This document shows positions 1-64,000 of a DNA stretch of 64,000 bases, in pieces. Position 1 is the stretch's first letter; the number at the start of each line of letters is the position of its first letter. The stretch spans positions 121,458 to 185,457 of the forward strand of contig JAVVEA010000003.1 of the NCBI GenBank assembly GCA_032250835.1. The letters are read 5' to 3'. The notes under the pieces were generated by a model, which saw only the letters and a program-made list of their open reading frames with translations, did not search any database and had not been told where the DNA came from. The position numbers and the translations under genes were made by a program. The stretch comes from a bacterium. GTDB taxonomy: Bacteria > SAR324 > XYD2-FULL-50-16.

Positions 1-2
1 CT

Positions 3-1895
3 AAAGGCCCCAAGCTGCTGCAAGCAGCCCCCTATGGAGCCAATCGTTTCACCCTGCTTTTTGAAGATGGCTCCGTGACTTTAGTGCGGGTCCGCTTCCA
101 AACCGAATTTGCCGAAGACAACCACCGGACGGTGGAACACCAAGCCTCGGTGGTGCGCCGCCTGCCGGTGGGCACCTTTGCGGCCGCTCCGGTCAAGGTC
201 CAGTTGCGGGCTATTGGGGCCGGATTGTTGGCGGTGGCGCAACTGCCCGATAACCGGTTGCAGTTGGTGGCCCTTAAGGTAGAAGAAGATTTCTTGGGCA
301 ATGTGAGCGAATCTCGCTTTGAAAGCTTCATCAATGCCGAAGACCCTGTCAGTGCATATTCGCTTAATGAAGCGGGCACCCAATTATATGTAGCTACCGA
401 GACGGGTAAGCTGATGCTCTGGAGCCTCAAAGACCCTGAAGAACCGAGTCTTTCGGACCTACAGCAGGCCTTTGACGATGGCCGCAAACTGACCGATCTG
501 GCCTTGCTCTTTGGTGATGAATCGATTGTGGTCGGGGACTCGGCTGGTCAGGTAACCAGTTGGTTCATGGCCCCGGCTTCTGAAGGCAGTCCCGAAAAGA
601 AGCTGACCCGCATCCACGACTTAAGCCAGTTCAACAGCCCGGTCCAAAGAGTGACGGCCTCGTTGCGCAACAAATCGGTGCTCTCTTTGGCCGACGGCAA
701 GATTGAATTGGATCATTCCACCTCTGAACGCAATTTGGTCAGTTTCGAGACCCAGGCGCCGATCACCCACTTTGCTTTCTCGACCCGGGGTAACGGCCTC
801 TTGGCGATGGACGGGCAAGACAAGGTAACCCTCTGGTCTGTAGACGCGCCGCACCCCGAAGGCAGCTGGCAGGTTTATTTTGGTAAGGTCTGGTACGAGA
901 ACTACGATGCTCCGGCTTACGTCTGGCAATCCTCGGCTGGTACCGATGACTTTGAGCCCAAATTCAGCTTGATCCCGTTGATCTTCGGCAGCCTGAAGGG
1001 CACCCTTTATGCCATGCTCTTTGCGGTGCCGATCGCCATCTTCGGTGCACTCTACACCAACCAATTTGCCAGCCGCCGCTTCCAGGCGATCGTCAAACCG
1101 GCGGTGGAGATCACCGCCGCCGTACCTAGCGTGATCATCGGTTTTTTAGCGGCCCTTTGGTTGGCTCCGATCGTTGACGAATGGCTGTTGAGCTTCTTTT
1201 TGTTTATCCTGATCCTGCCGCTCCTGTTGTCGCTGTTTTTGCTCGCCTGGGCTCGGCTACGGACCAACTTAAAGATCCGCTTGATCGAGCAGTCAAAGGA
1301 GCTTTATCTGGCCATGCCCTTATTGCTGATGGCCATTGGCATGTCAGTCTGGCTACAGCCGATGGTGCAAGACTGGCTCTTTGACGGCAGCTTTAAACAA
1401 TGGATCTTTGACAACATCACCAAGAATTACGACCAGCGCAACAGCATCGTTATCTCTTTCGCGTTGGGCTTTATCGTGATCCCCTTCATTTTTACCATGA
1501 CCGACGACGCTCTTTCGAGCGTGCCCGACTCCTTAAAGGCGGCCAGTGCTGCGCTCGGGGCTAGTCGGTGGCAGACGACTTGGAAAGTGTTGTTGCCCTC
1601 GGCCTCGCCGGGGCTTTTTGCCGGGACCATTCTGGGCATGGGCCGCGCCATTGGGGAAACGATGATCGTTTTGATGGCCACCGGCAACACGCCGATCATC
1701 GATTTGTCGATGTTTAACGGCATGCGGACCCTTTCGGCCAACATTGCTGTAGAAATCCCCGAAGCGCCGGTGGGCGGTTCGCTGTACCGGGTCTTGTTCC
1801 TTTCGGCGGTGATCCTCTTTTGTTTCACCTTCGTAATCAACAGTCTGGCAGAATTATTCCGTTATACCTTGAGGAAGAAGTATGCCGAATTCTAA
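3..1895 (+). CDS. pstC: Phosphate ABC transporter permease PstC, long form with beta-propeller-like domain; 5' partial
   Basis: Frame is open from the window start. C-terminal permease motifs (SLKAASAALGASRWQT, GRAIGETMIVLMATGN). First gene of pstC-pstA-pstB-phoU. Confidence 0.9.
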   Translation, partial: KGPKLLQAAPYGANRFTLLFEDGSVTLVRVRFQTEFAEDNHRTVEHQASVVRRLPVGTFAAAPVKVQLRAIGAGLLAVAQLPDNRLQLVALKVEEDFLGNVSESRFESFINAEDPVSAYSLNEAGTQLYVATETGKLMLWSLKDPEEPSLSDLQQAFDDGRKLTDLALLFGDESIVVGDSAGQVTSWFMAPASEGSPEKKLTRIHDLSQFNSPVQRVTASLRNKSVLSLADGKIELDHSTSERNLVSFETQAPITHFAFSTRGNGLLAMDGQDKVTLWSVDAPHPEGSWQVYFGKVWYENYDAPAYVWQSSAGTDDFEPKFSLIPLIFGSLKGTLYAMLFAVPIAIFGALYTNQFASRRFQAIVKPAVEITAAVPSVIIGFLAALWLAPIVDEWLLSFFLFILILPLLLSLFLLAWARLRTNLKIRLIEQSKELYLAMPLLLMAIGMSVWLQPMVQDWLFDGSFKQWIFDNITKNYDQRNSIVISFALGFIVIPFIFTMTDDALSSVPDSLKAASAALGASRWQTTWKVLLPSASPGLFAGTILGMGRAIGETMIVLMATGNTPIIDLSMFNGMRTLSANIAVEIPEAPVGGSLYRVLFLSAVILFCFTFVINSLAELFRYTLRKKYAEF

Positions 1896-3510
1896 AGAAC
1901 AACAGGCCTTTGTCAAAGCCGAAATCAAGAAGTTTTGGCGCGAAGGCGAATACAACGTCTGGTTCTCCACGCTCAGTATCGGTGGCATTCTGCTGATGGC
2001 CTTGACCCTTTTGGTGGTCGTGGTGATCAACGGCTTGGGGGCTTTGTGGCCGGCGGACTTGGTACAGGTGAAGACCGAAGACGGGCGCACCTATTTGGGC
2101 GAGCTCAAGCAGACCGGGGTGCATCCTTTGACCAAGGAAGCGCGCTTCCAACTTAAAATTGGCAACCGGGACCTTTATCCCTTGGATTTTAAGTGGATTG
2201 AGTCAAAGCATGTGACCGAAACCCAGCATCCCGAAGAGGCCATTGCTTTAGAACGCGAAGAATATGGCAATTTTTACGGCTACCTAAAAAGGGTGCAAAG
2301 CCCGGCGCTGACCCGCGAGGATGGCGGACTGGAAGCCTTGCGCATGCCTGCTGCCAACGCGCGAGAAAAACTGGAAAGCCTCAACGACGAGATCAAAAGT
2401 CTCTCGCAAGAGATGCAGTCGGTGAGGCTCGACATCCAGGCCATCAAGTACCACCACCCTGACGAACCCGAACGGCCTGAATTGATTGAATTGGGCAAGA
2501 AGGTACGGGCTCTCCGGTTTGAGTTCGACAAGTTGGTCCATGCCCAAGGGGTAGAGCAGAGTGCGGCGTTGATGCATGTGGCGGTCTTTGAGGACGTCGA
2601 GGGGAAGACCCGCGAAATCCCCATGATCTACATCCACCGCTACTATTACCCCAACCAGATGAACTGGGCCCAGAAGACCCTCCATTATTTGGCCAAAATA
2701 TTGGAGTTGTTTATTGCCGAACCTCGCGAATCAAACACAGAAGGCGGTTTGTACCCGGCCATCGTGGGTACGGTGATGCTGGTGATGATCATGAGCATGT
2801 TCTCCTTCCCCTTAGGGGTCATCGCCGCCGTCTACTTGCGCGAATATGCCCGCAAAGGGGTGATGGTCCAAGCGATTCGGGTGGCGGTCAACAATTTGGC
2901 CGGCATCCCTTCGATCGTTTGGGGCATCTTTGGCTTGGCCTTCTTTATTTACGCCGTCGGTGGCGGCATCGACGCGGTCTTCTTCCCGGAGCGTTCACCG
3001 AACCCGACCTTCGGCACCGGCGGGGTCCTTTGGGCCAGCGCTACCTTGGGGCTATTGACCGTTCCGGTGGTGATCGTAGCTACCGAAGAGGCCTTGGGTT
3101 CGGTGCCCGGAGAAATCCGCCACGGCTCCTTAGCGCTAGGGGCAACCCAGTTCCAAACGCTGATGCGGGTGATATTACCGATGGCCAGCCCGCGCATCAT
3201 GACCGGCTTTATCCTGGCCATGAGCCGTGCCGCTGGTGAAGTAGCCCCCTTGATGATCACCGGGGTGGTTAAACTGGCCCCCTCCTTGCCGATAGATACT
3301 GACTTCCCCTTTGTGCATTTAGAGCGTAAGTTCATGCATCTAGGGTTCCATATCTATGACGTGGGCTTTCAATCGCCCAACGTTGAAGCCGCCAAACCGA
3401 TGGTTTTCGTGACCACGTTGCTGCTCTTGGGCGTGGTGGTCACGCTGACTTCCGCGTCTATCTTTTTACGCAACCGGATGAAGAAACGTTTCGCCGGACG
3501 AACCTTCTAA
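1882..3510 (+). CDS. pstA: Phosphate ABC transporter permease PstA, long form with coiled-coil insert
   Basis: NLAGIPSIVWGIFG, GSLALGATQFQT and SRAAGEVAPL motifs; overlaps pstC stop. Confidence 0.92.
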   Translation: MPNSKEQQAFVKAEIKKFWREGEYNVWFSTLSIGGILLMALTLLVVVVINGLGALWPADLVQVKTEDGRTYLGELKQTGVHPLTKEARFQLKIGNRDLYPLDFKWIESKHVTETQHPEEAIALEREEYGNFYGYLKRVQSPALTREDGGLEALRMPAANAREKLESLNDEIKSLSQEMQSVRLDIQAIKYHHPDEPERPELIELGKKVRALRFEFDKLVHAQGVEQSAALMHVAVFEDVEGKTREIPMIYIHRYYYPNQMNWAQKTLHYLAKILELFIAEPRESNTEGGLYPAIVGTVMLVMIMSMFSFPLGVIAAVYLREYARKGVMVQAIRVAVNNLAGIPSIVWGIFGLAFFIYAVGGGIDAVFFPERSPNPTFGTGGVLWASATLGLLTVPVVIVATEEALGSVPGEIRHGSLALGATQFQTLMRVILPMASPRIMTGFILAMSRAAGEVAPLMITGVVKLAPSLPIDTDFPFVHLERKFMHLGFHIYDVGFQSPNVEAAKPMVFVTTLLLLGVVVTLTSASIFLRNRMKKRFAGRTF

Positions 3511-3516
3511 TATATT

Positions 3517-4296
3517 ATGAGCGACCCAATCAGCAAATTCACTCCTGTCATGCGCGTACGCGACCTAGACTTGTTTTATGGCGAGTCCCAGGCGCTCTTC
3601 GCGGTGGATATGGACATCCCCAAACACCAGGTAACGGCGCTGATCGGGCCGTCAGGTTGCGGGAAATCGACTTTCTTGCGCTGTCTGAACCGGATGAACG
3701 ACCTCCTGGGGATCGTCAGCATTACCGGCAAGATCGAACTAGAAGACGGCACGGACATTTACGACAAACACCAAGACCCGATCCAGCTGCGGCGTCAGGT
3801 AGGGATGATTTTCCAGAAGTCCAACCCCTTCCCTAAGTCGATCTACGAAAATGTGATCTATGGCTTGCGGATTGCTGGGGTCAACGACAAAAAGAAGCTC
3901 GATGAGGTGGTCGAAGACAGCCTGCAACGCGCCGCTTTGTGGGAGGAAGTTAAAGACCGCTTGGACGCTAGCGCCTTGGGCCTTTCGGGCGGCCAAATGC
4001 AACGACTCTGCATTGCCCGCGCCGTCGCAGTCGGGCCGGAAATTTTATTGATGGACGAACCCTGTTCGGCTCTAGACCCCAAATCGACCTCTAAAATTGA
4101 GGATTTGATTTTAGAGCTACGCGGGAGTTATACTATTGTGATCGTGACCCACAATATGCAGCAGGCCTCTAGGGTCAGCGACTACACGGGCTTTTTCTAC
4201 GAGGGAAAACTGATCGAATTCGACCGGACCCAAAAAATATTCACCAACCCCACCAACCAACAGACCGAAGACTACATTACCGGTCGCTTCGGCTAA
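3517..4296 (+). CDS. pstB: Phosphate ABC transporter ATP-binding protein
   Basis: GPSGCGKST Walker [15 protein letters not shown] signature, C-terminal [10 protein letters not shown]. Confidence 0.97.
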
Positions 4297-4308
4297 GGAC
4301 AGAGCAAC

Positions 4309-4995
4309 ATGACGATTCATCTGCAAAAGGAAATCGAAAAGCTCAAGACCATGATCCTCTCAATGAGTGCTCGGGTCGAGAAAAACTTCCATGATATCTC
4401 CGAAGCCGCTATCATTAGCGATGTGGAAACGGCTAATCGGGTGATCAAAGAGGAAGCACAAATCAACGACATAGAGCTGGAGATTGAGGAAGAATGCCTC
4501 AAAAGTCTAGCGCTCTACCAGCCGGTAGCGGTCGATTTGCGGCTGATCGTGGCGATCTTGAAGATCAATAATGAGTTAGAGCGGATCAATGACTTTTCGG
4601 TCAATATCGCCGAACGTGTCTTGGACCTAGCCAGCCTGTCTAACTTTGAGACACCCTTCGACATTAAGGGCATGTCCGAAAAGGTGGGGCGGATGCTCTC
4701 GATGAGCTTGGACGCGCTGATCAACATGGACCCGCAGCTGGCAATCGAAGTCTGCAACTTAGACGACGAGGTGGACGACCAGAACAAAGAAATCTTTGCT
4801 CAGGTCACCACCGAGATCCAAAAGGACCCCAGCCGGGTCAAGATCATGTTGCAATATGCCTCAATCAGCCGCTACCTAGAGCGTATCGCCGATTTGGCCA
4901 GCAACATCGCCGAGGATGTGATTTACTTGGTTGAAGGCGCGATCATCCGGCACCAGGATATTGAGGATCTTTCTGAAATCAGCCACGGCGACTAA
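4309..4995 (+). CDS. phoU: Phosphate signalling protein PhoU
   Basis: YQPVAVDLR, ELERIND and YLERIADLASNIAEDVIY repeats; follows pstB. Confidence 0.95.
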   Translation: MTIHLQKEIEKLKTMILSMSARVEKNFHDISEAAIISDVETANRVIKEEAQINDIELEIEEECLKSLALYQPVAVDLRLIVAILKINNELERINDFSVNIAERVLDLASLSNFETPFDIKGMSEKVGRMLSMSLDALINMDPQLAIEVCNLDDEVDDQNKEIFAQVTTEIQKDPSRVKIMLQYASISRYLERIADLASNIAEDVIYLVEGAIIRHQDIEDLSEISHGD

Positions 4996-5996
4996 AACCG
5001 CAGGCCCATGGTGATCTGTTGGCTGCGACCCTCTTGGCTAGGGTCGCCGCCTAGTTCCATGGCGTAAACGTGGTCGGTGAATTGGTAGCCGATTTGGTAC
5101 CCCTTCTGGGGGACCCAGGAAAGGGTCAGTCTGCGCAATTGACTGCTACGCTCCACTTGAAATTGGTCGGCCACCTCGGCGAATTGTATCTGTTCGCTGT
5201 GCAGCCCCACCAAAAACCTCCCCATTTTTAATTCCAATTCCAATCGTTGCCTCTCTTCGTCAGGATGCAGCGTTGAGAGGTCGGTACCTTGGTGGGCATA
5301 GTTCGCTTGGCCTCTGGCCGCTTCGATGCGTACCTGGGCAAATCCGTTGGTCTTAAAGGCTAATGCCGCCCAGTTGCGGTTGAACTGGGTGGCTGCTTGG
5401 CTGAGCCGTTGCCGCTCAACCTGTTCTACCCCACCAGCCAAGTACAGCAGTCCGGCGAGCCGCAAGCTGAGGCTGGCGTTTTGACTGTTTTGATAGGTCG
5501 GGGCGCTTTGGTCTATGTGGATCGCTTGGTGCTGGGCCGCTAAGCCAAATCCGAGCGGGCCCAGCGGGAGGGCTAGGTTTAAATGGGTCCAATCGGCCTG
5601 CTGGTGGCTGACGCCGCCAGCGGACTTATGGCTACAGTTGTAGACCTCATCGACCTGACCACAATGGCTGGCTCCTTCAAGCCACAATAGGTCGGTGCTA
5701 CTGCGGGCAACCCAGGGCTCGACCCGGACCGGGCCGAGGGTAAAGCTACTGGTGATCTGCTGTCCCGAGCCGTTCCAGTCAATGGCGTCATCGCCGCCCA
5801 AGCCGTGGGTCTGCCAACTGGCTACATTGAGGCTGATTTGGTCGGTGGGCTCACCCTTTTCGTCGCTATCGCGCCATGCTAGAGCGGCAGGCAGCAGGCT
5901 GGGGTGGGAAGGGTCTAGAGAGGCAGTGGCCACTTGGGCGGCCAAGGGGCTGCTCCAAAGGGCCCAAAATAGAGTAGCTAGCAGAAGGATTTTCAT
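4992..5996 (-). CDS. Exported hypothetical protein, probable outer-membrane beta-barrel
   Basis: Signal peptide MKILLLATLFWALWSSPLAA (ATG 5996), alternating amphipathic strands, C-terminal ITMGLRF ending in Phe. Confidence 0.55.
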   Translation of the reverse strand: MKILLLATLFWALWSSPLAAQVATASLDPSHPSLLPAALAWRDSDEKGEPTDQISLNVASWQTHGLGGDDAIDWNGSGQQITSSFTLGPVRVEPWVARSSTDLLWLEGASHCGQVDEVYNCSHKSAGGVSHQQADWTHLNLALPLGPLGFGLAAQHQAIHIDQSAPTYQNSQNASLSLRLAGLLYLAGGVEQVERQRLSQAATQFNRNWAALAFKTNGFAQVRIEAARGQANYAHQGTDLSTLHPDEERQRLELELKMGRFLVGLHSEQIQFAEVADQFQVERSSQLRRLTLSWVPQKGYQIGYQFTDHVYAMELGGDPSQEGRSQQITMGLRF

Positions 5997-6110
5997 TTTC
6001 TTTGAGCAGGGCAACCGGTCAAGTTGACGGTTCCGGTCATCGGGGTTAAGGGATGCCTCGATGGTAATGCAAAAGGGGTGCAAGGGCTTTGAAGGCGGTG
6101 GTGAATCTAC

Positions 6111-7898
6111 CTAAAACCCTTTGCGCAGCGTAGACAGAGCCTGGGCCAGAAGTCCGCGGGCTTTAAGGGCCTGCTCCTTCTGCGGGGGCCTTTCGCGTAG
6201 GCCTTGGATTAAGGCACTACGGGGGCCTCTGTTCAGCGCTAATAAAATAGGCTCTTGCAACGATTTGGAGAGGCCGAAAAGGGCCTGTGCTAGCACCTCG
6301 GGGTCTAGGGTCGAGAGGCTCCGACGCAAAGACAAAGAATCTAGTTTAGGTAGCTCTTCCCAGGGGAAGTAAGATTGGCGAACCGCCGTCCCCAGGGCGA
6401 CTTCTTTCTCTTCGAGGCGCACCATAAATTCTTCGCGCTCCACGGGCCCTAAAGTTTCCAGCTTTTGCAAGGCTTCGCCTAAGGCTGTCGGGTCCACCTG
6501 TGCGGCGGCGCGTTGTTCTTCAAGACGGGTCTGGAGGCCTCGGGCGATTTGAGCCAGCAGGTCGGGCGCCAAGCTGCGCTTCTTTTTACGTTCCTCGGCT
6601 AGGGAAGCGGGGTGTTGCAGCCTTTCGGCCAAGGCCTCGGCTTCGCCGTTCCAATGCCGCAAAACCAGGGCCTGGATCAGGGGGGTTTCCTCAACGATCA
6701 ACCGGTAGATTTCATCGCTTTCGGCGTCTTTTAAGAAGGCCAAGGCCTTCTGTTCTTCTGGCAGGCTGGCGTGGGGCGTGGGGCTTGGGGCCACGGGTTT
6801 TTTGGGGGCCGGTTCTGCCGGGGCTGCGGGCTGAGTTTGGGCCTTTTGTTTTTCGTCCTTTAGGTGGCGCAACTTATCTAAGAAAAAGTGCTGGTGTAGT
6901 TCCATCAGCAGCTTATTCTCTTCCTCGGGACTAAAAAACAAGTCAGCTGCTTCGCTGAGCAACTCGGCGATGCGCGGCTTTTCAAGGGCTTCGCCAAAGG
7001 CTTGTTGGCTGCGGCCGGGGCCGAAGACGGCCATGATCCGCGCGAGCCCCCTGGGGCCCCGGTCTACGGCCAGTTCACGGGCCCAGTCGGGTTGGAGGCG
7101 GAGTAATTCACACAGGTCTGTTTTGACGCTATCTAAGTCGAGGTCACTATTTTCTTTAAAGAGCCCTTTAAAGTCTTTGAGCTCCGTAAAATCCACCTCC
7201 CCTTCAACCTTCAAGTGCGCCAAACGAGCCATGTCTTTCTCGGGGCTTTCGGCACGGCGGCGCAGGAATAGAGCCAAGACCAATACAGCGGCCACCGAAA
7301 GGCCCAAACCCCAGATCAGGTAGGGTTGCTCGCGGTCCATGATGGGCTCTTGGCTGGGCTCATCTTGAAGGGGTTCCAGAGAGCGGGGTGCGTTGGCCGG
7401 TTTGAGCGTTAAGTCGGAGGTGGTCGCTGGGGGCTCTTCGGGCGTGGCTTCTGGCGGGGCCGCTGGTGCCGTACTTTGGGCAACCCCTAAATCCAACCAG
7501 TCTCCTTTAGCCAAGGGGCCGATTTTCTGGGCCAAGGCGGATTGGAGTTTTTGGGCCGCCTGATCCGACAAAGGACCGGTGAAGTTGAGCTTAACTTGGA
7601 TTCCCTGGGCGGTAAACCCACCCCCGCCCAGTTGAGCCGTAAGGTCGGGTACAATCCGACCATCGCTCAGGCGTTTGGATTTTTGGGCTACCTTACCTTG
7701 GCCTAGGTTTTTTTGCGGGGCCCAGGTGATTTTGACTAGCGCCGGGCTCGACAACGGGAGCCCCTGTTCGGCGGCTACCGCTTCGGCCTGCCGAGCTAGG
7801 CGGTCCTCCTCTAGCAAAGGCGCAGTAACGCCTTGGGCCCAAAGGGGGGCAGCCAAGAAGGGCCAAGATAAAATGAGGGCAAGAAGGTTTAATCGCAT
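6111..7898 (-). CDS. Membrane-anchored FliG-domain protein, apparent FliF(C-terminal half)-FliG fusion
   Basis: Signal peptide, RBM3-like segment (PLSDQAAQKLQSALAQKIGPLAKGDWLDL), TM helix, then FliG N/M/C-like blocks (IVEETPLIQALVL; AVRQSYFPWEELPKLDSLSLRRSLSTLDPEVLAQALFG). Confidence 0.7.
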   Translation of the reverse strand: MRLNLLALILSWPFLAAPLWAQGVTAPLLEEDRLARQAEAVAAEQGLPLSSPALVKITWAPQKNLGQGKVAQKSKRLSDGRIVPDLTAQLGGGGFTAQGIQVKLNFTGPLSDQAAQKLQSALAQKIGPLAKGDWLDLGVAQSTAPAAPPEATPEEPPATTSDLTLKPANAPRSLEPLQDEPSQEPIMDREQPYLIWGLGLSVAAVLVLALFLRRRAESPEKDMARLAHLKVEGEVDFTELKDFKGLFKENSDLDLDSVKTDLCELLRLQPDWARELAVDRGPRGLARIMAVFGPGRSQQAFGEALEKPRIAELLSEAADLFFSPEEENKLLMELHQHFFLDKLRHLKDEKQKAQTQPAAPAEPAPKKPVAPSPTPHASLPEEQKALAFLKDAESDEIYRLIVEETPLIQALVLRHWNGEAEALAERLQHPASLAEERKKKRSLAPDLLAQIARGLQTRLEEQRAAAQVDPTALGEALQKLETLGPVEREEFMVRLEEKEVALGTAVRQSYFPWEELPKLDSLSLRRSLSTLDPEVLAQALFGLSKSLQEPILLALNRGPRSALIQGLRERPPQKEQALKARGLLAQALSTLRKGF

Positions 7899-8208
7899 AG
7901 GAGCTGGATAACTGATTTGGCGGCAGTATAGGTCAAACGGGGCGCAGAGGAAAGGGCTAAAATAGGGACCAGCCGTTACAATTTGTTACAATAGTTCACC
8001 TAGGGTTCATGACCTCTGGAGGCCAAGGGTATAGAAATGGGACTATATGGGGTAGCGGGTGCCACCGGGGATTAGTCAAGAATCCTTAAATTTTAGTCTT
8101 TAGCCTTAAATCCTACCCCATTATGTCCCTTGTGCGAAGTATAATTTGAGCGCATATTTTTAGCAGTTCAATTGATCGGATAGTTGCTTTAACAGATTGA
8201 GGAAAAAG

Positions 8209-8820
8209 ATGAACGATCTGAGAAGGATTAAGGGCGAACGCACCCGCAGGCGGATCATGACCTCCGCTTCGAAGCTGCTTGACGAAAAGGGCGTGAAAGG
8301 CTTGAGCACTCGCAATATCGCCCGTGCCGCCGGACTGAGCCAGTCCAGCCTCTACCACCATTTCGAAGACCTCGACGCAATCCTCTTCGAAACCATGATG
8401 GCCAAGACCCGCGCGGTCTTAGAAATTGCCGGGAGCCAAAACAGTGAGAGCCTAGAAGATTACTTCAAGGCCCTCTTCGAGTTTATTTTGGCGGGAGTCA
8501 AGCCCGACCACGCCGCCAAAGGGTATTTCACCATTTTCGACCGTGCCATGCACGACCCGGTTTTTTATAACCGTTTAGTGAAGATGAGCCGTGACTTACA
8601 GGCTGAACTATTGGAGAATATCCAACGGGTTTTGGGCAAGCCCATCGCCCCAGAAACACTTGAACTGATTGGTTTTGGTTTGAACCTTCTGCGTGAAGGC
8701 TTCTTGAGCCACATCCACATCCACCGCCAAGAGAGCCCGGTAAAGGCTCCTGAAGACTTGGCCCGCGAACTCTTTGGACTCTATGGACGTTGGATGGAGC
8801 AACTGGCGCATGCCAGTTGA
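8209..8820 (+). CDS. TetR/AcrR family transcriptional regulator
   Basis: HTH TRNIARAAGLSQSSLYHHF; GAGGA RBS before ATG 8209; heads an efflux operon. Confidence 0.92.
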   Translation: MNDLRRIKGERTRRRIMTSASKLLDEKGVKGLSTRNIARAAGLSQSSLYHHFEDLDAILFETMMAKTRAVLEIAGSQNSESLEDYFKALFEFILAGVKPDHAAKGYFTIFDRAMHDPVFYNRLVKMSRDLQAELLENIQRVLGKPIAPETLELIGFGLNLLREGFLSHIHIHRQESPVKAPEDLARELFGLYGRWMEQLAHAS

Positions 8821-10393
8821 TCGTTTCTTTAAAGCATGGCTGTGGTTGGGTTGTTTCTGCTTGCTCCCTCTGGGTGCGGCCCAGGCCCAAATGAACGCCA
8901 TTGACCCCGAGATCCTCAAGGAACTGAAACTGGTCCAAAGGGACGGGCAAGACCTGCTGCAAATCAGCCTCAAGGCGGTTTTGAAAATCGCCCAAGACCG
9001 AGCCCCCCAATTGGCGGTAATCGCCAATCAGTTAGAGGCCGCTAGGCGCAATCAAGAAGCAAATCAAGGGGTTGAACCGGTGTTATGGACCTCTAGCGCC
9101 CAGCAAAACCGTTCGGTCAGCCCTTCGAGCTTTTTGTTGACCGGTGCCACCGGTGCCTCGGACTACCTGAGCTTAACGGGCAGCAACCAGCAGGTCCTTT
9201 CGACGGGCTTGAGCCATAAAACTAAATGGGGCCTTAAGTACGGCCTCACCTACCAACGGGCCAGCAGCTTAACCCAGTTCTCTTCGATTGCCGCCGCCGG
9301 AGACGCCGCCGGGGATTGGAGCGACTATGACCAAACTATTTATTCCGACGCCTTAGTGGCCGAGGCAACCTTGCCTTTGCTGAAGGGGTTTGGTGAGGTC
9401 AACCGCGACGGGGAACGCCGGGCCGAGGCTAACTACCGCGCCACCAGCCTACAAGGTGACTTAAGCACCCGCGACCTGTTGGGGCAGATTGCCTCGATCT
9501 ATTGGGATTTGGTGGGGGTGCACGAAAGCATCAAGGCGCTCAAACATTCCTTAGAGTTAGCCCGCCAGTTCCACCAAGACAACTTGGTGCGTTTCCGATT
9601 AGGTGCCATCGACGCCACCGAGGTCAAGCTGAGCGAGACCCAACGGGCCCTGGCCGAACGCAATCTGCTTTCGGCGCAGATCGACCGCCAACAGATTGAA
9701 GACCAAATCCGCATCATTTTGGGGCTTAAAGACCTGGACGTGGCCTACGAACCCACCGAAGTACCCCAGCTCAAGCCGGTGCCCGGCAACCGCAAGGAAC
9801 TGGTCGAAAAGGCCCTGGCCACCGATCCTTCGGTGAAGCTCTACAAAGAACAAATCGAGCTAAACCGCCTCGACGAAATCCAAGCCAAGGACCGGCTTTC
9901 GTCTAGCCTCGACTTCGGGCTTAAGTACCAGCTCAACGGCTTCGGCAAAGACACCAGCACCGCCACTTCCAGCCTGGGTGACGCTGGTTTGGTCGGCTAC
10001 AGCGTGGGATTGACTTGGTCGGTGCCGCTCTTTGACCGCCGCCCCAACGAAAAATTGGCTCAGGTGCGTTTAGAACGCGACAGCTTAGAAACCCAATACA
10101 TTGACGCCAAGGACCAACTTCAAGCCAACCTGGGGGCGGTATTGCGCCGCTTGGAGCTGGGCCGCCAGTCCATTGAGTTGGCCCAAGTGGGGGCGGAATT
10201 GAACCAAGAGCTGTACCAGAAGGAACGCGCGAGGTTCCGGTTGGGCAACACCACTAGCTACCGGGTCGATCAAGTCCGCCAGGACATGCTTGACAGTGAG
10301 ATCAGCTTGGCTCAAGCGAAGATTGCCTACGAAAAAACCTACCTACAGTTGATGCTGTTAACCGACCAGTTTGAGGCCCATTATGAATTATAA
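8810..10393 (+). CDS. TolC family outer membrane efflux protein
   Basis: Signal peptide, paired OEP repeats (RFRLGAID / RFRLGNTT), position before MFP and RND genes. Confidence 0.88.
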   Translation: MPVDRFFKAWLWLGCFCLLPLGAAQAQMNAIDPEILKELKLVQRDGQDLLQISLKAVLKIAQDRAPQLAVIANQLEAARRNQEANQGVEPVLWTSSAQQNRSVSPSSFLLTGATGASDYLSLTGSNQQVLSTGLSHKTKWGLKYGLTYQRASSLTQFSSIAAAGDAAGDWSDYDQTIYSDALVAEATLPLLKGFGEVNRDGERRAEANYRATSLQGDLSTRDLLGQIASIYWDLVGVHESIKALKHSLELARQFHQDNLVRFRLGAIDATEVKLSETQRALAERNLLSAQIDRQQIEDQIRIILGLKDLDVAYEPTEVPQLKPVPGNRKELVEKALATDPSVKLYKEQIELNRLDEIQAKDRLSSSLDFGLKYQLNGFGKDTSTATSSLGDAGLVGYSVGLTWSVPLFDRRPNEKLAQVRLERDSLETQYIDAKDQLQANLGAVLRRLELGRQSIELAQVGAELNQELYQKERARFRLGNTTSYRVDQVRQDMLDSEISLAQAKIAYEKTYLQLMLLTDQFEAHYEL

Positions 10394-11420
10394 AGCCCTC
10401 GGGGTTTTGCTGGCCGCCCTTTGGTGCCAAAATGCGCTGGCCCAAGAGCCCCCAGCCAAGCGCTTGCCTAACGTGGAAGTGTTGGTGTTAGCTCCGCGTC
10501 CGCTAACCCATTATTCCACCTACATGGGCCATATTGAACCGATGGAGCGGGCGAGCCTCAGCGCCGAATTGGCGGGCACCGTTGAGTCGGCTGATTTTGT
10601 CGAAGGGCAGTCGGTCAAGAAGGGGCAAATCTTGGTGCAGATCGAAACCAAGCGTCTGGGCCTCAACTTTCGGTTAGCTCGCTCCAATTATGAGCTGGCC
10701 CGAGACGAATTTGAGCGCGAGGCGCAGCTCTTTAAAAATAACTTAAGCAACCAAGCCAAATTGACCCAAGCCAAAAACCGCCAGGAAGTGGCCCAAGTAC
10801 AGATGGAATTGGCCCAGTTGGACTTGGACAAAAGCCAAGTCAGTGCGCCCTTTGACGGGGTGGTCTCGAAGAAGTCGGTGGACCGGGGCGAATATCTAGG
10901 CAAAGGGGCCCCGATGTTGGAGGTGTTGAGCCTGTCTAAGGTTAAGGCCAAGGTCAACGTGCCGGAGCGGGAAATCGGCTATGTCGCCCCAGGACGCAAA
11001 GTGGTGGTCACGCTCGACGCGCTGGGGGACCGGGTCTTTGAAGGCCAGATCCAGTCTTTGGGCCTCGAAGCGGACTCAAAAAGCCGCAGCTTCCCGGTGG
11101 AAGTGGTGGTTGATAACCCGCAGCAGGCCCTGTTGGCGGGTATGTTGGCGAGGGTGAAGATGGTCACCATGAACTTAGAAAAGCAGGTGATCATCCCGCG
11201 TGATGCGATCATGGAAGACGAGACCGGTTCTTATGTTTTTGTGCTCGGCGGGGGGATGGTGGTCCGTCGGCCCGTTTTGAGCGGTATCGCCTTGGGTGAC
11301 GAGGTACAGGTTAAAAAGGGGTTGGCCTTTGGTGACCGTTTGGTGGTGGTGGGCCAACAGTTGGTCACTCATCAGGAGCCGGTAAAGGTGCTAAAGTCGA
11401 TGAACCAAGCAGGCCAGTAA
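10383..11420 (+). CDS. RND efflux periplasmic adaptor (membrane fusion protein)
   Basis: Lipoyl-like GQSVKKGQILV and SAPFDGVV motifs flanking an alpha-hairpin. Confidence 0.92.
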   Translation: MNYKALGVLLAALWCQNALAQEPPAKRLPNVEVLVLAPRPLTHYSTYMGHIEPMERASLSAELAGTVESADFVEGQSVKKGQILVQIETKRLGLNFRLARSNYELARDEFEREAQLFKNNLSNQAKLTQAKNRQEVAQVQMELAQLDLDKSQVSAPFDGVVSKKSVDRGEYLGKGAPMLEVLSLSKVKAKVNVPEREIGYVAPGRKVVVTLDALGDRVFEGQIQSLGLEADSKSRSFPVEVVVDNPQQALLAGMLARVKMVTMNLEKQVIIPRDAIMEDETGSYVFVLGGGMVVRRPVLSGIALGDEVQVKKGLAFGDRLVVVGQQLVTHQEPVKVLKSMNQAGQ

Positions 11421-11429
11421 AGGGGTTTT

Positions 11430-14400
11430 ATGAGATTTCTGCCCAGTGATTTAGCGATCCGGCGGCCCGCATCGGTGTATATCTTCATCTTCATCTTGGT
11501 GATCATGGGGTTTAGCGCCTATGAGGCCCTTCCGCGCGAATCCGCCCCGGATGTGCAAATCCCCTTGTTGATCGTGACCATCCCTTATCCAGGGGCGAGC
11601 CCCGAAGACGTGGAAGCGCTGATCACCCATAAGGTGGAAAATGAGTTACAGGGTTTAGACAACCTAAAAAAGCTCAAAAGCACCTCTACCGAGGGGGCCG
11701 CGATGATCACCCTAGAATTCCATCTAGGCTTTGACATCGACGACGCCCGCACCAAGACGCGCGAGGGTTTGGATAAGGTCATGCCCGAGTTGCCTAGCGA
11801 CGCCGAAGACGCGATCATCTCGGAAGTGAACCTCTCGGAGCGACCGATCTTGATCGTCAACTTGGCGGGTAAATATGACCTGTTCCAACTCAAAGAAATT
11901 GCCGAAGACCTCAAGGACCGCCTCGAGGGTATCCCCGGCGTTTTGGAAGTCAAGCGCGCTGGCGGCTTAGAGCGGGAAGTCCAGGTCTCGGTAGACCCGG
12001 AAAAACTGAACTATTACAGCCTAGACCTCAACCAAGTCAGCAACACCATCTCTAACGAGAACAAAACCATCCCCGCTGGTGATCTGACCTTAGGCAGCAT
12101 GAAATACATGATCCGCGTCCCCGGCGAGATCGAACAGCCCGATGAGATCCGCGAGATGGTGGTTTCTGCGCCCAATCAGGTGCCCATCTACATCAAAGAC
12201 GTGGCTCAGGTTCGCTTCGGCTTTAAAGAGGTGACCAGCCGCTCTAGGCTCAATGGCATGGACTCCGTCAGCTTGAGTGTCTCTAAGAAGAGCGGCGAAA
12301 ACATCATCTTTATCGCCGACCGGGTCCGCGAGATTATCGCCGAAGAACAGGAACGCCAGGGTGACAGCCTCCAATTCACCATCTTAAACGATGAATCCAA
12401 ACGCATCCGCAGCATGGTCAGCGATTTGGAAAACAACATCTATACGGGCCTGATCTTTGTGGTGGGGTCGTTGATGTTGGTGATGGGATTGGCTACCAGC
12501 CTCTTTATTGGGGTGGCCATCCCCATCAGCATGTTGCTGAGCTTTATTGTGCTTAGTTGGGCGGGGATCACCCTGAACTTTGTGGTGCTCTTCTCCTTGA
12601 TGCTGGCTTTGGGGATGTTGGTGGACAATGCTATTGTGGTGGTCGAAAATATCTACCGGCATATGGAACAAGGCCTAACGCCCATTGAAGCCGCCCAGGT
12701 CGGGGTTGGTGAGGTGGCCGTTCCGGTGATCACCTCCACCTTGACTACCTTAGCGGCTTTTATGCCGCTGTTGTTTATGCCCGGTATTGCCGGGGATTTT
12801 ATGTCTTACCTGCCCAAGACCCTGATCATCACCCTGACGGCGTCGCTCTTTGTGGGGTTGATCCTCAACCCGGTCTTCTGTTCGACCTTGATGCGGTCTC
12901 ACGGCACCCACCACGAGGCAACCCCAGACGAGATGGCCGCTAAGAGCCGGATTCTAAAAGTCTACCGCAAAAGTCTCGAATGGGCCTTGGACAATCGCTG
13001 GAAGGTGATGGGGATTGTGGTGGTCGCCTGGATTGCTATGGCGGGAATCTATTTTGCCTTGGTCTTGCCTAAGGCCGGGGTGGAGTTTTTCCCCTCCTCA
13101 GAGCCCGGTTCGGCGACTTTGCATGTAGAGGCCCCCTTCGGCAGCACCCTTGAAACCTCGGACCATCTGGTCCAAGAGATCGAAAAGGACTTAGAAAAAT
13201 ATTACGACCATACCGAAGCGATTGTGGCCAATGTGGGCCAGCGCCAAGGCAGCAGCGGTCAGGGCGGACGCGAGACCCACAACAGCCACATCACTCTGTC
13301 TTTCCCAGACTGGCAAGAGCGGACCAAGCAGCCTAGCGAGATCATGAACGAGATCCGGGCCAGCCTGGACCAATATTCGGGCGCTCTGCTGCGCCTGACT
13401 AAACCCCAGGGCGGCCCGCCGACGGGAAAGCCGATCAACCTGGAAATCTCGGGTCCCGATTCGGCCCAACTCAAGCGGTTGTCCTTGACGGTTCAGTCGA
13501 AGATTAAGGACCTCAAAGGCTTGGTTAACTTAGAAGACGACATGTCGGCGACCCGCTCGGAGATTCAGGTTCTGATGGATCGCCAGAAATTGGCCCAGTC
13601 TGGCCTGAGCACTTCTCAGGTGGCCAACATCATCCGCACCGCCTTTAATGGGCGCGAGGTGTCCACCTGGCGGGTGGGTAAAGATGAATATGATATTGTG
13701 GTCCGTTTAGACCCTCGTTACCGGACCAATATTACGGACATCCAGGGGCTTTATATCAAGACCCCGGCGGGCGACAGCATCGCCTTAAGCGAGTTGGCGG
13801 AGATCAAGACCGCCGCCGCTAAAGGCTCGATCCGCCACATTGGCCTCAAAACGGTGATCACCGTCAGCGCCGATGCCGAAGGCGTACCGGGAGCCACCTT
13901 GTTGGGTCAAGTGCGTGACCGCTTAGAGGGCTTCGAGCTGCCCAAGGGGTATTTGATCAACTATACGGGCGAAAACGAGGCGCAACAGGAGATGCAGAGC
14001 TATCTCGGGAAGAGCTTTATGATTGCTATCTTCCTGATATTCCTAATCCTTGTGACTCAGTTTAATTCGGTCTATTTGCCCTTCATTATCCTCAGTTCCG
14101 TCTTTTTGTCCTTGATGGGGGTGTTTCTGGGCTGGACCCTGCACTTTAGCCCGCTGTCGATCATGATGGGCGGGATAGGCATCATTTCATTGGCCGGTGT
14201 GGTGGTGAATAATGCCATTGTTTTGATCGACTATATCGGCCAAATGCGCGCCGAAGGGCGGGATATGCGCGAGGCGGTGGTGCTCTCGGGCATGCTGCGG
14301 TTGCGTCCGGTGATGATGACCGCCGTGACCACTATTTTGGGCTTGATCCCTATTGTGTTGGGCATGGACATCAACTTTTACCGCCCCGGTATCGTCTCCT

Positions 14401-14849
14401 TCGGTTCCGACTCGGCCCAGATGTGGCAGCCCATGGCCCGCTCGGTGGTTTACGGCTTGGCGGTGGCTACGCTGCTGACGTTGATCGTGGTGCCGGTGAT
14501 CTATTCACTGATCGAGTCCTTTAAGGATGCCAGTGGCCGGGCGGCCAAACAGGTGGGGCGGCAGGTGGCACAGCCGATGGGACGGCTCAGAGAGGCCCTA
14601 CCTGATTTTAGCCTAAGCGGGGCGGCCGAACGGATGTTTAATGGCTCCCAACAAAAGACCGCCAGCCCGCGTGCCGCCGCAGACGAGGAACCCTACCAGA
14701 GTGAAGCGCCTGAGGCGGAGGTCTCGGCGTCACCGGATCCTAGTAAGACCCCAGAACCCGGGCCGCCCGAGGCCCCCGCACCCGGCCAAAGCACCCAGGC
14801 GGGTCCAGGGAAGATTAAATTGCCCGACTGGCTTAAACGAAAGGACTGA
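11430..14849 (+). CDS. RND efflux permease (AcrB/AcrD/AcrF family) with Pro-rich C-terminal tail
   Basis: GMLVDNAIVVVENI, GVVVNNAIVLID and RLRPVMMT motifs. Confidence 0.95.
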   Translation: MRFLPSDLAIRRPASVYIFIFILVIMGFSAYEALPRESAPDVQIPLLIVTIPYPGASPEDVEALITHKVENELQGLDNLKKLKSTSTEGAAMITLEFHLGFDIDDARTKTREGLDKVMPELPSDAEDAIISEVNLSERPILIVNLAGKYDLFQLKEIAEDLKDRLEGIPGVLEVKRAGGLEREVQVSVDPEKLNYYSLDLNQVSNTISNENKTIPAGDLTLGSMKYMIRVPGEIEQPDEIREMVVSAPNQVPIYIKDVAQVRFGFKEVTSRSRLNGMDSVSLSVSKKSGENIIFIADRVREIIAEEQERQGDSLQFTILNDESKRIRSMVSDLENNIYTGLIFVVGSLMLVMGLATSLFIGVAIPISMLLSFIVLSWAGITLNFVVLFSLMLALGMLVDNAIVVVENIYRHMEQGLTPIEAAQVGVGEVAVPVITSTLTTLAAFMPLLFMPGIAGDFMSYLPKTLIITLTASLFVGLILNPVFCSTLMRSHGTHHEATPDEMAAKSRILKVYRKSLEWALDNRWKVMGIVVVAWIAMAGIYFALVLPKAGVEFFPSSEPGSATLHVEAPFGSTLETSDHLVQEIEKDLEKYYDHTEAIVANVGQRQGSSGQGGRETHNSHITLSFPDWQERTKQPSEIMNEIRASLDQYSGALLRLTKPQGGPPTGKPINLEISGPDSAQLKRLSLTVQSKIKDLKGLVNLEDDMSATRSEIQVLMDRQKLAQSGLSTSQVANIIRTAFNGREVSTWRVGKDEYDIVVRLDPRYRTNITDIQGLYIKTPAGDSIALSELAEIKTAAAKGSIRHIGLKTVITVSADAEGVPGATLLGQVRDRLEGFELPKGYLINYTGENEAQQEMQSYLGKSFMIAIFLIFLILVTQFNSVYLPFIILSSVFLSLMGVFLGWTLHFSPLSIMMGGIGIISLAGVVVNNAIVLIDYIGQMRAEGRDMREAVVLSGMLRLRPVMMTAVTTILGLIPIVLGMDINFYRPGIVSFGSDSAQMWQPMARSVVYGLAVATLLTLIVVPVIYSLIESFKDASGRAAKQVGRQVAQPMGRLREALPDFSLSGAAERMFNGSQQKTASPRAAADEEPYQSEAPEAEVSASPDPSKTPEPGPPEAPAPGQSTQAGPGKIKLPDWLKRKD

Positions 14850-15012
14850 TTATGCCCCGTACCGTACCCGTTTGGTATTCGCCGACGCCTAAAGGGGTCT
14901 CTTTGTGGTTTTTTGCCATCGTGGTAGGGGTAGTTTGGCTCGTGAAGGCCCCTGGTCGTTTGCTGAAAAGGCTGTATCGGGCACCGATGTTCTGGTTTTA
15001 AAGGGAGGGGGG

Positions 15013-16131
15013 ATGAGTGAGCGGTTTGAAGTACGCGAGGTTTTTAACCTCAAGGTGGTGCAAGAACAAGCGCAAAGGTTCTTAAAAGCTTGGCCGCTTT
15101 TTGACGCCCAGGGCTTTGTGGAATCGGTAACACCCCAGTTGCCGCCCCTAGGCTTTAAAGAACGGGCCGAAGTGATTGTGCGGGGTCTAGAGGCCTATTT
15201 GCCGGGGGATTTTCTGCAAGCCTTAGACATCTTGGTCGCCGCCTTGCCGCCGAAGATCGAGGGTGAAAACCTGGAAGGATACGGCGGCTTTATCTGTTGG
15301 CCTTTAGGCGATTGGATTGCCCAACACGGCCAGGACCACTTCGAGGCGTCCATGCAGGCGCTTTACCGGTTGACCCAGAGCTTTTCAGCCGAAGGAGCGA
15401 TCCGCCCCTTCTTGACCCAACAACCCGAGGCGACTTTAAAGATTTTGACCCAATGGGCCCAGGACCCTAACCCCCATGTGCGGCGTTTGGTCAGTGAGGG
15501 CACCCGCCCGCGTTTGCCCTGGACTCCGGCGTTGCCGCAGTACAAAAAAGACCCCCGCCCCTTGTTTAGCCTACTTGAAGCCCTCAAGGAGGACCCGGCT
15601 TTGTTGGTGCGCCGTTCGGTGGCCAACCACCTCAATGATGTCAGCAAAGACCACCCGGACTTGGCGGTTGAACTCCTGTCGCGGTGGCACCAGCAGGGTC
15701 CCAGCGAACGGGTCCGCTGGATCACTGGCCATGCCTTACGCACCCTGATAAAAAAAGGGCACCCCGGTGCCTTGGGATTGATGGGCTTTGAGGCTCAACC
15801 TCAGGTCAGCCTGGATTGGTTGCAGCGACCAGAGGACCTTAAAATTGGCGAGGAAATGCGCTTCTCTTTCCGACTTAAGTCAAAAGCTAAAACCCAGCAA
15901 AAACTAGTCATTGATTTTGCGGTAGGCTTCTGCAAAGCAAAGGGGCAATTGGCGGACAAGATGTTTAAACTCGCCGTACGGGACTTAGAACCGGGCGCTT
16001 CGGTGGAACTGAGCAAAGGTTTGGTCTTAGCCCAGCGCAGCACCCGCAAGCTGTATCCTGGTGCACACCGGCTTTCGGTTTGGGTCGGCGGGCAAGAGGT
16101 GGGCACTTGTAGCTTTAATTTGGAGGCCTGA
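15013..16131 (+). CDS. DNA alkylation repair protein (AlkC/AlkD-like HEAT repeat)
   Basis: VRRLVSEGTRPRLPW and VRRSVANHLNDVSKDHPD motifs; strong RBS before ATG 15013. Confidence 0.85.
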   Translation: MSERFEVREVFNLKVVQEQAQRFLKAWPLFDAQGFVESVTPQLPPLGFKERAEVIVRGLEAYLPGDFLQALDILVAALPPKIEGENLEGYGGFICWPLGDWIAQHGQDHFEASMQALYRLTQSFSAEGAIRPFLTQQPEATLKILTQWAQDPNPHVRRLVSEGTRPRLPWTPALPQYKKDPRPLFSLLEALKEDPALLVRRSVANHLNDVSKDHPDLAVELLSRWHQQGPSERVRWITGHALRTLIKKGHPGALGLMGFEAQPQVSLDWLQRPEDLKIGEEMRFSFRLKSKAKTQQKLVIDFAVGFCKAKGQLADKMFKLAVRDLEPGASVELSKGLVLAQRSTRKLYPGAHRLSVWVGGQEVGTCSFNLEA

Positions 16132-16502
16132 TGGCGGTAAGTCAGGATTTTTTGGATTATTGTCTAGATCAGTTCGCCGAAATGCCGGAGTTGACTTTTA
16201 AGCGCATGTTTGGCGGGGCGGGGCTTTACTCTCAGGGCGTGATCTTTGCCGCACTCAGCGATGACCGCATTTTTTTGCGCACCGACCCCTTGAACTTAGC
16301 GGCTTATCAAGCCGAAGGGGCCGAGGCCTTTGCTCCGATGTCCGGCTCGAAGATGCCTTACCACGAACTCCCGCCGCAGGTGTTAGAAAACCCGGCATCA
16401 GCGCTCCAGTGGGGGCTCGAAGCCTATCAAGCGAGTTTGCGCAACCAGCAGCCCAAGGCGAAGAAAAAAGGGCTCAAGGTTAGGGGGCCTAGGCATAGCT
16501 AG
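16131..16502 (+). CDS. TfoX/Sxy N-terminal domain protein
   Basis: KRMFGGAGLY motif; MPYHELPPQVLE. Confidence 0.85.
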   Translation: MAVSQDFLDYCLDQFAEMPELTFKRMFGGAGLYSQGVIFAALSDDRIFLRTDPLNLAAYQAEGAEAFAPMSGSKMPYHELPPQVLENPASALQWGLEAYQASLRNQQPKAKKKGLKVRGPRHS

Positions 16503-16556
16503 CCAAGTCGCAAATGCTTTGCTAGAATTAAGGATAAACTCTTTAAAGGCGAATTT

Positions 16557-16811
16557 ATGTGGCGTGGTCTGTTGACATCTCTGGTCCTATGGTCGGCGTT
16601 GAGTAGCGATGCTCTGGCGGTCAATTGGTCTAAGGCGATGCAGATGTATTATGAAGACTTCAACCCGATGAACGAAATCTTAGCGACCCTCGGCTTGATA
16701 GTGGTCGTGGTCGGCGGTGGTTTTTTGTTTTCCCGTTGGCGCGCCAAGCGCCGCGAAGAGCGGATTGCCAGACTCAAACAAGATAAAAAAGACTTCCACG
16801 ACGCCCTGTAA
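16557..16811 (+). CDS. Small membrane protein, hypothetical
   Basis: Signal-like N-terminus, one TM helix, basic tail; fills the gap before the ABC-F gene. Confidence 0.6.
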   Translation: MWRGLLTSLVLWSALSSDALAVNWSKAMQMYYEDFNPMNEILATLGLIVVVVGGGFLFSRWRAKRREERIARLKQDKKDFHDAL

Positions 16812-16825
16812 CGGTCCCCCTCCTT

Positions 16826-18619
16826 ATGTCTCTATTGGTTTCCTGCCGAGCCGTGGAAAAGGCCTTCGGTTCTGAGCCTCTGTTTAGCGGTATCTCGCTG
16901 GGCATCCATCAAGGCGAAAAAATGGGCCTGATCGGCTCCAACGGCTCAGGAAAGTCCACGCTGATGAAGATCTTTGCGGGCCTGATCCCACCCGACGAAG
17001 GCGAGGTGGTCTTCCGTAAGGGGCTCCAAACCGGTTGGCTGGCGCAGTCCGAGGCCTTTGGGGCCGAGGCCACCGTGGGCAGCGAACTGGCGGCGGTATT
17101 AGCCCCTTTGGACTTAGACCCCGAAATCCAGGCCGACAAGATCAGCGCCTGGATCAGCGAGGCCGGTTTTAGCGGGGCCGAGCAGTTGGCCAGCAGCCTC
17201 TCGGGGGGCTACAAAAAGCGCCTGTCCATTGCCAAGGCGCTGATCACCGAGCCCGACCTATTGCTGCTCGACGAGCCGACCAACCACTTGGACTTAGAGG
17301 GCATCCTTTGGCTTGAGCAGCTGCTGCGTCAAGCGACCTTCGCCTTTGTCTTGATCAGCCACGACCGCCAACTTTTAGAGCGGGTGCCCCAGCGGATGAT
17401 CGAGCTGGGCGGGCACTACCCTGAGGGCTTCCTGGCCGTTGAGGGGCATTGGTCCGACTTTTTAAGCGCCAAAGAAAAATTTCTAGAAGACCAAATCAGC
17501 CGTCAGGCCGTCTTGTCCAATAAATTAAGGCGCGAGAAGGAATGGCTCAGCCGGGGCCCCAAGGCGCGCAGCACCAAAGCCCGCTACCGGATCGATGAGG
17601 CCGGAAGGCTTGACGCCGAACTACGGATGTTAAAGGGCTTAAACCGCCCTAGACCCAAATTAGACTTGGATTTTGTGGCCACCGGCCGCCAGACCCGTCG
17701 CCTCTTAGAGGCCTATAATTTGGGCCTGGAAATGGGCGGGCGGCGGCTCTTTTCGAAGGTCGCTTTTAAACTGACCAACGGCAGTCGATTAGGGCTTTTG
17801 GGCCAGAACGGCTGTGGCAAAACCAGCCTGCTGCGGGCCTTGCAAAACCAACTCAAGCCCATAGAAGGCAGCATCAAAACCGCCGAAGACCTACGCATCG
17901 AGGTCTTTGACCAACACCGCGAATTGCTCGACCCAGACCTGCCGCTACGCAACGCTTTGAGCGAAACCGGCGAGTCGGTGGTTTATCAGGGCAAGGAATT
18001 ACATATCGTCACCTGGGCCAAGAAGTTTCTCTTTGATCCCAGCCAGCTTGAGCTACCGGTCGGCCAGCTTTCGGGTGGTGAGCAGGCGCGGGTCCAGATT
18101 GCCCGGTTGATGTTGCGCCCCGCCGATTTGTTGCTGCTTGATGAGCCGACCAACGACCTGGACATCCCGGCCTTAGAGGTCTTAGAAGAAAGCATTCAGG
18201 AGTTTAACGGGGCGGTGGTCTTGGTGACCCACGACCGGGCCCTGCTCAACCGCGTGGCCACCCAAATCTTGGGCCTGGGGGTCGCCGAGCCCCAGCTTTA
18301 CGCGGATTTTGACCAATGGTTTGCCGCCCAGGTTCCTGCGGCCCCTTTGGGCGCGCCCGCCGCGGCTTCGGCACAGAAGCCTAAGAAGAGCAGCGGTGGC
18401 TTGAGCTTTGCCGAGCAGAAGGAACTGAGCAAGATGCAAGGGCGCATCGAAAAGGCCGAAATGGAAATCAGCGAGATGGAAGCCCGCTTGGCCGCTCCAG
18501 AAATGGCCCAAGACCACGGAGCTTTAGAGACCCATTGGGCCGAGTTGACCTCGGCCAAGTCTCGTCTAGAAGGGCTCTACGCCCGTTGGGCCGAGTTGGA
18601 AGCTAAGGATGATCGCTGA
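16826..18619 (+). CDS. ABC-F family ATPase, Uup-like
   Basis: Two ABC domains (GSNGSGKS / GQNGCGKT, LDEPTN twice), WLSRGPKARSTK linker, C-terminal coiled coil. Confidence 0.9.
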   Translation: MSLLVSCRAVEKAFGSEPLFSGISLGIHQGEKMGLIGSNGSGKSTLMKIFAGLIPPDEGEVVFRKGLQTGWLAQSEAFGAEATVGSELAAVLAPLDLDPEIQADKISAWISEAGFSGAEQLASSLSGGYKKRLSIAKALITEPDLLLLDEPTNHLDLEGILWLEQLLRQATFAFVLISHDRQLLERVPQRMIELGGHYPEGFLAVEGHWSDFLSAKEKFLEDQISRQAVLSNKLRREKEWLSRGPKARSTKARYRIDEAGRLDAELRMLKGLNRPRPKLDLDFVATGRQTRRLLEAYNLGLEMGGRRLFSKVAFKLTNGSRLGLLGQNGCGKTSLLRALQNQLKPIEGSIKTAEDLRIEVFDQHRELLDPDLPLRNALSETGESVVYQGKELHIVTWAKKFLFDPSQLELPVGQLSGGEQARVQIARLMLRPADLLLLDEPTNDLDIPALEVLEESIQEFNGAVVLVTHDRALLNRVATQILGLGVAEPQLYADFDQWFAAQVPAAPLGAPAAASAQKPKKSSGGLSFAEQKELSKMQGRIEKAEMEISEMEARLAAPEMAQDHGALETHWAELTSAKSRLEGLYARWAELEAKDDR

Positions 18620-18777
18620 GTTCCTCAAGGGGCTCGCTAGGCGGTAGAGTAAATACCAGATAAAACAATCGGTTAGCTAACTGATTTTGGAAGGGCCCTT
18701 GACGGTTCCCCTTTAGGGGTTCTATCTCATGGGCTTACCTAATCTATACTATATATATCAACCTCCATATTGACCCT

Positions 18778-21348
18778 ATGAGCGTCGTCGTCGTTGTCGA
18801 GTCCCCTACTAAAGCCAAAACGATCCGTGATTTCCTCCCCAAGGGTTATGAGGTGATCGCCAGCATGGGCCACATCCGCGACCTGCCCCAATCGGCGTCT
18901 GAGATTCCCGAGAAGGTCAAAAAGGAGAAGTGGGCGCAGTTAGGCGTAAACGTTGAAAAGGACTTTGAGCCGCTCTACGTGGTGCCCAAAGATAAGAAGA
19001 AGATCATTAAAGAGATCAAAGACCTGTTAGCTAAGGCTGACGAGTTGATCCTGGCGACTGACGAGGACCGCGAAGGAGAATCGATCAGCTGGCATCTGCT
19101 CGAAGAGCTTAAGCCCAAGGTGCCTGTCAAGCGGATGGTCTTTCATGAAATCACCAAAGAAGCGATTACCGAGGCTTTAGCCAACTGCCGCGAGATCAAA
19201 ATTTCCTTGGTCCGCGCCCAAGAGACACGCCGCATCTTGGACCGTTTGGTGGGCTACACGTTGAGTCCGCTGCTCTGGAAAAAGGTGGCCGCCGGTCTTT
19301 CGGCCGGTCGGGTTCAGTCGGCGGCGGTACGGGTTTTGGTGCAGAAAGAGCGCGAACGCCGGGCTTTCCAGAAAGCCAGCTACTGGGACTTAGTGGCCCA
19401 GTTGGAAAAAGATGGCACCCGTTTTGATGCTAAGTTAAATGCCTTAGAAGGGCAGAAAATCGCCCAAGGCGCGGACTTTGACGAAAATACCGGTAAGCTC
19501 AAGAAGGGCAAGAAGGTCCGCCTGCTTGATGAGAAGGCGGCCCGCACCCTGGAAAACGAGTTGGTGGGGCAAGCCTTTAAGGTACTGAGCTTAGAGGAAA
19601 AGCCCTCGGCCAGCCGCCCGGCTCCCCCCTTCATCACCTCTACGCTACAGCAGGAAGCGAACCGTAAGCTGCGCCTGAGCCCCCGTCAGGCTATGCAGGT
19701 CGCCCAGGCACTTTACGAGCGCGGTTTTATCACCTACATGCGTACCGACTCGGTCAACCTGTCGGATCAAGCCATCGATGCTTCGCGCAAGTGTGTGACT
19801 AAGCTCTATGGCAAAGACTATCTGCCCGAAAAACCCCGCCTTTATAAGACCAAGTCCAAAGGAGCCCAAGAGGCCCACGAGGCGATCCGCCCGGCGGGTT
19901 CTACCTTCATTGAGCCTGCCAAGTCCGGCCTTAAGGGCATGGAATTGGCGCTTTATGACCTGATCTGGAAGCGCACCGTCGCCAGCCAGATGAAAGACGC
20001 CCAGCAGGTCCACTTGACTGCGCTGTTTGAAGCCGGTGCCGCTCAGTTCCGCTCTAGCGGCAAGCGCATCGAATTCCCCGGTTTTTTCCGGGCTTATGTC
20101 GAAGGTAGCGACGACCCCAACCAAGCGTTAGAAGACAAGGAAGTGGTCCTGCCCGCTATGAAAGCCGGCGAAATGATCGACCAAAAGAGCGTCGAAGCCA
20201 AAGACCACGAAACCAAGCCCCCAGCGCGCTTTACCGAAGCGAGCTTGGTCAAGAAGCTAGAAGCCGAAGGGATCGGTCGCCCCTCGACCTACGCCACGGT
20301 TATCGACACCATCCAAAACCGGGGCTACGTAGAAGTGGTCAACCACACGCTAGTGCCCACCTTTACCGCTTTTGCGGTCGTGGGGCTGTTGGAGGCCCAC
20401 TTCGCCGAGTTGGTGGATCTCGATTTTACCGCCAAGATGGAGCAGGTTTTAGACGAAGTCGCCTTGGGCGAGAAGGACTGGCTGCCCTACATGAAAGAAT
20501 TTTACAGCGGCAAAGACGGCCTGGGCGAGAAGACGGCCCGCAAGACCGATGAAATCGGCCCCGGAGAATTCCGTAGCATCCAGTTTGACGACCTCACCGC
20601 GAAGGTCTGCATCGGCCGCTTTGGGCCCTACCTAGAGATTGGCGAAGGTGAAGAACACCAGACCGCCTCGATCCCCAAAGACATCACCCCGGCCGAATTG
20701 AGCCAAGAGCAGGTGGACCTGATCTTGATGCAGCAGCAAAAGGGCCACGAAGAACTGGGCATCCATCCCGACACGGGCCAACCGGTCTTTTTGTTTAACG
20801 GCGCTTACGGCCCCTATGTCCAGTTGGGCGAGGCCGAAGAAGGCAAGGCTAAGCCCAAGCGGGTGACGCTGCCCAAGGGTCTAAAAGAAGAAGAAGTGGA
20901 TATGGAAGCGGCGCTGAAGCTGCTCAGCCTGCCCCGCCACTTAGGCGACCATCCCGAGACTGGGGCCCCGGTACGTGCGGGCATCAGCCGCTTCGGCAGT
21001 TATGTGGTGCATGAAGACCCTAAAGGCGGCAAAGACTACCGCACTTTGCCCAAAGAGATGAGTATTTTGGACGTCGAGATGGCCCAGGCGATGGAGCTGC
21101 TCAGCCAAGAGAAGCGGGGCCGCCGCAAGAAATCCGAGGCGCTGCGCGAGATGGGCGAACACCCTGTCGACGGCAAGCCAGTGGCGATTTTTAATGGCCC
21201 CTATGGTCCTTATGTCAAACATGAGAAAACCAACGCTTCGATCCCCAAAGACGAGTCTGTTGACGACCTGAGCATGGAAAGGGCGGTGGAACTGTTGGAC
21301 GCCCGCGCCAAGGTGAAACCCAAGGCCCGTGGCCGCCGCCGCAGCTGA
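18778..21348 (+). CDS. topA: DNA topoisomerase I with C-terminal toprim-C repeats
   Basis: VVESPTKAKTI, ATDEDREGE, SAGRVQS, ITYMRTDS (catalytic Tyr), repeated GRFGPY/GPYGPY. Confidence 0.97.
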   Translation: MSVVVVVESPTKAKTIRDFLPKGYEVIASMGHIRDLPQSASEIPEKVKKEKWAQLGVNVEKDFEPLYVVPKDKKKIIKEIKDLLAKADELILATDEDREGESISWHLLEELKPKVPVKRMVFHEITKEAITEALANCREIKISLVRAQETRRILDRLVGYTLSPLLWKKVAAGLSAGRVQSAAVRVLVQKERERRAFQKASYWDLVAQLEKDGTRFDAKLNALEGQKIAQGADFDENTGKLKKGKKVRLLDEKAARTLENELVGQAFKVLSLEEKPSASRPAPPFITSTLQQEANRKLRLSPRQAMQVAQALYERGFITYMRTDSVNLSDQAIDASRKCVTKLYGKDYLPEKPRLYKTKSKGAQEAHEAIRPAGSTFIEPAKSGLKGMELALYDLIWKRTVASQMKDAQQVHLTALFEAGAAQFRSSGKRIEFPGFFRAYVEGSDDPNQALEDKEVVLPAMKAGEMIDQKSVEAKDHETKPPARFTEASLVKKLEAEGIGRPSTYATVIDTIQNRGYVEVVNHTLVPTFTAFAVVGLLEAHFAELVDLDFTAKMEQVLDEVALGEKDWLPYMKEFYSGKDGLGEKTARKTDEIGPGEFRSIQFDDLTAKVCIGRFGPYLEIGEGEEHQTASIPKDITPAELSQEQVDLILMQQQKGHEELGIHPDTGQPVFLFNGAYGPYVQLGEAEEGKAKPKRVTLPKGLKEEEVDMEAALKLLSLPRHLGDHPETGAPVRAGISRFGSYVVHEDPKGGKDYRTLPKEMSILDVEMAQAMELLSQEKRGRRKKSEALREMGEHPVDGKPVAIFNGPYGPYVKHEKTNASIPKDESVDDLSMERAVELLDARAKVKPKARGRRRS

Positions 21349-21417
21349 GGCATTTTTGTTGAAAAAGCCAGCGCTTATCCCCATAATGGCGGAAGTTAAC
21401 AGCCCCCAGGGAGAAAA

Positions 21418-22599
21418 ATGGCGTTGCAAACGCTCAAGGACTTTTTAAAGGAGTACAGCCCTCCAGGCCAGTTGGAGCGCCTTTCCTTCGGTCATTATTT
21501 CTACAAAGACCGCGTCGAGCGTTTGGACCTGATTTCCAACAATATGTTGGGTATTTCGGTGCAAGTGGGCCAGAAGAATTACACCGTCGGGGATGTCTCC
21601 CAAGCGGGTTTTTCTTATGTCCAAGAAGTACCCCGCATGCCCAACATGACCGACCGGCGCATCCGCCGCCGGATCCAAGAAGTGGCCGATTCCAACATCG
21701 GTAAAAGCTTCCCGATCTCTCTGTTCTTTTTAGGCGATAAGAACCACCCCAAGCTGGATGTTTGGGGCAAGATCGTGAATTACCAGCTTTTTAAGATGCT
21801 GGGGCACCAAGAGGTCGAACGGGAAATCGGTTATGTGCTTTACAAGAAGGGTGTCAAGGCCGGTTCGGATCCTCATCGTTATTACGATAAGATGGATGCG
21901 ATGCTCAAGCGAGCCTTTAAAGAAGGCCACCGCCGCAAGTGGGACCGCTTTTCGAACGTGGCCATGAACATGGCCTTCTTGAATTTGATCGGCGAGATCG
22001 GCGCGCCGCCGGAGTTTTATGAGCGGTTGATTGACGACTATAAAAACCGCCCTCTCTGGATGAAATACGGCGTTTTTCTCGAAGACCCCACCGAAGCCTT
22101 ACGGCTCTATAGTTTCGCTTGCTACCGCGATGCCGACCGCCTGATTGCTGAACAGGAAAAACGCAAACAGCGCATCCGCGACAAGCAGGACTTCTTCGAT
22201 CAGGTAGGCAAAAAATACGACACCCGCGCTTTTTTAGAATTGGTCTGGAAGCGGGGCTTGAAGTATTACAACCTCAGCGGCCATATCCCCTTCCCGCACC
22301 CAACCAACAAGGAAGACTCAGAGAATTTTACTTCTAAGTTGATGGACTATAACGGCTTTTTAGAAAAGATTGCCGACAAGGATTACCGCAACAGCAGTGC
22401 GCCCAACGAGTTCGAGATTTTCCTGGCCGAGGGGCTTTATTGGCACCTGATCGACAAGGATAAGAAGTACTTGGATAAGTCACTGATCGTCTCGGAGGTC
22501 CAAGGGATCATGGCTAGCTGCTTTGGGGAATTGATGAGTGAAGCCGGTTGGCAAGAGGCAGGGGCCGAAGCCCCCAAACCAGGGACTTCGACAAGCTGA
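21418..22599 (+). CDS. Hypothetical protein
   Basis: 393-aa ORF with GGAG RBS and host-like codon usage; no family recognised. Confidence 0.75.
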   Translation: MALQTLKDFLKEYSPPGQLERLSFGHYFYKDRVERLDLISNNMLGISVQVGQKNYTVGDVSQAGFSYVQEVPRMPNMTDRRIRRRIQEVADSNIGKSFPISLFFLGDKNHPKLDVWGKIVNYQLFKMLGHQEVEREIGYVLYKKGVKAGSDPHRYYDKMDAMLKRAFKEGHRRKWDRFSNVAMNMAFLNLIGEIGAPPEFYERLIDDYKNRPLWMKYGVFLEDPTEALRLYSFACYRDADRLIAEQEKRKQRIRDKQDFFDQVGKKYDTRAFLELVWKRGLKYYNLSGHIPFPHPTNKEDSENFTSKLMDYNGFLEKIADKDYRNSSAPNEFEIFLAEGLYWHLIDKDKKYLDKSLIVSEVQGIMASCFGELMSEAGWQEAGAEAPKPGTSTS

Positions 22600-22611
22600 G
22601 CTAAGGACTGA

Positions 22612-23022
22612 TTATCGGACGCCTTTGGAGATCAAGAAGTCCGAATACTTGGCGTCAATGCCTTGGATGTGGTTGACCAGCCAGTCGGTCAAAAATTTCA
22701 TCACATCTACCCCGATCATAAAGTTCGAGCTGCCCGTAAATTGTTTGTGCAGGTCTTTGACTTTAGCGACAAACTGGGTGTGTTCTTTCTTGTGGGCTTC
22801 GGTTTCGGCGTAGCCATGTTCTGCGAAGAGTTTCTCTTCGTAGGTAAAGTGTTGCTCCGTGTATTTGAGCAGTCCGTCGAAGATATCGCCCAACACAGCG
22901 CGAGAATCGCCGCTCGACATGGCGTCCTGTAGGCTGTTGATCATGTTGATCAATACCTTGTGCTGTTCGTCAATCGAAGGAATTTTAACGCTGAGGTTAT
23001 CATTCCAGTTTAACAAGGCCAT
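22612..23022 (-). CDS. Bacteriohemerythrin
   Basis: W...IDEQHK, HFTYEE, HKKEH and WLVNHIQGID iron-ligand pattern; GGAG RBS before ATG 23022. Confidence 0.95.
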   Translation of the reverse strand: MALLNWNDNLSVKIPSIDEQHKVLINMINSLQDAMSSGDSRAVLGDIFDGLLKYTEQHFTYEEKLFAEHGYAETEAHKKEHTQFVAKVKDLHKQFTGSSNFMIGVDVMKFLTDWLVNHIQGIDAKYSDFLISKGVR

Positions 23023-23244
23023 GGTCACTCTCCAGATAGGGTTGCCGATTGAGTTTTTCAACCAAGCGTCGGCTCAGCTTGCCAATGCGTTGAACTTTTG
23101 TTTATCAAAGCGGAGGGAAAAAAACAATTTTTTTTTTTGCTCCAAAAGTTGATTGTATAGTTGGCGGAATCCCGCTTGGGCCATAGCTTAAAGCGAAACC
23201 AACCCTTGCCCTTAAGGGCCAAAGACCAAAGCCTAAGTAAACCC

Positions 23245-24267
23245 ATGGAACCAAAGAATTTGCTAGAAAAATTATTGTCTCACGTTAGCTTGAGCAACCA
23301 AGAGGCGCGCGAGGTGATGGAAGCGATCATGGAAGGCAGCCTGCCGCACTCGGTGGTTTCGGCCCTGTTGGTGGCCTTGCGTGCCAAAGGGGAGTCCTCT
23401 ACCGAAATCGCCGCCTTTGCTCAGGTGATGCGCGAGAAGGCCACGCCGATTCCGGTCGATGCCGAGTTGGTGGTGGATACCTGTGGCACCGGCGGGGACT
23501 CGATGGGCAGCTATAACATTTCCACCACCGTGGGCTTGTTGCTCGCCGGTGGCGGGTATAAAGTGGCCAAACACGGCAACCGCTCGATGACCAGTCGCTC
23601 GGGCAGCGCCGATGTATTAGAGGCCTTGGGCGTCAAGATCGACTTGAGCCCCGAGCAGGTAGGGCAGGTGTTGCAGCGCTGCAACTTTGGTTTTTTGTTC
23701 GCCCCGGCGTTACATGGGGCCATGAAATATGTGATGCCGGTGCGTAAGGAATTAGGCATCCGGACGGTTTTTAATCTCCTAGGCCCCCTGACCAACCCGG
23801 CCCAGGCCCATGTACAGGTGATCGGGCTCTATGACCAAAACCGGGTGGTGCAGATCGCCGAGGTGCTCAAATCGTTGGGTAGCCGTGCCGCCTATGTGGT
23901 GGCGGGCTTAGATGGGATGGACGAAGTGAGTATCCAGTCGAACAGCCGGATCGCCCGGCTCAAAGACGGTGAAATCGTTGAGTTTGAGTTTGACCCCGAA
24001 AACTTCGGCTACCCCAAGGCCAGCGGCGAGGAACTCAGGGGCGGCGACCCCGAGGAAAATGCACAGATCACCCGCGGCCTGCTGGCAGGCGAGATTCTGG
24101 GCCCCAAACGGGATGTGTTGGTGCTCAATGCGGGCTTTGCCCTCAGTGCGGCCGAAGGGAGCGACCTCAAAGAAGGCTTCCAATTGGCCGAAAAGCTGCT
24201 GGACGAAAAGCGGGGTCTGGAGGCTTTAGAGTGCCTTAAAGAAACCAGCCATCAGTTTGCCTCATGA
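23245..24267 (+). CDS. trpD: Anthranilate phosphoribosyltransferase
   Basis: DTCGTGGD, NISTT, KHGNRS and GSADVLEALG motifs. Confidence 0.96.
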   Translation: MEPKNLLEKLLSHVSLSNQEAREVMEAIMEGSLPHSVVSALLVALRAKGESSTEIAAFAQVMREKATPIPVDAELVVDTCGTGGDSMGSYNISTTVGLLLAGGGYKVAKHGNRSMTSRSGSADVLEALGVKIDLSPEQVGQVLQRCNFGFLFAPALHGAMKYVMPVRKELGIRTVFNLLGPLTNPAQAHVQVIGLYDQNRVVQIAEVLKSLGSRAAYVVAGLDGMDEVSIQSNSRIARLKDGEIVEFEFDPENFGYPKASGEELRGGDPEENAQITRGLLAGEILGPKRDVLVLNAGFALSAAEGSDLKEGFQLAEKLLDEKRGLEALECLKETSHQFAS

Positions 24268-25043
24268 ATATCCTAGATCGGATCAACACCGACAAACAAG
24301 CCCAAGTCAACGCTACCTTGGGCCATATCGGCGCAGACCAACTGGCCCGAGGCCCCGCTGATCAGCGCCAACCCTTAGACTTTATAGCCGCCTTAAAGGC
24401 CCCTGGATTGAAGGTGATTGCGGAGGTAAAAAAGGCCTCGCCCAGCAAAGGCCTGATCCGCCCAGATTTCGACCCTTTGGCTATTGCCAAGAGCTACCAA
24501 CAGCATGGGGCCGCTTGCTTGAGTATCTTAACTGAGACGGACTATTTTCAGGGCAGCATTGACTACCTCAAAAGGGTCCGCGCCGAAGTAGACCTACCGA
24601 TTTTGCGCAAAGACTTTATGGTAGACTACCGCCAGGTGCGAGAGTCTTATGAGATGGGCGCCGACGCAATCTTGTTGATCCTCTCTAGCCTAGAGGACCC
24701 GCAACTGATACGCTTCTATGAACTGGCCCAAAGCTATGGCTTGAGCGTGTTGGCCGAGGTGCACGACCGCGCTGAACTGGACCGGGCCTTGAAGCTGGGC
24801 TTTGGGCTGATCGGTGTGAACAACCGCAATCTCAAAACCTTTGAGACCCGTCTTGAGACTAGCCTGGAACTAGTCCAGGCGATGCCGAGCGGGGTGGTTA
24901 AGGTGAGTGAGTCGGGCATCAGCCGCCCCGAGGATTGCCGTTTGGTTAAAGACCATGGCTTTGATGCGGTCTTGGTGGGCGAAAGCCTGATGCGTCAGTC
25001 AGACCCAGGTCTGGCCTTGAGCCAACTAGTAGAGGGGCTTTGA
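24264..25043 (+). CDS. trpC: Indole-3-glycerol phosphate synthase
   Basis: IAEVKKASPSKG, LRKDF, GVNNRNL and SESGI motifs. Confidence 0.96.
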   Translation: MNILDRINTDKQAQVNATLGHIGADQLARGPADQRQPLDFIAALKAPGLKVIAEVKKASPSKGLIRPDFDPLAIAKSYQQHGAACLSILTETDYFQGSIDYLKRVRAEVDLPILRKDFMVDYRQVRESYEMGADAILLILSSLEDPQLIRFYELAQSYGLSVLAEVHDRAELDRALKLGFGLIGVNNRNLKTFETRLETSLELVQAMPSGVVKVSESGISRPEDCRLVKDHGFDAVLVGESLMRQSDPGLALSQLVEGL

Positions 25044-25666
25044 TGCGTACCCGAGTCAAAATTTGCGGACTCACCCAGGCCGACCAAGCCCAGGCCATCG
25101 CCCGGATGGGTGCCGACGCCCTGGGTTTTATTCTTTACCCTAAATCGCCTCGGTACGTGGCCCCCGAACGCCTGCCCGAGCTGACCGCAGGCCTGCCGCC
25201 CTTGATTACCCTGGTGGGGGTCTTTGTCAACGAAACCAAGGAGCGGGTGTTGGCGATTTGCCAGCGTTATGGGCTGGATCTCGCCCAGCTGCACGGTGAG
25301 GAGTCCCCCGAATATTGCGACTGGTTGAGCGCCCAAGGCCAACGCTGGATCAAGGCCTTTCGGGTCGGCGGGCCCGAAGATCTGGCCCAAATGGATGCCT
25401 ATGGGGCCGGCTTTATTTTGCTCGATGCCAAGAGCAACGAAGCCTATGGCGGTACTGGCGAGGTTTTTGATTGGTCTTTAGCCCGGCAAGCCAAGGGTGA
25501 GCGCCGGATCATCCTGGCCGGTGGCTTAGGGGAACATAACCTAGAAGAGGCGCTCAGCAAACTGCGGCCCTACGGGGTAGACTTGTCTAGCCGGATTGAA
25601 ATCAGTCCGGGCATCAAAGATTTAGAGGCGACGCGGCGGATTTTTCAACTGATGGAACAACTATGA
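25043..25666 (+). CDS. trpF: Phosphoribosylanthranilate isomerase
   Basis: VKICGLT, QLHGEE, GGTGEVFDW and LAGGL motifs. Confidence 0.95.
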   Translation: MRTRVKICGLTQADQAQAIARMGADALGFILYPKSPRYVAPERLPELTAGLPPLITLVGVFVNETKERVLAICQRYGLDLAQLHGEESPEYCDWLSAQGQRWIKAFRVGGPEDLAQMDAYGAGFILLDAKSNEAYGGTGEVFDWSLARQAKGERRIILAGGLGEHNLEEALSKLRPYGVDLSSRIEISPGIKDLEATRRIFQLMEQL

Positions 25667-25917
25667 TCACCTTGACCCTCAAATTTTTGATCCTGCTTTT
25701 GGTGCTCTATTGGGGCGGCAAGTTAGCCAAGCGGGCGCTCAAGGCCTGGGTCGCCAAACAGTTGGGCTTGGGCAAAGCCCCCAAAGAACCGGAGCAACCC
25801 GAACTTTTGGCCTGCGCCCATTGTGGGCTGCATGTGGCCACCAGCATAGGCCAAATCAAGAATGGGCGGTTTTATTGCAGCAGCGAATGTGCGCAAGCGG
25901 GCCCCGACGACAAATGA
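25663..25917 (+). CDS. Small membrane protein with CxxC...CxxxC motif (PP0621-like)
   Basis: N-terminal TM helix, CAHCGLHV...FYCSSEC; overlaps trpF stop. Confidence 0.7.
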   Translation: MITLTLKFLILLLVLYWGGKLAKRALKAWVAKQLGLGKAPKEPEQPELLACAHCGLHVATSIGQIKNGRFYCSSECAQAGPDDK

Positions 25918-25987
25918 ATTTGAGTTCTCTTGACCAAGGGACCTCTACCTTGGCTTCAAAAAATGGGTCCTTTCGCTTGGCTCCTTA

Positions 25988-27847
25988 ATGGCTGCTTCTA
26001 AACAACCCTCCTACCACCTCATTTTTACCCTCTGTTTCTTGCTCTTTGGGGCGGTGGTGGCGGCGGTCACCTCGGTGGTGAATTTCAACCTGCAATATAC
26101 GGACATCCAAAGGGACATTGCCGGGCGGGCTCAGAAGGAGAGCCGCTATAAGCGTGAGTTGGTGATCAATTACATGGAGTCGGCGGATCAGAAGGCCTTG
26201 GCGGTTTCCAGTAGCTTATTTTTAAGCGAATTCCTCAAGAGGCCAACGCCGAAAAATTGGCAAAATCTCAACGAGTTGCTTAAGGCCCAATCCCTGGCGG
26301 ATCGTAAGATCATGCAGCTGCGTTTGTTGGATATGCAGGGCCAAGAACTGGCTCGGGTGGACCGCAAAGAATTGGGCGCAATGCCACAAATCCGCAGCAA
26401 AGAAGAGTTACAAGATAAGTCCGGGCGCTATTACTTTGCGGCTAGTAAAGGCCTGTTGGCTGGTCAGTATTGGCACAGCCGGATCGACCTAAACATGGAA
26501 CACGGCCAGATCGAAGAGCCCCACAAGCCGACCATCCGGGTCAGTACGCTGGTGACGGTGGACAACCAAGCGGCAGGTATCGTGGTGCTGAACCTACACA
26601 TTGGGTTTCTGCTGCGCCAATTGGTGTCTTCGGCGGATTTTAATGTTCTGATGATCGACCGGGATGCGGAGTACATCTACCATCACGACCAGAACCGGGC
26701 CTTTAGCCGCTACTTAAAGGGCCCTAACTTGCTCGAAGATCTTCCCCTATTGGCGCGCGATTTGCGCGCCGGAACGGATGCGCCCCAGGGGGCCTATTTT
26801 TTGGTGGGATTGGAACCTTATATTTTAAACCAAGAACAGCCTACCTTGGTCCTCTTGCCGCGCAATGAGCTGTTATCGCGCTTAAAGACCAATAATTTAG
26901 TGCACGCCGGGTGGATCGCTTTGACGGTAATTTTGGCTTCCTTGCCCCTTTCTTACCTGATCTCCATCATCCCCTTGCGGCTGCAACACAAACTGCAAAG
27001 GACGCTCACCCAGCTTCAGGAATTCACACAAACCATCGACCGGCATGTCTTGACCCTACATCTCAACACAGAAGGGGTGATTTTAGAAGGCAGCCGCGCC
27101 TTTGCGGCAGCGGTAGGCTATAGCCAAAAAAATCTGGCAGGGCGGCGGTTCGTTGATTTGTTACAGCCCGAGAACTTGGATTTGGCCAGTCAATGGGAGT
27201 CTTTGGTACAAGGAACCTTCTGGCAGGGGGAGTTGCATTGCGCCCGTTTGGACCATCGAAGCCTTTGGCTGGACGCGGTGTTAGCCGCCAAGACCAACTC
27301 AAAGGGGGAACTAGAGGGTTTTACGCTACTGGCCGAAAACGTAACCGACAAAAAGCGGATCGAAGAATTAAGCATCACCGATCCCCTAACCGGGGCCTTC
27401 AACCGCAACAAGTTGACCCAGGCCTTTGAGCGGGAAATTGCTCGGGCCGAACGTTACAGCCAGCCCTTATCGGTGATTTTATTGGATTTAGACCATTTTA
27501 AGCTGGTCAACGACACCCACGGGCATCTGGTGGGGGATCAGGTTTTGGTGGCGACGGTGCAGCTGCTCCAAAGGGAACTGCGCAAGACCGATATCTTGGG
27601 CCGTTGGGGCGGTGAAGAATTTTTGGTGCTTTGTCCGGAAACCGAGAACCCTGGGGCGGTGCTCCTGGCCGAAAAACTGCGTCTGGCTTTAGAAGCGGCT
27701 GTACATCCCTCTGCGGGGAGGGTGACGGTTAGTATTGGGGTGACCAGCTACCGGGCGGGTGATCAGGCCGAATCCTTGGTTGCCAGGGCCGATGAAGCGC
27801 TCTATCGTTCGAAAGACCAAGGCCGCAACCAAGTTAGTACCCAGTGA
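25988..27847 (+). CDS. Diguanylate cyclase (periplasmic Cache-like sensor, PAS, GGDEF)
   Basis: Two TM helices, QDKSGRYYF, PAS-like segment, TDPLTG, DLDHFK, RKTD I-site, GGEEF. Confidence 0.92.
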   Translation: MAASKQPSYHLIFTLCFLLFGAVVAAVTSVVNFNLQYTDIQRDIAGRAQKESRYKRELVINYMESADQKALAVSSSLFLSEFLKRPTPKNWQNLNELLKAQSLADRKIMQLRLLDMQGQELARVDRKELGAMPQIRSKEELQDKSGRYYFAASKGLLAGQYWHSRIDLNMEHGQIEEPHKPTIRVSTLVTVDNQAAGIVVLNLHIGFLLRQLVSSADFNVLMIDRDAEYIYHHDQNRAFSRYLKGPNLLEDLPLLARDLRAGTDAPQGAYFLVGLEPYILNQEQPTLVLLPRNELLSRLKTNNLVHAGWIALTVILASLPLSYLISIIPLRLQHKLQRTLTQLQEFTQTIDRHVLTLHLNTEGVILEGSRAFAAAVGYSQKNLAGRRFVDLLQPENLDLASQWESLVQGTFWQGELHCARLDHRSLWLDAVLAAKTNSKGELEGFTLLAENVTDKKRIEELSITDPLTGAFNRNKLTQAFEREIARAERYSQPLSVILLDLDHFKLVNDTHGHLVGDQVLVATVQLLQRELRKTDILGRWGGEEFLVLCPETENPGAVLLAEKLRLALEAAVHPSAGRVTVSIGVTSYRAGDQAESLVARADEALYRSKDQGRNQVSTQ

Positions 27848-27887
27848 GCGGCCTTGACTTTTTGAGCTGAATGGGGCAATATTCCTA

Positions 27888-27958
27888 GGACATAAGCCGT
27901 AAATCTCGAAAAGGCTTACCCTGCAAGGTGCTTTTTAGGATTTAGGGCTTATGGCCCC
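27888..27958 (+). ncRNA. Candidate structured small RNA or long intergenic hairpin
   Basis: Nested stems CATAAGCC/GGCTTATG, TAAATC/GATTTA, AAAAG(G)C/GCTTTT and ACC/GGT, preceded by TTGACT-N17-CAATAT. Confidence 0.3.
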
Positions 27959-28012
27959 TTTCTGTCGTCCCGACCAAAACCCCCTGAGGTCTCTGGGGCC
28001 TTCAAATTCCCG

Positions 28013-28510
28013 CTAAAAGTTTCTGCCATTTTCGTCGCGGCGTGGCGTGAACGGCATATTCGCCTCGTGTTGCTGCTGGATTTGAGGCGGCCAGCGAGAC
28101 TCGATATAAACTAAGATCGAAGCAATCTCTTCTTCGCTCAACTTCTCCCCAAAGGGTTTCATCGGCGACTCAGCGTCTAGGGAGCCATTTTTGATGTATT
28201 CGAAGAGCTGGCGGTTGGTCCGGTACCAAGCCGCTCCGTTGCCGTCTAAGGCCGGGGCCAGATAGGTTCCGTCCGCTTGACGTCCGCCGGTTGGATTGGA
28301 GGGCTCTTGGCCTTCTCCTTCGGCACCGTGGCAGCTAGCGCAGTGGGTTTGGTAGAGTTCCACTCCACGCTCAACCAGCCGGTCACGGTTGTTGCTGCGC
28401 ATTTTGGCAGCGGGAATGGCCACCAGGGTCACCGCCATACCGATGGCGATCACCAGACTCCATTGGGCCAGCCGTTTTAGCCGGCGTTCCTTTTCCTCTT
28501 GTTCGCTCAA
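28013..28510 (-). CDS. Membrane-anchored monoheme cytochrome c
   Basis: TM helix, CASCH, APALDG, distal Met (SPMKPF). Confidence 0.88.
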   Translation of the reverse strand: MSEQEEKERRLKRLAQWSLVIAIGMAVTLVAIPAAKMRSNNRDRLVERGVELYQTHCASCHGAEGEGQEPSNPTGGRQADGTYLAPALDGNGAAWYRTNRQLFEYIKNGSLDAESPMKPFGEKLSEEEIASILVYIESRWPPQIQQQHEANMPFTPRRDENGRNF

Positions 28511-29154
28511 GGCTCTCCTTTAAAAGGGGGGTTCGCTCGGGCCAGAATAAGGAACATCGGCAAAAGAAGCAACACCAGCCACCAAATCCCCCCATTCCAT
28601 GCCTCACCCAGGCTGGCGTAGAAAAAGGCGGCCGGGAATTGCCCTGCTAGGTTAGCGACCACAAAACGCCGCTGGTTCATGCCGCTCAGTCCCAAGGCAA
28701 AGGCTAGGGGATCAAAGGGTAAGAAAGGCACGAGCCGGAAGACCAAGACCGCCCAAAAACCGCCCCTTTGGGCCCAAAGGTCTAGCTGGGCCAGTCGGCG
28801 GTTTCCCAAGCGGCGCTCCACCACGCCCCGCCCCCAGTAGCGAGCGAGCCGAAAGCAGACCCAGGCCGAAAGGACCCCACCGAACCAAGAGAGCAATCCA
28901 CCCCAAAACCAGCCGAAGACCCAGCCATTGGCTAGACTCAAGGCAAAGGCCGGAATCGGGGCAGCGATAGCTTGCAGGATATATAATGAGATTGACAGCA
29001 GTGCCGCCCAGGGGCCCCAGGCACGCAAACGCGCCGCCAGCATTTCGGCGTCGCCTTGGATCAGGGCGTCTAAGAGGGGGGAAAAGACCTCCCAGGTCAA
29101 TCCTGCCACCGCCAGCAGAAGGGCCAGCAGTGCCCAGGGGCCGTAAGTTTTCAT
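28507..29154 (-). CDS. TVP38/TMEM64 (DedA superfamily) membrane protein
   Basis: APIPA...ANGWVFG, FRLARYWGR, RLVPFLPFD. Confidence 0.88.
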   Translation of the reverse strand: MKTYGPWALLALLLAVAGLTWEVFSPLLDALIQGDAEMLAARLRAWGPWAALLSISLYILQAIAAPIPAFALSLANGWVFGWFWGGLLSWFGGVLSAWVCFRLARYWGRGVVERRLGNRRLAQLDLWAQRGGFWAVLVFRLVPFLPFDPLAFALGLSGMNQRRFVVANLAGQFPAAFFYASLGEAWNGGIWWLVLLLLPMFLILARANPPFKGEP

Positions 29155-29966
29155 CCCTTGACTGCTCCACGGGTCAGTCCGGCAATGATCTGGCGCTGGA
29201 AGACCAAAAAGGCGACCACCACCGGCAGGCTGGCGATCATTGCCCCGGCCATCAGGTGCCCCGCGTCAACGCCCGAGTGGGAGGCCCGGTAAAAGGCTAT
29301 GCCCAAGGGAAGGGTGCGCATGCTGTCTGAAGAGGTCAGGATCAAAGGGTGTACATAGGCATTCCAGCTCACCAAGACGCTGTGGATGCCCACCACCGCC
29401 AAGGCCGGACGGCAAAGCGGCAGAATCAGGGTGAAGAATATTTTGAGGTCGCTCGCCCCTTCGAGCCGGGCGGCCTCTTCGATTTCTTCGGGTAAGCCCA
29501 ACATGTATTGGCGGAGCAAGAAGATGCCGAAGGTTTCAGCCACCATCGGCAGGATCAGGGCTAGATAGCCGTCATAGAGCCCCAGGGCCCGAATTAAAAT
29601 GAACTGCGGCACCATCAAGACCGCCCCAGGCACCATCAACTTAACCAGGATCAAGATCATCAAGAGACCCCGCCCGGCGAAGCGCCGCCGCGCCAAGGCG
29701 TATGCGGCCATGCTGTCGAAGATCAAGTTGGCTGCGGTGATCCAAAGGGTCACCCAGAGGCTATTAAAGAAGTAACGCCCAAAGTTCCCTTCTACCCAGA
29801 CATCCGAGTAGTTGCTCAAAGTCAGTCGGTCGAGCTGAGGCACCAGACCCTCGATGCCTAATTTGGCCCCTTCGGCGGTTAAGCTGGTGACCGCCATCAG
29901 CCAGAGCGGCGCGAGGGTGATTAGGGCCAACAGGGCCAACACCAGATGCAGGGAGAGGCGCTTCAT
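29151..29966 (-). CDS. Carbohydrate ABC transporter permease (MalG-like)
   Basis: FFNSL, AAYALAR, EIEEAARLEGAS (EAA loop), GLTRGAVKG. Confidence 0.9.
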   Translation of the reverse strand: MKRLSLHLVLALLALITLAPLWLMAVTSLTAEGAKLGIEGLVPQLDRLTLSNYSDVWVEGNFGRYFFNSLWVTLWITAANLIFDSMAAYALARRRFAGRGLLMILILVKLMVPGAVLMVPQFILIRALGLYDGYLALILPMVAETFGIFLLRQYMLGLPEEIEEAARLEGASDLKIFFTLILPLCRPALAVVGIHSVLVSWNAYVHPLILTSSDSMRTLPLGIAFYRASHSGVDAGHLMAGAMIASLPVVVAFLVFQRQIIAGLTRGAVKG

Positions 29967-30217
29967 GGACAGTCCGTAGTTACGGTAGGGGTATATGACG
30001 CTTGGTTATATTCAAAAATCGCTATAATCTAATGCAAAAAATCCCATAATGGAGAATTGCAAAAGTTCTTTCATTCCTGTAACAATTTCGGACCAAGTTC
30101 AAGCCTATACTGTAAAGGTCTGTTTTACTCCTTTATCGATTGGGCCCTGGACCCTGAGGTTAGCTTATCAGTCGAGAAAAAGGTGGCATAGGTCACCAAG
30201 TCTCTTTTGGGGACTTC

Positions 30218-30246
30218 TTGACCTTTGTGTAAATATTCTCTAGAAC
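30218..30246 (+). promoter_or_regulatory. Candidate sigma70 promoter of the nqr operon
   Basis: TTGACC-N17-TAGAAC upstream of nqrA; the -10 match is imperfect. Confidence 0.35.
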
Positions 30247-30310
30247 ATCGCATCTAACCGATAGTTCATCCAAACCGCCCAGTGAAAGCTGGCAGCAGTT
30301 CAGAACCGCA

Positions 30311-31654
30311 ATGATTACAATTAAAAAGGGTTTGGACTTGCCGATTAACGGTAAGCCATCGCAAAAGATCACGCCCGCCCATCCGGTAACCCGGGTGGCG
30401 GTGGTCGGACCCGACTTTAACGGCATGAAGCCGACCATGGCCGTCCAGGTGGGCGACCGGGTCAAGCTGGGCCAGGAGATCTTCCGCGACAAAAAGACCC
30501 CCGGTGTGATTTACACCGCCCCCGGTGCCGGAACGATCAAAGAGATCAACCGCGGCGACCGCCGGGTGCTTCAAAGTGTGGTGATCGAGCTGGACGGCGA
30601 CGAGGCCGTTACCTTCGAGACCTGCCCCTTGGACGGCTTTGGTTCTTTAAGCGAGGACCAGATCCGCAAGAACCTGATTGAGTCGGGCCTTTGGACCGCG
30701 CTGAGGACCAGGCCTTTCTCTAAGGTGCCCGCGCCCGACGCCCAGGCGAAGGCGATCTTCATTACTGCCATCGATACCGACCCCTTTGCCGCCGATCCCG
30801 CACTGGTGCTGGCTGAGCATGTCGAATCCTTTAAGCGGGGCTTGACCCTGCTGACCAAATTGACCGAAGGACGGGTTTATCTTTGCCGTGGCGTGGACAG
30901 CAACGTGCCGGTGGGCATGGAAAAAAGCGTCTTCCTGGCTGAATTCGACGGCCCCCATCCCGCAGGACTAGCGGGCACCCACATCCACTTCTTAGAGCCC
31001 GTCAACGAGCATAAGAGCGTTTGGACCATTAACTACCAAGATGTAGTGGCCTTCGCAAAGCTATTCGAGACTGGCCGTCTCTTTACTGAGCGGGTGGTCG
31101 GCTTCGGTGGGGCCTCCGTGATTATGCCGCGCCTACTCAAGACGCGCCTGGGCGCTTGCCTGAGCGAATTGACCGAAGGCGAACTGCGGGCCGGTTCAAA
31201 CCGAGTGATTTCTGGTTCGGTCTTATGGGGGCGCACCGCTACGGGGCCTTTCGACTATCTGGGCCGTTACCACCACCATCTCTCGGTTCTGGCCGAAGGC
31301 GACGAACGGGAATTTTTAGGCTGGATGGGACCGGGCTTCGGCAAGTTCTCGATCAAGCGGGTCTTCCAGTCGGCCATGACACCCAAGGCCAAATTCAACT
31401 TTTCGGCCAGCACCAACGGTTCTAAGCGGGCCATGGTGCCGGTGGGCTCTTATGAAGCCGTGTTGCCGATGGATATGGAGCCGGTCTTTTTGCTGCGGGC
31501 TTTAATCATGAACGATACCGATCAGGCCCAGAAACTCGGTGCTCTGGAGCTGGATGAAGAGGATTTGGGCCTCTGTTCCTTCGTCTGCCCCGGCAAATAT
31601 AATTACGGCGAGATCCTTCGCAACAACCTGACCCAAATCGAAAAAGAAGGCTAA
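30311..31654 (+). CDS. nqrA: Na+-translocating NADH:quinone reductase subunit A
   Basis: [48 protein letters not shown]. Confidence 0.97.
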
Positions 31655-32863
31655 ATGAAACCGTTACGCAAACTTCTGGATCAGGCCCACCCCCTCTTCG
31701 CTAAGGGCGGGAAGTTGGAGCCGCTCTTCGCGCTTTACGAGTTGGTCGATACCTTCTTGTTTACCCCCGGCGAAACCAACAAAGGGGGGACACAGGTCCG
31801 CGACGGATTGGACCTCAAGCGCATGATGATCATGGTGGTCATCGCCCTTCAGCCCATCTTGGTGATGACGGCCTACAACACGGGTCTTCAGGCCAACCGC
31901 GCCCTTGCCTCGATGGGTATTGCCTATCCTGAAGGCTGGCGCGGCTCTTTGCTGCACAGCTTAGGGATTGGTTTTGACCCGACCAACGCAGTGGCCAACT
32001 TGGCCCACGGCCTCTTGTACTTCTTGCCCATCTTCTTAGTGGTGCAGATCGTCGGCGGCTTTTGGGAAGTGATCTTTGCGGCGGTGCGTGGCCACGAAGT
32101 CAACGAAGGCTTTTTAGTCACCGGCATGCTCTTCCCCTTGACCTTACCGGCAACCATCCCTTTGTGGCAGGTCGCTTTAGGCATCAGCTTTGGTGTGGTG
32201 GTCGGTAAAGAGATCTTTGGCGGTACGGGCAAAAACTTCTTGAACCCGGCCTTGACCGGTCGGGCTTTCCTCTTCTTCGCCTACCCGGCGCAGATTTCTG
32301 GCGATGCCGTTTGGACTGCGGTAGACGGGTTCACCGGTGCGACGCCGCTGGGCTTGGCCGCAGTAGAGGGATTCCAGGGCATGGTGGCCCAATTCTCTTG
32401 GACCGCTGCCTTCTTGGGTACCATCCCCGGCAGCATGGGCGAGACTTCGGCCTTGGCCTGTCTCTTTGGGGCCTTGGTCTTGTTGATGACCGGCGTCGGC
32501 AGCTGGCGCATCATGCTTTCGGTTTTAGTGGGGACGCTGGTTACCTCGACCTTACTGTACGCCATCGGCAGCAGCACCAACCCCATGTTCAGCATCCCCC
32601 CGGCTTGGCACTTGGTTTTAGGCGGTTACGCCTTCGGCTTGGTCTTTATGGCCACCGACCCGGTCTCGGCGGCCATGACGTTCCGTGGGCAATGGGCTTA
32701 TGGTCTACTGATCGGTTTTATGGTGGTGTTGATCCGGGTGGTCAACCCCGCCTTCCCTGAAGGGATGATGTTGGCCATCTTGTTTGGCAACACCTGCGCC
32801 CCGGTGATCGATCACTATGTTTTAAAAGCGAACATCAAGCGGAGGAAGTTGCGCCATGTCTAA
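31655..32863 (+). CDS. nqrB: Na+-NQR subunit B
   Basis: [23 protein letters not shown], flavinylation site DGFTGAT. Confidence 0.97.
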
Positions 32864-33623
32864 CGACTCCATCAAAAAGACCCTGGGCGTTGCCTTTGCG
32901 GTCTGTATTGTCTGCTCGGTGATGGTTTCTGCGGCGGCGGTAGCTCTGCGCCCGCTCCAAGAGGCCAACAAGGCCCGAGAGACCAAGAAAAATATCCTCC
33001 AGGCGGCGGGCATCTATGAGCCGGGCATGAACATTGAGGAAGGCTTTAAGGTCGTAGAGCCTCGGCTGGTTGATTTAGCCACCGGTAACTTTGTCGAAGG
33101 CGACCCAGTGGCTTACGACACCAAGAAGGAGTCCAAAGACCCCAAAAAGGCCATACATTTAGACGCCGATCAAGATATTGCCAAGATCCGCCAGATTGCC
33201 CCTAAACAGGTGGTCTATCTGCTCAAAAAAGACGGCCAGTTGCAGACCCTAATCCTGCCGGTTTACGGTAAGGGGCTCTGGTCGACCATGTATGCCTTTG
33301 TGGCCTTAAGTGGCGACGCCAACACCGTCAAAGGCCTGTCCTTTTACGAGCATGGTGAAACCCCCGGCTTGGGTGGTGAGGTGGACAATCCCCTCTGGAA
33401 GGCCCAATGGCCCGGAAAGAAGTTATTTGATAAGCAAGGCCATCTGAAGATCCAATTGGTCAAAGGCGGCGTCGATCCCAGCAAGCCTGGAGTCCAACAC
33501 AAAGTGGACGGTTTAAGTGGAGCGACGTTGACCGCGCGCGGCGTGGAAGACCTGATCCGCTTCTGGATGGGTAAAGAGGGCTACGGTCCCCTGCTGGAAC
33601 AAATCCGCAAACAAGGAGCCTGA
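32856..33623 (+). CDS. nqrC: Na+-NQR subunit C
   Basis: [23 protein letters not shown] site DGLSGATLT. Confidence 0.97.
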
Positions 33624-33625
33624 TC

Positions 33626-34252
33626 ATGTCGCAAATGCGTGCAAAAGACGTGTTGTTGAAGCCGATCTTCGACAACAACCCCATTATGCTACAGGTGCTG
33701 GGCATTTGTTCGGCCCTGGCGGTCACCAGCAAGTTAGAGACGGTCATCGCCATGAGCGCGGCCATGTTGTTTGTGACCACCTTTTCGAACATCGGCGTCA
33801 GCTCAATCCGCAACTACATCCCCAGCTCGATCCGGATTATCGTCCAGATGGCGATCATCGCTTCGCTGGTGATCGTGGTGGATCAGGTGCTTAAAGCATA
33901 TGCTTTCTCGATCAGCAAGCAGCTTTCGGTTTTCGTGGGTTTGATCATCACCAACTGTATCGTGATGGGCCGTGCCGAAGCCTTTGCCATGAGCAACCCG
34001 GTGGGCTTGAGTGCCTTAGACGGAATCGGCAACGCCCTGGGCTACAGCCTCTTGTTGGTGGTGGTAGGTACCATCCGCGAATTGTTTGGCTCCGGTAAAT
34101 TACTGGGCTACAACATTTTGACCCCGATCACTGAGGGGGGGTGGTACCAAGGCAATGGCCTGCTGCTGTTGCCGCCTTCGGCTTTCTTCATCATCGGTTT
34201 CCTGATCTGGGGCTTACGCACCTGGAAGAAGGATCAGGTAGAGCAAGACTAA
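33626..34252 (+). CDS. nqrD: Na+-NQR subunit D
   Basis: [27 protein letters not shown]. Confidence 0.97.
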
Positions 34253-34272
34253 CTTAAGGAAGGACGAAATCC

Positions 34273-34881
34273 ATGGAAGCTTATCTGAGCCTTCTGATCA
34301 AAGCGATTTTTATCGAAAACATGGCCCTGGCGTTTTTCCTGGGCATGTGTACCTTCTTGGCCGTGTCCAAGAAGGTGGAGACCTCTGCGGGTCTCGGCCT
34401 GTCGGTGATTGCGGTGCAAACCATCACCGTTCCGGTCAACAACCTGCTTTATACCTACATCCTCAAGGAGGGTGCCCTGAGTTGGGCTGGACTACCCAAC
34501 GTGGACTTGAGCTTTTTGGGTTTTATCTCTTACATCGGCGTGATTGCAGCGATTGTCCAGATCTTGGAAATGACCCTAGACCGTTATTTCCCCTCGCTTT
34601 ATAACGCCTTGGGCATTTTCTTGCCGTTGATCACCGTAAACTGCGCGATCATGGCGGGTTCTTTGTTCATGGTTGAGCGGGACTATACCTTTAGTGAGTC
34701 GGTGGTTTACGGTGTCGGTTCTGGTGCCGGTTGGGCCTTGGCTATTGTCTTATTGGCCGGGATACGAGAGAAACTTAAATATTCGGATGTGCCCCATGGT
34801 CTGCGGGGTTTGGGGATTACCTTTATCGTTGCGGGACTGATGGCTATGGCCTTTATGTCCTTCTCGGGGATTCAGCTTTAA
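34273..34881 (+). CDS. nqrE: Na+-NQR subunit E
   Basis: [24 protein letters not shown]. Confidence 0.97.
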
Positions 34882-34931
34882 GTCTTTAAACAAAAAACGG
34901 GGTCCTCGGGCCCCCTACATTGATTAGCATT

Positions 34932-36155
34932 ATGGAACTGATCGCTCTTGGCGTCGTGATGTTTACGGCAGTCGTGCTCACCCTGGTTGGGGTGATCCTG
35001 CTGGCCAAGTCAAAACTGGTGCCCAGCGGCAACGTACAGATTGAGGTCAACGGCCCCGATCACGTGGTTACCGTCTCGCCGGGACAAAAGCTCTTAGGGG
35101 CCCTTTCGGGCGAAAAGATTTTCCTCTCCTCGGCCTGTGGCGGTGGCGGGACCTGCGGGCAGTGCCGCTGTAAGGTCCTTGAAGGCGGCGGAGACATCTT
35201 GGCGACCGAATTGTCGCTGATCAGCAAGCGCGAAGCCCGCGAGGGCGAGCGTCTGGCTTGTCAGGTGGCGGTCAAGCGGGACATGAAGATTGAGATTCCC
35301 GAAGAGATGTTGGGGGTCAAAAAGTGGACCTGTAAGGTCAAGAGCAACCACAACGTAGCGACCTTCATCAAGGAATTGGTGCTTGAGCTACCTGAAGGCG
35401 AGAACGTGGACTTCCGTGCTGGTGGCTATATCCAGATCGAATGCCCGGCTTTCGAGATCAGCTTTAAGGATTTTGACGTAGAAGAAGAATACCGACCCGA
35501 TTGGGACACCTTTAAATTATGGGACTTAAAGACCGTCAACCACGAAGAGTGCATCCGTGCCTACTCGATGGCCAGTTATCCTTTGGAAAAAGGCATCATC
35601 ATGCTCAACGTGCGCATCGCCACCCCGCCGCCGCGCACCCAAGGGATCAACCCAGGCATCATGTCTTCGTACATCTTCAACCTCAAGCCCGGCGATGACG
35701 TGATTATTTCGGGTCCCTACGGCGAATTCTTCGCTAAAGAGACAGACGCCGAGATGATCTTTGTCGGCGGTGGTGCCGGTATGGCCCCGATGCGTAGCCA
35801 CATCTTCGATCAACTGCGCCGCTTGCACTCTAAACGTAAGATGAGCTTTTGGTATGGTGCCCGCTCAAAGCGCGAGATGTTCTACATCGAGGACTTCGAC
35901 GAACTGGCCGCCGAAAACGAGAACTTTACCTGGCACGTAGGCCTCTCGGACCCCCAGCCTGAAGACAATTGGGAAGGCCCCACCGGCTTTATCCACAACG
36001 TACTCTACGAGAATTACCTCAAGGACCACCCGGCCCCTGAAGACTGCGAATATTACATGTGCGGTCCCCCGATGATGAACAAGGCGGTGATCGACCTGCT
36101 GCACAGCCTCGGGGTGGAAGACGACAACATCCTTCTGGACGATTTCGGTGGCTGA
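34932..36155 (+). CDS. nqrF: Na+-NQR subunit F
   Basis: 2Fe-2[38 protein letters not shown]. Confidence 0.97.
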
Positions 36156-37188
36156 TTGGCTGAACAGGGCCCCCTTGAGGGGCCTTTTTCTTTTCTGGGC
36201 TTTGGTTCTGTTGGCCGCCTGCGACAAACAGCCGCCTCAGGTGACGCTTTCCGGCCAGACCATGGGCACCGGATACAAAGTGACCTACCGCACCACCGAA
36301 GAGGGCCCCAAACAAGAAGAGGTCCGGCGGTTGGTGGTCATGATGCTCGAAAGCATCGAAGACAAAATGTCCACCTACCGAAAGACCTCGGAGCTTTCCC
36401 GTTTCAACGGGGCGGGCACCGAACCCTTTGACCTGAGCCCCGAAACCTTGCGGGTGATGCGTGAAGCTAAGCTGATCGGTGAGCGTTCCGGCGGGGCTTT
36501 GGATGTGACCGTGGGGCCTTTGGTGGACCTATGGGGCTTCGGGCCTAGCGAACGTCAGGGCGTCCCTAGCGACGAAGCCATCGCCGAGGCCCGGTCGCAC
36601 GTGGGTTTAGACAAACTTACCCTCGACCCCAAGGCCTTACAGGCAAAAAAGACCGACCCCGCCTTGCAGGTCGATCTCTCGGCCATCGCCAAGGGCTATG
36701 CAGTAGATCAGGTGTCTGAATTATTAGGGTTCTTGGAGCTGCACGACCACTTAGTGGATATTGGTGGCGAGCTACGCGCCAACGGGACCAAGGCCGATGG
36801 GCAGTCCTGGCGGATCGGCATCGAGCAGCCCGACGCGCCGCCCGGTGAAGTGGCCCAGGTGTTGGAGCTACGCAACCACTCCATGGCCACCAGCGGGGAC
36901 TACCGCAACTATTTTGAGGCGGACGGTAAGCGCTACGCCCACGGGATCGACCCCCAAACGGGCCGACCGGCAGAAAACCACCTAGCCAGCGTTAGTGTGA
37001 TCCATCCCTCTTGCATGACCGCCGACGGCTGGGCCACGGCCTTGATGGTTTTGGGTGAAGACCGGGGAGCCAAGTTGGCCGAACGTTTGGGGCTGATGGC
37101 GCACTTTATCTACCGCGAGGGCGACGGATTTAAAGTCAAGGACTCCACCGCCTTCACCACCTTTTTAGAACAACAGAAGACCCCCTAG
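36148..37188 (+). CDS. apbE: FAD:protein FMN transferase lipoprotein
   Basis: Lipobox [27 protein letters not shown]; follows nqrF. Confidence 0.94.
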
Positions 37189-37251
37189 TGCCCGGTATTA
37201 CGGTGCATTCTACAGGCAAGGTATAGGCTAAAAGGACATAGGAGGTTTTGT

Positions 37252-37488
37252 ATGGAACAGTTGATCGCCTCGTTGATCGCTTTCGGGTTGGCCATGACCG
37301 GCCTTTCCTTGGGCGTGATCTTTATGGGCAAAGGCTTAAAGGGGAGTTGCGGCGGTGCGGCCAAGGAGTGCGGCGTTGATGAAGAGAGGATTCCCTCTTG
37401 TGACTTCTGCGAAAGCCCCGAAGAAGAAAAGGCCCGTTGCGCACGCCGCAAACAGCGCCGTGTTAAGCAAACGGCCCAGGCGCTCTAG
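37252..37488 (+). CDS. nqrM: Na+-NQR maturation protein NqrM (DUF539)
   Basis: TM helix then LKGSCGG plus further Cys; ends the nqr-apbE operon. Confidence 0.8.
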   Translation: MEQLIASLIAFGLAMTGLSLGVIFMGKGLKGSCGGAAKECGVDEERIPSCDFCESPEEEKARCARRKQRRVKQTAQAL

Positions 37489-38066
37489 CGTTTTAGCCAG
37501 CCGAACATCTTTTCCCATAGCCCGCCAGACAAGGCGTCGGCTTGGGTCGAGAGCAGCCGCTTTTCGTTGCCGTCAACGGCCACCCAGGCCGATTGCAGCT
37601 TTAAAGTATGGGGCGACTCGGGCAGACCCATTTCGCTGCGGTTGAGCGTTACCTGCCGCACCAAATTGCGGAAATCGATTTCTTGCATCACGCCTCCTTG
37701 CGTATCCGGCGGTTGCACACAGGCGAATTCAATGGCCTTGAGCAATTCTGCCGGTTCTTCTCCTAAATCCAATTGACCAAAGGTCCCCTTGATCTGCTGG
37801 GTCAGGTCGCTGGCCTCTAAGTCCCCGCTGAGCAGTACTAGGGGGATTTCCTGGCGCAGGTTCAGTAGCTGGATCAAGTCTTGGGCTAAGTCGCGGTCAT
37901 AACCTTCAAAGCACCAAACCACCGCATCAAAGTGGGCTTCTTCTAAAAGGGACTTGACCTTAAGCCGTCCACGGGCTTCTTTAGTAGAGAAGCCGTAGTC
38001 GTGCATATGCTCAAGTAGGTCCTCTGGGAAGTCCAGGGCAGAGATCAATAAGAGGTTCAGATTCAT
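37485..38066 (-). CDS. Hypothetical protein with degenerate receiver-like domain
   Basis: CheY-like beta/alpha pattern (FDAVVWC, EIPLVLLSG) lacking the canonical Asp and Lys. Confidence 0.55.
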   Translation of the reverse strand: MNLNLLLISALDFPEDLLEHMHDYGFSTKEARGRLKVKSLLEEAHFDAVVWCFEGYDRDLAQDLIQLLNLRQEIPLVLLSGDLEASDLTQQIKGTFGQLDLGEEPAELLKAIEFACVQPPDTQGGVMQEIDFRNLVRQVTLNRSEMGLPESPHTLKLQSAWVAVDGNEKRLLSTQADALSGGLWEKMFGWLKR

Positions 38067-38218
38067 GGGAAAACTCGACTGTTATAGGCTGTTTTCCAGG
38101 TTTATCAGAAGCGGTGTCAGCTTGTAAACGCAAGCCTTCTCCTTTGATCTCGCGCAGTGGCTAAGCCCGCAATAGATGAAGGTCGCTAACATAATTATAA
38201 AGCAATAAAGCAAGATCC

Positions 38219-39163
38219 ATGCAACAGTTTAAATATGTGCGCCACCAGCAACCACCCGAACGGTTGGTTGATTTTTTGTGCCGACGCTTTCCCTACCAAG
38301 ACCGGGCGGGCTGGGTGGCGGCGGTCGAGAAGGGGGCCATCAGCATCGACGGGGAGCTCAGTTCACCGGACCTAATTTTAGAGACCGGCATGGTGGTCGG
38401 CTACGAGCGCCCCCGCGAGTCCGAACCGGCGGTGGATAAGACCTACCGGATTTTGTACCAAGACCAGGCCATTATAGCTGTCGAAAAGAGCGGCAACCTA
38501 CCCATTGCCGAGTCGGGCCGCTACTACCGCAATGTGTTGATCGAAATCTTAAAGGAAACCTTGGGGCTAGAGGTCTTGCATCAAGTCCACCGGCTCGACC
38601 GGGAGACTTCGGGCGTTTTGGTGGTCGCCAAAAGCCCCGAGGTCGCCACGCTCTTAGGCGAGCAGTTCTTTAAAGGCATCCCCCAAAAGCGCTACCAAAC
38701 CGTCTTGGTCGGTGAAATGCCCTTAGAAGAGGTCTTGGTCGAACAGCCCATCAAGAAGGTCAAGCCCCAGGGACCGGGGACCGTGCGCATCCGCCAAGTG
38801 GTGGACCCCGAGGGCAAGACCGCCAAGACCCTCTTCCGCCCGATCAAGGCGGCAGGCGGCTTAACGCTCGCCGAGGTAGAACTCTTCACGGGCCGCACCC
38901 ACCAAATCCGCGTGCACGCCGAATACCTAGGCTTCCCGGTCCTAGGAGACAAACTCTACGGCCAGACGGATGAGCAGTTCTTAAAATGGTTTAAAGGCGA
39001 GGAACAGCCAAATTTCGGCGAATTCGGCCCCATAGACCGCCAACTCCTGCACGCCAGCCGCCTAGAACTAAACCACCCCCTCACCGGCGACTGGCTAACC
39101 TTCGAGTCCGACCCCGCTCCTTTCTTTGGGGCTTATCCTTGTTGTAAGGGGTTGGTGGGGTGA
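38219..39163 (+). CDS. RluA/RluD family pseudouridine synthase
   Basis: HRLDRETSG (catalytic Asp), TGRTHQIRVH, GDKLYG, QLLHA. Confidence 0.93.
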   Translation: MQQFKYVRHQQPPERLVDFLCRRFPYQDRAGWVAAVEKGAISIDGELSSPDLILETGMVVGYERPRESEPAVDKTYRILYQDQAIIAVEKSGNLPIAESGRYYRNVLIEILKETLGLEVLHQVHRLDRETSGVLVVAKSPEVATLLGEQFFKGIPQKRYQTVLVGEMPLEEVLVEQPIKKVKPQGPGTVRIRQVVDPEGKTAKTLFRPIKAAGGLTLAEVELFTGRTHQIRVHAEYLGFPVLGDKLYGQTDEQFLKWFKGEEQPNFGEFGPIDRQLLHASRLELNHPLTGDWLTFESDPAPFFGAYPCCKGLVG

Positions 39164-39359
39164 GGGCTTGTTTCAGTTTGGGGGCTCTTGCGTTGAGCAG
39201 TCTGGGGGGGGAATCTCAAACCTAGCCCTGATGGGAAAGGCCCCGAACCCAAGCGAAAGTAAGCGTTTTTGAGCCTGCAAAAGTTTGCTGAAGCCTCCCC
39301 TATCCCGGCCCTATGCTCCAAGTAGTAATAAAAATATGGTTACTGCCTCTGGATTCTAA

Positions 39360-39675
39360 AATCCCTCCTTTCTAGGTTCTGGGGGGGAAGAAAGTCCGTG
39401 GAATGAAAAAGAGGTGGGATTACTTTCTTTGGCAGGCAAAGAAAGTAATCCCACCTCTTTATTCCTGCTGAAGGCTTTGGGCTCCTTAGAATTTGGAAAG
39501 GAAGAGTTTGAAGCTTTCACTTCAGAGCCGGGGAGATTGCCGGTCAAGGGGCGCACTGTGGGATACACGCCCTCAAGCATCGCTTCGCTCGCTTATCGGG
39601 GTGGAATCCCGGCGCGGTTTGAGGTTTCTAGTTTTGGGGGCTCGCCAGCTGCTTGCTGGCTGGAAGCTCCGGGCG
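39360..39675. repeat. Left copy of a modular palindromic (REP/MITE-like) repeat, including a perfect 24-bp inverted repeat
   Basis: AAAGAGGTGGGATTACTTTCTTTG-gcagg-CAAAGAAAGTAATCCCACCTCTTT at 39408-39460; 39566-39675 is similar to 43988-44096. Confidence 0.8.
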
Positions 39676-39859
39676 CTTAAGGGGCTTGGATATGCGTGCA
39701 AGCGGTCCCTGACGCCATCAAGTCTTCGCTCAAGCAGGCGCTCCAGCTCAAGGCGGCGTGGGTTTTGATCGGAAAAACAAGGTTACGGTCACCGGGTTTC
39801 TGGTATCATCTGCGCGAATACCGGTTAGCTATGATTTTTTTGGATGGTCTGGGATTTTT

Positions 39860-40495
39860 TTATTCCAGTGGGGTAATGCCATGTTTGATCGAGTAGCGCG
39901 TCAAGTCGGCCAAGTTTTTGGCACCCAGTTTCTTCATTAAATTATTGCGGTGGACTTCTACCGTCCGGTCCGAAATGCCCATTTGGAAGGCAATTTCCTT
40001 GGTTGATACGCCCAGGGCCAAAGAACGCAATACATCGCGCTCTTTGGGCGACAGGACTGCTTTGCGGGGTTGGTCGTCAAAAAGCAACTCGGGTAAGACT
40101 AGGTCTATAATCCCTTCTGTAACGGCAAAGCTACCTTGTTGGACCCTATTTATAGCCCATTCCAGTTCTACTGATGTGCAGGTCTTCCATAAAAACCCCC
40201 TGGCTCCCGCTCTGAGCATCGCCACTATACGCGGAACGTCTTCTACCATCGACAAACCTAGGACCTTCAACCCGAGGCCTAGGCTCAGAAGTTCTCGTGT
40301 GGTCTTCACACCGTCCCAGTCGGGCATACTCAAATCAAGCAAGACCACATCTGGTTTCAGTTTTTGGGCCCAATCTAAAGCGGCGCTCCCCGAAGAGGCT
40401 TGGCCGACCACGTCAATGGTTTCAAGCTTGTCTGTGATTAAACTCAGACCTTCTAGTATGATATTTTGATCGTCGACAAGTAAAACCCGAATCAT
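39860..40495 (-). CDS. NarL/LuxR family response regulator
   Basis: VLLVDD, VLLDLSMP, LSPKERDVL...TKEIA...TVEVHRNNLMKKL. Confidence 0.93.
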   Translation of the reverse strand: MIRVLLVDDQNIILEGLSLITDKLETIDVVGQASSGSAALDWAQKLKPDVVLLDLSMPDWDGVKTTRELLSLGLGLKVLGLSMVEDVPRIVAMLRAGARGFLWKTCTSVELEWAINRVQQGSFAVTEGIIDLVLPELLFDDQPRKAVLSPKERDVLRSLALGVSTKEIAFQMGISDRTVEVHRNNLMKKLGAKNLADLTRYSIKHGITPLE

Positions 40496-40798
40496 TGCGT
40501 GACCTTTGCAGAAGTTTCATTCCAGCAATCCTCGGTAGCTTAACATTCAGGAGAGAAGCCAGCAACCGGGTGTTCGCACCAGATCCACCGTTTCCATCAG
40601 AAAAATAAATGATTCAACCAGCTGTGAATTCATTGTCCTTGTTTTTGTCTGACCCAGGTTACGCGGTCTGATGGATCCGAAGACGGTTGATCCCTAATTT
40701 GGACTAAGGAAAAGCGCAAATAGTTCTTTGTAGTTTTGCGAATTGATTTGATCCGATTCGATCCTCTACCATGAGAACAGACAAGCCAAAAGAGGGAT

Positions 40799-42106
40799 AT
40801 GAACGAACCAAAGCTATCAGTCAGTGTCATGAATAATGTTTACACAGTGAAAGAAAGGCGTGCTCAAGGAATATGGGGAGACGGTCTTTTTGCGCGTGTA
40901 TTTGATTATATAGGTGAAGGAGTGGTGGTGTTGGAAGCGGGTTTGATCTTAGATGTTAATTTAGGTGCAGCCAAGTGCCTTAATCTGAGCAAGACCGCTT
41001 TGATCGGCCAGCGAATTTCCAGATTCTTGGCCCCAGAAAGCCGTAAGGAATTTGAGGCCTCAATGGTCCTGGCAGCGGACCCTCCATTAAAAGATGATGT
41101 AGAATGCGGGGTGTTTCGAATGCGCAATGCCCAAGGGCTACCCTTGATCGTCGAGGGCAGCCTGACTGGCGATGCTCACTCAGGCCGGATTGTCTACTTT
41201 TTCCGAGATGTCACCGAATACCAACGAGCGGAGATTGAACGCGAGAAGTATTTGGCCCAGCTGCTTCAAGCGAAAGGTAAAGCGGAAGCTGCCGTCCAAC
41301 TCAAGGAACAGTGGATTTCTAATGTAACCCACGAATTCCGCACCCCCTTGCATGCGATCTTGAGTTTTGCCGGTAAAGGTGTTGAGAAAGCACACAAGAT
41401 CACACCCGATCGTCTTCACGCATACTTTGAACAAATTCGGTGCAGCGGCACGCGTCTCTTGGAGTTGGTTAACGAATTACTCAACCTCTCTAAAATGCGC
41501 GAAGGCAAATTTGTTTACGTAAAACGACCGGTTGATCTTGCTAGTCTATTCAAGAGTGTGGCCCAGGAGTTTGAGGCGCTTCTTTTAGCCCAGCGAGTTG
41601 AGTTAGTTGTAGATGCGCCAGAGGGGCTTGCCCGGCCTTTATTGGACCAAAAAATGGTCCGTAGAGTTTTGGTCAATTTGGTGGCTAATGCGCTGCGTTT
41701 TAGCCCTCTGGGAGGTAAGATAGAAATGGGCTTGGAATGGGACCCAGATCAAAAGGGCTTTTTGCGTGTGTATGTGTCTGATTGCGGGCCTGGTCTTCCG
41801 CCAGATGAGTTGGAGGCGATCTTCGAAGCTTTTACGCAATCTAGCCTAACGCAAAATAGGCAAGGGGGCACAGGGCTTGGCCTAGCTATATCGAGGGAGA
41901 TCATCGCCGAACATGGCGGCCGGATTTGGGCTCAAAACAGTCCAACCGGCGGTGCTTGTTTTTTCCTGTCCTTGCCGGTTTCACCACCGCTTGGTGAGCT
42001 TTTGCTCGCGAAAGGGGTGATCACCGATGAGCATCTGGCCCAGGCGTTAAGCGAGCAAAAGAATTTTAATCAACACCAGATAGCCGGCCAAAAGGAGGAA
42101 TCGTGA
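40799..42106 (+). CDS. PAS sensor histidine kinase with C-terminal MshEN-like motif
   Basis: PAS segment, H-box THEFRTPL, NLVANALRF, DCGPG, GGTGLGL; tail PLGELLLAKGVITDEHLAQALSEQ. Confidence 0.9.
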   Translation: MNEPKLSVSVMNNVYTVKERRAQGIWGDGLFARVFDYIGEGVVVLEAGLILDVNLGAAKCLNLSKTALIGQRISRFLAPESRKEFEASMVLAADPPLKDDVECGVFRMRNAQGLPLIVEGSLTGDAHSGRIVYFFRDVTEYQRAEIEREKYLAQLLQAKGKAEAAVQLKEQWISNVTHEFRTPLHAILSFAGKGVEKAHKITPDRLHAYFEQIRCSGTRLLELVNELLNLSKMREGKFVYVKRPVDLASLFKSVAQEFEALLLAQRVELVVDAPEGLARPLLDQKMVRRVLVNLVANALRFSPLGGKIEMGLEWDPDQKGFLRVYVSDCGPGLPPDELEAIFEAFTQSSLTQNRQGGTGLGLAISREIIAEHGGRIWAQNSPTGGACFFLSLPVSPPLGELLLAKGVITDEHLAQALSEQKNFNQHQIAGQKEES

Positions 42107-43336
42107 GCACAGCATTACCAGATTTCAAAGGAAAACTCATCTTGGTGGTTGATGATGAACCGGCCAATCGAGCGGCCATTGCCGATGCTTTGATAGACGA
42201 AGGTTACCGATACCTAGAGTGCGAAAATGGTCAAATCGCATGGGATTTTTTGCAACATGATTCGGATCAAGTCGGCCTGTTGTTGCTTGATTGGATGATG
42301 CCCGTGATGGATGGGCCTAGTTTGCTGGCGAAGATAAAAGCCGATCACAGACTCAAGGATATCCCGGTGATCCTGCAAACAGCCAGAGTTGAGGCGGAGT
42401 CACAAGTAGAAGGATTGGACCTTGGAGCCTGCCACTATTTGCCTAAACCTTACGACGATTCGGTGTTGCTAGGTATGATTCGAGCCGCAATCCGCACCGA
42501 AGAGCGGGTCAATCTGGTGCGGGCTGAACAGGAATCAGAACTTAAAGATATCCGTGATTTCGCCCGCAATTTGATCACTAAGGAACGAGCGCAAGCTCAA
42601 TTTGGACATATGTCCAGCCAGGCTTTAAGTCGTTTTTTCCCTGAGAGTTTACTTTGCCAAACTCCAGATGAATTGGTTGACCTAGTGCTTGGTTGCTTGG
42701 GGGCACTGGAGTTTGAGACAGCAGCCCAAAGTGGCAGTGGCCAGGGGCCATCGAACTTGCGGGTCAGCCTTTTGCTAAAAGGGGAAACAGATATCCACCG
42801 TAGTGATCGCGGTGCGGCTAGCAAAACGGACCAACTGAATATTAGAGCGGGTCATACATTCTCAACAAGGAGCGGAGCGAGGCACTTATACGGCATTCGC
42901 TACCGCCAAAGGGAGGCTGGCAGTGCTGGTCCGCAACACGCCCAGCGATCCCCATGAACGTGCGACTGCCATTGGGGTGGCCAGTCTTTTGGCAGATCAG
43001 GCTGAAACCTTGTTGTTGCATTGGGATACCCAGTTGCACCAGAGGGTCAGTAAAATACATTTTAAACAATTTCTCGTTTATGCCCAACAACTACTTATCG
43101 AGCAAACTAACCACATTGACCGCTTTGCCCATGAATTAGAGCAGCTTTGGAGCGAATTGGAAAATCAAGCCTCTAAGGAGGCGTGGGGCCAAAATATAAC
43201 GGATTTTACCACCTTGGCCCAGCGGCGTAGCGCTCAACTGTTGCAGGAGCTGTCACCAGGAAATGAAGCTTGTCAGGAAAAATTGGCTCACTTGACGCAA
43301 CTGGTTGAATCAATACCACTCCCTGAAGGTGAATGA
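42103..43336 (+). pseudogene. Response regulator split by an apparent +1 frameshift near 42838
   Basis: REC domain (VVDDE, LLDWMMP, LPKP) in 42103-42957. The +1 frame is open from 42839 through the 42923-43336 ORF, so removing one A joins them. Could be a sequencing error. Confidence 0.6.
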
Positions 43337-43490
43337 CCGTCTTTCTGGCCGCTTTTTCCCAAAGCATAAAAATTGGAGAGGTAACCCTTCTCTTTTTCCG
43401 GCGATTTATTGGGTGCTTTCCAATGGCGCTGTTGTATCTATTTACATCAGCTGCATTAGGTTATCCGGCGTCTTGTTTGGCAACTTTCTA

Positions 43491-44241
43491 GCTTAATGCT
43501 GGCTAGAAGCTTTGGGGGCAATCTGGAATGCGCCGGGGATTCTTTAAGGATTCTGCTGCTTTTGGCTCTTCTGCCTAAGCGTCACTCTCCATCGAAGGGG
43601 CTCCGCCCCCTCGGCGGCTGCGCCTCGCAAAGCAGCTTCGAGGCCGAAGGCCGAAGGCCGAGGGCTGCGTGGGTAGCAATGCGAGCCGGCGAGTATTGCC
43701 CAGCCAAAAGCCAAACTGTTCGAGCTTCGAGCGTTAGGGAGTCGGCTTTGCCGACGATTAAAATGGGCAACACTCGCAGTGCTCGCGTCACTACGCCCGC
43801 AGCCCTCACTTCGTTCGGTGCTACTTGGCGAGTGAGGCGTAGGGGGTCTTGAGCGCGAAGGTGAGGGCTCGTTTCTTTGTTACTTTTCTTTGCGAGCCAA
43901 AGAAAGTAATCCCATCTCTTTTTTCATTCCAAAGTTTTGTGCTTCCCAGCAGCTAGAAAGGAAGGGTCTTGCACTCTTTTGGGGATTCACGCCCTCAAGC
44001 ATCGCTTCGCTCGCTTGTCGGGGTGAATCCAGCGCGGTTTGAGGTTTCTAGTTTTGGGGGCTTGCTGGCTTATTGCTGGCTGGAAGCTCTGGGGCTCTTA
44101 ATGTTAAATGCGCCGGGGATTCTTTGGGGATTTTATTGCTTTTGGCTCTTCTGCCTAAACGTCACTCTCCATCGAAGGGGCTCTGCCCCCTCGGCGGCTG
44201 CGCCTCCTCCCCCGCCAAGGGCCGTTGGCCCCTGGACCCCG
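43491..44241. repeat. Right cluster of the palindromic repeat family
   Basis: 43491-43626 resembles 44068-44206; 43898-44096 resembles 39437-39675; long imperfect palindrome at 43621-43840. Confidence 0.8.
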
Positions 44242-44313
44242 TTTATTGTTTTCTCTTGAAAGTATCGCTGCGCTTGCTGGGCAGACTTTTCGGCCCCGCC
44301 GGTCCGGGCAGCC

Positions 44314-45117
44314 CTACTCCAACCCCTCACCAGAATCCGGCAACGGCTCCGCCTCCACCAACTCAACCCGAATCGACCCCACCGCCACCTCCGCCAAAAA
44401 CTTCAAGGGCAACCTCGGCGGGTCCTTCATCACCCAAATGTATAGCTTCCCACTAGTCCGCTGGAACAAACCCGTTGTTTGATAGTGCGGCTGGATCTTA
44501 TGGGCCATGTATACCCGCTTCTGGCCATTGATCTCCAACGCCACCTCCTCCTCAGCCAAAATATCCATCTTGATCCGGCTTAACTTGAGGTCGTCAAAGA
44601 CGTCAAACTCAAAGCTCATGCCCACCTGTCCAGCTAGCGGATGGCTTCGGGCATAAAACACCGCACTTAAAGGGTCTTGCAACTCGACCGGTAGGTCTGT
44701 GGTGGTGCCCACGCTGGCCCCGCCCGTGGTGCCCTTGGCGTAGCCGACCTGCTCCCATTGGCCCAAGTTCTTGTGGTAGTCAAAGGAGACGAAGTACTCC
44801 TTAAACAACTTACCTTCTTGAAGGTCCTTATGGTGCCAAAGGCTACGGCGGTTTTTGAGGTCCCAGCGAGATTCGATCCGGTCGTTGACCCGGAATATAC
44901 TGTCCAGCCAAGGGGCGCTGGTTGCTAGGGTAGAAAAATGGAGGCAGTCCGGTTGCTCTTTGCAGGGACCTAAAATGGACATCTCAGAAAAGCCCAAAGT
45001 GATCCAGTCGCTATAGCTGATGCGATAGCGTAGGGATTCCTTGGTTGGTAGAGGACCAGCCCAAAGGGGGGCGCTATAAAAGAGTAGGGATAAAAAGACG
45101 AGGAGTTTGCCGGTCAT
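44314..45117 (-). CDS. DUF3108 domain exported protein
   Basis: Signal peptide, ESLRYRISY, IFRVNDRIES, QDPLSAVFYAR, LYIWV...PLK...VGSIRVEL. Confidence 0.75.
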   Translation of the reverse strand: MTGKLLVFLSLLFYSAPLWAGPLPTKESLRYRISYSDWITLGFSEMSILGPCKEQPDCLHFSTLATSAPWLDSIFRVNDRIESRWDLKNRRSLWHHKDLQEGKLFKEYFVSFDYHKNLGQWEQVGYAKGTTGGASVGTTTDLPVELQDPLSAVFYARSHPLAGQVGMSFEFDVFDDLKLSRIKMDILAEEEVALEINGQKRVYMAHKIQPHYQTTGLFQRTSGKLYIWVMKDPPRLPLKFLAEVAVGSIRVELVEAEPLPDSGEGLE

Positions 45118-45158
45118 GGCCAGGCTGACGGTCGACCCAGTGGGCCGACCGAAAGAAC

Positions 45159-45416
45159 TTAAGACGCAGGCAGAACGGTGATGAACCGCTTGTTGTTGCG
45201 CTTTTTCTGGTAAGTCACCTGACCGTCAATGGTGGCGAACAGGGTGAAGTCTTTGCCTTGGCCGACGTTTTTGCCAGGGTGGAATTGGTTGCCCAATTGG
45301 CGGACCAAAATCGTCCCTGCGGTCACTTGCTCTCCACCGAAGCGCTTAACGCCACGGTACTGAGCGTTCGAATCGCGACCGTTCTTTACGCTACCTTGAC
45401 CTTTCTTGTGAGCCAT
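45159..45416 (-). CDS. rpmA: 50S ribosomal protein L27
   Basis: [16 protein letters not shown]. Confidence 0.98.
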
Positions 45417-45444
45417 GGTTTTACCTTCCTTTTAGAGGCCTAAA

Positions 45445-45759
45445 TTAGGCCTGAATGTCCGTAATCTGAATCTTGGTGTAATTCTGGCGATGACCCTGGG
45501 TCTTCTTGTAGCCCTTGCGGCGCTTCTTTTTGAAGATCACGATCTTCTTGTCTTTATAGTGGCTAACGATTTTGCCAGTCACCTTTGCGCCAGCGACGTA
45601 AGGGGTACCGGTTTTAAAATCGTTCTCGCCTGATTTCACGAAGAGCACTTCGGAGGTCTCGAAATCGGCGCCTTCTTCCTGGGCCAGCTTGTCCACGTTA
45701 AGGATCATGTCCTTCTCTACGCGGTACTGCTTCCCACCGGTTTTGATGATCGCGTACAT
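45445..45759 (-). CDS. rplU: 50S ribosomal protein L21
   Basis: MYAIIKTGGKQYRV, GHRQNYT. Confidence 0.98.
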   Translation of the reverse strand: MYAIIKTGGKQYRVEKDMILNVDKLAQEEGADFETSEVLFVKSGENDFKTGTPYVAGAKVTGKIVSHYKDKKIVIFKKKRRKGYKKTQGHRQNYTKIQITDIQA

Positions 45760-45802
45760 GGTCTGGTTCGCTCGTGAGTATGGTTTTTTTGCTGAAACAG
45801 TA

Positions 45803-45832
45803 TTTATAGGGAGGCGGCCTTTAGGTTGTCAA
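45803..45832 (-). promoter_or_regulatory. Candidate sigma70 promoter for rplU-rpmA
   Basis: TTGACA-N18-TATAAA on the minus strand. Confidence 0.5.
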
Positions 45833-45856
45833 GCGAATTTCTCTCGCTTTTGCCGC

Positions 45857-46979
45857 TTAGTCCGCCGCGCCCTCTGTTTCAGCCATGTAGTTCAAGGTGG
45901 CTTCAATAAACCCGTTTAAGGCCCCGTCCAATACCTTGCTGGCTGCGCTGGTCTCGTAGTCGGTCCGGTGGTCTTTAACTAGTTGGTAAGGGTGCAAGAC
46001 ATAGCTACGGACCTGACTGCCCCATTCGATTTTTTTCTTCTCGCCGTGCTCCTTGGCCGCCTCTTCTTCGCGCTTGTGTTGTTCGCGCTCATAAAGGGCT
46101 GATTTGAGGATCTTCATGGCCGTCGAGCGGTTTTTGTGCTGGCTGCGCTCGTTTTGGCACTGCACCACGATGCCCGTAGGTACGTGGGTGATCCGTACCG
46201 CCGAATCGGTGGTGTTGACGTGCTGTCCCCCCGCGCCCGAGGCTCGGTAGGTGTCGATCCGTAGGTCCGACTCGACAATGTCTACCTCGATGTCGTCGTC
46301 CAGGTCCGGGTAGACCGCCACCGAAGCAAAGCTAGTGTGGCGGCGCTTGGCGGAGTCAAAGGGCGAGATACGCACCAAGCGGTGCACGCCCATCTCCGCC
46401 TTTAGCTTGCCGAAGGCGTATTCTCCCTCGATGGCCAAGGTGGCGCTCTTGATGCCCGCTTCTTCACCGGCCTGAAAGTCCAGCAGCTGCACCGACATAT
46501 TTTGGTCTTCGGCCCACCGCTGATACATCCGCATCAACATAGAGGCCCAATCCATCGACTCCGTCCCGCCAGCCCCGCTGTTGACCATCAAAACCGCTGA
46601 GGCCTTGTCGTTGGGGCCGCTTAAGAGGTGGTTCAGCTCAAAGGCGCGCATCAGTTGGTCTGCTTCCTTGAGGTTGCTTTCGGCCTCTTGGGCCAAGCTG
46701 GGGTCCTCTTCCATCTCTAACAGTTCCAAAGCGCTGGCGGCGTCTTCGACCAATTGGCCGATCCGTCCGAAACGCTCCAACTCGTCTTTGAGGGCCGAAA
46801 CCTGCTTGAGTGTTTTGGTCTGCTCCTCGGCGGGCTGCTGCCAAAAGGATTCCTGGGCGGTCTGGAACTCTAGTTCTTCAAGTTTGTTTTGCCGTTGTTC
46901 CCAGTCAAAGGTACCCCCGGAGAGTCTCCGCTCTCTCCCGGACGTCCTGGATATGGGACTTTAAATGTTCGATGCTCAT
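45857..46979 (-). CDS. prfB: Peptide chain release factor 2, programmed +1 frameshift
   Basis: 24-codon ORF from ATG 46979 ends CGGGGG-TAC-CTT-TGA-C; the +1 frame continues into SPF and GGQ motifs. Confidence 0.96.
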
Positions 46980-48193
46980 AGGTTGGTTAGGGTCAATTGG
47001 ATCGCCGCTTCAAGCCGCTTCAGCCCTTCGGCCAATTCTTCTTCGCTGAGCCGCAGACTGGGCACAAAACGCAGCACGTCCGCCCCGGCGACTAAAATCA
47101 TCAATTCTTTTTCCAGCGCCGCTTCCACAAAAGCCTTGGCCTTGCCTTTATAGGGGGCCTTTAACTCGCAGCCGATCAGCAGGCCCAAGCCCCGGATCTC
47201 CTCAAAGAGTTGGTACTTTTCGCCCAACCTTTGTAGGCCTTTGTTCAACTGCTCGCTGCGCAGCTTGACGTTCGCCAACAGTTCGGGTTTGGCGATCTGT
47301 TCTAAGGTTGCCTTGGCCGCCGCACAGGCCAGCGGGTTCCCGCCGAAGGTGCTGCCGTGGGTGCCCGGTTGGAACGACTGGGCCACCCGGTCGCGGGTCA
47401 ACATAGCCCCGATGGGGAAGCCCGAACCCAGCGCCTTGGCGCTGGTTAAGATGTCGGGCCGCACGCCCAATTGCTCAAAGGCGTAGAGCGTTCCGGTCCG
47501 GCCTGCGCCGCTTTGGACTTCGTCAAAAATCAATAGGGCCTGGTGTTTGTCGCAGGCCTCCCGTACCGCTTGGGCGAATTCGGCCGTCGCCGGGTAGACG
47601 CCGCCTTCGGCCATGATCGGTTCCATGATCACCGCGCAGGTCTCTTCGTTGATCAGGCCCTCTAACTCGTCGATTTGGTTGAAGTTTCCGTAGATCATCT
47701 GCGGCGGCAGGGGCCCAAAGCCCTTGCGGTAAGATTCCTGGCCCCCGGCGGTGACCGTAAAGAGGCTGCGGCCATGGAAGCTTTTGTGGAAGCTGACGAT
47801 TTGGTTTTTCTTTTCGCCATGGTGGTCGAAGGCGTAGCGCCGCGCTAGCTTAAGGGCCGCTTCGACCGCTTCACTGCCTGAGTTACCAAAAAAGACCCGG
47901 TCAAAGCCCGTCAAGCCAGTGAACAGCTCGGCTAGCTCAATCTGGGGCAGACTGGCGAAGTAGTTGGATACATGCCAGATTTTGTCGGCCTGTTCTTTAA
48001 GCGCCTCGGTGACCTCGGGCGGGCAGTGGCCCAACCCGGTGACGGCGATCCCGCCGGTTAGGTCCAACAAACGGCGGCCTTCTACGTCGGTTACCCAAGA
48101 ACCTTCCCCTTTAATGGGCAGGAGGTTCAAGGGGGCGTAGTTGGGCACCATCACCTTGCGGTATCGATCCAATAGGTTCAGCGTCGTTTCCAT
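46976..48193 (-). CDS. argD: Acetylornithine/succinylornithine aminotransferase
   Basis: NSGSEAVEAALKLAR, SFHGRS, FDEVQSG, SAKALGSG, HGSTFGGNPLA. Confidence 0.88.
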   Translation of the reverse strand: METTLNLLDRYRKVMVPNYAPLNLLPIKGEGSWVTDVEGRRLLDLTGGIAVTGLGHCPPEVTEALKEQADKIWHVSNYFASLPQIELAELFTGLTGFDRVFFGNSGSEAVEAALKLARRYAFDHHGEKKNQIVSFHKSFHGRSLFTVTAGGQESYRKGFGPLPPQMIYGNFNQIDELEGLINEETCAVIMEPIMAEGGVYPATAEFAQAVREACDKHQALLIFDEVQSGAGRTGTLYAFEQLGVRPDILTSAKALGSGFPIGAMLTRDRVAQSFQPGTHGSTFGGNPLACAAAKATLEQIAKPELLANVKLRSEQLNKGLQRLGEKYQLFEEIRGLGLLIGCELKAPYKGKAKAFVEAALEKELMILVAGADVLRFVPSLRLSEEELAEGLKRLEAAIQLTLTNL

Positions 48194-48194
48194 G

Positions 48195-49001
48195 TTATTT
48201 CCGTTTGATCACGACCCCATGGGGGTTGCGCAGGTCTACATACATCAGTCGGTCTTCTCGACGGTGCAACTCGGCACTAGCCAAGTGCAGCCGTTTTATT
48301 TTTTCCTCAAAGCCATCATGCCCAAACCGAAATTCTAAAGCCCCCGGTTGGGTGATCAGGCGGATGTTGGTGGGGTCATCCACCAAGAATTCGCTAACCG
48401 AAGCCAAGGGCAAGACGGGGTCGTTTTCGAGCAAGGCCATCAACTCCAAGGCTTTGTTAACCCCCGCCGATTGCAGCTTGGTGCCGATTGGTAAGGATTT
48501 GCTGTGGCTATCGCTTAACACCGGTAGATCCCACCCGCCCCACTGGGCGGGGCGGCCCAGGATCATCAGGTTTTGGTCGATCAAATACAACTCAGCCTCG
48601 GTCTGCAAGTAAGCCACCGGCTGGCGTTCCTTAACCTGCACCAGCAAGCCTAGGCTGCCGGTTTTTTTGAGGTCCACCTGTTCGATCCAAGGATCGGCCA
48701 ATAGGCGTTCGGCAAGGCTGTAGAGGTCTAATCCAAGCCAGCTGGTGCCCTCGGCTAACTGTAACCGGGCGGCCACCGCTTGACCGCTAAGGACTTGATT
48801 GCCCTGTACGGCTAATTTACGCAAGCTCCCTTGTAGATAAATCGGTGCCCAAGCGAAGGGAACCAAGATCAACCCTAACCCCGCCAGGGTCAACAGACCC
48901 CGAAGCATGCCCAACAAGGGGGCACCGCTGGTCGGGAGCCGGGACTTGCGCCTTTTGTGGCTGGGCGTGGCCTTGGATTTTCTGGGGGAATAGTCCTGCA
49001 T
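48195..49001 (-). CDS. ftsQ: Cell division protein FtsQ/DivIB
   Basis: Basic N-tail, one TM helix, POTRA (VQGNQVLS...PWIEQV...VKERQPVA), C-terminal YVDLR. Confidence 0.8.
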   Translation of the reverse strand: MQDYSPRKSKATPSHKRRKSRLPTSGAPLLGMLRGLLTLAGLGLILVPFAWAPIYLQGSLRKLAVQGNQVLSGQAVAARLQLAEGTSWLGLDLYSLAERLLADPWIEQVDLKKTGSLGLLVQVKERQPVAYLQTEAELYLIDQNLMILGRPAQWGGWDLPVLSDSHSKSLPIGTKLQSAGVNKALELMALLENDPVLPLASVSEFLVDDPTNIRLITQPGALEFRFGHDGFEEKIKRLHLASAELHRREDRLMYVDLRNPHGVVIKRK

Positions 49002-49011
49002 GGGGTCTTCG

Positions 49012-49434
49012 TCAGTTGAAGAGGACTTTGCGGACGTCTCGCATATAGATTTCGAACTTGCCGAAGCTGGTCTCGCCGAAGACCTTGCTGTTGCCTTTAA
49101 CCCCTAAGTCGATCACCTCGCCGGACTTGAGCGTCACCTTGGTGGAGATGCCACCCGCCGGGGCGGGGTCGTTGGTTTTGACCTCCAGCTGGTTGATCTT
49201 CTCAAAGGGAATGGTGGTCAAGGTCTCGCCCCGTTTGCCTTGCAAGTATACCTTACCGTCCCAACTGACCCGGCTGGCGCTGGTTTGAACATTCTGGGTG
49301 TCCGTTAAGATCACCGCAAAATTCACTTCCGGTAGGGGGATGCTGTTGGTGTTGTTGGCGCTATCGTTGCCCAGCGCCATCAGACTGACCGGGGCCATGA
49401 AGGCCAGAAAAAGGAGCGGAAGGAGCAGGCGCAT
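49012..49434 (-). CDS. Exported hypothetical protein
   Basis: Signal peptide MRLLLPLLFLAF; beta-rich, apparently two similar halves. Confidence 0.65.
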   Translation of the reverse strand: MRLLLPLLFLAFMAPVSLMALGNDSANNTNSIPLPEVNFAVILTDTQNVQTSASRVSWDGKVYLQGKRGETLTTIPFEKINQLEVKTNDPAPAGGISTKVTLKSGEVIDLGVKGNSKVFGETSFGKFEIYMRDVRKVLFN

Positions 49435-49492
49435 CGGGCGGTTTCCAAAGGGGTTTTTATTGCTTATCGTTCCCATAGCGGGCGACGTTTTG

Positions 49493-51691
49493 TCAATTGC
49501 TGGGCCCCAACAGACGGGCCCGGATCTCTTTTACGCTAGGTTCTTGAACCGCTATGAACTGCGCCAATAATGCAGCCCGGTGGGCTCCTTGATTTTCCGT
49601 TATATCGTCCTCTAGCGCCTTTAAGGCGGCGGCGGCCCGCAGCACCCCCAGGCTGAGGCAGGCCCCTTTGATGCGGTGGGCCTCTAGTTTAAGATGTTTT
49701 AAAGAATCCGGCTCAAGCAGCGCGCCTAAAGTCTCGGCTGCCCCTTCGAGGTCCTCTAAAAAGCTGCCCACCAATTCATCGACCAAGCGGGGCTCGTAGG
49801 TGGAACGCAACCTTTGGATCACGCCGGGGTCCAGCAAGGCGGGTTCGGGCGCAGCCGGGCGCGGTTCGCCGCAAAAATGCCAATCTGGGTCTTCAATTAA
49901 GCGCTGGCCCCAAAGGGCGATCCGCTCGGCCAATTGGTTTAGTTGAAGCGGTTTGGCCAAGAAGTCGTCCATGCCATGGAGCAGACAGGTTTTTCGGTCC
50001 TGGTCCGTGGCGTTGGCGCTGAGGCCGATGATCAGCGGTATGTGGGGCCCCGGCCAAGCGCCCTTGATCACTTGGCTGGTCTGTAGGCCGTCCATCTCGG
50101 GCATTTCCATATCCATCAAGATCAGGTCGTAATCTTGGTCGTACAGTTTTTCCATCACCACCACCCCATTCTCGGCGCTGTCGGCAGTATAGCCCATGCT
50201 GCCCAGTGCGGCCAAAGCGACCTTGAGGTTGGTCGGGTTATCTTCGGCGACTAAGACCTTAAAGGGGTAGGTCTCGTTTAAGAGCGGCAGTTTGGGGGCA
50301 CGGGCCGTGGTGTCTTGGCTCTGCTCGGGGGCCAACAACGCGGCGACCAGGGCGCTTGAGCGGATCGGTTTGGTTAAGGTTCGGTATTGGGCGGGGTCTT
50401 GAACGCCCAGAGGCAAACCCTTGGGGTTGAGCAACACCACCGGAGGCAGCGGCCGGAACTGCGCCAGCCATTCTAAGCTGTCCTGACCCCCTAGGTCGGG
50501 CAGGTGCCGGTCTACGATAAAGGCATGGTAGTCCGCCCGGTCTTTTAGCGCCTCGATGGACCGACCCCCCAAAAGATGGCAGTCGCAGGCACCCCCATAC
50601 CGGTTGATCAAACGACAAATCTGGGTCTTTAGCTGAGGGCTGCCAACGGCCAGCAAGAACCGGTGCCCCTGCAGCAAGCTCGCCTGCTCGGGTTTTGCCG
50701 CTGCTTGGGGGCGGTAGGGTAGGGTGAAATGGAATTGGGCCCCTTGCCCTAGTTGGCTATCTAGCCAGATTTTTCCCCCAAACAACTCCACCAGCGTTTT
50801 GCAGATCGAAAGGCCTAGACCGGTGCCGCCAAATTTACGATTCGTTGAAACGTCGGCCTGACCAAAGGCGGCAAAGAGCCGTTTTTGTACCGTCGGGGAG
50901 ATCCCTGGGCCCGTATCGCTGACGTAAAAATGCACCTGATTTTCTTCTAGTTCAAATCCAGCCGTGACCTCACCGGTTTCGGTGAACTTGACGGCATTAC
51001 CGATCAGGTTGACTAAAACTTGCTTTAGGCGGTGCGGGTCGCAAAGGACCGGCGGGAGCGGCTCACCGAGGCCGATCAACTCCAACCGCTTGGCGGCGGC
51101 GGTGGCCCCCATCAGGTCTAGGCTTTCTTCTAAGGCCAACTCCAAATCAACGGGGATTTCCTCTAGAGCCACCTTGCCCGATTCGAGGCGCGAGAAGTCC
51201 AGCAAGTCATTGATCACCGCCATCAGCAGGTCGCCTGAAGCGATGATGGTCTGTACGTAGTCGGTCTGGGCCGCACTCAGCGGGCTTAGCGCTAAGAGTT
51301 TGGCGGTGGTCACCACGCCGCCCAAGGGGGTGCGCAGTTCGTGGCTCATGCTGGCGAAGAAGCGGGCTTTGTCTTCTAAGGCTCGTTCGGCCACTTCCTT
51401 GGCTTCGCGCAGCGCCGCCTCGTTTTCGCGCAGTTGGCGTTCCACTTCGGTGCGGCGGGCTAGCTCTGCTTGTAGCGCCTTTTGGGCATCCAGTAATTTG
51501 CTTTCGTGCCGGTCATGGGTGTTGACCATCACCGTAAACTGGCGATAGAGCTTTTGGTAGGCCTCTAACAATTCAACAAAGCCATCACCCAATGCCGTAG
51601 CCTGCCCGCGAGCCTCAGATTCCAAGCGCTGCGCCTGTTCTAAAGATTGGCGTTCTTGATTAAATAAGTCTTGTGGCGGCGGTACAGGCAT
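49493..51691 (-). CDS. Cytoplasmic hybrid histidine kinase (HisKA-HATPase-REC-REC-HPt)
   Basis: MSHELRTP, NLIGNAVKFT, GGTGLGL, VAEDN...LMDMEMP, HPt AHRIKGA. Start position uncertain. Confidence 0.92.
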   Translation of the reverse strand: MPVPPPQDLFNQERQSLEQAQRLESEARGQATALGDGFVELLEAYQKLYRQFTVMVNTHDRHESKLLDAQKALQAELARRTEVERQLRENEAALREAKEVAERALEDKARFFASMSHELRTPLGGVVTTAKLLALSPLSAAQTDYVQTIIASGDLLMAVINDLLDFSRLESGKVALEEIPVDLELALEESLDLMGATAAAKRLELIGLGEPLPPVLCDPHRLKQVLVNLIGNAVKFTETGEVTAGFELEENQVHFYVSDTGPGISPTVQKRLFAAFGQADVSTNRKFGGTGLGLSICKTLVELFGGKIWLDSQLGQGAQFHFTLPYRPQAAAKPEQASLLQGHRFLLAVGSPQLKTQICRLINRYGGACDCHLLGGRSIEALKDRADYHAFIVDRHLPDLGGQDSLEWLAQFRPLPPVVLLNPKGLPLGVQDPAQYRTLTKPIRSSALVAALLAPEQSQDTTARAPKLPLLNETYPFKVLVAEDNPTNLKVALAALGSMGYTADSAENGVVVMEKLYDQDYDLILMDMEMPEMDGLQTSQVIKGAWPGPHIPLIIGLSANATDQDRKTCLLHGMDDFLAKPLQLNQLAERIALWGQRLIEDPDWHFCGEPRPAAPEPALLDPGVIQRLRSTYEPRLVDELVGSFLEDLEGAAETLGALLEPDSLKHLKLEAHRIKGACLSLGVLRAAAALKALEDDITENQGAHRAALLAQFIAVQEPSVKEIRARLLGPSN

Positions 51692-51720
51692 TGGAAACCA
51701 GATGGAAAAAGGAACGCCCA

Positions 51721-52419
51721 TTGTACCTAGACTCGCCGAAAAACGAAAGAAGCTTTCTGGGCCTATCGGGCCACCAACTGCACCAAGCCCTGATAGATGC
51801 GCTGCGGCGCGGCTTGCTGTACGGCATTACCGACCTTCGCTTCGGCCACGGAAGCCATCTCGAAGCCGCCCAGGCGCTGGTAGAGGCTGGGATTTGTCTG
51901 GTGCAGTACCGGGGCAAGGATACACCCCGAGCCCGCCAGCTTGAAGAATTGTTGGAGCTGGTCCCCTGGGCCGCCGAACGGGGTGCCGCGGTGGTGGTCA
52001 ACGACGATGCGGCCATGGCGCGGGCCGTGGGTGCCGCGGGCCTGCACTTAGGCCAAGGCGACAGGCCACCCTTAGAGGCGCGCGACTTGGTGGGCCCCCA
52101 TGTACTGCTGGGTCTTTCCACCCACAACCGTCAACAGGCCCTTAGCGCTTTGGGCCAGCCGGTAGACTACCTGGGCGTGGGCCCCGCCTATGCCACGCAA
52201 ACCAAACCCCAGGAACCCGAAGCAGGCCTCGGCTTCCTGGCCTGGGCGTCCCAAGAAATCACCCTGCCCCAAGTAGCCATCGGCGGCATCACCGAAGAGC
52301 GCTTGGGCGAGGTCTTAAAGACCGGCCAAAAAAGCCCCGCCCTCATCACCGCGCTGCTGGGTGCCCCAGACCTGAGGGCCAGCGTCGCCCGGATCAGCGC
52401 CAGGTTGGCCGATTGTTGA
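51721..52419 (+). CDS. thiE: Thiamine phosphate synthase
   Basis: LYGITD, QYRGK, VVNDD, GLHLGQGD, GLSTH, TQTK, AIGGI. Start uncertain (TTG 51721 after AAGGA). Confidence 0.9.
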   Translation: MYLDSPKNERSFLGLSGHQLHQALIDALRRGLLYGITDLRFGHGSHLEAAQALVEAGICLVQYRGKDTPRARQLEELLELVPWAAERGAAVVVNDDAAMARAVGAAGLHLGQGDRPPLEARDLVGPHVLLGLSTHNRQQALSALGQPVDYLGVGPAYATQTKPQEPEAGLGFLAWASQEITLPQVAIGGITEERLGEVLKTGQKSPALITALLGAPDLRASVARISARLADC

Positions 52420-52528
52420 AGGGGACTTGTAAGGTCTTGAAGAATTTTGCTATTAAGGAACCTAGTGCACCGGCAGCCATGGCAATACCGTCTCGCGGTC
52501 CGGGGCCTGATCTATTTTTTAAAGAGTT

Positions 52529-53053
52529 ATGAGTAGTCAAGGGATGAATAAACTATTGTTGCTCCTGCTGGGCTTGGCCTTGCTAACGGCGGGCTTTCTC
52601 TTTTGGCAGAATCAGCAGACCCAACAGGCGCTGGTGCAGATGCAACAGCAGATGCAGCGCTCTGCTATGAGCCCCGAAGGGAAAAAGGGAGAGGACCCCT
52701 ATCTGGCCGGTCCGGTCAAGAACAGCATCACCAAGGCCGCCGGGGAGCTACAGGCTTGTTACCTAGACTTGCTCAAAACCAAGCCCGAGATCACCGCCGG
52801 AAAGGTCCACCTAGACTGGCAGATCGACGGTGAAGGCAAGGTCTTTGGGGCCGGGATCGTCCAAAACCAACTGGGGGATAAGGCCTTTGGCGACTGCGTG
52901 GTCCAAAAGATTTCGGTGATCCGCTTCCCCCAGCCTCCCTTCGGCCAGCCCAAATATGTAGAACACAGCCTCTTTTTCAAAGACCAAGCGGCCCTCAAGG
53001 CTGACGCAGAAGCCCGCCAACAAGGCCCCTTAGTGCAGTTGCCCGCTCAGTAG
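52529..53053 (+). CDS. AgmX/PglI C-terminal (TonB-C-like) domain membrane protein
   Basis: TM helix, LQACY...GKVHLDWQID.EGKV...FGDCV...IRFPQP. Confidence 0.75.
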   Translation: MSSQGMNKLLLLLLGLALLTAGFLFWQNQQTQQALVQMQQQMQRSAMSPEGKKGEDPYLAGPVKNSITKAAGELQACYLDLLKTKPEITAGKVHLDWQIDGEGKVFGAGIVQNQLGDKAFGDCVVQKISVIRFPQPPFGQPKYVEHSLFFKDQAALKADAEARQQGPLVQLPAQ

Positions 53054-53190
53054 ACGGGGGATGGATTGCCCCTAACAACTGCCCCTAAGTTAAAGGGGTG
53101 GTGGTCGCGGTAGCCGAGGCGGCCAACAAACTTCCAGGGCCCTCAGATGGTGGGTTTCTGGATATTATTCAATAAAACTGTTAGGCTCTT

Positions 53191-53217
53191 TGTAACTTAT
53201 CCGCTCGTTGGTCCGAA
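53191..53217 (+). promoter_or_regulatory. Candidate ECF sigma promoter (sigmaF/EcfF type)
   Basis: TGTAAC-N17-CGAA about 90 nt upstream of the NPC-repeat cytochrome gene. Confidence 0.5.
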
Positions 53218-53304
53218 TATAGGCTATTAAGGAAGCACTCCTTTTAGGGAGGGCTTTTTGAGAAGGTACCCTAGAATCGACCAAACCCATTTAGGAATGT
53301 TGCT

Positions 53305-53838
53305 ATGAAGCCAACGCATCGTTTGTTGCTGTTGCCCCTATTTTTTGCTTTTTGCCTGTTCTCCTCCCCCAACCCCACCTTAGCCGAAGGAAACCAACAC
53401 TCCATGGGTAACCCTTGTGCCGCCAAAGGGATGAACCCTTGCGCGATGGGTAATCCCTGCGGCCTTGCGGCAATGAATCCTTGCTCCATGGAGGCCAAAG
53501 GGGCCGCGTTATGGGCCGACAAAAAGCTTTCGGGTGACCAACAGCGGTCCTGTTTGACCTGCCATCAAGGTGGGCAGTTGCTTAACTTGGATAAAGTGGG
53601 GCCCTTCCCTCATTACGTGTCTATGCCCAAGCGGAAGGTCACCTTAGAAGAGATGATCAATTTTTGTATGCAAGGGCCGATGAAGGCCAAGCCTTTCCCC
53701 AAAGGCTCAATGCAATTAAACGCTATGGCCGCATATTATCCCCGGTTGGTTAAAGAATATAAAATGAATTCAGGTCAGCCCAAAAAGGCCAATATGATGG
53801 GTAACCCTTGTGCCATGCACAATCCTTGTGCCCGTTAG
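53305..53838 (+). CDS. Periplasmic SoxA/TsdA-like monoheme cytochrome c with Asn-Pro-Cys repeats
   Basis: Signal peptide, CLTCH, FPHY...VTLEEMINFCMQGPMKAKP, six NPC motifs. Confidence 0.75.
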   Translation: MKPTHRLLLLPLFFAFCLFSSPNPTLAEGNQHSMGNPCAAKGMNPCAMGNPCGLAAMNPCSMEAKGAALWADKKLSGDQQRSCLTCHQGGQLLNLDKVGPFPHYVSMPKRKVTLEEMINFCMQGPMKAKPFPKGSMQLNAMAAYYPRLVKEYKMNSGQPKKANMMGNPCAMHNPCAR

Positions 53839-53944
53839 GCTGGGTGACAAATAGCATCCAGCCGGGAGCCTCTTAAAAACTTAGGTTTGGAGGGCGGGCC
53901 GCAAAAGTCCGCCTTCCAAAAGGATCCACTGCAACCAAGCACCT

Positions 53945-54769
53945 ATGAAACAAGACTGGATCGGGGACTTTGTTGGGGAATTTTTTGGCACCTTGCTGTT
54001 AGTTTTTTTTGGTTGTTCCACCGTAGCCGCTACGGTCCTGTTTGGGGCCCATGTGGGGCTGATGCAGGTGGCCTTGAGTTGGGGGGTGGCTGTAACCTTG
54101 TCGATTTACGCTAGCCGCCATCTGAGTTGCGCCCACCTCAACCCGGCGGTTTCCTTGGCCATGGTTTGTTCAAAACGAATGCGTTGGCGTAAGTTACCGA
54201 CCTATCTCTTGGGGCAATTCCTGGGTGCCTTTGCCGCTGCGGCTCTGGTGTACGCAGTATTCGGGCCGAGCATCACCCAATTTGAATGGGTACGGGGAAT
54301 CGTCCGAGGGAGTGCCGAATCTAAGGAAACGGCCATGATTTTTGGCGAGTTTTTCCCTAATCCAAGCCTACCCGCTTGGGCGGAGGTAACGGTTTGGAAT
54401 GCCTTTTTTTCTGAAGCCATCGGAACCGCCTTTTTGGTTTTAATGGTTTTTTCGCTCACCGAAAAATGTAACGTCGGGCGACCAGATGAGGCGTTGAGCC
54501 CCCTGTTTATTGGGGCCACGGTAACATTGATCATTGCGGTGCTGGCCCCGATCACCCAGGCGGGTTTAAACCCGGCTCGGGACTTAAGTCCTAGGCTCTT
54601 CGCTGCGGTTGCCGGCTGGGGCGAAGCGGCTTTCCCGCAGCCGGCTTGGAGCTTTTTGAGCGTCTATGTGGCGGGGCCGATGCTCGGGGCTCTGGTTGCG
54701 GCGGTGGCCTTTACCCAGCTGATGGAACCTTTAGCTCGTCAGAAAAATGACCGTGAAAGTTGCTGCTAA
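53945..54769 (+). CDS. MIP family channel (aquaglyceroporin-like)
   Basis: Two NPA motifs (HLNPAVS, GLNPARD); C-terminal CC. Confidence 0.92.
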   Translation: MKQDWIGDFVGEFFGTLLLVFFGCSTVAATVLFGAHVGLMQVALSWGVAVTLSIYASRHLSCAHLNPAVSLAMVCSKRMRWRKLPTYLLGQFLGAFAAAALVYAVFGPSITQFEWVRGIVRGSAESKETAMIFGEFFPNPSLPAWAEVTVWNAFFSEAIGTAFLVLMVFSLTEKCNVGRPDEALSPLFIGATVTLIIAVLAPITQAGLNPARDLSPRLFAAVAGWGEAAFPQPAWSFLSVYVAGPMLGALVAAVAFTQLMEPLARQKNDRESCC

Positions 54770-54824
54770 ATTGAGGTCCATCAACCGGGGGTCTTGGGTT
54801 CGCCAAATTATTGGTAGGGGTAAA

Positions 54825-55991
54825 ATGGTCGCTACCACAACCTTCTTTCTCCTCTTATTGGGCTTTTTGGGGGCTCCGTTAGGAGCCGCTCAAACACCAG
54901 ATTTTCTAAGCCAACATTGGCAGAGGCCCCTAAAGGACATGGGCCCTAAACCCCCAGGCAAGAGCTTTGCGGATATCAGCCTAGAGCCAGAGTCCTGTGG
55001 TCAATGCCACCCCCTTCAGTACGCCGACTGGAGCACTAGCTTGCATGCCTCGGCCCTCGGCCCTGGTGTGCTGGGACAGTTACAGGACTTGCCCCCGGCC
55101 GACCAGGAGAGCCATCAAGCCTGCTTGCGGTGCCATGCCCCCTTGGCCGAACAATCCAAGGGCCTCGTCGTCGAGTTATTGGGTCAGGGGCCAGGGTTGC
55201 ACCGCCACGGGGTGGTTTGTGCCGCTTGCCATGTCCGCAACTGGCAATGGTCGGGGCCACCTAGCCGAAACCCGAGCCCGGCGGTTAGCCCTAGCCCTCA
55301 TCAAGGTTTTGAGCCTAAAGCCGAGTTTTCCGACGCTGCCTTTTGTTCGGCTTGCCACCAATTTGGAGCCGAAGGCTACCAACTGAACGGAAAGCCCTTA
55401 GAAAACACCTATCAAGAATGGAAGGAAAGCCGCTTCGGACAGGCGAACCAACCTTGTCAGTCCTGTCATATGCCGGATCGGCGTCATCTTTTTAAAGGCA
55501 TCCACGATGCCGCCCTGGTTAAAAAGGCGGTGCCGGTGCAGCGGGTTGGTTGGCAGGTACGGGGCCAGAGGGTTTCGGGTGCTTGGGAAATCCATTCGGC
55601 CCAGGTCGGCCATCGGTTCCCCACTTATGTCACGCCCGAGGTGGTGGTGCAGGTGTTTTGGTTGGATGCCCAAGGCAAGGTCTTACCGGTATTGGGGCGC
55701 AAATGGCTGATCGCGCGCGTAGTGGACCTGGAACAGGGCCGGGAGCTATCGGATACCCGGATGTTTCCAGGCGAGAAACGCGTCTATTCCTTTGAAGGCC
55801 CGCAACCCCAAGGGGCGGCGGCCCTACGTTTCGAGGTGCGGGTAGACCCCGATGCCTATTACCGAAGGCTCTACCGACAGTACCTTAAAGGTTCGCCAGA
55901 GTCGCTTGGGCACCGAGCGATCCAGTTGGCCTACGATGCCAGCAAAAAGTCCGCCTACCTACTCTTTGCTGAAACCCTGAGTTTGCCCTAA
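54825..55991 (+). CDS. Pentaheme periplasmic cytochrome c (c554/c552-like)
   Basis: Signal peptide; CGQCH, CLRCH, CAACH, CSACH, CQSCH; C-terminal VGHRFPT. Confidence 0.88.
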   Translation: MVATTTFFLLLLGFLGAPLGAAQTPDFLSQHWQRPLKDMGPKPPGKSFADISLEPESCGQCHPLQYADWSTSLHASALGPGVLGQLQDLPPADQESHQACLRCHAPLAEQSKGLVVELLGQGPGLHRHGVVCAACHVRNWQWSGPPSRNPSPAVSPSPHQGFEPKAEFSDAAFCSACHQFGAEGYQLNGKPLENTYQEWKESRFGQANQPCQSCHMPDRRHLFKGIHDAALVKKAVPVQRVGWQVRGQRVSGAWEIHSAQVGHRFPTYVTPEVVVQVFWLDAQGKVLPVLGRKWLIARVVDLEQGRELSDTRMFPGEKRVYSFEGPQPQGAAALRFEVRVDPDAYYRRLYRQYLKGSPESLGHRAIQLAYDASKKSAYLLFAETLSLP

Positions 55992-56044
55992 GCTAATTAC
56001 AAAGTGGTGACCACTTGCATGAAAACCCCAGGCCCAAACCGACA

Positions 56045-56497
56045 ATGCACAAACTGTTTGTAACAATTAGCTGTTTTTTGTGGTTGAGCTCCGTGGCCTG
56101 CGCCGGTGATGGGTTGGTCAAACTCCGCAGTTCCTTTGATGTCAAAACTACCCTGGACCGGTTTGAGAGCCAACTAAGGTCCAAGGGCTTGACCATCTTT
56201 CTGCGGATCAACCACGCGGAGGGTGCCCAAAAGGTTGGAAGCCAGTTGCGAGCAACAGAGGTTCTCCTATTTGGCAACCCCAAGCTGGGAAGCCAGTTGA
56301 TGGCCTGCAATCCTCAGGTCGGGTTGGACCTCCCCCAAAAGGCGCTGGCCTTCGAAGACTCCCAGGGAATCGTTTGGCTAGCCTACAATGCCCCCAGTTA
56401 CCTAACAGAGCAGCATAACTTAACGGGGTGCGAAGCCGCAATCCAAACGCTGGAAAGGGGCCTGTCACAGTTCGCCAGTGCTGCGGCCTCAAAATAA
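56045..56497 (+). CDS. DUF302 domain protein
   Basis: GLTIFLRINHAEGA, FGNPKLGS, GLDLPQKAL. Confidence 0.88.
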   Translation: MHKLFVTISCFLWLSSVACAGDGLVKLRSSFDVKTTLDRFESQLRSKGLTIFLRINHAEGAQKVGSQLRATEVLLFGNPKLGSQLMACNPQVGLDLPQKALAFEDSQGIVWLAYNAPSYLTEQHNLTGCEAAIQTLERGLSQFASAAASK

Positions 56498-56537
56498 TGA
56501 CCAGGCTCTTTCGAGGGCATTTACTTAAACGCGATTG

Positions 56538-57263
56538 ATGGAAACAAGCCGCATCAGCATCGTTATCCCGGTCTACCAAGGGGCTACAGCCCCGCCTCAA
56601 GAACAACGTGAAACATGGTTGCGGCTGTTTCAAGCAGCCCCTAAGTCGATATGCTGGCACTTGGTCGAAAGCTACCGGTCCGGGGAAGGCCTACAAATTA
56701 TCCCTTGGCTCGCGCAGTACCCGCAAGCAAATCTTCGGTTGCATCCGCTGCCCCTAGAGCGCCCTCAACGCGCCGCTGCCTTCAACTTTGGCATCGCTCA
56801 GACGCAAACCAAACTGGTGGCGCTGATCCACCAAGACTGTTTGCCCGACTTAGCGGGGCTCACCATGCTGGCCGAGTCCGAAGAGTGGGCCTGGGGTGGG
56901 TTTAATAAATGTTATGAGCCATCCCATTGGATGTTAAAACTATCCAGCCTTTACCAAAACCAGGTAAGGTTCCCAAGGGGCTTGTTGGTGGGCACCAATG
57001 GGTTTGTGTTCCCCCGTAGTTTTTGGGAGCGCCACCCCTTTAGGGGGGATTTTCTTGAAGACCTAGGTTTTTCGGACCAGATCCAGAAGGAATTGGGGCG
57101 GCCCAAGTCCTTTGGCATACTGCGCGTGTCCTCCACCCGATACCACCGCCGCGGGGTGGCGCGCTGTTTGTTGGAAAACAGTCTGATTTTGTTGGGTTAT
57201 CGGTTGGGGCTAAGCCCCAGATTTTTAAGGCAATTTTATCGACCCATGAAGGAGCCATGTTAG
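56538..57263 (+). CDS. Family 2 glycosyltransferase, TIGR04283 (arsenosugar/rSAM-associated)-like
   Basis: ISIVIP, RAAAFNFG, LIHQD, FLED, SSTRY..RG...YRLGLSP..L...Y tail typical of this family. Confidence 0.7.
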   Translation: METSRISIVIPVYQGATAPPQEQRETWLRLFQAAPKSICWHLVESYRSGEGLQIIPWLAQYPQANLRLHPLPLERPQRAAAFNFGIAQTQTKLVALIHQDCLPDLAGLTMLAESEEWAWGGFNKCYEPSHWMLKLSSLYQNQVRFPRGLLVGTNGFVFPRSFWERHPFRGDFLEDLGFSDQIQKELGRPKSFGILRVSSTRYHRRGVARCLLENSLILLGYRLGLSPRFLRQFYRPMKEPC

Positions 57264-58411
57264 CGGCCCTTTCGGCGAGCCTTGCCCTGGTCCCCTGGTG
57301 GATGGCCCCACTGCCCTTTCCAGCCCAATTGGCGCTGGCTTGGTTGGGCTATTGGGGGTTACACCGCTTTGGCCACCCCGCGAGGTTTTGGCTGTGGTGG
57401 GTTTTGGGCTTCGCTACTTTGGGCTTTAGGTGGGCTCAGCCCGCCATCCAGGCAGACGACTACTTGCGGTATCTCTTTGACGGGCAACTGGTCCTGCAAG
57501 GGGTCAACCCCTATGGTTTGGTGCCCCAGGACCTTCCGTTATACCAGACCTTTTGGACTCCCAAGGGGAACATCCCGACCATCTATCCCCCCTTGGCCGA
57601 AGGGATTTTTACGGTAGCTGCTTGGATTGCCTTAGGGTTGCCGGGGCTTCGGCTTTTGTCGGCGTTGGCATTGATGTTTCTGATGCCCTTGGCCTTTTGG
57701 GCATGGCCCAAGGCAAAGGCGCAAAGGTTTTTGCTGCTGGTCCTCTATTGTCCGTTAGTCCAACAAGAGCTCTTCCACTCGGCCCATGTGGATGTATGGT
57801 TGTTGCCGCTTCTGTTCGGGTGGTATCTTTTGGCCAAAGGTAAGCGGAGCGTTGCTGCGGGCGGGGTGTTAGGGTTGGCGGTGCTGTTGAAGTTAAGTCC
57901 CCTGGTCCTGTTTCCCCTATGGGCGGTAGGGATTTCGCTCCGGCAAAGGTGGTGGGCGGCGCTGGGTCTCTGCGGGGTGTTGGCTCTCGGTTTTGGGCTC
58001 TTTTACCCTCAGCAACCCTTTAGCGCCCTAGCCCTGTTTTATCAGTCCATCGAGGGGTATAGCCCCTTTTACCGGTTGCTCCGGTGGGGCTTAGACCGCG
58101 AGACGGCCCGCTTGGCCTTAGCTTCGCTGGGAACCGCCGGGTATCTGATTTGGCTGGCCCGCAACCCCCAGCTAGATCATTTGTTCTGGGTCTTCGCCGG
58201 GCTGTTTCTGTTTACGCCGACCGGATTCCCCTGGTATCTCGCCCCCTTATTGTTGGTACCCAAGGTAGGCTGGCCCAGCTGGTGGGTACTTTTCTGCGCT
58301 CTGGCTCATTTACAATATTATCTCCTTTGGCCCTATGGCTGGGCCCTAGAATTGGGTCTTTTAGCCTTTGGCTGGTTCCAAACCCTTTACCCCCAACGGA
58401 GTTCTGCATGA
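57257..58411 (+). CDS. Polytopic GT-C type glycosyltransferase (GT87-like)
   Basis: DDYLRYLFDG...GVNPY, TIYPP, AHVD, PWY; many TM helices. Confidence 0.75.
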   Translation: MLAALSASLALVPWWMAPLPFPAQLALAWLGYWGLHRFGHPARFWLWWVLGFATLGFRWAQPAIQADDYLRYLFDGQLVLQGVNPYGLVPQDLPLYQTFWTPKGNIPTIYPPLAEGIFTVAAWIALGLPGLRLLSALALMFLMPLAFWAWPKAKAQRFLLLVLYCPLVQQELFHSAHVDVWLLPLLFGWYLLAKGKRSVAAGGVLGLAVLLKLSPLVLFPLWAVGISLRQRWWAALGLCGVLALGFGLFYPQQPFSALALFYQSIEGYSPFYRLLRWGLDRETARLALASLGTAGYLIWLARNPQLDHLFWVFAGLFLFTPTGFPWYLAPLLLVPKVGWPSWWVLFCALAHLQYYLLWPYGWALELGLLAFGWFQTLYPQRSSA

Positions 58412-58578
58412 TGCCTCTTACCTTGATTTCAACCGCCTTTGCCAAGTCTCCTTTGGGGAGTGCCAAAGCCTTCCATGACTACCAATCGGGCGGCAACGCC
58501 TTGCTCGAATTTGGGGCTACCCTGGCGATTGGGGTGGCTCTGGTATTGGTCTATTATTGGTTTCGGCGCAAAAAGTAG
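58408..58578 (+). CDS. Small membrane protein (56 aa)
   Basis: ATGA overlap with the GT-C stop; C-terminal TM helix followed by RRKK. Confidence 0.55.
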   Translation: MMPLTLISTAFAKSPLGSAKAFHDYQSGGNALLEFGATLAIGVALVLVYYWFRRKK

Positions 58579-58581
58579 GGG

Positions 58582-59430
58582 CTAGACTCCAGGCTTCTTG
58601 GTCCGCTTCTTGATCAAGGCGAGATAGAGGCCACCGAGTATCAACGCACTGCTAAGCCACAACCTCAGGCTTAAGGTCTCTTGTAAAAAGAGGAAGCCAC
58701 CTATGAGGGCGATCAAGGGGACCGTCAATTGCAGAACCGATGCGGTCCATAGCGAAAGGCGCTGCAACGCAAAATACCAAAGCAGGTACCCTAGGCCTGA
58801 GGTGACCGCGCCCGAGACCGCCGCTAGAGATTTCCCGTAGAGGCTGCTGGTACCGCTGCCTTGGCTTAACCACAGCAAAAGCAGCGCCAACGGCACAATA
58901 GCTAAAAAATTCCTAGCCGTGGCCCCGGCGGGGTCCGATTTTCCGCGACCCCAAACCGAGTAAAGCCCCCAAGCCAACCCGGCCAGGGCCATGTTGATCG
59001 AAGCCAGCCAGGGGGGAGCCTCCAGCCCCGGCGATAAAAGATAGACCAAGCCTGCCCAGGAGAGCCCAAAACCGAACCATTCGCCGGGGCCTAGGCGCTG
59101 CCCTAGGATCAGCGCGGCTCCAATCATGGTGGATTGAACCGAAGCGAACAGAACCAAGGCACCCACCCCCGCAGGCAAGCGCACATAAGCCAGCGAGAAG
59201 AAGGTGGCGTACAAAAATAGGGCGAGCGGCTCGCGCCAGCGATTGAGGCCCGAGGATTGGGCTTTGCCCCGAGCGGCCCAAGCCCAAGGGAATAAGACCA
59301 CGGCCCCAGCCAACAGGCGGATCGCGGTAAACTCTAATGGGTTAATCTCTGGGCCCCTGAGCGCGAGACGAGCCAGTATGGAGTTGGCGGCAAAGGCCCA
59401 AAGGCTCAAGACCGCCAAAATGGGGGTCAT
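58582..59430 (-). CDS. DMT/EamA family transporter
   Basis: AFAANSILARLAL, FFSLAY, SGLGYLLWY; ATG 59430 lies 1 nt after the methyltransferase stop. Confidence 0.88.
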   Translation of the reverse strand: MTPILAVLSLWAFAANSILARLALRGPEINPLEFTAIRLLAGAVVLFPWAWAARGKAQSSGLNRWREPLALFLYATFFSLAYVRLPAGVGALVLFASVQSTMIGAALILGQRLGPGEWFGFGLSWAGLVYLLSPGLEAPPWLASINMALAGLAWGLYSVWGRGKSDPAGATARNFLAIVPLALLLLWLSQGSGTSSLYGKSLAAVSGAVTSGLGYLLWYFALQRLSLWTASVLQLTVPLIALIGGFLFLQETLSLRLWLSSALILGGLYLALIKKRTKKPGV

Positions 59431-59431
59431 C

Positions 59432-60505
59432 TTAGCAACCGCAATTGCTGGTTGGGCCTTCAGAACTGGAGGTTTGCGCAAAGGGAAAGTGCCCACCACA
59501 GCCAGGGAATACCCCGTGGTGGTGGTTGAAATCGCCGAAAAAGTCAAAGTATGGGGCAAACCGGGTTTCTTTAAGCATCCGGTAGCTATTCCCGCAAACC
59601 AATTCGATCTTGTCTTTGGCAAAGGCATGGCCTTGATCTAGCCAGAAAACTTGGGGCATCTCTTCCACCCCGCCCCGGTAGCGTACCGCTTGGCCATAGT
59701 CCTCGCAGCCCGGTTCTAAGCCTGCTAGTTTGATCAGTCGGCAGGTTACCGAGTAAAACTGAATGCCTTCTAAGGCTTTTTGGACCGATTCATTCTCGAT
59801 GGTGATCCGGTTAAAATCCACCCACCGGGGGTCGGCAAAGCCCGCCGCCTTAACGTCGCGCAAGAAGTCGTTCCAATAAAGCGCCCCGGACAAACATTCT
59901 CCGTAAAGCACTGGGTCATTTTTGAGGTCCAAGGGCACCCGTTTGTCGGTATATACGTCCGAAAAATAAAGCTCCCCTCCAGGTTTCAACAACCGATATG
60001 CTTCCTTAAACACCGCCAATTTGTCGTCCACCAGATTGATCACGCAATTAGAAATGATCAAATCTTGATGGTCCGCTTGGAGATTTAAGGCCGATATATT
60101 TTGGATGTCCCCTTCAAGGAACTGGACATTACTCTTTGGGTAGCCAAATTTTTCTTGGTGGAAGCCCATATGCTTGCGGGCGACGTCCAATTGTTCTGGG
60201 GTCATATCCACTCCGGTCACTTGGCCCTTTTCGCCCACCAAACGGCTTAAAATATAGGCATCGCGGCCCGAGCCCGAACCTAGGTCGATTACCTTCAAGC
60301 CCTCCAGCAAGCTGGGGATGGTGAGGCCGCAGCCAAAAAAACGCTCCACCACCTCAGGGTGGATTTCAGACAAAATCGCTTTGATCTTGGGCGGGTAGCT
60401 ACTCACGCTACAACAGGCATTGGTTAAGAGGTCATCGGTCTTTTGCAGGGTCTGCCCATAATATTCCTGGACCGCTTGTTTGTGGTCTTGCTCGACAAAA
60501 TTCAT
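59432..60505 (-). CDS. arsM: Arsenite methyltransferase-like SAM-dependent methyltransferase (ArsM/AS3MT family)
   Basis: NACC, FFGCG, DLGSGSGRD, ISNCVINL, LYGECLSGAL (conserved Cys set); C-terminal CGC. Confidence 0.8.
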   Translation of the reverse strand: MNFVEQDHKQAVQEYYGQTLQKTDDLLTNACCSVSSYPPKIKAILSEIHPEVVERFFGCGLTIPSLLEGLKVIDLGSGSGRDAYILSRLVGEKGQVTGVDMTPEQLDVARKHMGFHQEKFGYPKSNVQFLEGDIQNISALNLQADHQDLIISNCVINLVDDKLAVFKEAYRLLKPGGELYFSDVYTDKRVPLDLKNDPVLYGECLSGALYWNDFLRDVKAAGFADPRWVDFNRITIENESVQKALEGIQFYSVTCRLIKLAGLEPGCEDYGQAVRYRGGVEEMPQVFWLDQGHAFAKDKIELVCGNSYRMLKETRFAPYFDFFGDFNHHHGVFPGCGGHFPFAQTSSSEGPTSNCGC

Positions 60506-60526
60506 GTTCTGCTCCTTAGGGGGTCA

Positions 60527-62221
60527 CTAACTGAGTTCGTTGAAAATCTGCTCCATCTGTGGGGCGACTCGATTGGCTGCTTCCCAGACGCGGGGCCCAA
60601 AACGATCGAGACCGGTTTTAGCGGAACGATCGTCTAGGGCCAACAGTGAAAAGGCCTCTTCGTGCGAAAATCCGGGTTTGTACTGCCGAGCGCTCCGCAA
60701 CGCATCGTAACTATCGGCTAGGCCGACGATCAACGCCGCCAAGGGGATTGCGTCTCCGGCCAAGGGGGACGTGCCTGCTTCAGGGCCTTGGGGCAGGGAA
60801 GGGTACCCACCTCCGTCAAAGCTTTGGTGATGGTGCAGAGCGATTTCATAGGCCATCGCTAGTTTTTCGTCGCCGCTGGAAGAAAAGTCCATCATCGTTC
60901 GGATGATCTGAGCTCCAAAAAGGGTGTGCCGCATCATTTCGGTTCTCTGTTCAGCGCTGTATTTGCCGTTAAATTTGATCAAGTCGGGCATAGCCACCTT
61001 GCCAATGTCATGCAACGCGGCAACCTGCGAAATGGACCGGACAAATTTGGGCGGCAGCTTCATTTCCTCGGCAATCAGTGCGCTCAACCGATTGACCCGC
61101 AAGATGTGTTTCCCGGTGGTCTCGTCGCTAAACTCGGCGGCGGCGCAAAGGCCCATTACTTTTTGTAAAAACTGCTCTTCGTTTTTTACCGCCAAGTCAA
61201 CTAGGTAAAAGAGCATCCGGGAGCTGTTCATCAGGGTATGCAAAAACAACCCATCGTCACGATGTTGGCTCCCCTGTTGGTTGAAGGCAATAATCGACGC
61301 CGGGCCCTCGTGGTAGTTCATAAAACGAGAGATCGGCTCGCCAATAAAGTTTTTGATGTCCCGGTGGAAGGGGTAAACTTGTTCAAATTCCGCTTGTGTG
61401 GTGCCCTCCTCACGTTGGGCTTCGATTAGATGCCCTTGGCGGCGCGACAGGAGAATCGGGGCCAGAGAATCCGGCGCTAAGACGATTTCTTGAGAATAAA
61501 CCAATTGGCCCTCCCGATACCGACTGGCCTGACCCACCCATTGCCCCGATTTATTGCGCAGGGCAATAAAGGCCGCTTGAAAGCCCATCCCTAAAATAAA
61601 GGGGGCCATGCGGCGGTAGATGTCTGCTTGGGAAGTGAACTGCTCCAACTGCCCCAACACCTGCTCGCTGTAGCTTGAAATAGACAGGATGCGCTCGTGC
61701 AGCCGCTTTACGGGAGAGATGTCGTCCATCCAAACCAAAATAGCTTTTGCCCCTTCTAGTTTTATCATCTCAATGGAGTACCACCGGTGGCTCATGGCGG
61801 AGTACAGTTCCAGCGGGGCTTGCTCGGGGGTGGAGTCTTGCAGGTAGGTCTGAACTTGATCGCGGCTTTGCGCCCCAAGGTATTGGTAAAGGCTTTGTAC
61901 CCCGTGGTCCTCAAAATATCTTTGGGTCTTGCCCATGGCCAGGATGATCTCCCCTTGGGGGCCCATCACAAAAGCCGGGTCTCTGCGCTGCATGGGGAGC
62001 AGGGCCAGAACCGACTGAAACCGGTTTTTTACTTGAACCAAAGCCCGCGAGATTGCCTGTACTAAGAAGGGGATCACAAAGCCCATGGGCGTTGCAAAGG
62101 GATCGCCCGTGCCAAACCAGTTGATGCTCGCGCCAATGATGAAGGCGCTGAACATGATTCGAGGATTGGCAAATTCCACCAAACAATAACGGAGGAAGAG
62201 GCGCAACGGCTGGTTTAACAT
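60527..62221 (-). CDS. HD-GYP domain phosphodiesterase with N-terminal TM helices
   Basis: ETTGKHILRV, LHDIGK, HHHQSFDGGGYP, ADSYDALRSARQYK. Confidence 0.88.
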   Translation of the reverse strand: MLNQPLRLFLRYCLVEFANPRIMFSAFIIGASINWFGTGDPFATPMGFVIPFLVQAISRALVQVKNRFQSVLALLPMQRRDPAFVMGPQGEIILAMGKTQRYFEDHGVQSLYQYLGAQSRDQVQTYLQDSTPEQAPLELYSAMSHRWYSIEMIKLEGAKAILVWMDDISPVKRLHERILSISSYSEQVLGQLEQFTSQADIYRRMAPFILGMGFQAAFIALRNKSGQWVGQASRYREGQLVYSQEIVLAPDSLAPILLSRRQGHLIEAQREEGTTQAEFEQVYPFHRDIKNFIGEPISRFMNYHEGPASIIAFNQQGSQHRDDGLFLHTLMNSSRMLFYLVDLAVKNEEQFLQKVMGLCAAAEFSDETTGKHILRVNRLSALIAEEMKLPPKFVRSISQVAALHDIGKVAMPDLIKFNGKYSAEQRTEMMRHTLFGAQIIRTMMDFSSSGDEKLAMAYEIALHHHQSFDGGGYPSLPQGPEAGTSPLAGDAIPLAALIVGLADSYDALRSARQYKPGFSHEEAFSLLALDDRSAKTGLDRFGPRVWEAANRVAPQMEQIFNELS

Positions 62222-62242
62222 GGATTGATTTGGGTTTGGGTC

Positions 62243-63334
62243 TTATCGAGCCGGTTTGCGGGTGAAGCTGAGTGCCTCTTTGGGGCAAATATCAATGCAG
62301 CCGCCGCAGCCGATGCACAGGGTTTGTTGCAATCCAAAGCTCCCCAAAGTGGCTTGTTTGTCTTGATGTGCAAAGGAGGCTACGTCGATGCCCATAGGGC
62401 AAGCTTGAGAGCAAAGGTTGAGGCCTGTGCATTGGGCATTAGCCTGGACCTGAAATTTCGAGCCAACGTAGCGCCCGAAAAACTCCATCCCCTTGGCCAA
62501 AGGGCACCCGAACCGGCACCAGACCCTGGTCCCCAAGAAGGGATAGGCCCCAACGCCCACCAGTGCCCCGAAAATAAAGTCCACGGCAATATCTTGGTAT
62601 AGCTTTCCTGCCAGCAGCCAGCTATCTGCGGTGAATAACTTTAAGAAGTCAAAGAATAACAAGAAACCATAGGCCAAGCCCAAGCATAACAAGAGGGTTT
62701 GCAGGTGCTCTAGCTTTTTGGCCTGGGTGCCGCTCGGCGTTTGGAATTTAACCCATTGTTTGCCCCAGGCAGTGATTCCAATGGTTTCGGCTAGGTTACC
62801 ACAGGAACAAAACCAAGAGCAATAACGCTTCCCAAAAAACCAGACCGATAGGGGCACTAATCCAAATACATAAAACATTCCGCCCCAGGAGGTGAAGGCT
62901 TTAGATACATACACATAGGCCACCAGGTTGGTCGGGGTGACGGGGTCATACCCAAGGTTTTGGCCGCTTGATAACGGCACTAGTACAAAGGGGATCAAAT
63001 AGAAAAAAACGAGTTGTGACCAGAAGATGCTAGAAAACTTGGCTTTTTGATATTTCGATAACGTTGTTTTGCTCCCGCGCCGGTAGGGCGAGCGCCCCAG
63101 GAGGACAACTTTTGCCGCAATCCAACAAACCAAGACGGTGTAGACTGAGGCATACCAAAAGGCCGGGTGTTTATCGAAGAGGTAAAAGCTCCGTACGTCA
63201 TCTGCCCAGCCCCAAGCCACAAACCACTCGTGGCATTTGTAGATAGCGTAACCCACCAACACCAAAGGGGGGTAATAGATCAAAAAGGCCTTTTCAGCGA
63301 TGGAACGCTGCAACTTGCCCTTAGCATAACTCAT
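62243..63334 (-). CDS. Membrane 4Fe-4S binding protein (NapH/YccM-like polyferredoxin)
   Basis: TM helices, YCSWFCSCG, WCRFGCP, CTGLNLCSQACP, CIGCGGCIDICP. Confidence 0.85.
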   Translation of the reverse strand: MSYAKGKLQRSIAEKAFLIYYPPLVLVGYAIYKCHEWFVAWGWADDVRSFYLFDKHPAFWYASVYTVLVCWIAAKVVLLGRSPYRRGSKTTLSKYQKAKFSSIFWSQLVFFYLIPFVLVPLSSGQNLGYDPVTPTNLVAYVYVSKAFTSWGGMFYVFGLVPLSVWFFGKRYCSWFCSCGNLAETIGITAWGKQWVKFQTPSGTQAKKLEHLQTLLLCLGLAYGFLLFFDFLKLFTADSWLLAGKLYQDIAVDFIFGALVGVGAYPFLGTRVWCRFGCPLAKGMEFFGRYVGSKFQVQANAQCTGLNLCSQACPMGIDVASFAHQDKQATLGSFGLQQTLCIGCGGCIDICPKEALSFTRKPAR

Positions 63335-63389
63335 GGCTGCTCTCTTTAGGTAAAAAGTTGGCCAACGGGCGTAACCGTTGGCTGTTTGG

Positions 63390-63998
63390 TTAGGGCTTTT
63401 GGTTTAACGACCAGTCATAGTCAAAATAATGGATATCTACCGCACCGGAGATTAGGTGTTTGCGTTCCGCATCGTTATGTCCCAACGAATCGGCCACATA
63501 GGCCGCTACCGAACCAGCGGACTGCTCAAAATCTTGGGCAAACCAGTCGAATATCTTAGACAGGTATAAGCGGTCTTGAAGGGGGTCGTACCGATTGCGG
63601 CTAACATCTCCTAGGAACTTGCGTTTTGCCGCCTCTAGTTGCTGCTCCAAGTGGGTTGCTTGGTAGGGCTCCTTGGATAGAGCGGGGCAACCCACCGAAG
63701 CGCAGACAATGGCAAAATGGATGCGTGGTTCTGAGTATCGGGCGCGAAGCCACTGGTGTTCGATCGCACCTAAGGTTTTAATTTCTCCTAACAAAAGGAA
63801 CCGCTCTTGCTCCCAAGGGCTGGAAAACCATCCGCCCAGGTCGCGGATGGACGCAACCTCGGGATAATCCGAAAGGATCAGTTGCAACGTATAAGCGTTG
63901 TAGGCATTGATCAAAAAGGCTAGTTGCTGGGGCCGGGACCATTGCTTAAATTCGTTGGCTGGTACTTGTTCCAGTTGACTTAGGTATTCCTCTAACGG
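63390..63998 (-). CDS. DUF547 domain protein; 5' partial
   Basis: AFLINAYNAYT, EPRIHFAIVCASVGCP, LSKIFDWF, YDWSLN; frame is open to the window end. Confidence 0.9.
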   Translation of the reverse strand, partial: PLEEYLSQLEQVPANEFKQWSRPQQLAFLINAYNAYTLQLILSDYPEVASIRDLGGWFSSPWEQERFLLLGEIKTLGAIEHQWLRARYSEPRIHFAIVCASVGCPALSKEPYQATHLEQQLEAAKRKFLGDVSRNRYDPLQDRLYLSKIFDWFAQDFEQSAGSVAAYVADSLGHNDAERKHLISGAVDIHYFDYDWSLNQKP

Positions 63999-64000
63999 CC

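What the first reader, a model, noticed from the sequence alone, without database searches (positions are those of the whole stretch)
6111..7898. Stand-alone FliF(RBM3-TM-C)-FliG fusion: possible non-flagellar rotor ring
Seen, in order: (a) a cleavable-looking signal peptide; (b) a segment resembling FliF ring-building motif 3 with a short collar (RLARQAEAV...ALVKITW...IQVKLNFTGPLSDQAAQKLQSALAQKIGPLAKGDWLDL); (c) a Pro-rich linker, TM helix and RRR; (d) a FliF C-terminal-like helix (LCELLRLQPDWARELA) running into FliG-N-like LARIMAVFGP...SPEEENKLLMELHQHF; (e) FliG-M-like FLKDAESDEIYRLIVEETPLIQALVL, with EHPQ changed to ETPL; (f) FliG-C-like AVRQSYFPWEEL...LAQALFG...LNRGPRSALIQGL, with MFxF changed to YFPW. 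Known: FliF and FliG are normally separate genes in flagellar operons, FliF RBM1/2 house the export gate, and EHPQ binds FliM. Inference: one polypeptide could form an MS-ring plus rotor with no export gate and possibly no switch. That would be a repurposed rotary or scaffold machine. No flagellar genes occur in this 64 kb.
Basis: partly seen in the sequence, partly recalled or inferred. Interest (0 to 1): 0.85.

Follow-up and report, generated by a model that had tools for sequence, protein, structure and literature searches.

The report
Stator-less FliF-FliG fusion ring protein
One gene joins the last ring-building part of the flagellar membrane ring protein FliF to a complete but degenerate copy of the rotor protein FliG, in a bacterium that also has normal flagellar genes, so it looks like a flagellar rotor core reused as a non-rotating envelope ring.

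Summary
The gene lies on the minus strand (7898 to 6111, 595 aa).

- **Fold:** a confident model (pLDDT 80.8) gives an N-terminal hydrophobic segment, then a split ring-building domain. That domain's best structural matches are FliF RBM3/collar (Z 8.6-9.0). After it come a Pro-rich linker, one TM helix and a full FliG N/M/C (Z 10.5-13.0; Foldseek E 4e-7; Pfam FliG_C above cut-off).
- **Not the flagellar rotor:** the genome has a separate fliF, fliG, fliM, flhA, flagellins and one MotAB.
- **Origin:** it is a rare, fast-evolving branch of a wider family of ~600-aa FliF(RBM3)-FliG fusions. This scan has noted that family before on other DNA, usually in cassettes with their own MotAB.
- **What this branch lacks:** the stator and accessory genes, the torque-helix charges, EHPQ and MFxF.
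- **What it keeps:** an outer-membrane barrel gene directly downstream in 4 of 5 lineages.

Most likely it is a stator-less, switch-less inner-membrane ring scaffold. That function is inferred, not shown.

The parts
6111..7898 (-). Whole ORF, 595 aa: FliF(RBM3-TM-C helix)-FliG fusion protein (P0001)
7836..7898 (-). Residues 1-21: N-terminal hydrophobic segment (signal peptide or uncleaved TM1-like anchor)
   Evidence: Kyte-Doolittle scan; helix 2-20 in the model; cleavage is inferred only
7470..7835 (-). Residues 22-143: periplasmic ring-building-motif domain like FliF RBM3. Its collar is reduced to a short, low-confidence hairpin (about residues 62-94). KGD at 131-133 aligns with the RGD of related fusions.
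7329..7469 (-). Residues 144-190: Pro/Ala/Glu-rich disordered linker
   Evidence: pLDDT below 50 over 143-188
7257..7328 (-). Residues 191-214: transmembrane helix, followed by RRR (213-215)
7152..7199 (-). Residues 234-249: EVDFTELKDFKGLFKE, a juxtamembrane motif specific to this subfamily. It is largely conserved in the six subfamily proteins (D236 and F237 invariant in all six) and absent from the cassette-type fusions.
7062..7136 (-). Residues 255-279: FliF C-terminal-like helix (LCELLRLQPDWARELA)
   Evidence: Model helices 255-268 and 270-292. The profile of 255-356 matches cassette-type fusions colinearly at E 6e-12 to 3e-6, against 0.017 or worse for ordinary FliG. The FliF-C assignment itself is by position and recalled consensus.
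6831..7061 (-). Residues 280-356: FliG N-terminal-like domain
   Evidence: Model 280-595 aligns to Salmonella FliG 5-319 (8wo5_B5, Z 11.8); Foldseek gives 328-342 aligned columns to full-length FliG
6519..6758 (-). Residues 381-460: FliG middle-like domain, with ETPL (404-407) in place of EHPQ
   Evidence: 4fq0_C, Z 10.5, rmsd 1.9 over 77 residues
6114..6368 (-). Residues 511-595: FliG C-terminal-like domain. The torque-helix positions R281/D288/D289 of E. coli correspond to G558/Q565/G566. YFPW (510-513) replaces MFxF.
   Evidence: 8ucs_H, Z 12.3, rmsd 2.0 over 84 residues; Pfam FliG_C; alignment A6
4992..5996 (-). Downstream partner gene, 334 aa. It has a signal peptide, a conserved Cys pair (CGQxD..NC) and a C-terminal Phe, and looks like an outer-membrane beta-barrel. 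It lies 114 nt after the fusion gene.
   Evidence: It is next to the fusion gene in 4 of 5 lineages. It has paralogs elsewhere in the genome.
7975..7991 (-). Conserved upstream element TTGTAACAA-N3-GTAAC, two GTAAC-type half-sites 10 bp apart, about 77-93 nt upstream of the ATG
   Evidence: The TTGTAACAA core is invariant in all 5 aligned lineages. The strict pattern occurs only once in the 3.66-Mb genome.
7925..7930 (-). TATACT, a -10-like hexamer inside the conserved CCTATACTG block
   Evidence: Alignment A8: exact in 3 of the 5 lineages aligned, one mismatch in a fourth (L056), absent from the aligned G087 stretch. That it is a promoter is inferred.

Best explanation
The gene encodes a single-pass inner-membrane protein. 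It is a natural fusion of the last third of FliF to a full-length FliG.

**Architecture (shown)**
- The FliF part is the RBM3 ring-building domain with a much shortened collar, the second TM helix, and the C-terminal helix that in flagella binds FliG.
- The FliG part has N, M and C domains.

**Origin (shown, on the evidence below)**
- It is not the flagellar rotor; the genome has separate fliF and fliG.
- It is a fast-evolving, narrowly distributed offshoot of a wider family of ~600-aa FliF(RBM3)-FliG fusions.
- In other members of the same phylum, and even the same family, that wider family sits in cassettes with its own MotA/MotB, TPR/RBM-like periplasmic proteins and an outer-membrane barrel.
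- In this branch the stator and accessory genes are gone. The flagellar functional motifs have decayed: the torque-helix charges, EHPQ for FliM binding, the MFxF hinge and the Gly-Gly linker.
- The folds, the FliF-C/FliG-N junction and a new juxtamembrane motif remain under purifying selection.

**Function (inferred)**
- The protein still oligomerises through its RBM3-like domain into a periplasmic ring, with a FliG-like ring beneath the membrane.
- It works as a static, stator-less and switch-less envelope scaffold.
- It probably works together with the outer-membrane barrel encoded directly downstream.
- It is transcribed from its own conserved promoter, which carries a response-regulator-like direct repeat.
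For: **Architecture**
- Searches give the domain order, with FliG Z 10.5-13.0 and FliF RBM3 Z 8.6-9.0.
- Sequence support: Pfam FliG_C above its cut-off, TIGR00207 E 7.9e-10, PDB FliG E 4.5e-5.

**Separate flagellar set in the genome**
- fliF E 2e-58; fliG pieces; fliM, flhA and 8 flagellin hits.

**Wider family**
- The profile search of 1.84e9 representatives gave 128 hits at E <= 1e-3.
- Five scored <= 1e-30: the query's own record (P0002), the query row P0003, and P0006-P0008. With P0001 and P0004 these make the six proteins of this subfamily.
- 24 further proteins of 577-712 aa (those aligned in A2) carry the FliG match at the C-terminus; 21 of these 24 show a TM helix at about 180-330 in the Kyte-Doolittle scan.

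**Descent from the cassette type**
- The profile of residues 255-356 hits the phylum's cassette-type fusions at E 6e-12 to 3e-6, against 0.017 or worse for ordinary FliG.
- The periplasmic domains align colinearly.

**Cassettes in the same phylum**
- Barrel, TPR/RBM proteins and fusion are present in 4 of 4 loci examined. MotA and MotB(plug+OmpA) are adjacent in 2 of those 4.

**Loss in this genome**
- tblastn with the cassette proteins finds only the single C1 MotAB, at 28-32% identity, and no accessory genes.
- There is 1 MotB_plug gene in each of G000, G086 and G087, against 2 in G077, G080, G081 and G083.

**Motif decay**: alignment with E. coli FliG.

**Selection**
- Intact ~600-aa ORFs in five lineages at 34-47% identity, with 76 invariant columns.

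**Partner**
- A barrel gene lies 62-137 nt downstream in 4 of 5 lineages, including L056, where the pst operon is not adjacent.

**Promoter element**.
Against: - No direct evidence of ring formation. The only oligomer test gave no verdict.
- The periplasmic domain has no significant sequence similarity to FliF: Pfam gave none at E <= 0.1, and the A5 profile against PDB gave none. Its subfamily profile does not reach the cassette fusions either (best E 0.42). The structural Z of 8.6-9.0 is only about 1 above unrelated alpha/beta folds.
- The FliG-MC tree does not resolve the subfamily as sister to the cassette fusions. It sits on a long stem (1.1) at an unresolved node.
- The barrel partner is missing in the G087 lineage, where there is only a 125-aa unrelated ORF.
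- The barrel belongs to a multi-copy family in this genome and shows no detectable homology to the cassette barrel (hhalign probability 0.2%). The partnership could therefore be plain synteny.
- Cassette-type fusions that do have MotAB also lack D288/D289, so loss of these charges alone does not prove loss of stator coupling.
Confidence: 0.5

Rival explanations
1. It is still a torque-receiving rotor. It is driven in trans by the genome's single flagellar-type MotAB, or by one of the five ExbB/TolQ-type channels, and it turns a periplasmic ring that acts on the outer-membrane barrel.
For: The FliG_C-like domain superposes on FliG bound to MotAB at rmsd 2.0 over 84 of 88 residues (8ucs_H). Basic residues R560 and R568 are conserved on the torque helix in the subfamily rows shown (R560 in 4 of 5, R/K568 in 5 of 5). 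Cassette-type relatives with their own MotAB also lack D288/D289. One MotAB and five other MotA/ExbB-family genes exist in the genome.
Against: No stator gene is linked to this gene in any of the five lineages. The single MotB is the type found in all 19 family genomes, whether or not they carry this gene. R281/D288/D289, MFxF and the Gly-Gly hinge are all lost, and these positions vary within the subfamily.
Confidence: 0.15
2. It is an accessory or alternative subunit of the flagellar basal body. It would co-assemble with FliF through RBM3, or with FliG, for example as a brake, a spacer or an assembly factor.
For: All three genomes that carry it have fliF and a flagellar-type MotB. It retains RBM3-like, FliF-C-like and FliG N/M/C folds, which could insert into MS/C rings. 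The genome carries other duplicated rotor parts: two fliG and a second FliM/FliN pair.
Against: It is present in only 3 of 19 genomes of a largely flagellated family, where 17 of 19 have fliF. It is never next to flagellar genes in the five lineages. Its nearest relatives are cassette fusions that sit with their own MotAB and no flagellar genes. The second FliM-like gene does not co-vary with it (16 of 19 genomes).
Confidence: 0.12
3. It is a decaying relic of the cassette-type fusion, with no remaining function.
For: It has a long stem branch and has lost all flagellar functional motifs and all cassette partners. The barrel partner has been lost in one lineage.
Against: Full-length ORFs without stops in five lineages at 34-47% identity, with 76 invariant columns spread over all domains, and a new conserved motif plus a conserved promoter element. 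The AlphaFold model is confident, with 326 residues at pLDDT >= 90.
Confidence: 0.06
4. The periplasmic part is not FliF-derived. It would be an unrelated small alpha/beta domain (OsmC/Ohr-like or a generic ferredoxin-like fold) fused to a membrane-anchored FliG paralog.
For: Foldseek ranks OsmC-like chains first (E 5e-3) and FliF RBM3 at E 0.039. The VIA Z scores of OsmC/Ohr/MAT (7.8-7.0) lie close to FliF (9.0-7.8). There is no sequence match to FliF.
Against: The top 12 VIA rows are all FliF RBM3/collar and span exactly FliF 234-438, with the insertion at the collar position. Other ring-building proteins also appear (PrgK, SpoIIIAG, Shigella MxiG/J ring). The position directly before the TM helix, FliF-C-like helix and FliG is the FliF order. 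Family members P0015 and P0022, and the cassette protein L032 p452, give weak PF08345 YscJ_FliF_C hits (E 0.0018, 0.00079, 0.00024).
Confidence: 0.08

Closest known systems
Flagellar MS-ring protein FliF (RBM3/S-ring, TM2, C-terminal FliG-binding helix)
   Same: The split RBM fold has its insertion at the collar position and is followed by a TM helix and a helix ahead of FliG-N. The best structural matches are Salmonella and Vibrio FliF 228/234-438/452.
   Different: There is no RBM1/RBM2, so no PF01514 match and no housing for an export gate. The collar is reduced to about 30 residues. There is no significant sequence similarity to FliF. The N-terminus is a signal-peptide-like segment placed directly before RBM3.
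Flagellar rotor/switch protein FliG
   Same: All three domains are present in order and superpose domain by domain (rmsd 1.9-2.0). Pfam FliG_C scores above its cut-off.
   Different: It is covalently fused to the FliF part and membrane-anchored. EHPQ is replaced by ETPL and MFxF by YFPW. The Gly-Gly linker is absent. R281/D288/D289 correspond to G/Q/G. TIGR00207 scores 38.6 bits against a cut-off of 226.7.
Cassette-type natural FliF(RBM3)-FliG fusions with their own MotAB
   Same: Same domain order and size, with the TM helix at about residue 200. The FliF-C/FliG-N region is specifically related. An outer-membrane barrel gene of about 330 aa lies in the locus.
   Different: There is no MotAB and no TPR/RBM accessory genes. 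The barrel is of a different, not detectably related family. The charged coiled-coil after the TM helix is replaced by the short motif EVDFTELKDFKGLFKE. RGD becomes KGD/QGE. FliG motifs are more degenerate, and FliG_M and FliG_N are not found by Pfam.
Engineered FliF-FliG fusion proteins of Salmonella and Vibrio (for example PDB 8z4d/8z4g; mBio 2024, PMC11481574, seen as search listing and abstract only)
   Same: FliF and FliG are joined in one chain that assembles into rings. The PDB chain 8z4d_1 (945 aa) is matched by the profile at E 0.0038.
   Different: Those are laboratory constructs of full-length FliF plus FliG that work in a flagellum. This one is natural, lacks two thirds of FliF and is not flagellar.
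Other ring-building-motif proteins (SpoIIIAG, PrgK/EscJ, MxiG/MxiJ)
   Same: RBM fold. SpoIIIAG likewise has a beta insertion within its RBM (Z 7.4-8.0).
   Different: No sequence relation, and none of them is fused to FliG.

Membership tests
FliG (flagellar rotor/switch protein) | FliG_C domain (PF01706) above the Pfam gathering score | tested here: met
   E 7.7e-6, 26.6 bits against a cut-off of 23.3, residues 495-572; structure rmsd 2.0 over 84 residues
FliG (flagellar rotor/switch protein) | Equivalog-level score to TIGR00207 (cut-off 226.7 bits) | tested here: not met
   38.6 bits, E 7.9e-10, model positions 108-283 only
FliG (flagellar rotor/switch protein) | Three-domain N/M/C fold | tested here: met
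   Model 280-595 aligns to Salmonella FliG 5-319, Z 11.8; M domain Z 10.5; C domain Z 12.3. Foldseek: the top 13 hits are all FliG. Pfam FliG_M and FliG_N were not detected at E <= 0.1.
FliG (flagellar rotor/switch protein) | EHPQ(R) FliM-binding motif in the middle domain | tested here: not met
   ETPL at 404-407 aligns with E. coli EHPQ. The subfamily rows shown have ETPL, ENPM, ETPL, ESSL and ESPL. The motif's role is recalled knowledge.
FliG (flagellar rotor/switch protein) | Torque-helix charges R281, D288, D289 (E. coli numbering; named in PMC12505986, passages read) | tested here: not met
   They align to G558, Q565 and G566. The genome's own canonical FliG keeps SERAADMVRDDL. HMMER's alignment to T. 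maritima FliG agrees.
FliG (flagellar rotor/switch protein) | Encoded with, and working in, a flagellar gene set | tested here: not met
   The neighbours are pstCAB-phoU, a barrel gene and TetR-RND. Canonical fliG is encoded elsewhere.
FliF (MS-ring protein) | YscJ_FliF domain (PF01514; RBM1/RBM2) | tested here: not met
   No hit at E <= 0.1. Only about 120 structured periplasmic residues are present.
FliF (MS-ring protein) | RBM3 fold with an inserted collar, directly followed by TM2 | tested here: met
   Z 8.6-9.0 to FliF 228/234-438, and the top 12 rows are FliF. The margin over unrelated folds is only about 1 Z unit. The collar is reduced to a hairpin.
FliF (MS-ring protein) | Sequence match to YscJ_FliF_C (PF08345) | tested here: not met
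   None in P0001. There are weak hits in the relatives P0015 and P0022 and in cassette protein p452.
FliF (MS-ring protein) | Assembles into a ring of about 33-34 subunits | not testable with these tools
   This needs purification with cryo-EM, or cryo-ET.
Cassette-type FliF(RBM3)-FliG fusion systems (scan's earlier notes) | Domain order: signal segment, RBM3-like domain, TM helix, FliF-C helix, FliG N/M/C, in about 600 aa | tested here: met
Cassette-type FliF(RBM3)-FliG fusion systems (scan's earlier notes) | Specific sequence relation beyond generic FliG | tested here: met
   The profile of residues 255-356 gives E 6e-12 to 3e-6 to P0012, P0009, P0014 and P0018, against 0.017 or worse to ordinary FliG. 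The FliG-MC tree is unresolved.
Cassette-type FliF(RBM3)-FliG fusion systems (scan's earlier notes) | Own MotA/MotB stator in the locus | tested here: not met
   None in the five lineages' loci. There is one MotB_plug gene in the genome, of the type shared by the whole family.
Cassette-type FliF(RBM3)-FliG fusion systems (scan's earlier notes) | TPR/RBM-like periplasmic accessory proteins and the cassette's outer-membrane barrel | tested here: not met
   tblastn of the cassette proteins against the genome found none. The local barrel is not detectably related.

The most novel reading that the evidence does not exclude
This is a flagellar rotor core (FliF S-ring plus FliG ring in one chain) that has lost both stator and switch. 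It survives as a static inner-membrane ring coupled to an outer-membrane barrel. That would be a natural example of a rotary machine converted into a trans-envelope scaffold. Its conserved direct-repeat promoter element and its position beside pst-phoU also leave open control by a stress or phosphate-responsive response regulator.
Probability: 0.3. Interest if true: 0.7.

Novelty: new variant of a known kind. Interest (0 to 1): 0.6.

Why it matters
FliF and FliG are textbook flagellum-only parts. Natural truncated FliF-FliG fusions outside flagellar loci were not found in print with my five full-text searches, which returned only engineered fusions. That is not proof of absence.

This branch adds an informative contrast to the MotAB-linked fusions noted earlier by this scan. 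It has the same chassis but no stator, no switch motifs and a different outer-membrane partner, and it occurs in organisms that also build flagella.

If it assembles into a ring, two things follow:
- RBM3 plus FliG would be shown to be a self-sufficient ring-building module.
- It would show what such a module can do without torque.

It also gives a natural minimal construct for studying S-ring and FliG-ring assembly, because it has no RBM1/2, a very short collar and a covalent FliF-FliG junction.

Tried and rejected
- **Homo-oligomer prediction.** Four copies of the periplasmic domain gave no verdict (score 0.36, mark 0.42). It is neither support nor evidence against.
- **Public sequencing runs.** None was listed and no RNA holder was listed, so this says nothing about expression.
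- **Domain-only model.** It came out at lower confidence (pLDDT 61.6) than the same region in the full-length model. Foldseek on it gave nothing at E <= 0.001.
- **Periplasmic profile (A5) against PDB sequences.** No FliF match.
- **Local barrel against cassette barrel.** hhalign probability 0.2%; a 4-sequence HMM gave E 0.044 at best. Homology is not shown.
- **The FliM-like/FliN-like pair 61 kb away as a dedicated switch.** Rejected: the FliM-like gene is present in 16 of 19 family genomes, against 3 of 19 for the fusion.
- **The upstream direct repeat as a Pho box.** The pstS promoters of this lineage carry TTTACA-type repeats with an 11-bp period. The element here is GTTACA-type with a 10-bp period, in the opposite orientation, and is unique in the genome. 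It is suggestive only and is not claimed.
- **FliG-MC tree.** It did not resolve the placement. 15 fragments under 300 aa were dropped before the tree, and 6 hits with under 80% profile coverage had already been dropped.
- **Earlier scan notes.** None found by sequence or place for this subfamily.
- **Supplementary files of papers.** Not consulted.
Full report
**1. Observation**

The interval 6111-7898 holds one ORF of 595 aa on the minus strand. The plus strand is closed by many stops. The finding is therefore real, with the strand corrected.

**2. What the protein is**

*Sequence.* Pfam finds FliG_C at residues 495-572 above the gathering score (E 7.7e-6, 26.6 against 23.3 bits). NCBIfam's fliG equivalog model matches 382-555 to model positions 108-283 at E 7.9e-10, far below the equivalog cut-off (38.6 against 226.7 bits). 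A three-sequence profile hits solved FliG chains (1lkv E 4.5e-5; also 3usw, 3usy, 4fhr, 3ajc).

*Full-length model.* An AlphaFold2 model built on a 30-sequence alignment has mean pLDDT 80.8, with 326 residues at 90 or above. Its elements in order are:
- helix 2-20;
- alpha27-44, beta54-61, a low-confidence hairpin, beta95-106, alpha112-126, beta135-139;
- disorder over 143-188;
- a long helix 191-227 that contains the TM segment 191-214;
- an all-helical cytoplasmic part, 238-594.

*Cytoplasmic part.* In Foldseek against the PDB, the first 13 hits are all FliG, including full-length A. aeolicus and Salmonella C-ring FliG with 328-342 aligned columns (E 4e-7 to 2e-4). The VIA second look gives the ranges:
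- model 280-595 to Salmonella FliG 5-319 (Z 11.8);
- 384-460 to H. pylori FliG_M (Z 10.5, rmsd 1.9 over 77 residues);
- 511-595 to FliG_C in the MotAB-FliG complex (Z 12.3, rmsd 2.0 over 84 residues).

*Periplasmic part.*
- In the full model, residues 22-143 align to Salmonella FliF 231-438, the RBM3 plus collar (Z 8.6, rmsd 3.7 over 94 residues).
- With a separate domain model (pLDDT only 61.6), the top 12 of 50 listed VIA rows are all FliF RBM3/collar (Z 9.0-7.8). Next come OsmC/Ohr and MAT folds (Z 7.8-7.0) and other ring-building proteins such as PrgK and SpoIIIAG (Z 7.4).
- Foldseek alone ranked OsmC-like chains first (E 5e-3) and FliF at E 0.039.
- There is no sequence-level match to FliF.
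- I take the RBM3 assignment as moderately supported by fold. It is strengthened by position, because the order RBM, TM helix, helix, FliG_N is exactly the FliF-to-FliG order. It is also strengthened by weak PF08345 hits in relatives.

**3. It is not the flagellar rotor**

The genome (3.66 Mb, 43 contigs, 97% complete) encodes:
- a canonical fliF inside a fliE-flgCB / fliF-fliH-fliI region;
- canonical fliG pieces at four contig ends, consistent with two fliG genes broken by assembly gaps;
- fliM, flhA and eight flagellin-type hits;
- exactly one MotB_plug gene, next to a MotA gene on contig C1.

The other five MotA/ExbB-family genes are each followed by a 134-138-aa ORF of ExbD/TolR size. That is my reading of size and motif and was not family-tested.

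Apart from this gene, none of the seven flagellar families searched hits inside the window.

**4. Relatives**

*Rarity.* The word-indexed search of 5.8e9 proteins found only two relatives at 42% identity. The exhaustive profile search of 1.84e9 representatives found 128 hits at E <= 1e-3. Only five scored <= 1e-30: the query's own record P0002, the query row P0003, and P0006, P0007 and P0008, all about 600 aa. With P0001 and P0004 these make the six proteins of this subfamily.

*A second tier.* 24 further proteins of 577-712 aa (those aligned in A2) have the FliG match at the C-terminus, and 21 of these 24 show a TM helix at about residue 180-330 in the Kyte-Doolittle scan. Ten long hits were put through Pfam: the seven second-tier ones all carry FliG_M and FliG_C, whereas of the three subfamily proteins only P0006 gave a weak FliG_C hit. 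Two of the second-tier proteins give weak YscJ_FliF_C hits. The remaining hits are ordinary FliG of about 335 aa.

*Earlier notes.* Earlier notes of this scan describe the second tier as FliF-FliG fusions that head cassettes with their own MotAB. This subfamily itself had not been noted.

*Check in the same phylum.* Of 88 genomes, close orthologs exist only in G086 (47% identity) and G087 (42%). Both belong to the window's own family, so 3 of 19 family genomes carry the gene, G000 included. A further 26 genomes give weak hits: 22 lie in ORFs of 600-865 aa, 2 in ORFs of about 350 aa and 2 in shorter or cut frames.

Four such loci were examined:
- All four show an outer-membrane barrel of 324-369 aa, two TPR-containing proteins and the fusion. 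One of the TPR proteins shares its RBM-like segment with the fusion, and in L032 it gives a weak YscJ_FliF_C hit.
- MotA and MotB(plug+OmpA) are adjacent in two of the four (L032, which is the window's own family, and L034).

*Links between the subfamily and the cassette type.*
- A profile of the window subfamily's residues 255-356 (FliF-C helix plus FliG_N) hits the cassette fusions P0012, P0009, P0014 and P0018 colinearly at E 6e-12 to 3e-6. Ordinary FliG N domains reach 0.017 at best.
- The periplasmic domains align colinearly, with KGD/QGE under the cassette type's RGD. The periplasmic profile alone is not significant.
- A tree of the FliG M+C region (108 rows) recovers the cassette fusions as one group (SH-aLRT 92) and the window subfamily as a 100%-supported clade on a long stem (1.1). 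It does not resolve how the two are related.

I conclude that the subfamily descends from the cassette-type fusion, with accelerated divergence.

**5. What has been lost and what is kept**

*Lost.*
- tblastn of all cassette proteins against the genome finds only the C1 MotAB (28-32% identity, whereas cassette MotA proteins are 56% identical to each other). It finds no accessory genes.
- Across the family, every genome has one MotB of the main type. A second, weaker-scoring MotB is present in G077, G080, G081 and G083 but not in the three carriers of this subfamily.
- In the alignment with E. coli FliG and the genome's own FliG, EHPQ corresponds to ETPL, MFLF to YFPW (AFAA, FYPW, FLDV and FLDP in relatives), and the Gly-Gly linker is absent.
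- R281/D288/D289 correspond to G558/Q565/G566, while the genome's own FliG keeps SERAADMVRDDL.
- The cassette-type fusions also lack the two Asp residues, so this point is weaker than it looks.

*Kept.*
- Intact ORFs in five lineages at 34-47% identity, with 76 invariant columns over all domains.
- A subfamily-specific juxtamembrane motif, EVDFTELKDFKGLFKE.
- The hydrophobic face of the torque helix (S561, I564, L567).

**6. Neighbourhood**

In the window the gene lies between pstCAB-phoU, which converges on it, and a divergent TetR-OEP-MFP-RND operon.

*The downstream gene.* Directly downstream (114 nt) is a 334-aa gene. It has a signal peptide, a conserved Cys pair and a C-terminal Phe. The ESM Atlas places it among OmpG/CymA/Slam-like barrels, which is a lead only.

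*Conservation of the pair.* The same fusion-then-barrel pair, with a gap of 62-137 nt, occurs in G086, L055 and L056. In L056 the pst operon is not adjacent. The G087 lineage has only an unrelated 125-aa ORF there.

*Limits on the partnership.* The barrel has three paralogs elsewhere in the genome and no detectable relation to the cassette barrel. The partnership is therefore plausible but not proven.

*Upstream region.* Upstream of the fusion gene all five lineages share the core TTGTAACAA, extended as TTGTAACAA-N3-GTAAC; CCTATACTG follows in four of them (exact in three, one mismatch in L056). The strict element is unique in the genome. It resembles the lineage's pstS Pho boxes but differs from them in period and orientation.

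**7. Mechanism**

*Shown:* the domain architecture, the separate flagellar set, the relation to the cassette fusions, the absence of a linked stator, the motif decay and the conserved barrel neighbour.

*Inferred:*
- The RBM3-like domain still builds a ring, so that FliG-like domains form a cytoplasmic ring.
- Without a stator, a FliM-binding motif or torque charges, the assembly is a static scaffold rather than a rotor.
- It probably connects to the outer-membrane barrel.

*Rivals:* drive in trans by the flagellar MotAB, an accessory role in the flagellum itself, a decaying relic, and a periplasmic domain not derived from FliF. These are weighed in their own sections.

**8. Novelty**

Five full-text searches returned only engineered FliF-FliG fusions and general stator evolution papers. 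In PMC12505986 I read passages only. For PMC11481574 I saw the listing and abstract only. I found no description of natural truncated FliF-FliG fusions, and this is not proof of absence. The scan has found the MotAB-linked family before on other DNA. This stator-less branch is a new variant of it.

Noticed in passing
G000:C33:190281-192989 (L040 7279-9989, minus strand), about 4.8 kb past the window's end: A second, divergent FliM-like gene (318 aa; FliM E 1.8e-9 plus FliMN_C) sits next to a 581-aa protein with a C-terminal FliMN_C domain. This pair is separate from the canonical fliM on C38. The FliM-like gene is present in 16 of 19 family genomes, so it does not track the fusion gene.
   Followed up: partly
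G000:C1:72281-77798 (L036 4282-9799, minus strand): The genome's only MotA-MotB(plug+OmpA) pair is followed, after 131 nt, by a 1309-aa ORF. That ORF's only Pfam signal is a sub-threshold MgtE_N (FliG-related) match at residues 346-398 (E 1.4e-4). It is a possible large FliG/MgtE-N-like protein linked to the stator.
   Followed up: no
G000 contig ends: C43:135982-136395 with C15:11-436, and C20:1-165 with C19:6-128: Canonical fliG is found only as pieces at four contig ends. This is consistent with two similar fliG copies that broke the assembly. fliG is not in the fliF-fliH-fliI operon.
   Followed up: partly
window 3-1895 and 1882-3510 (+): PstC (736 aa full length) and PstA (542 aa) are about twice the usual size. 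The extra part of PstC gives weak WD40/beta-propeller hits at residues 100-290 of the window's partial frame.
   Followed up: no
L032 4663-6021; L033 10687-12063; L034 10755-12071; L035 3925-5247: In the cassette-type loci, the 438-458-aa accessory proteins share a segment with the fusion's periplasmic RBM-like domain (BLASTP E 7e-8 to 1e-4). One of them gives a weak YscJ_FliF_C hit (E 0.00024). The cassettes may therefore build stacked periplasmic rings.
   Followed up: partly
G000:C22:360553-362464 (L037 6554-8465) and C22:305552-306523 (L038 7553-8524): There are three paralogs of the window's barrel protein, two of them in tandem. They share the N-terminal AQ(V/M)xTPxxDPSxP motif and a C-terminal aromatic residue. 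This is a multi-copy outer-membrane protein family without a Pfam match.
   Followed up: partly
window 8161-8182 (+): An imperfect palindrome (TAGCAGTTCAATTGATCGGATA) lies just upstream of the TetR gene, within a block conserved in 4 of 5 lineages (CGAnCAnTTGAAC). It is a likely TetR operator for the RND efflux operon.
   Followed up: no
G000:C33:119870-120132 (upstream of pstS, outside the window): Two Pho-box-like direct repeats (ATTTTACATTAATCTTACAT and ATTTTACAACTAGTTGACAA, 11-bp period) are conserved upstream of pstS in three lineages.
   Followed up: partly
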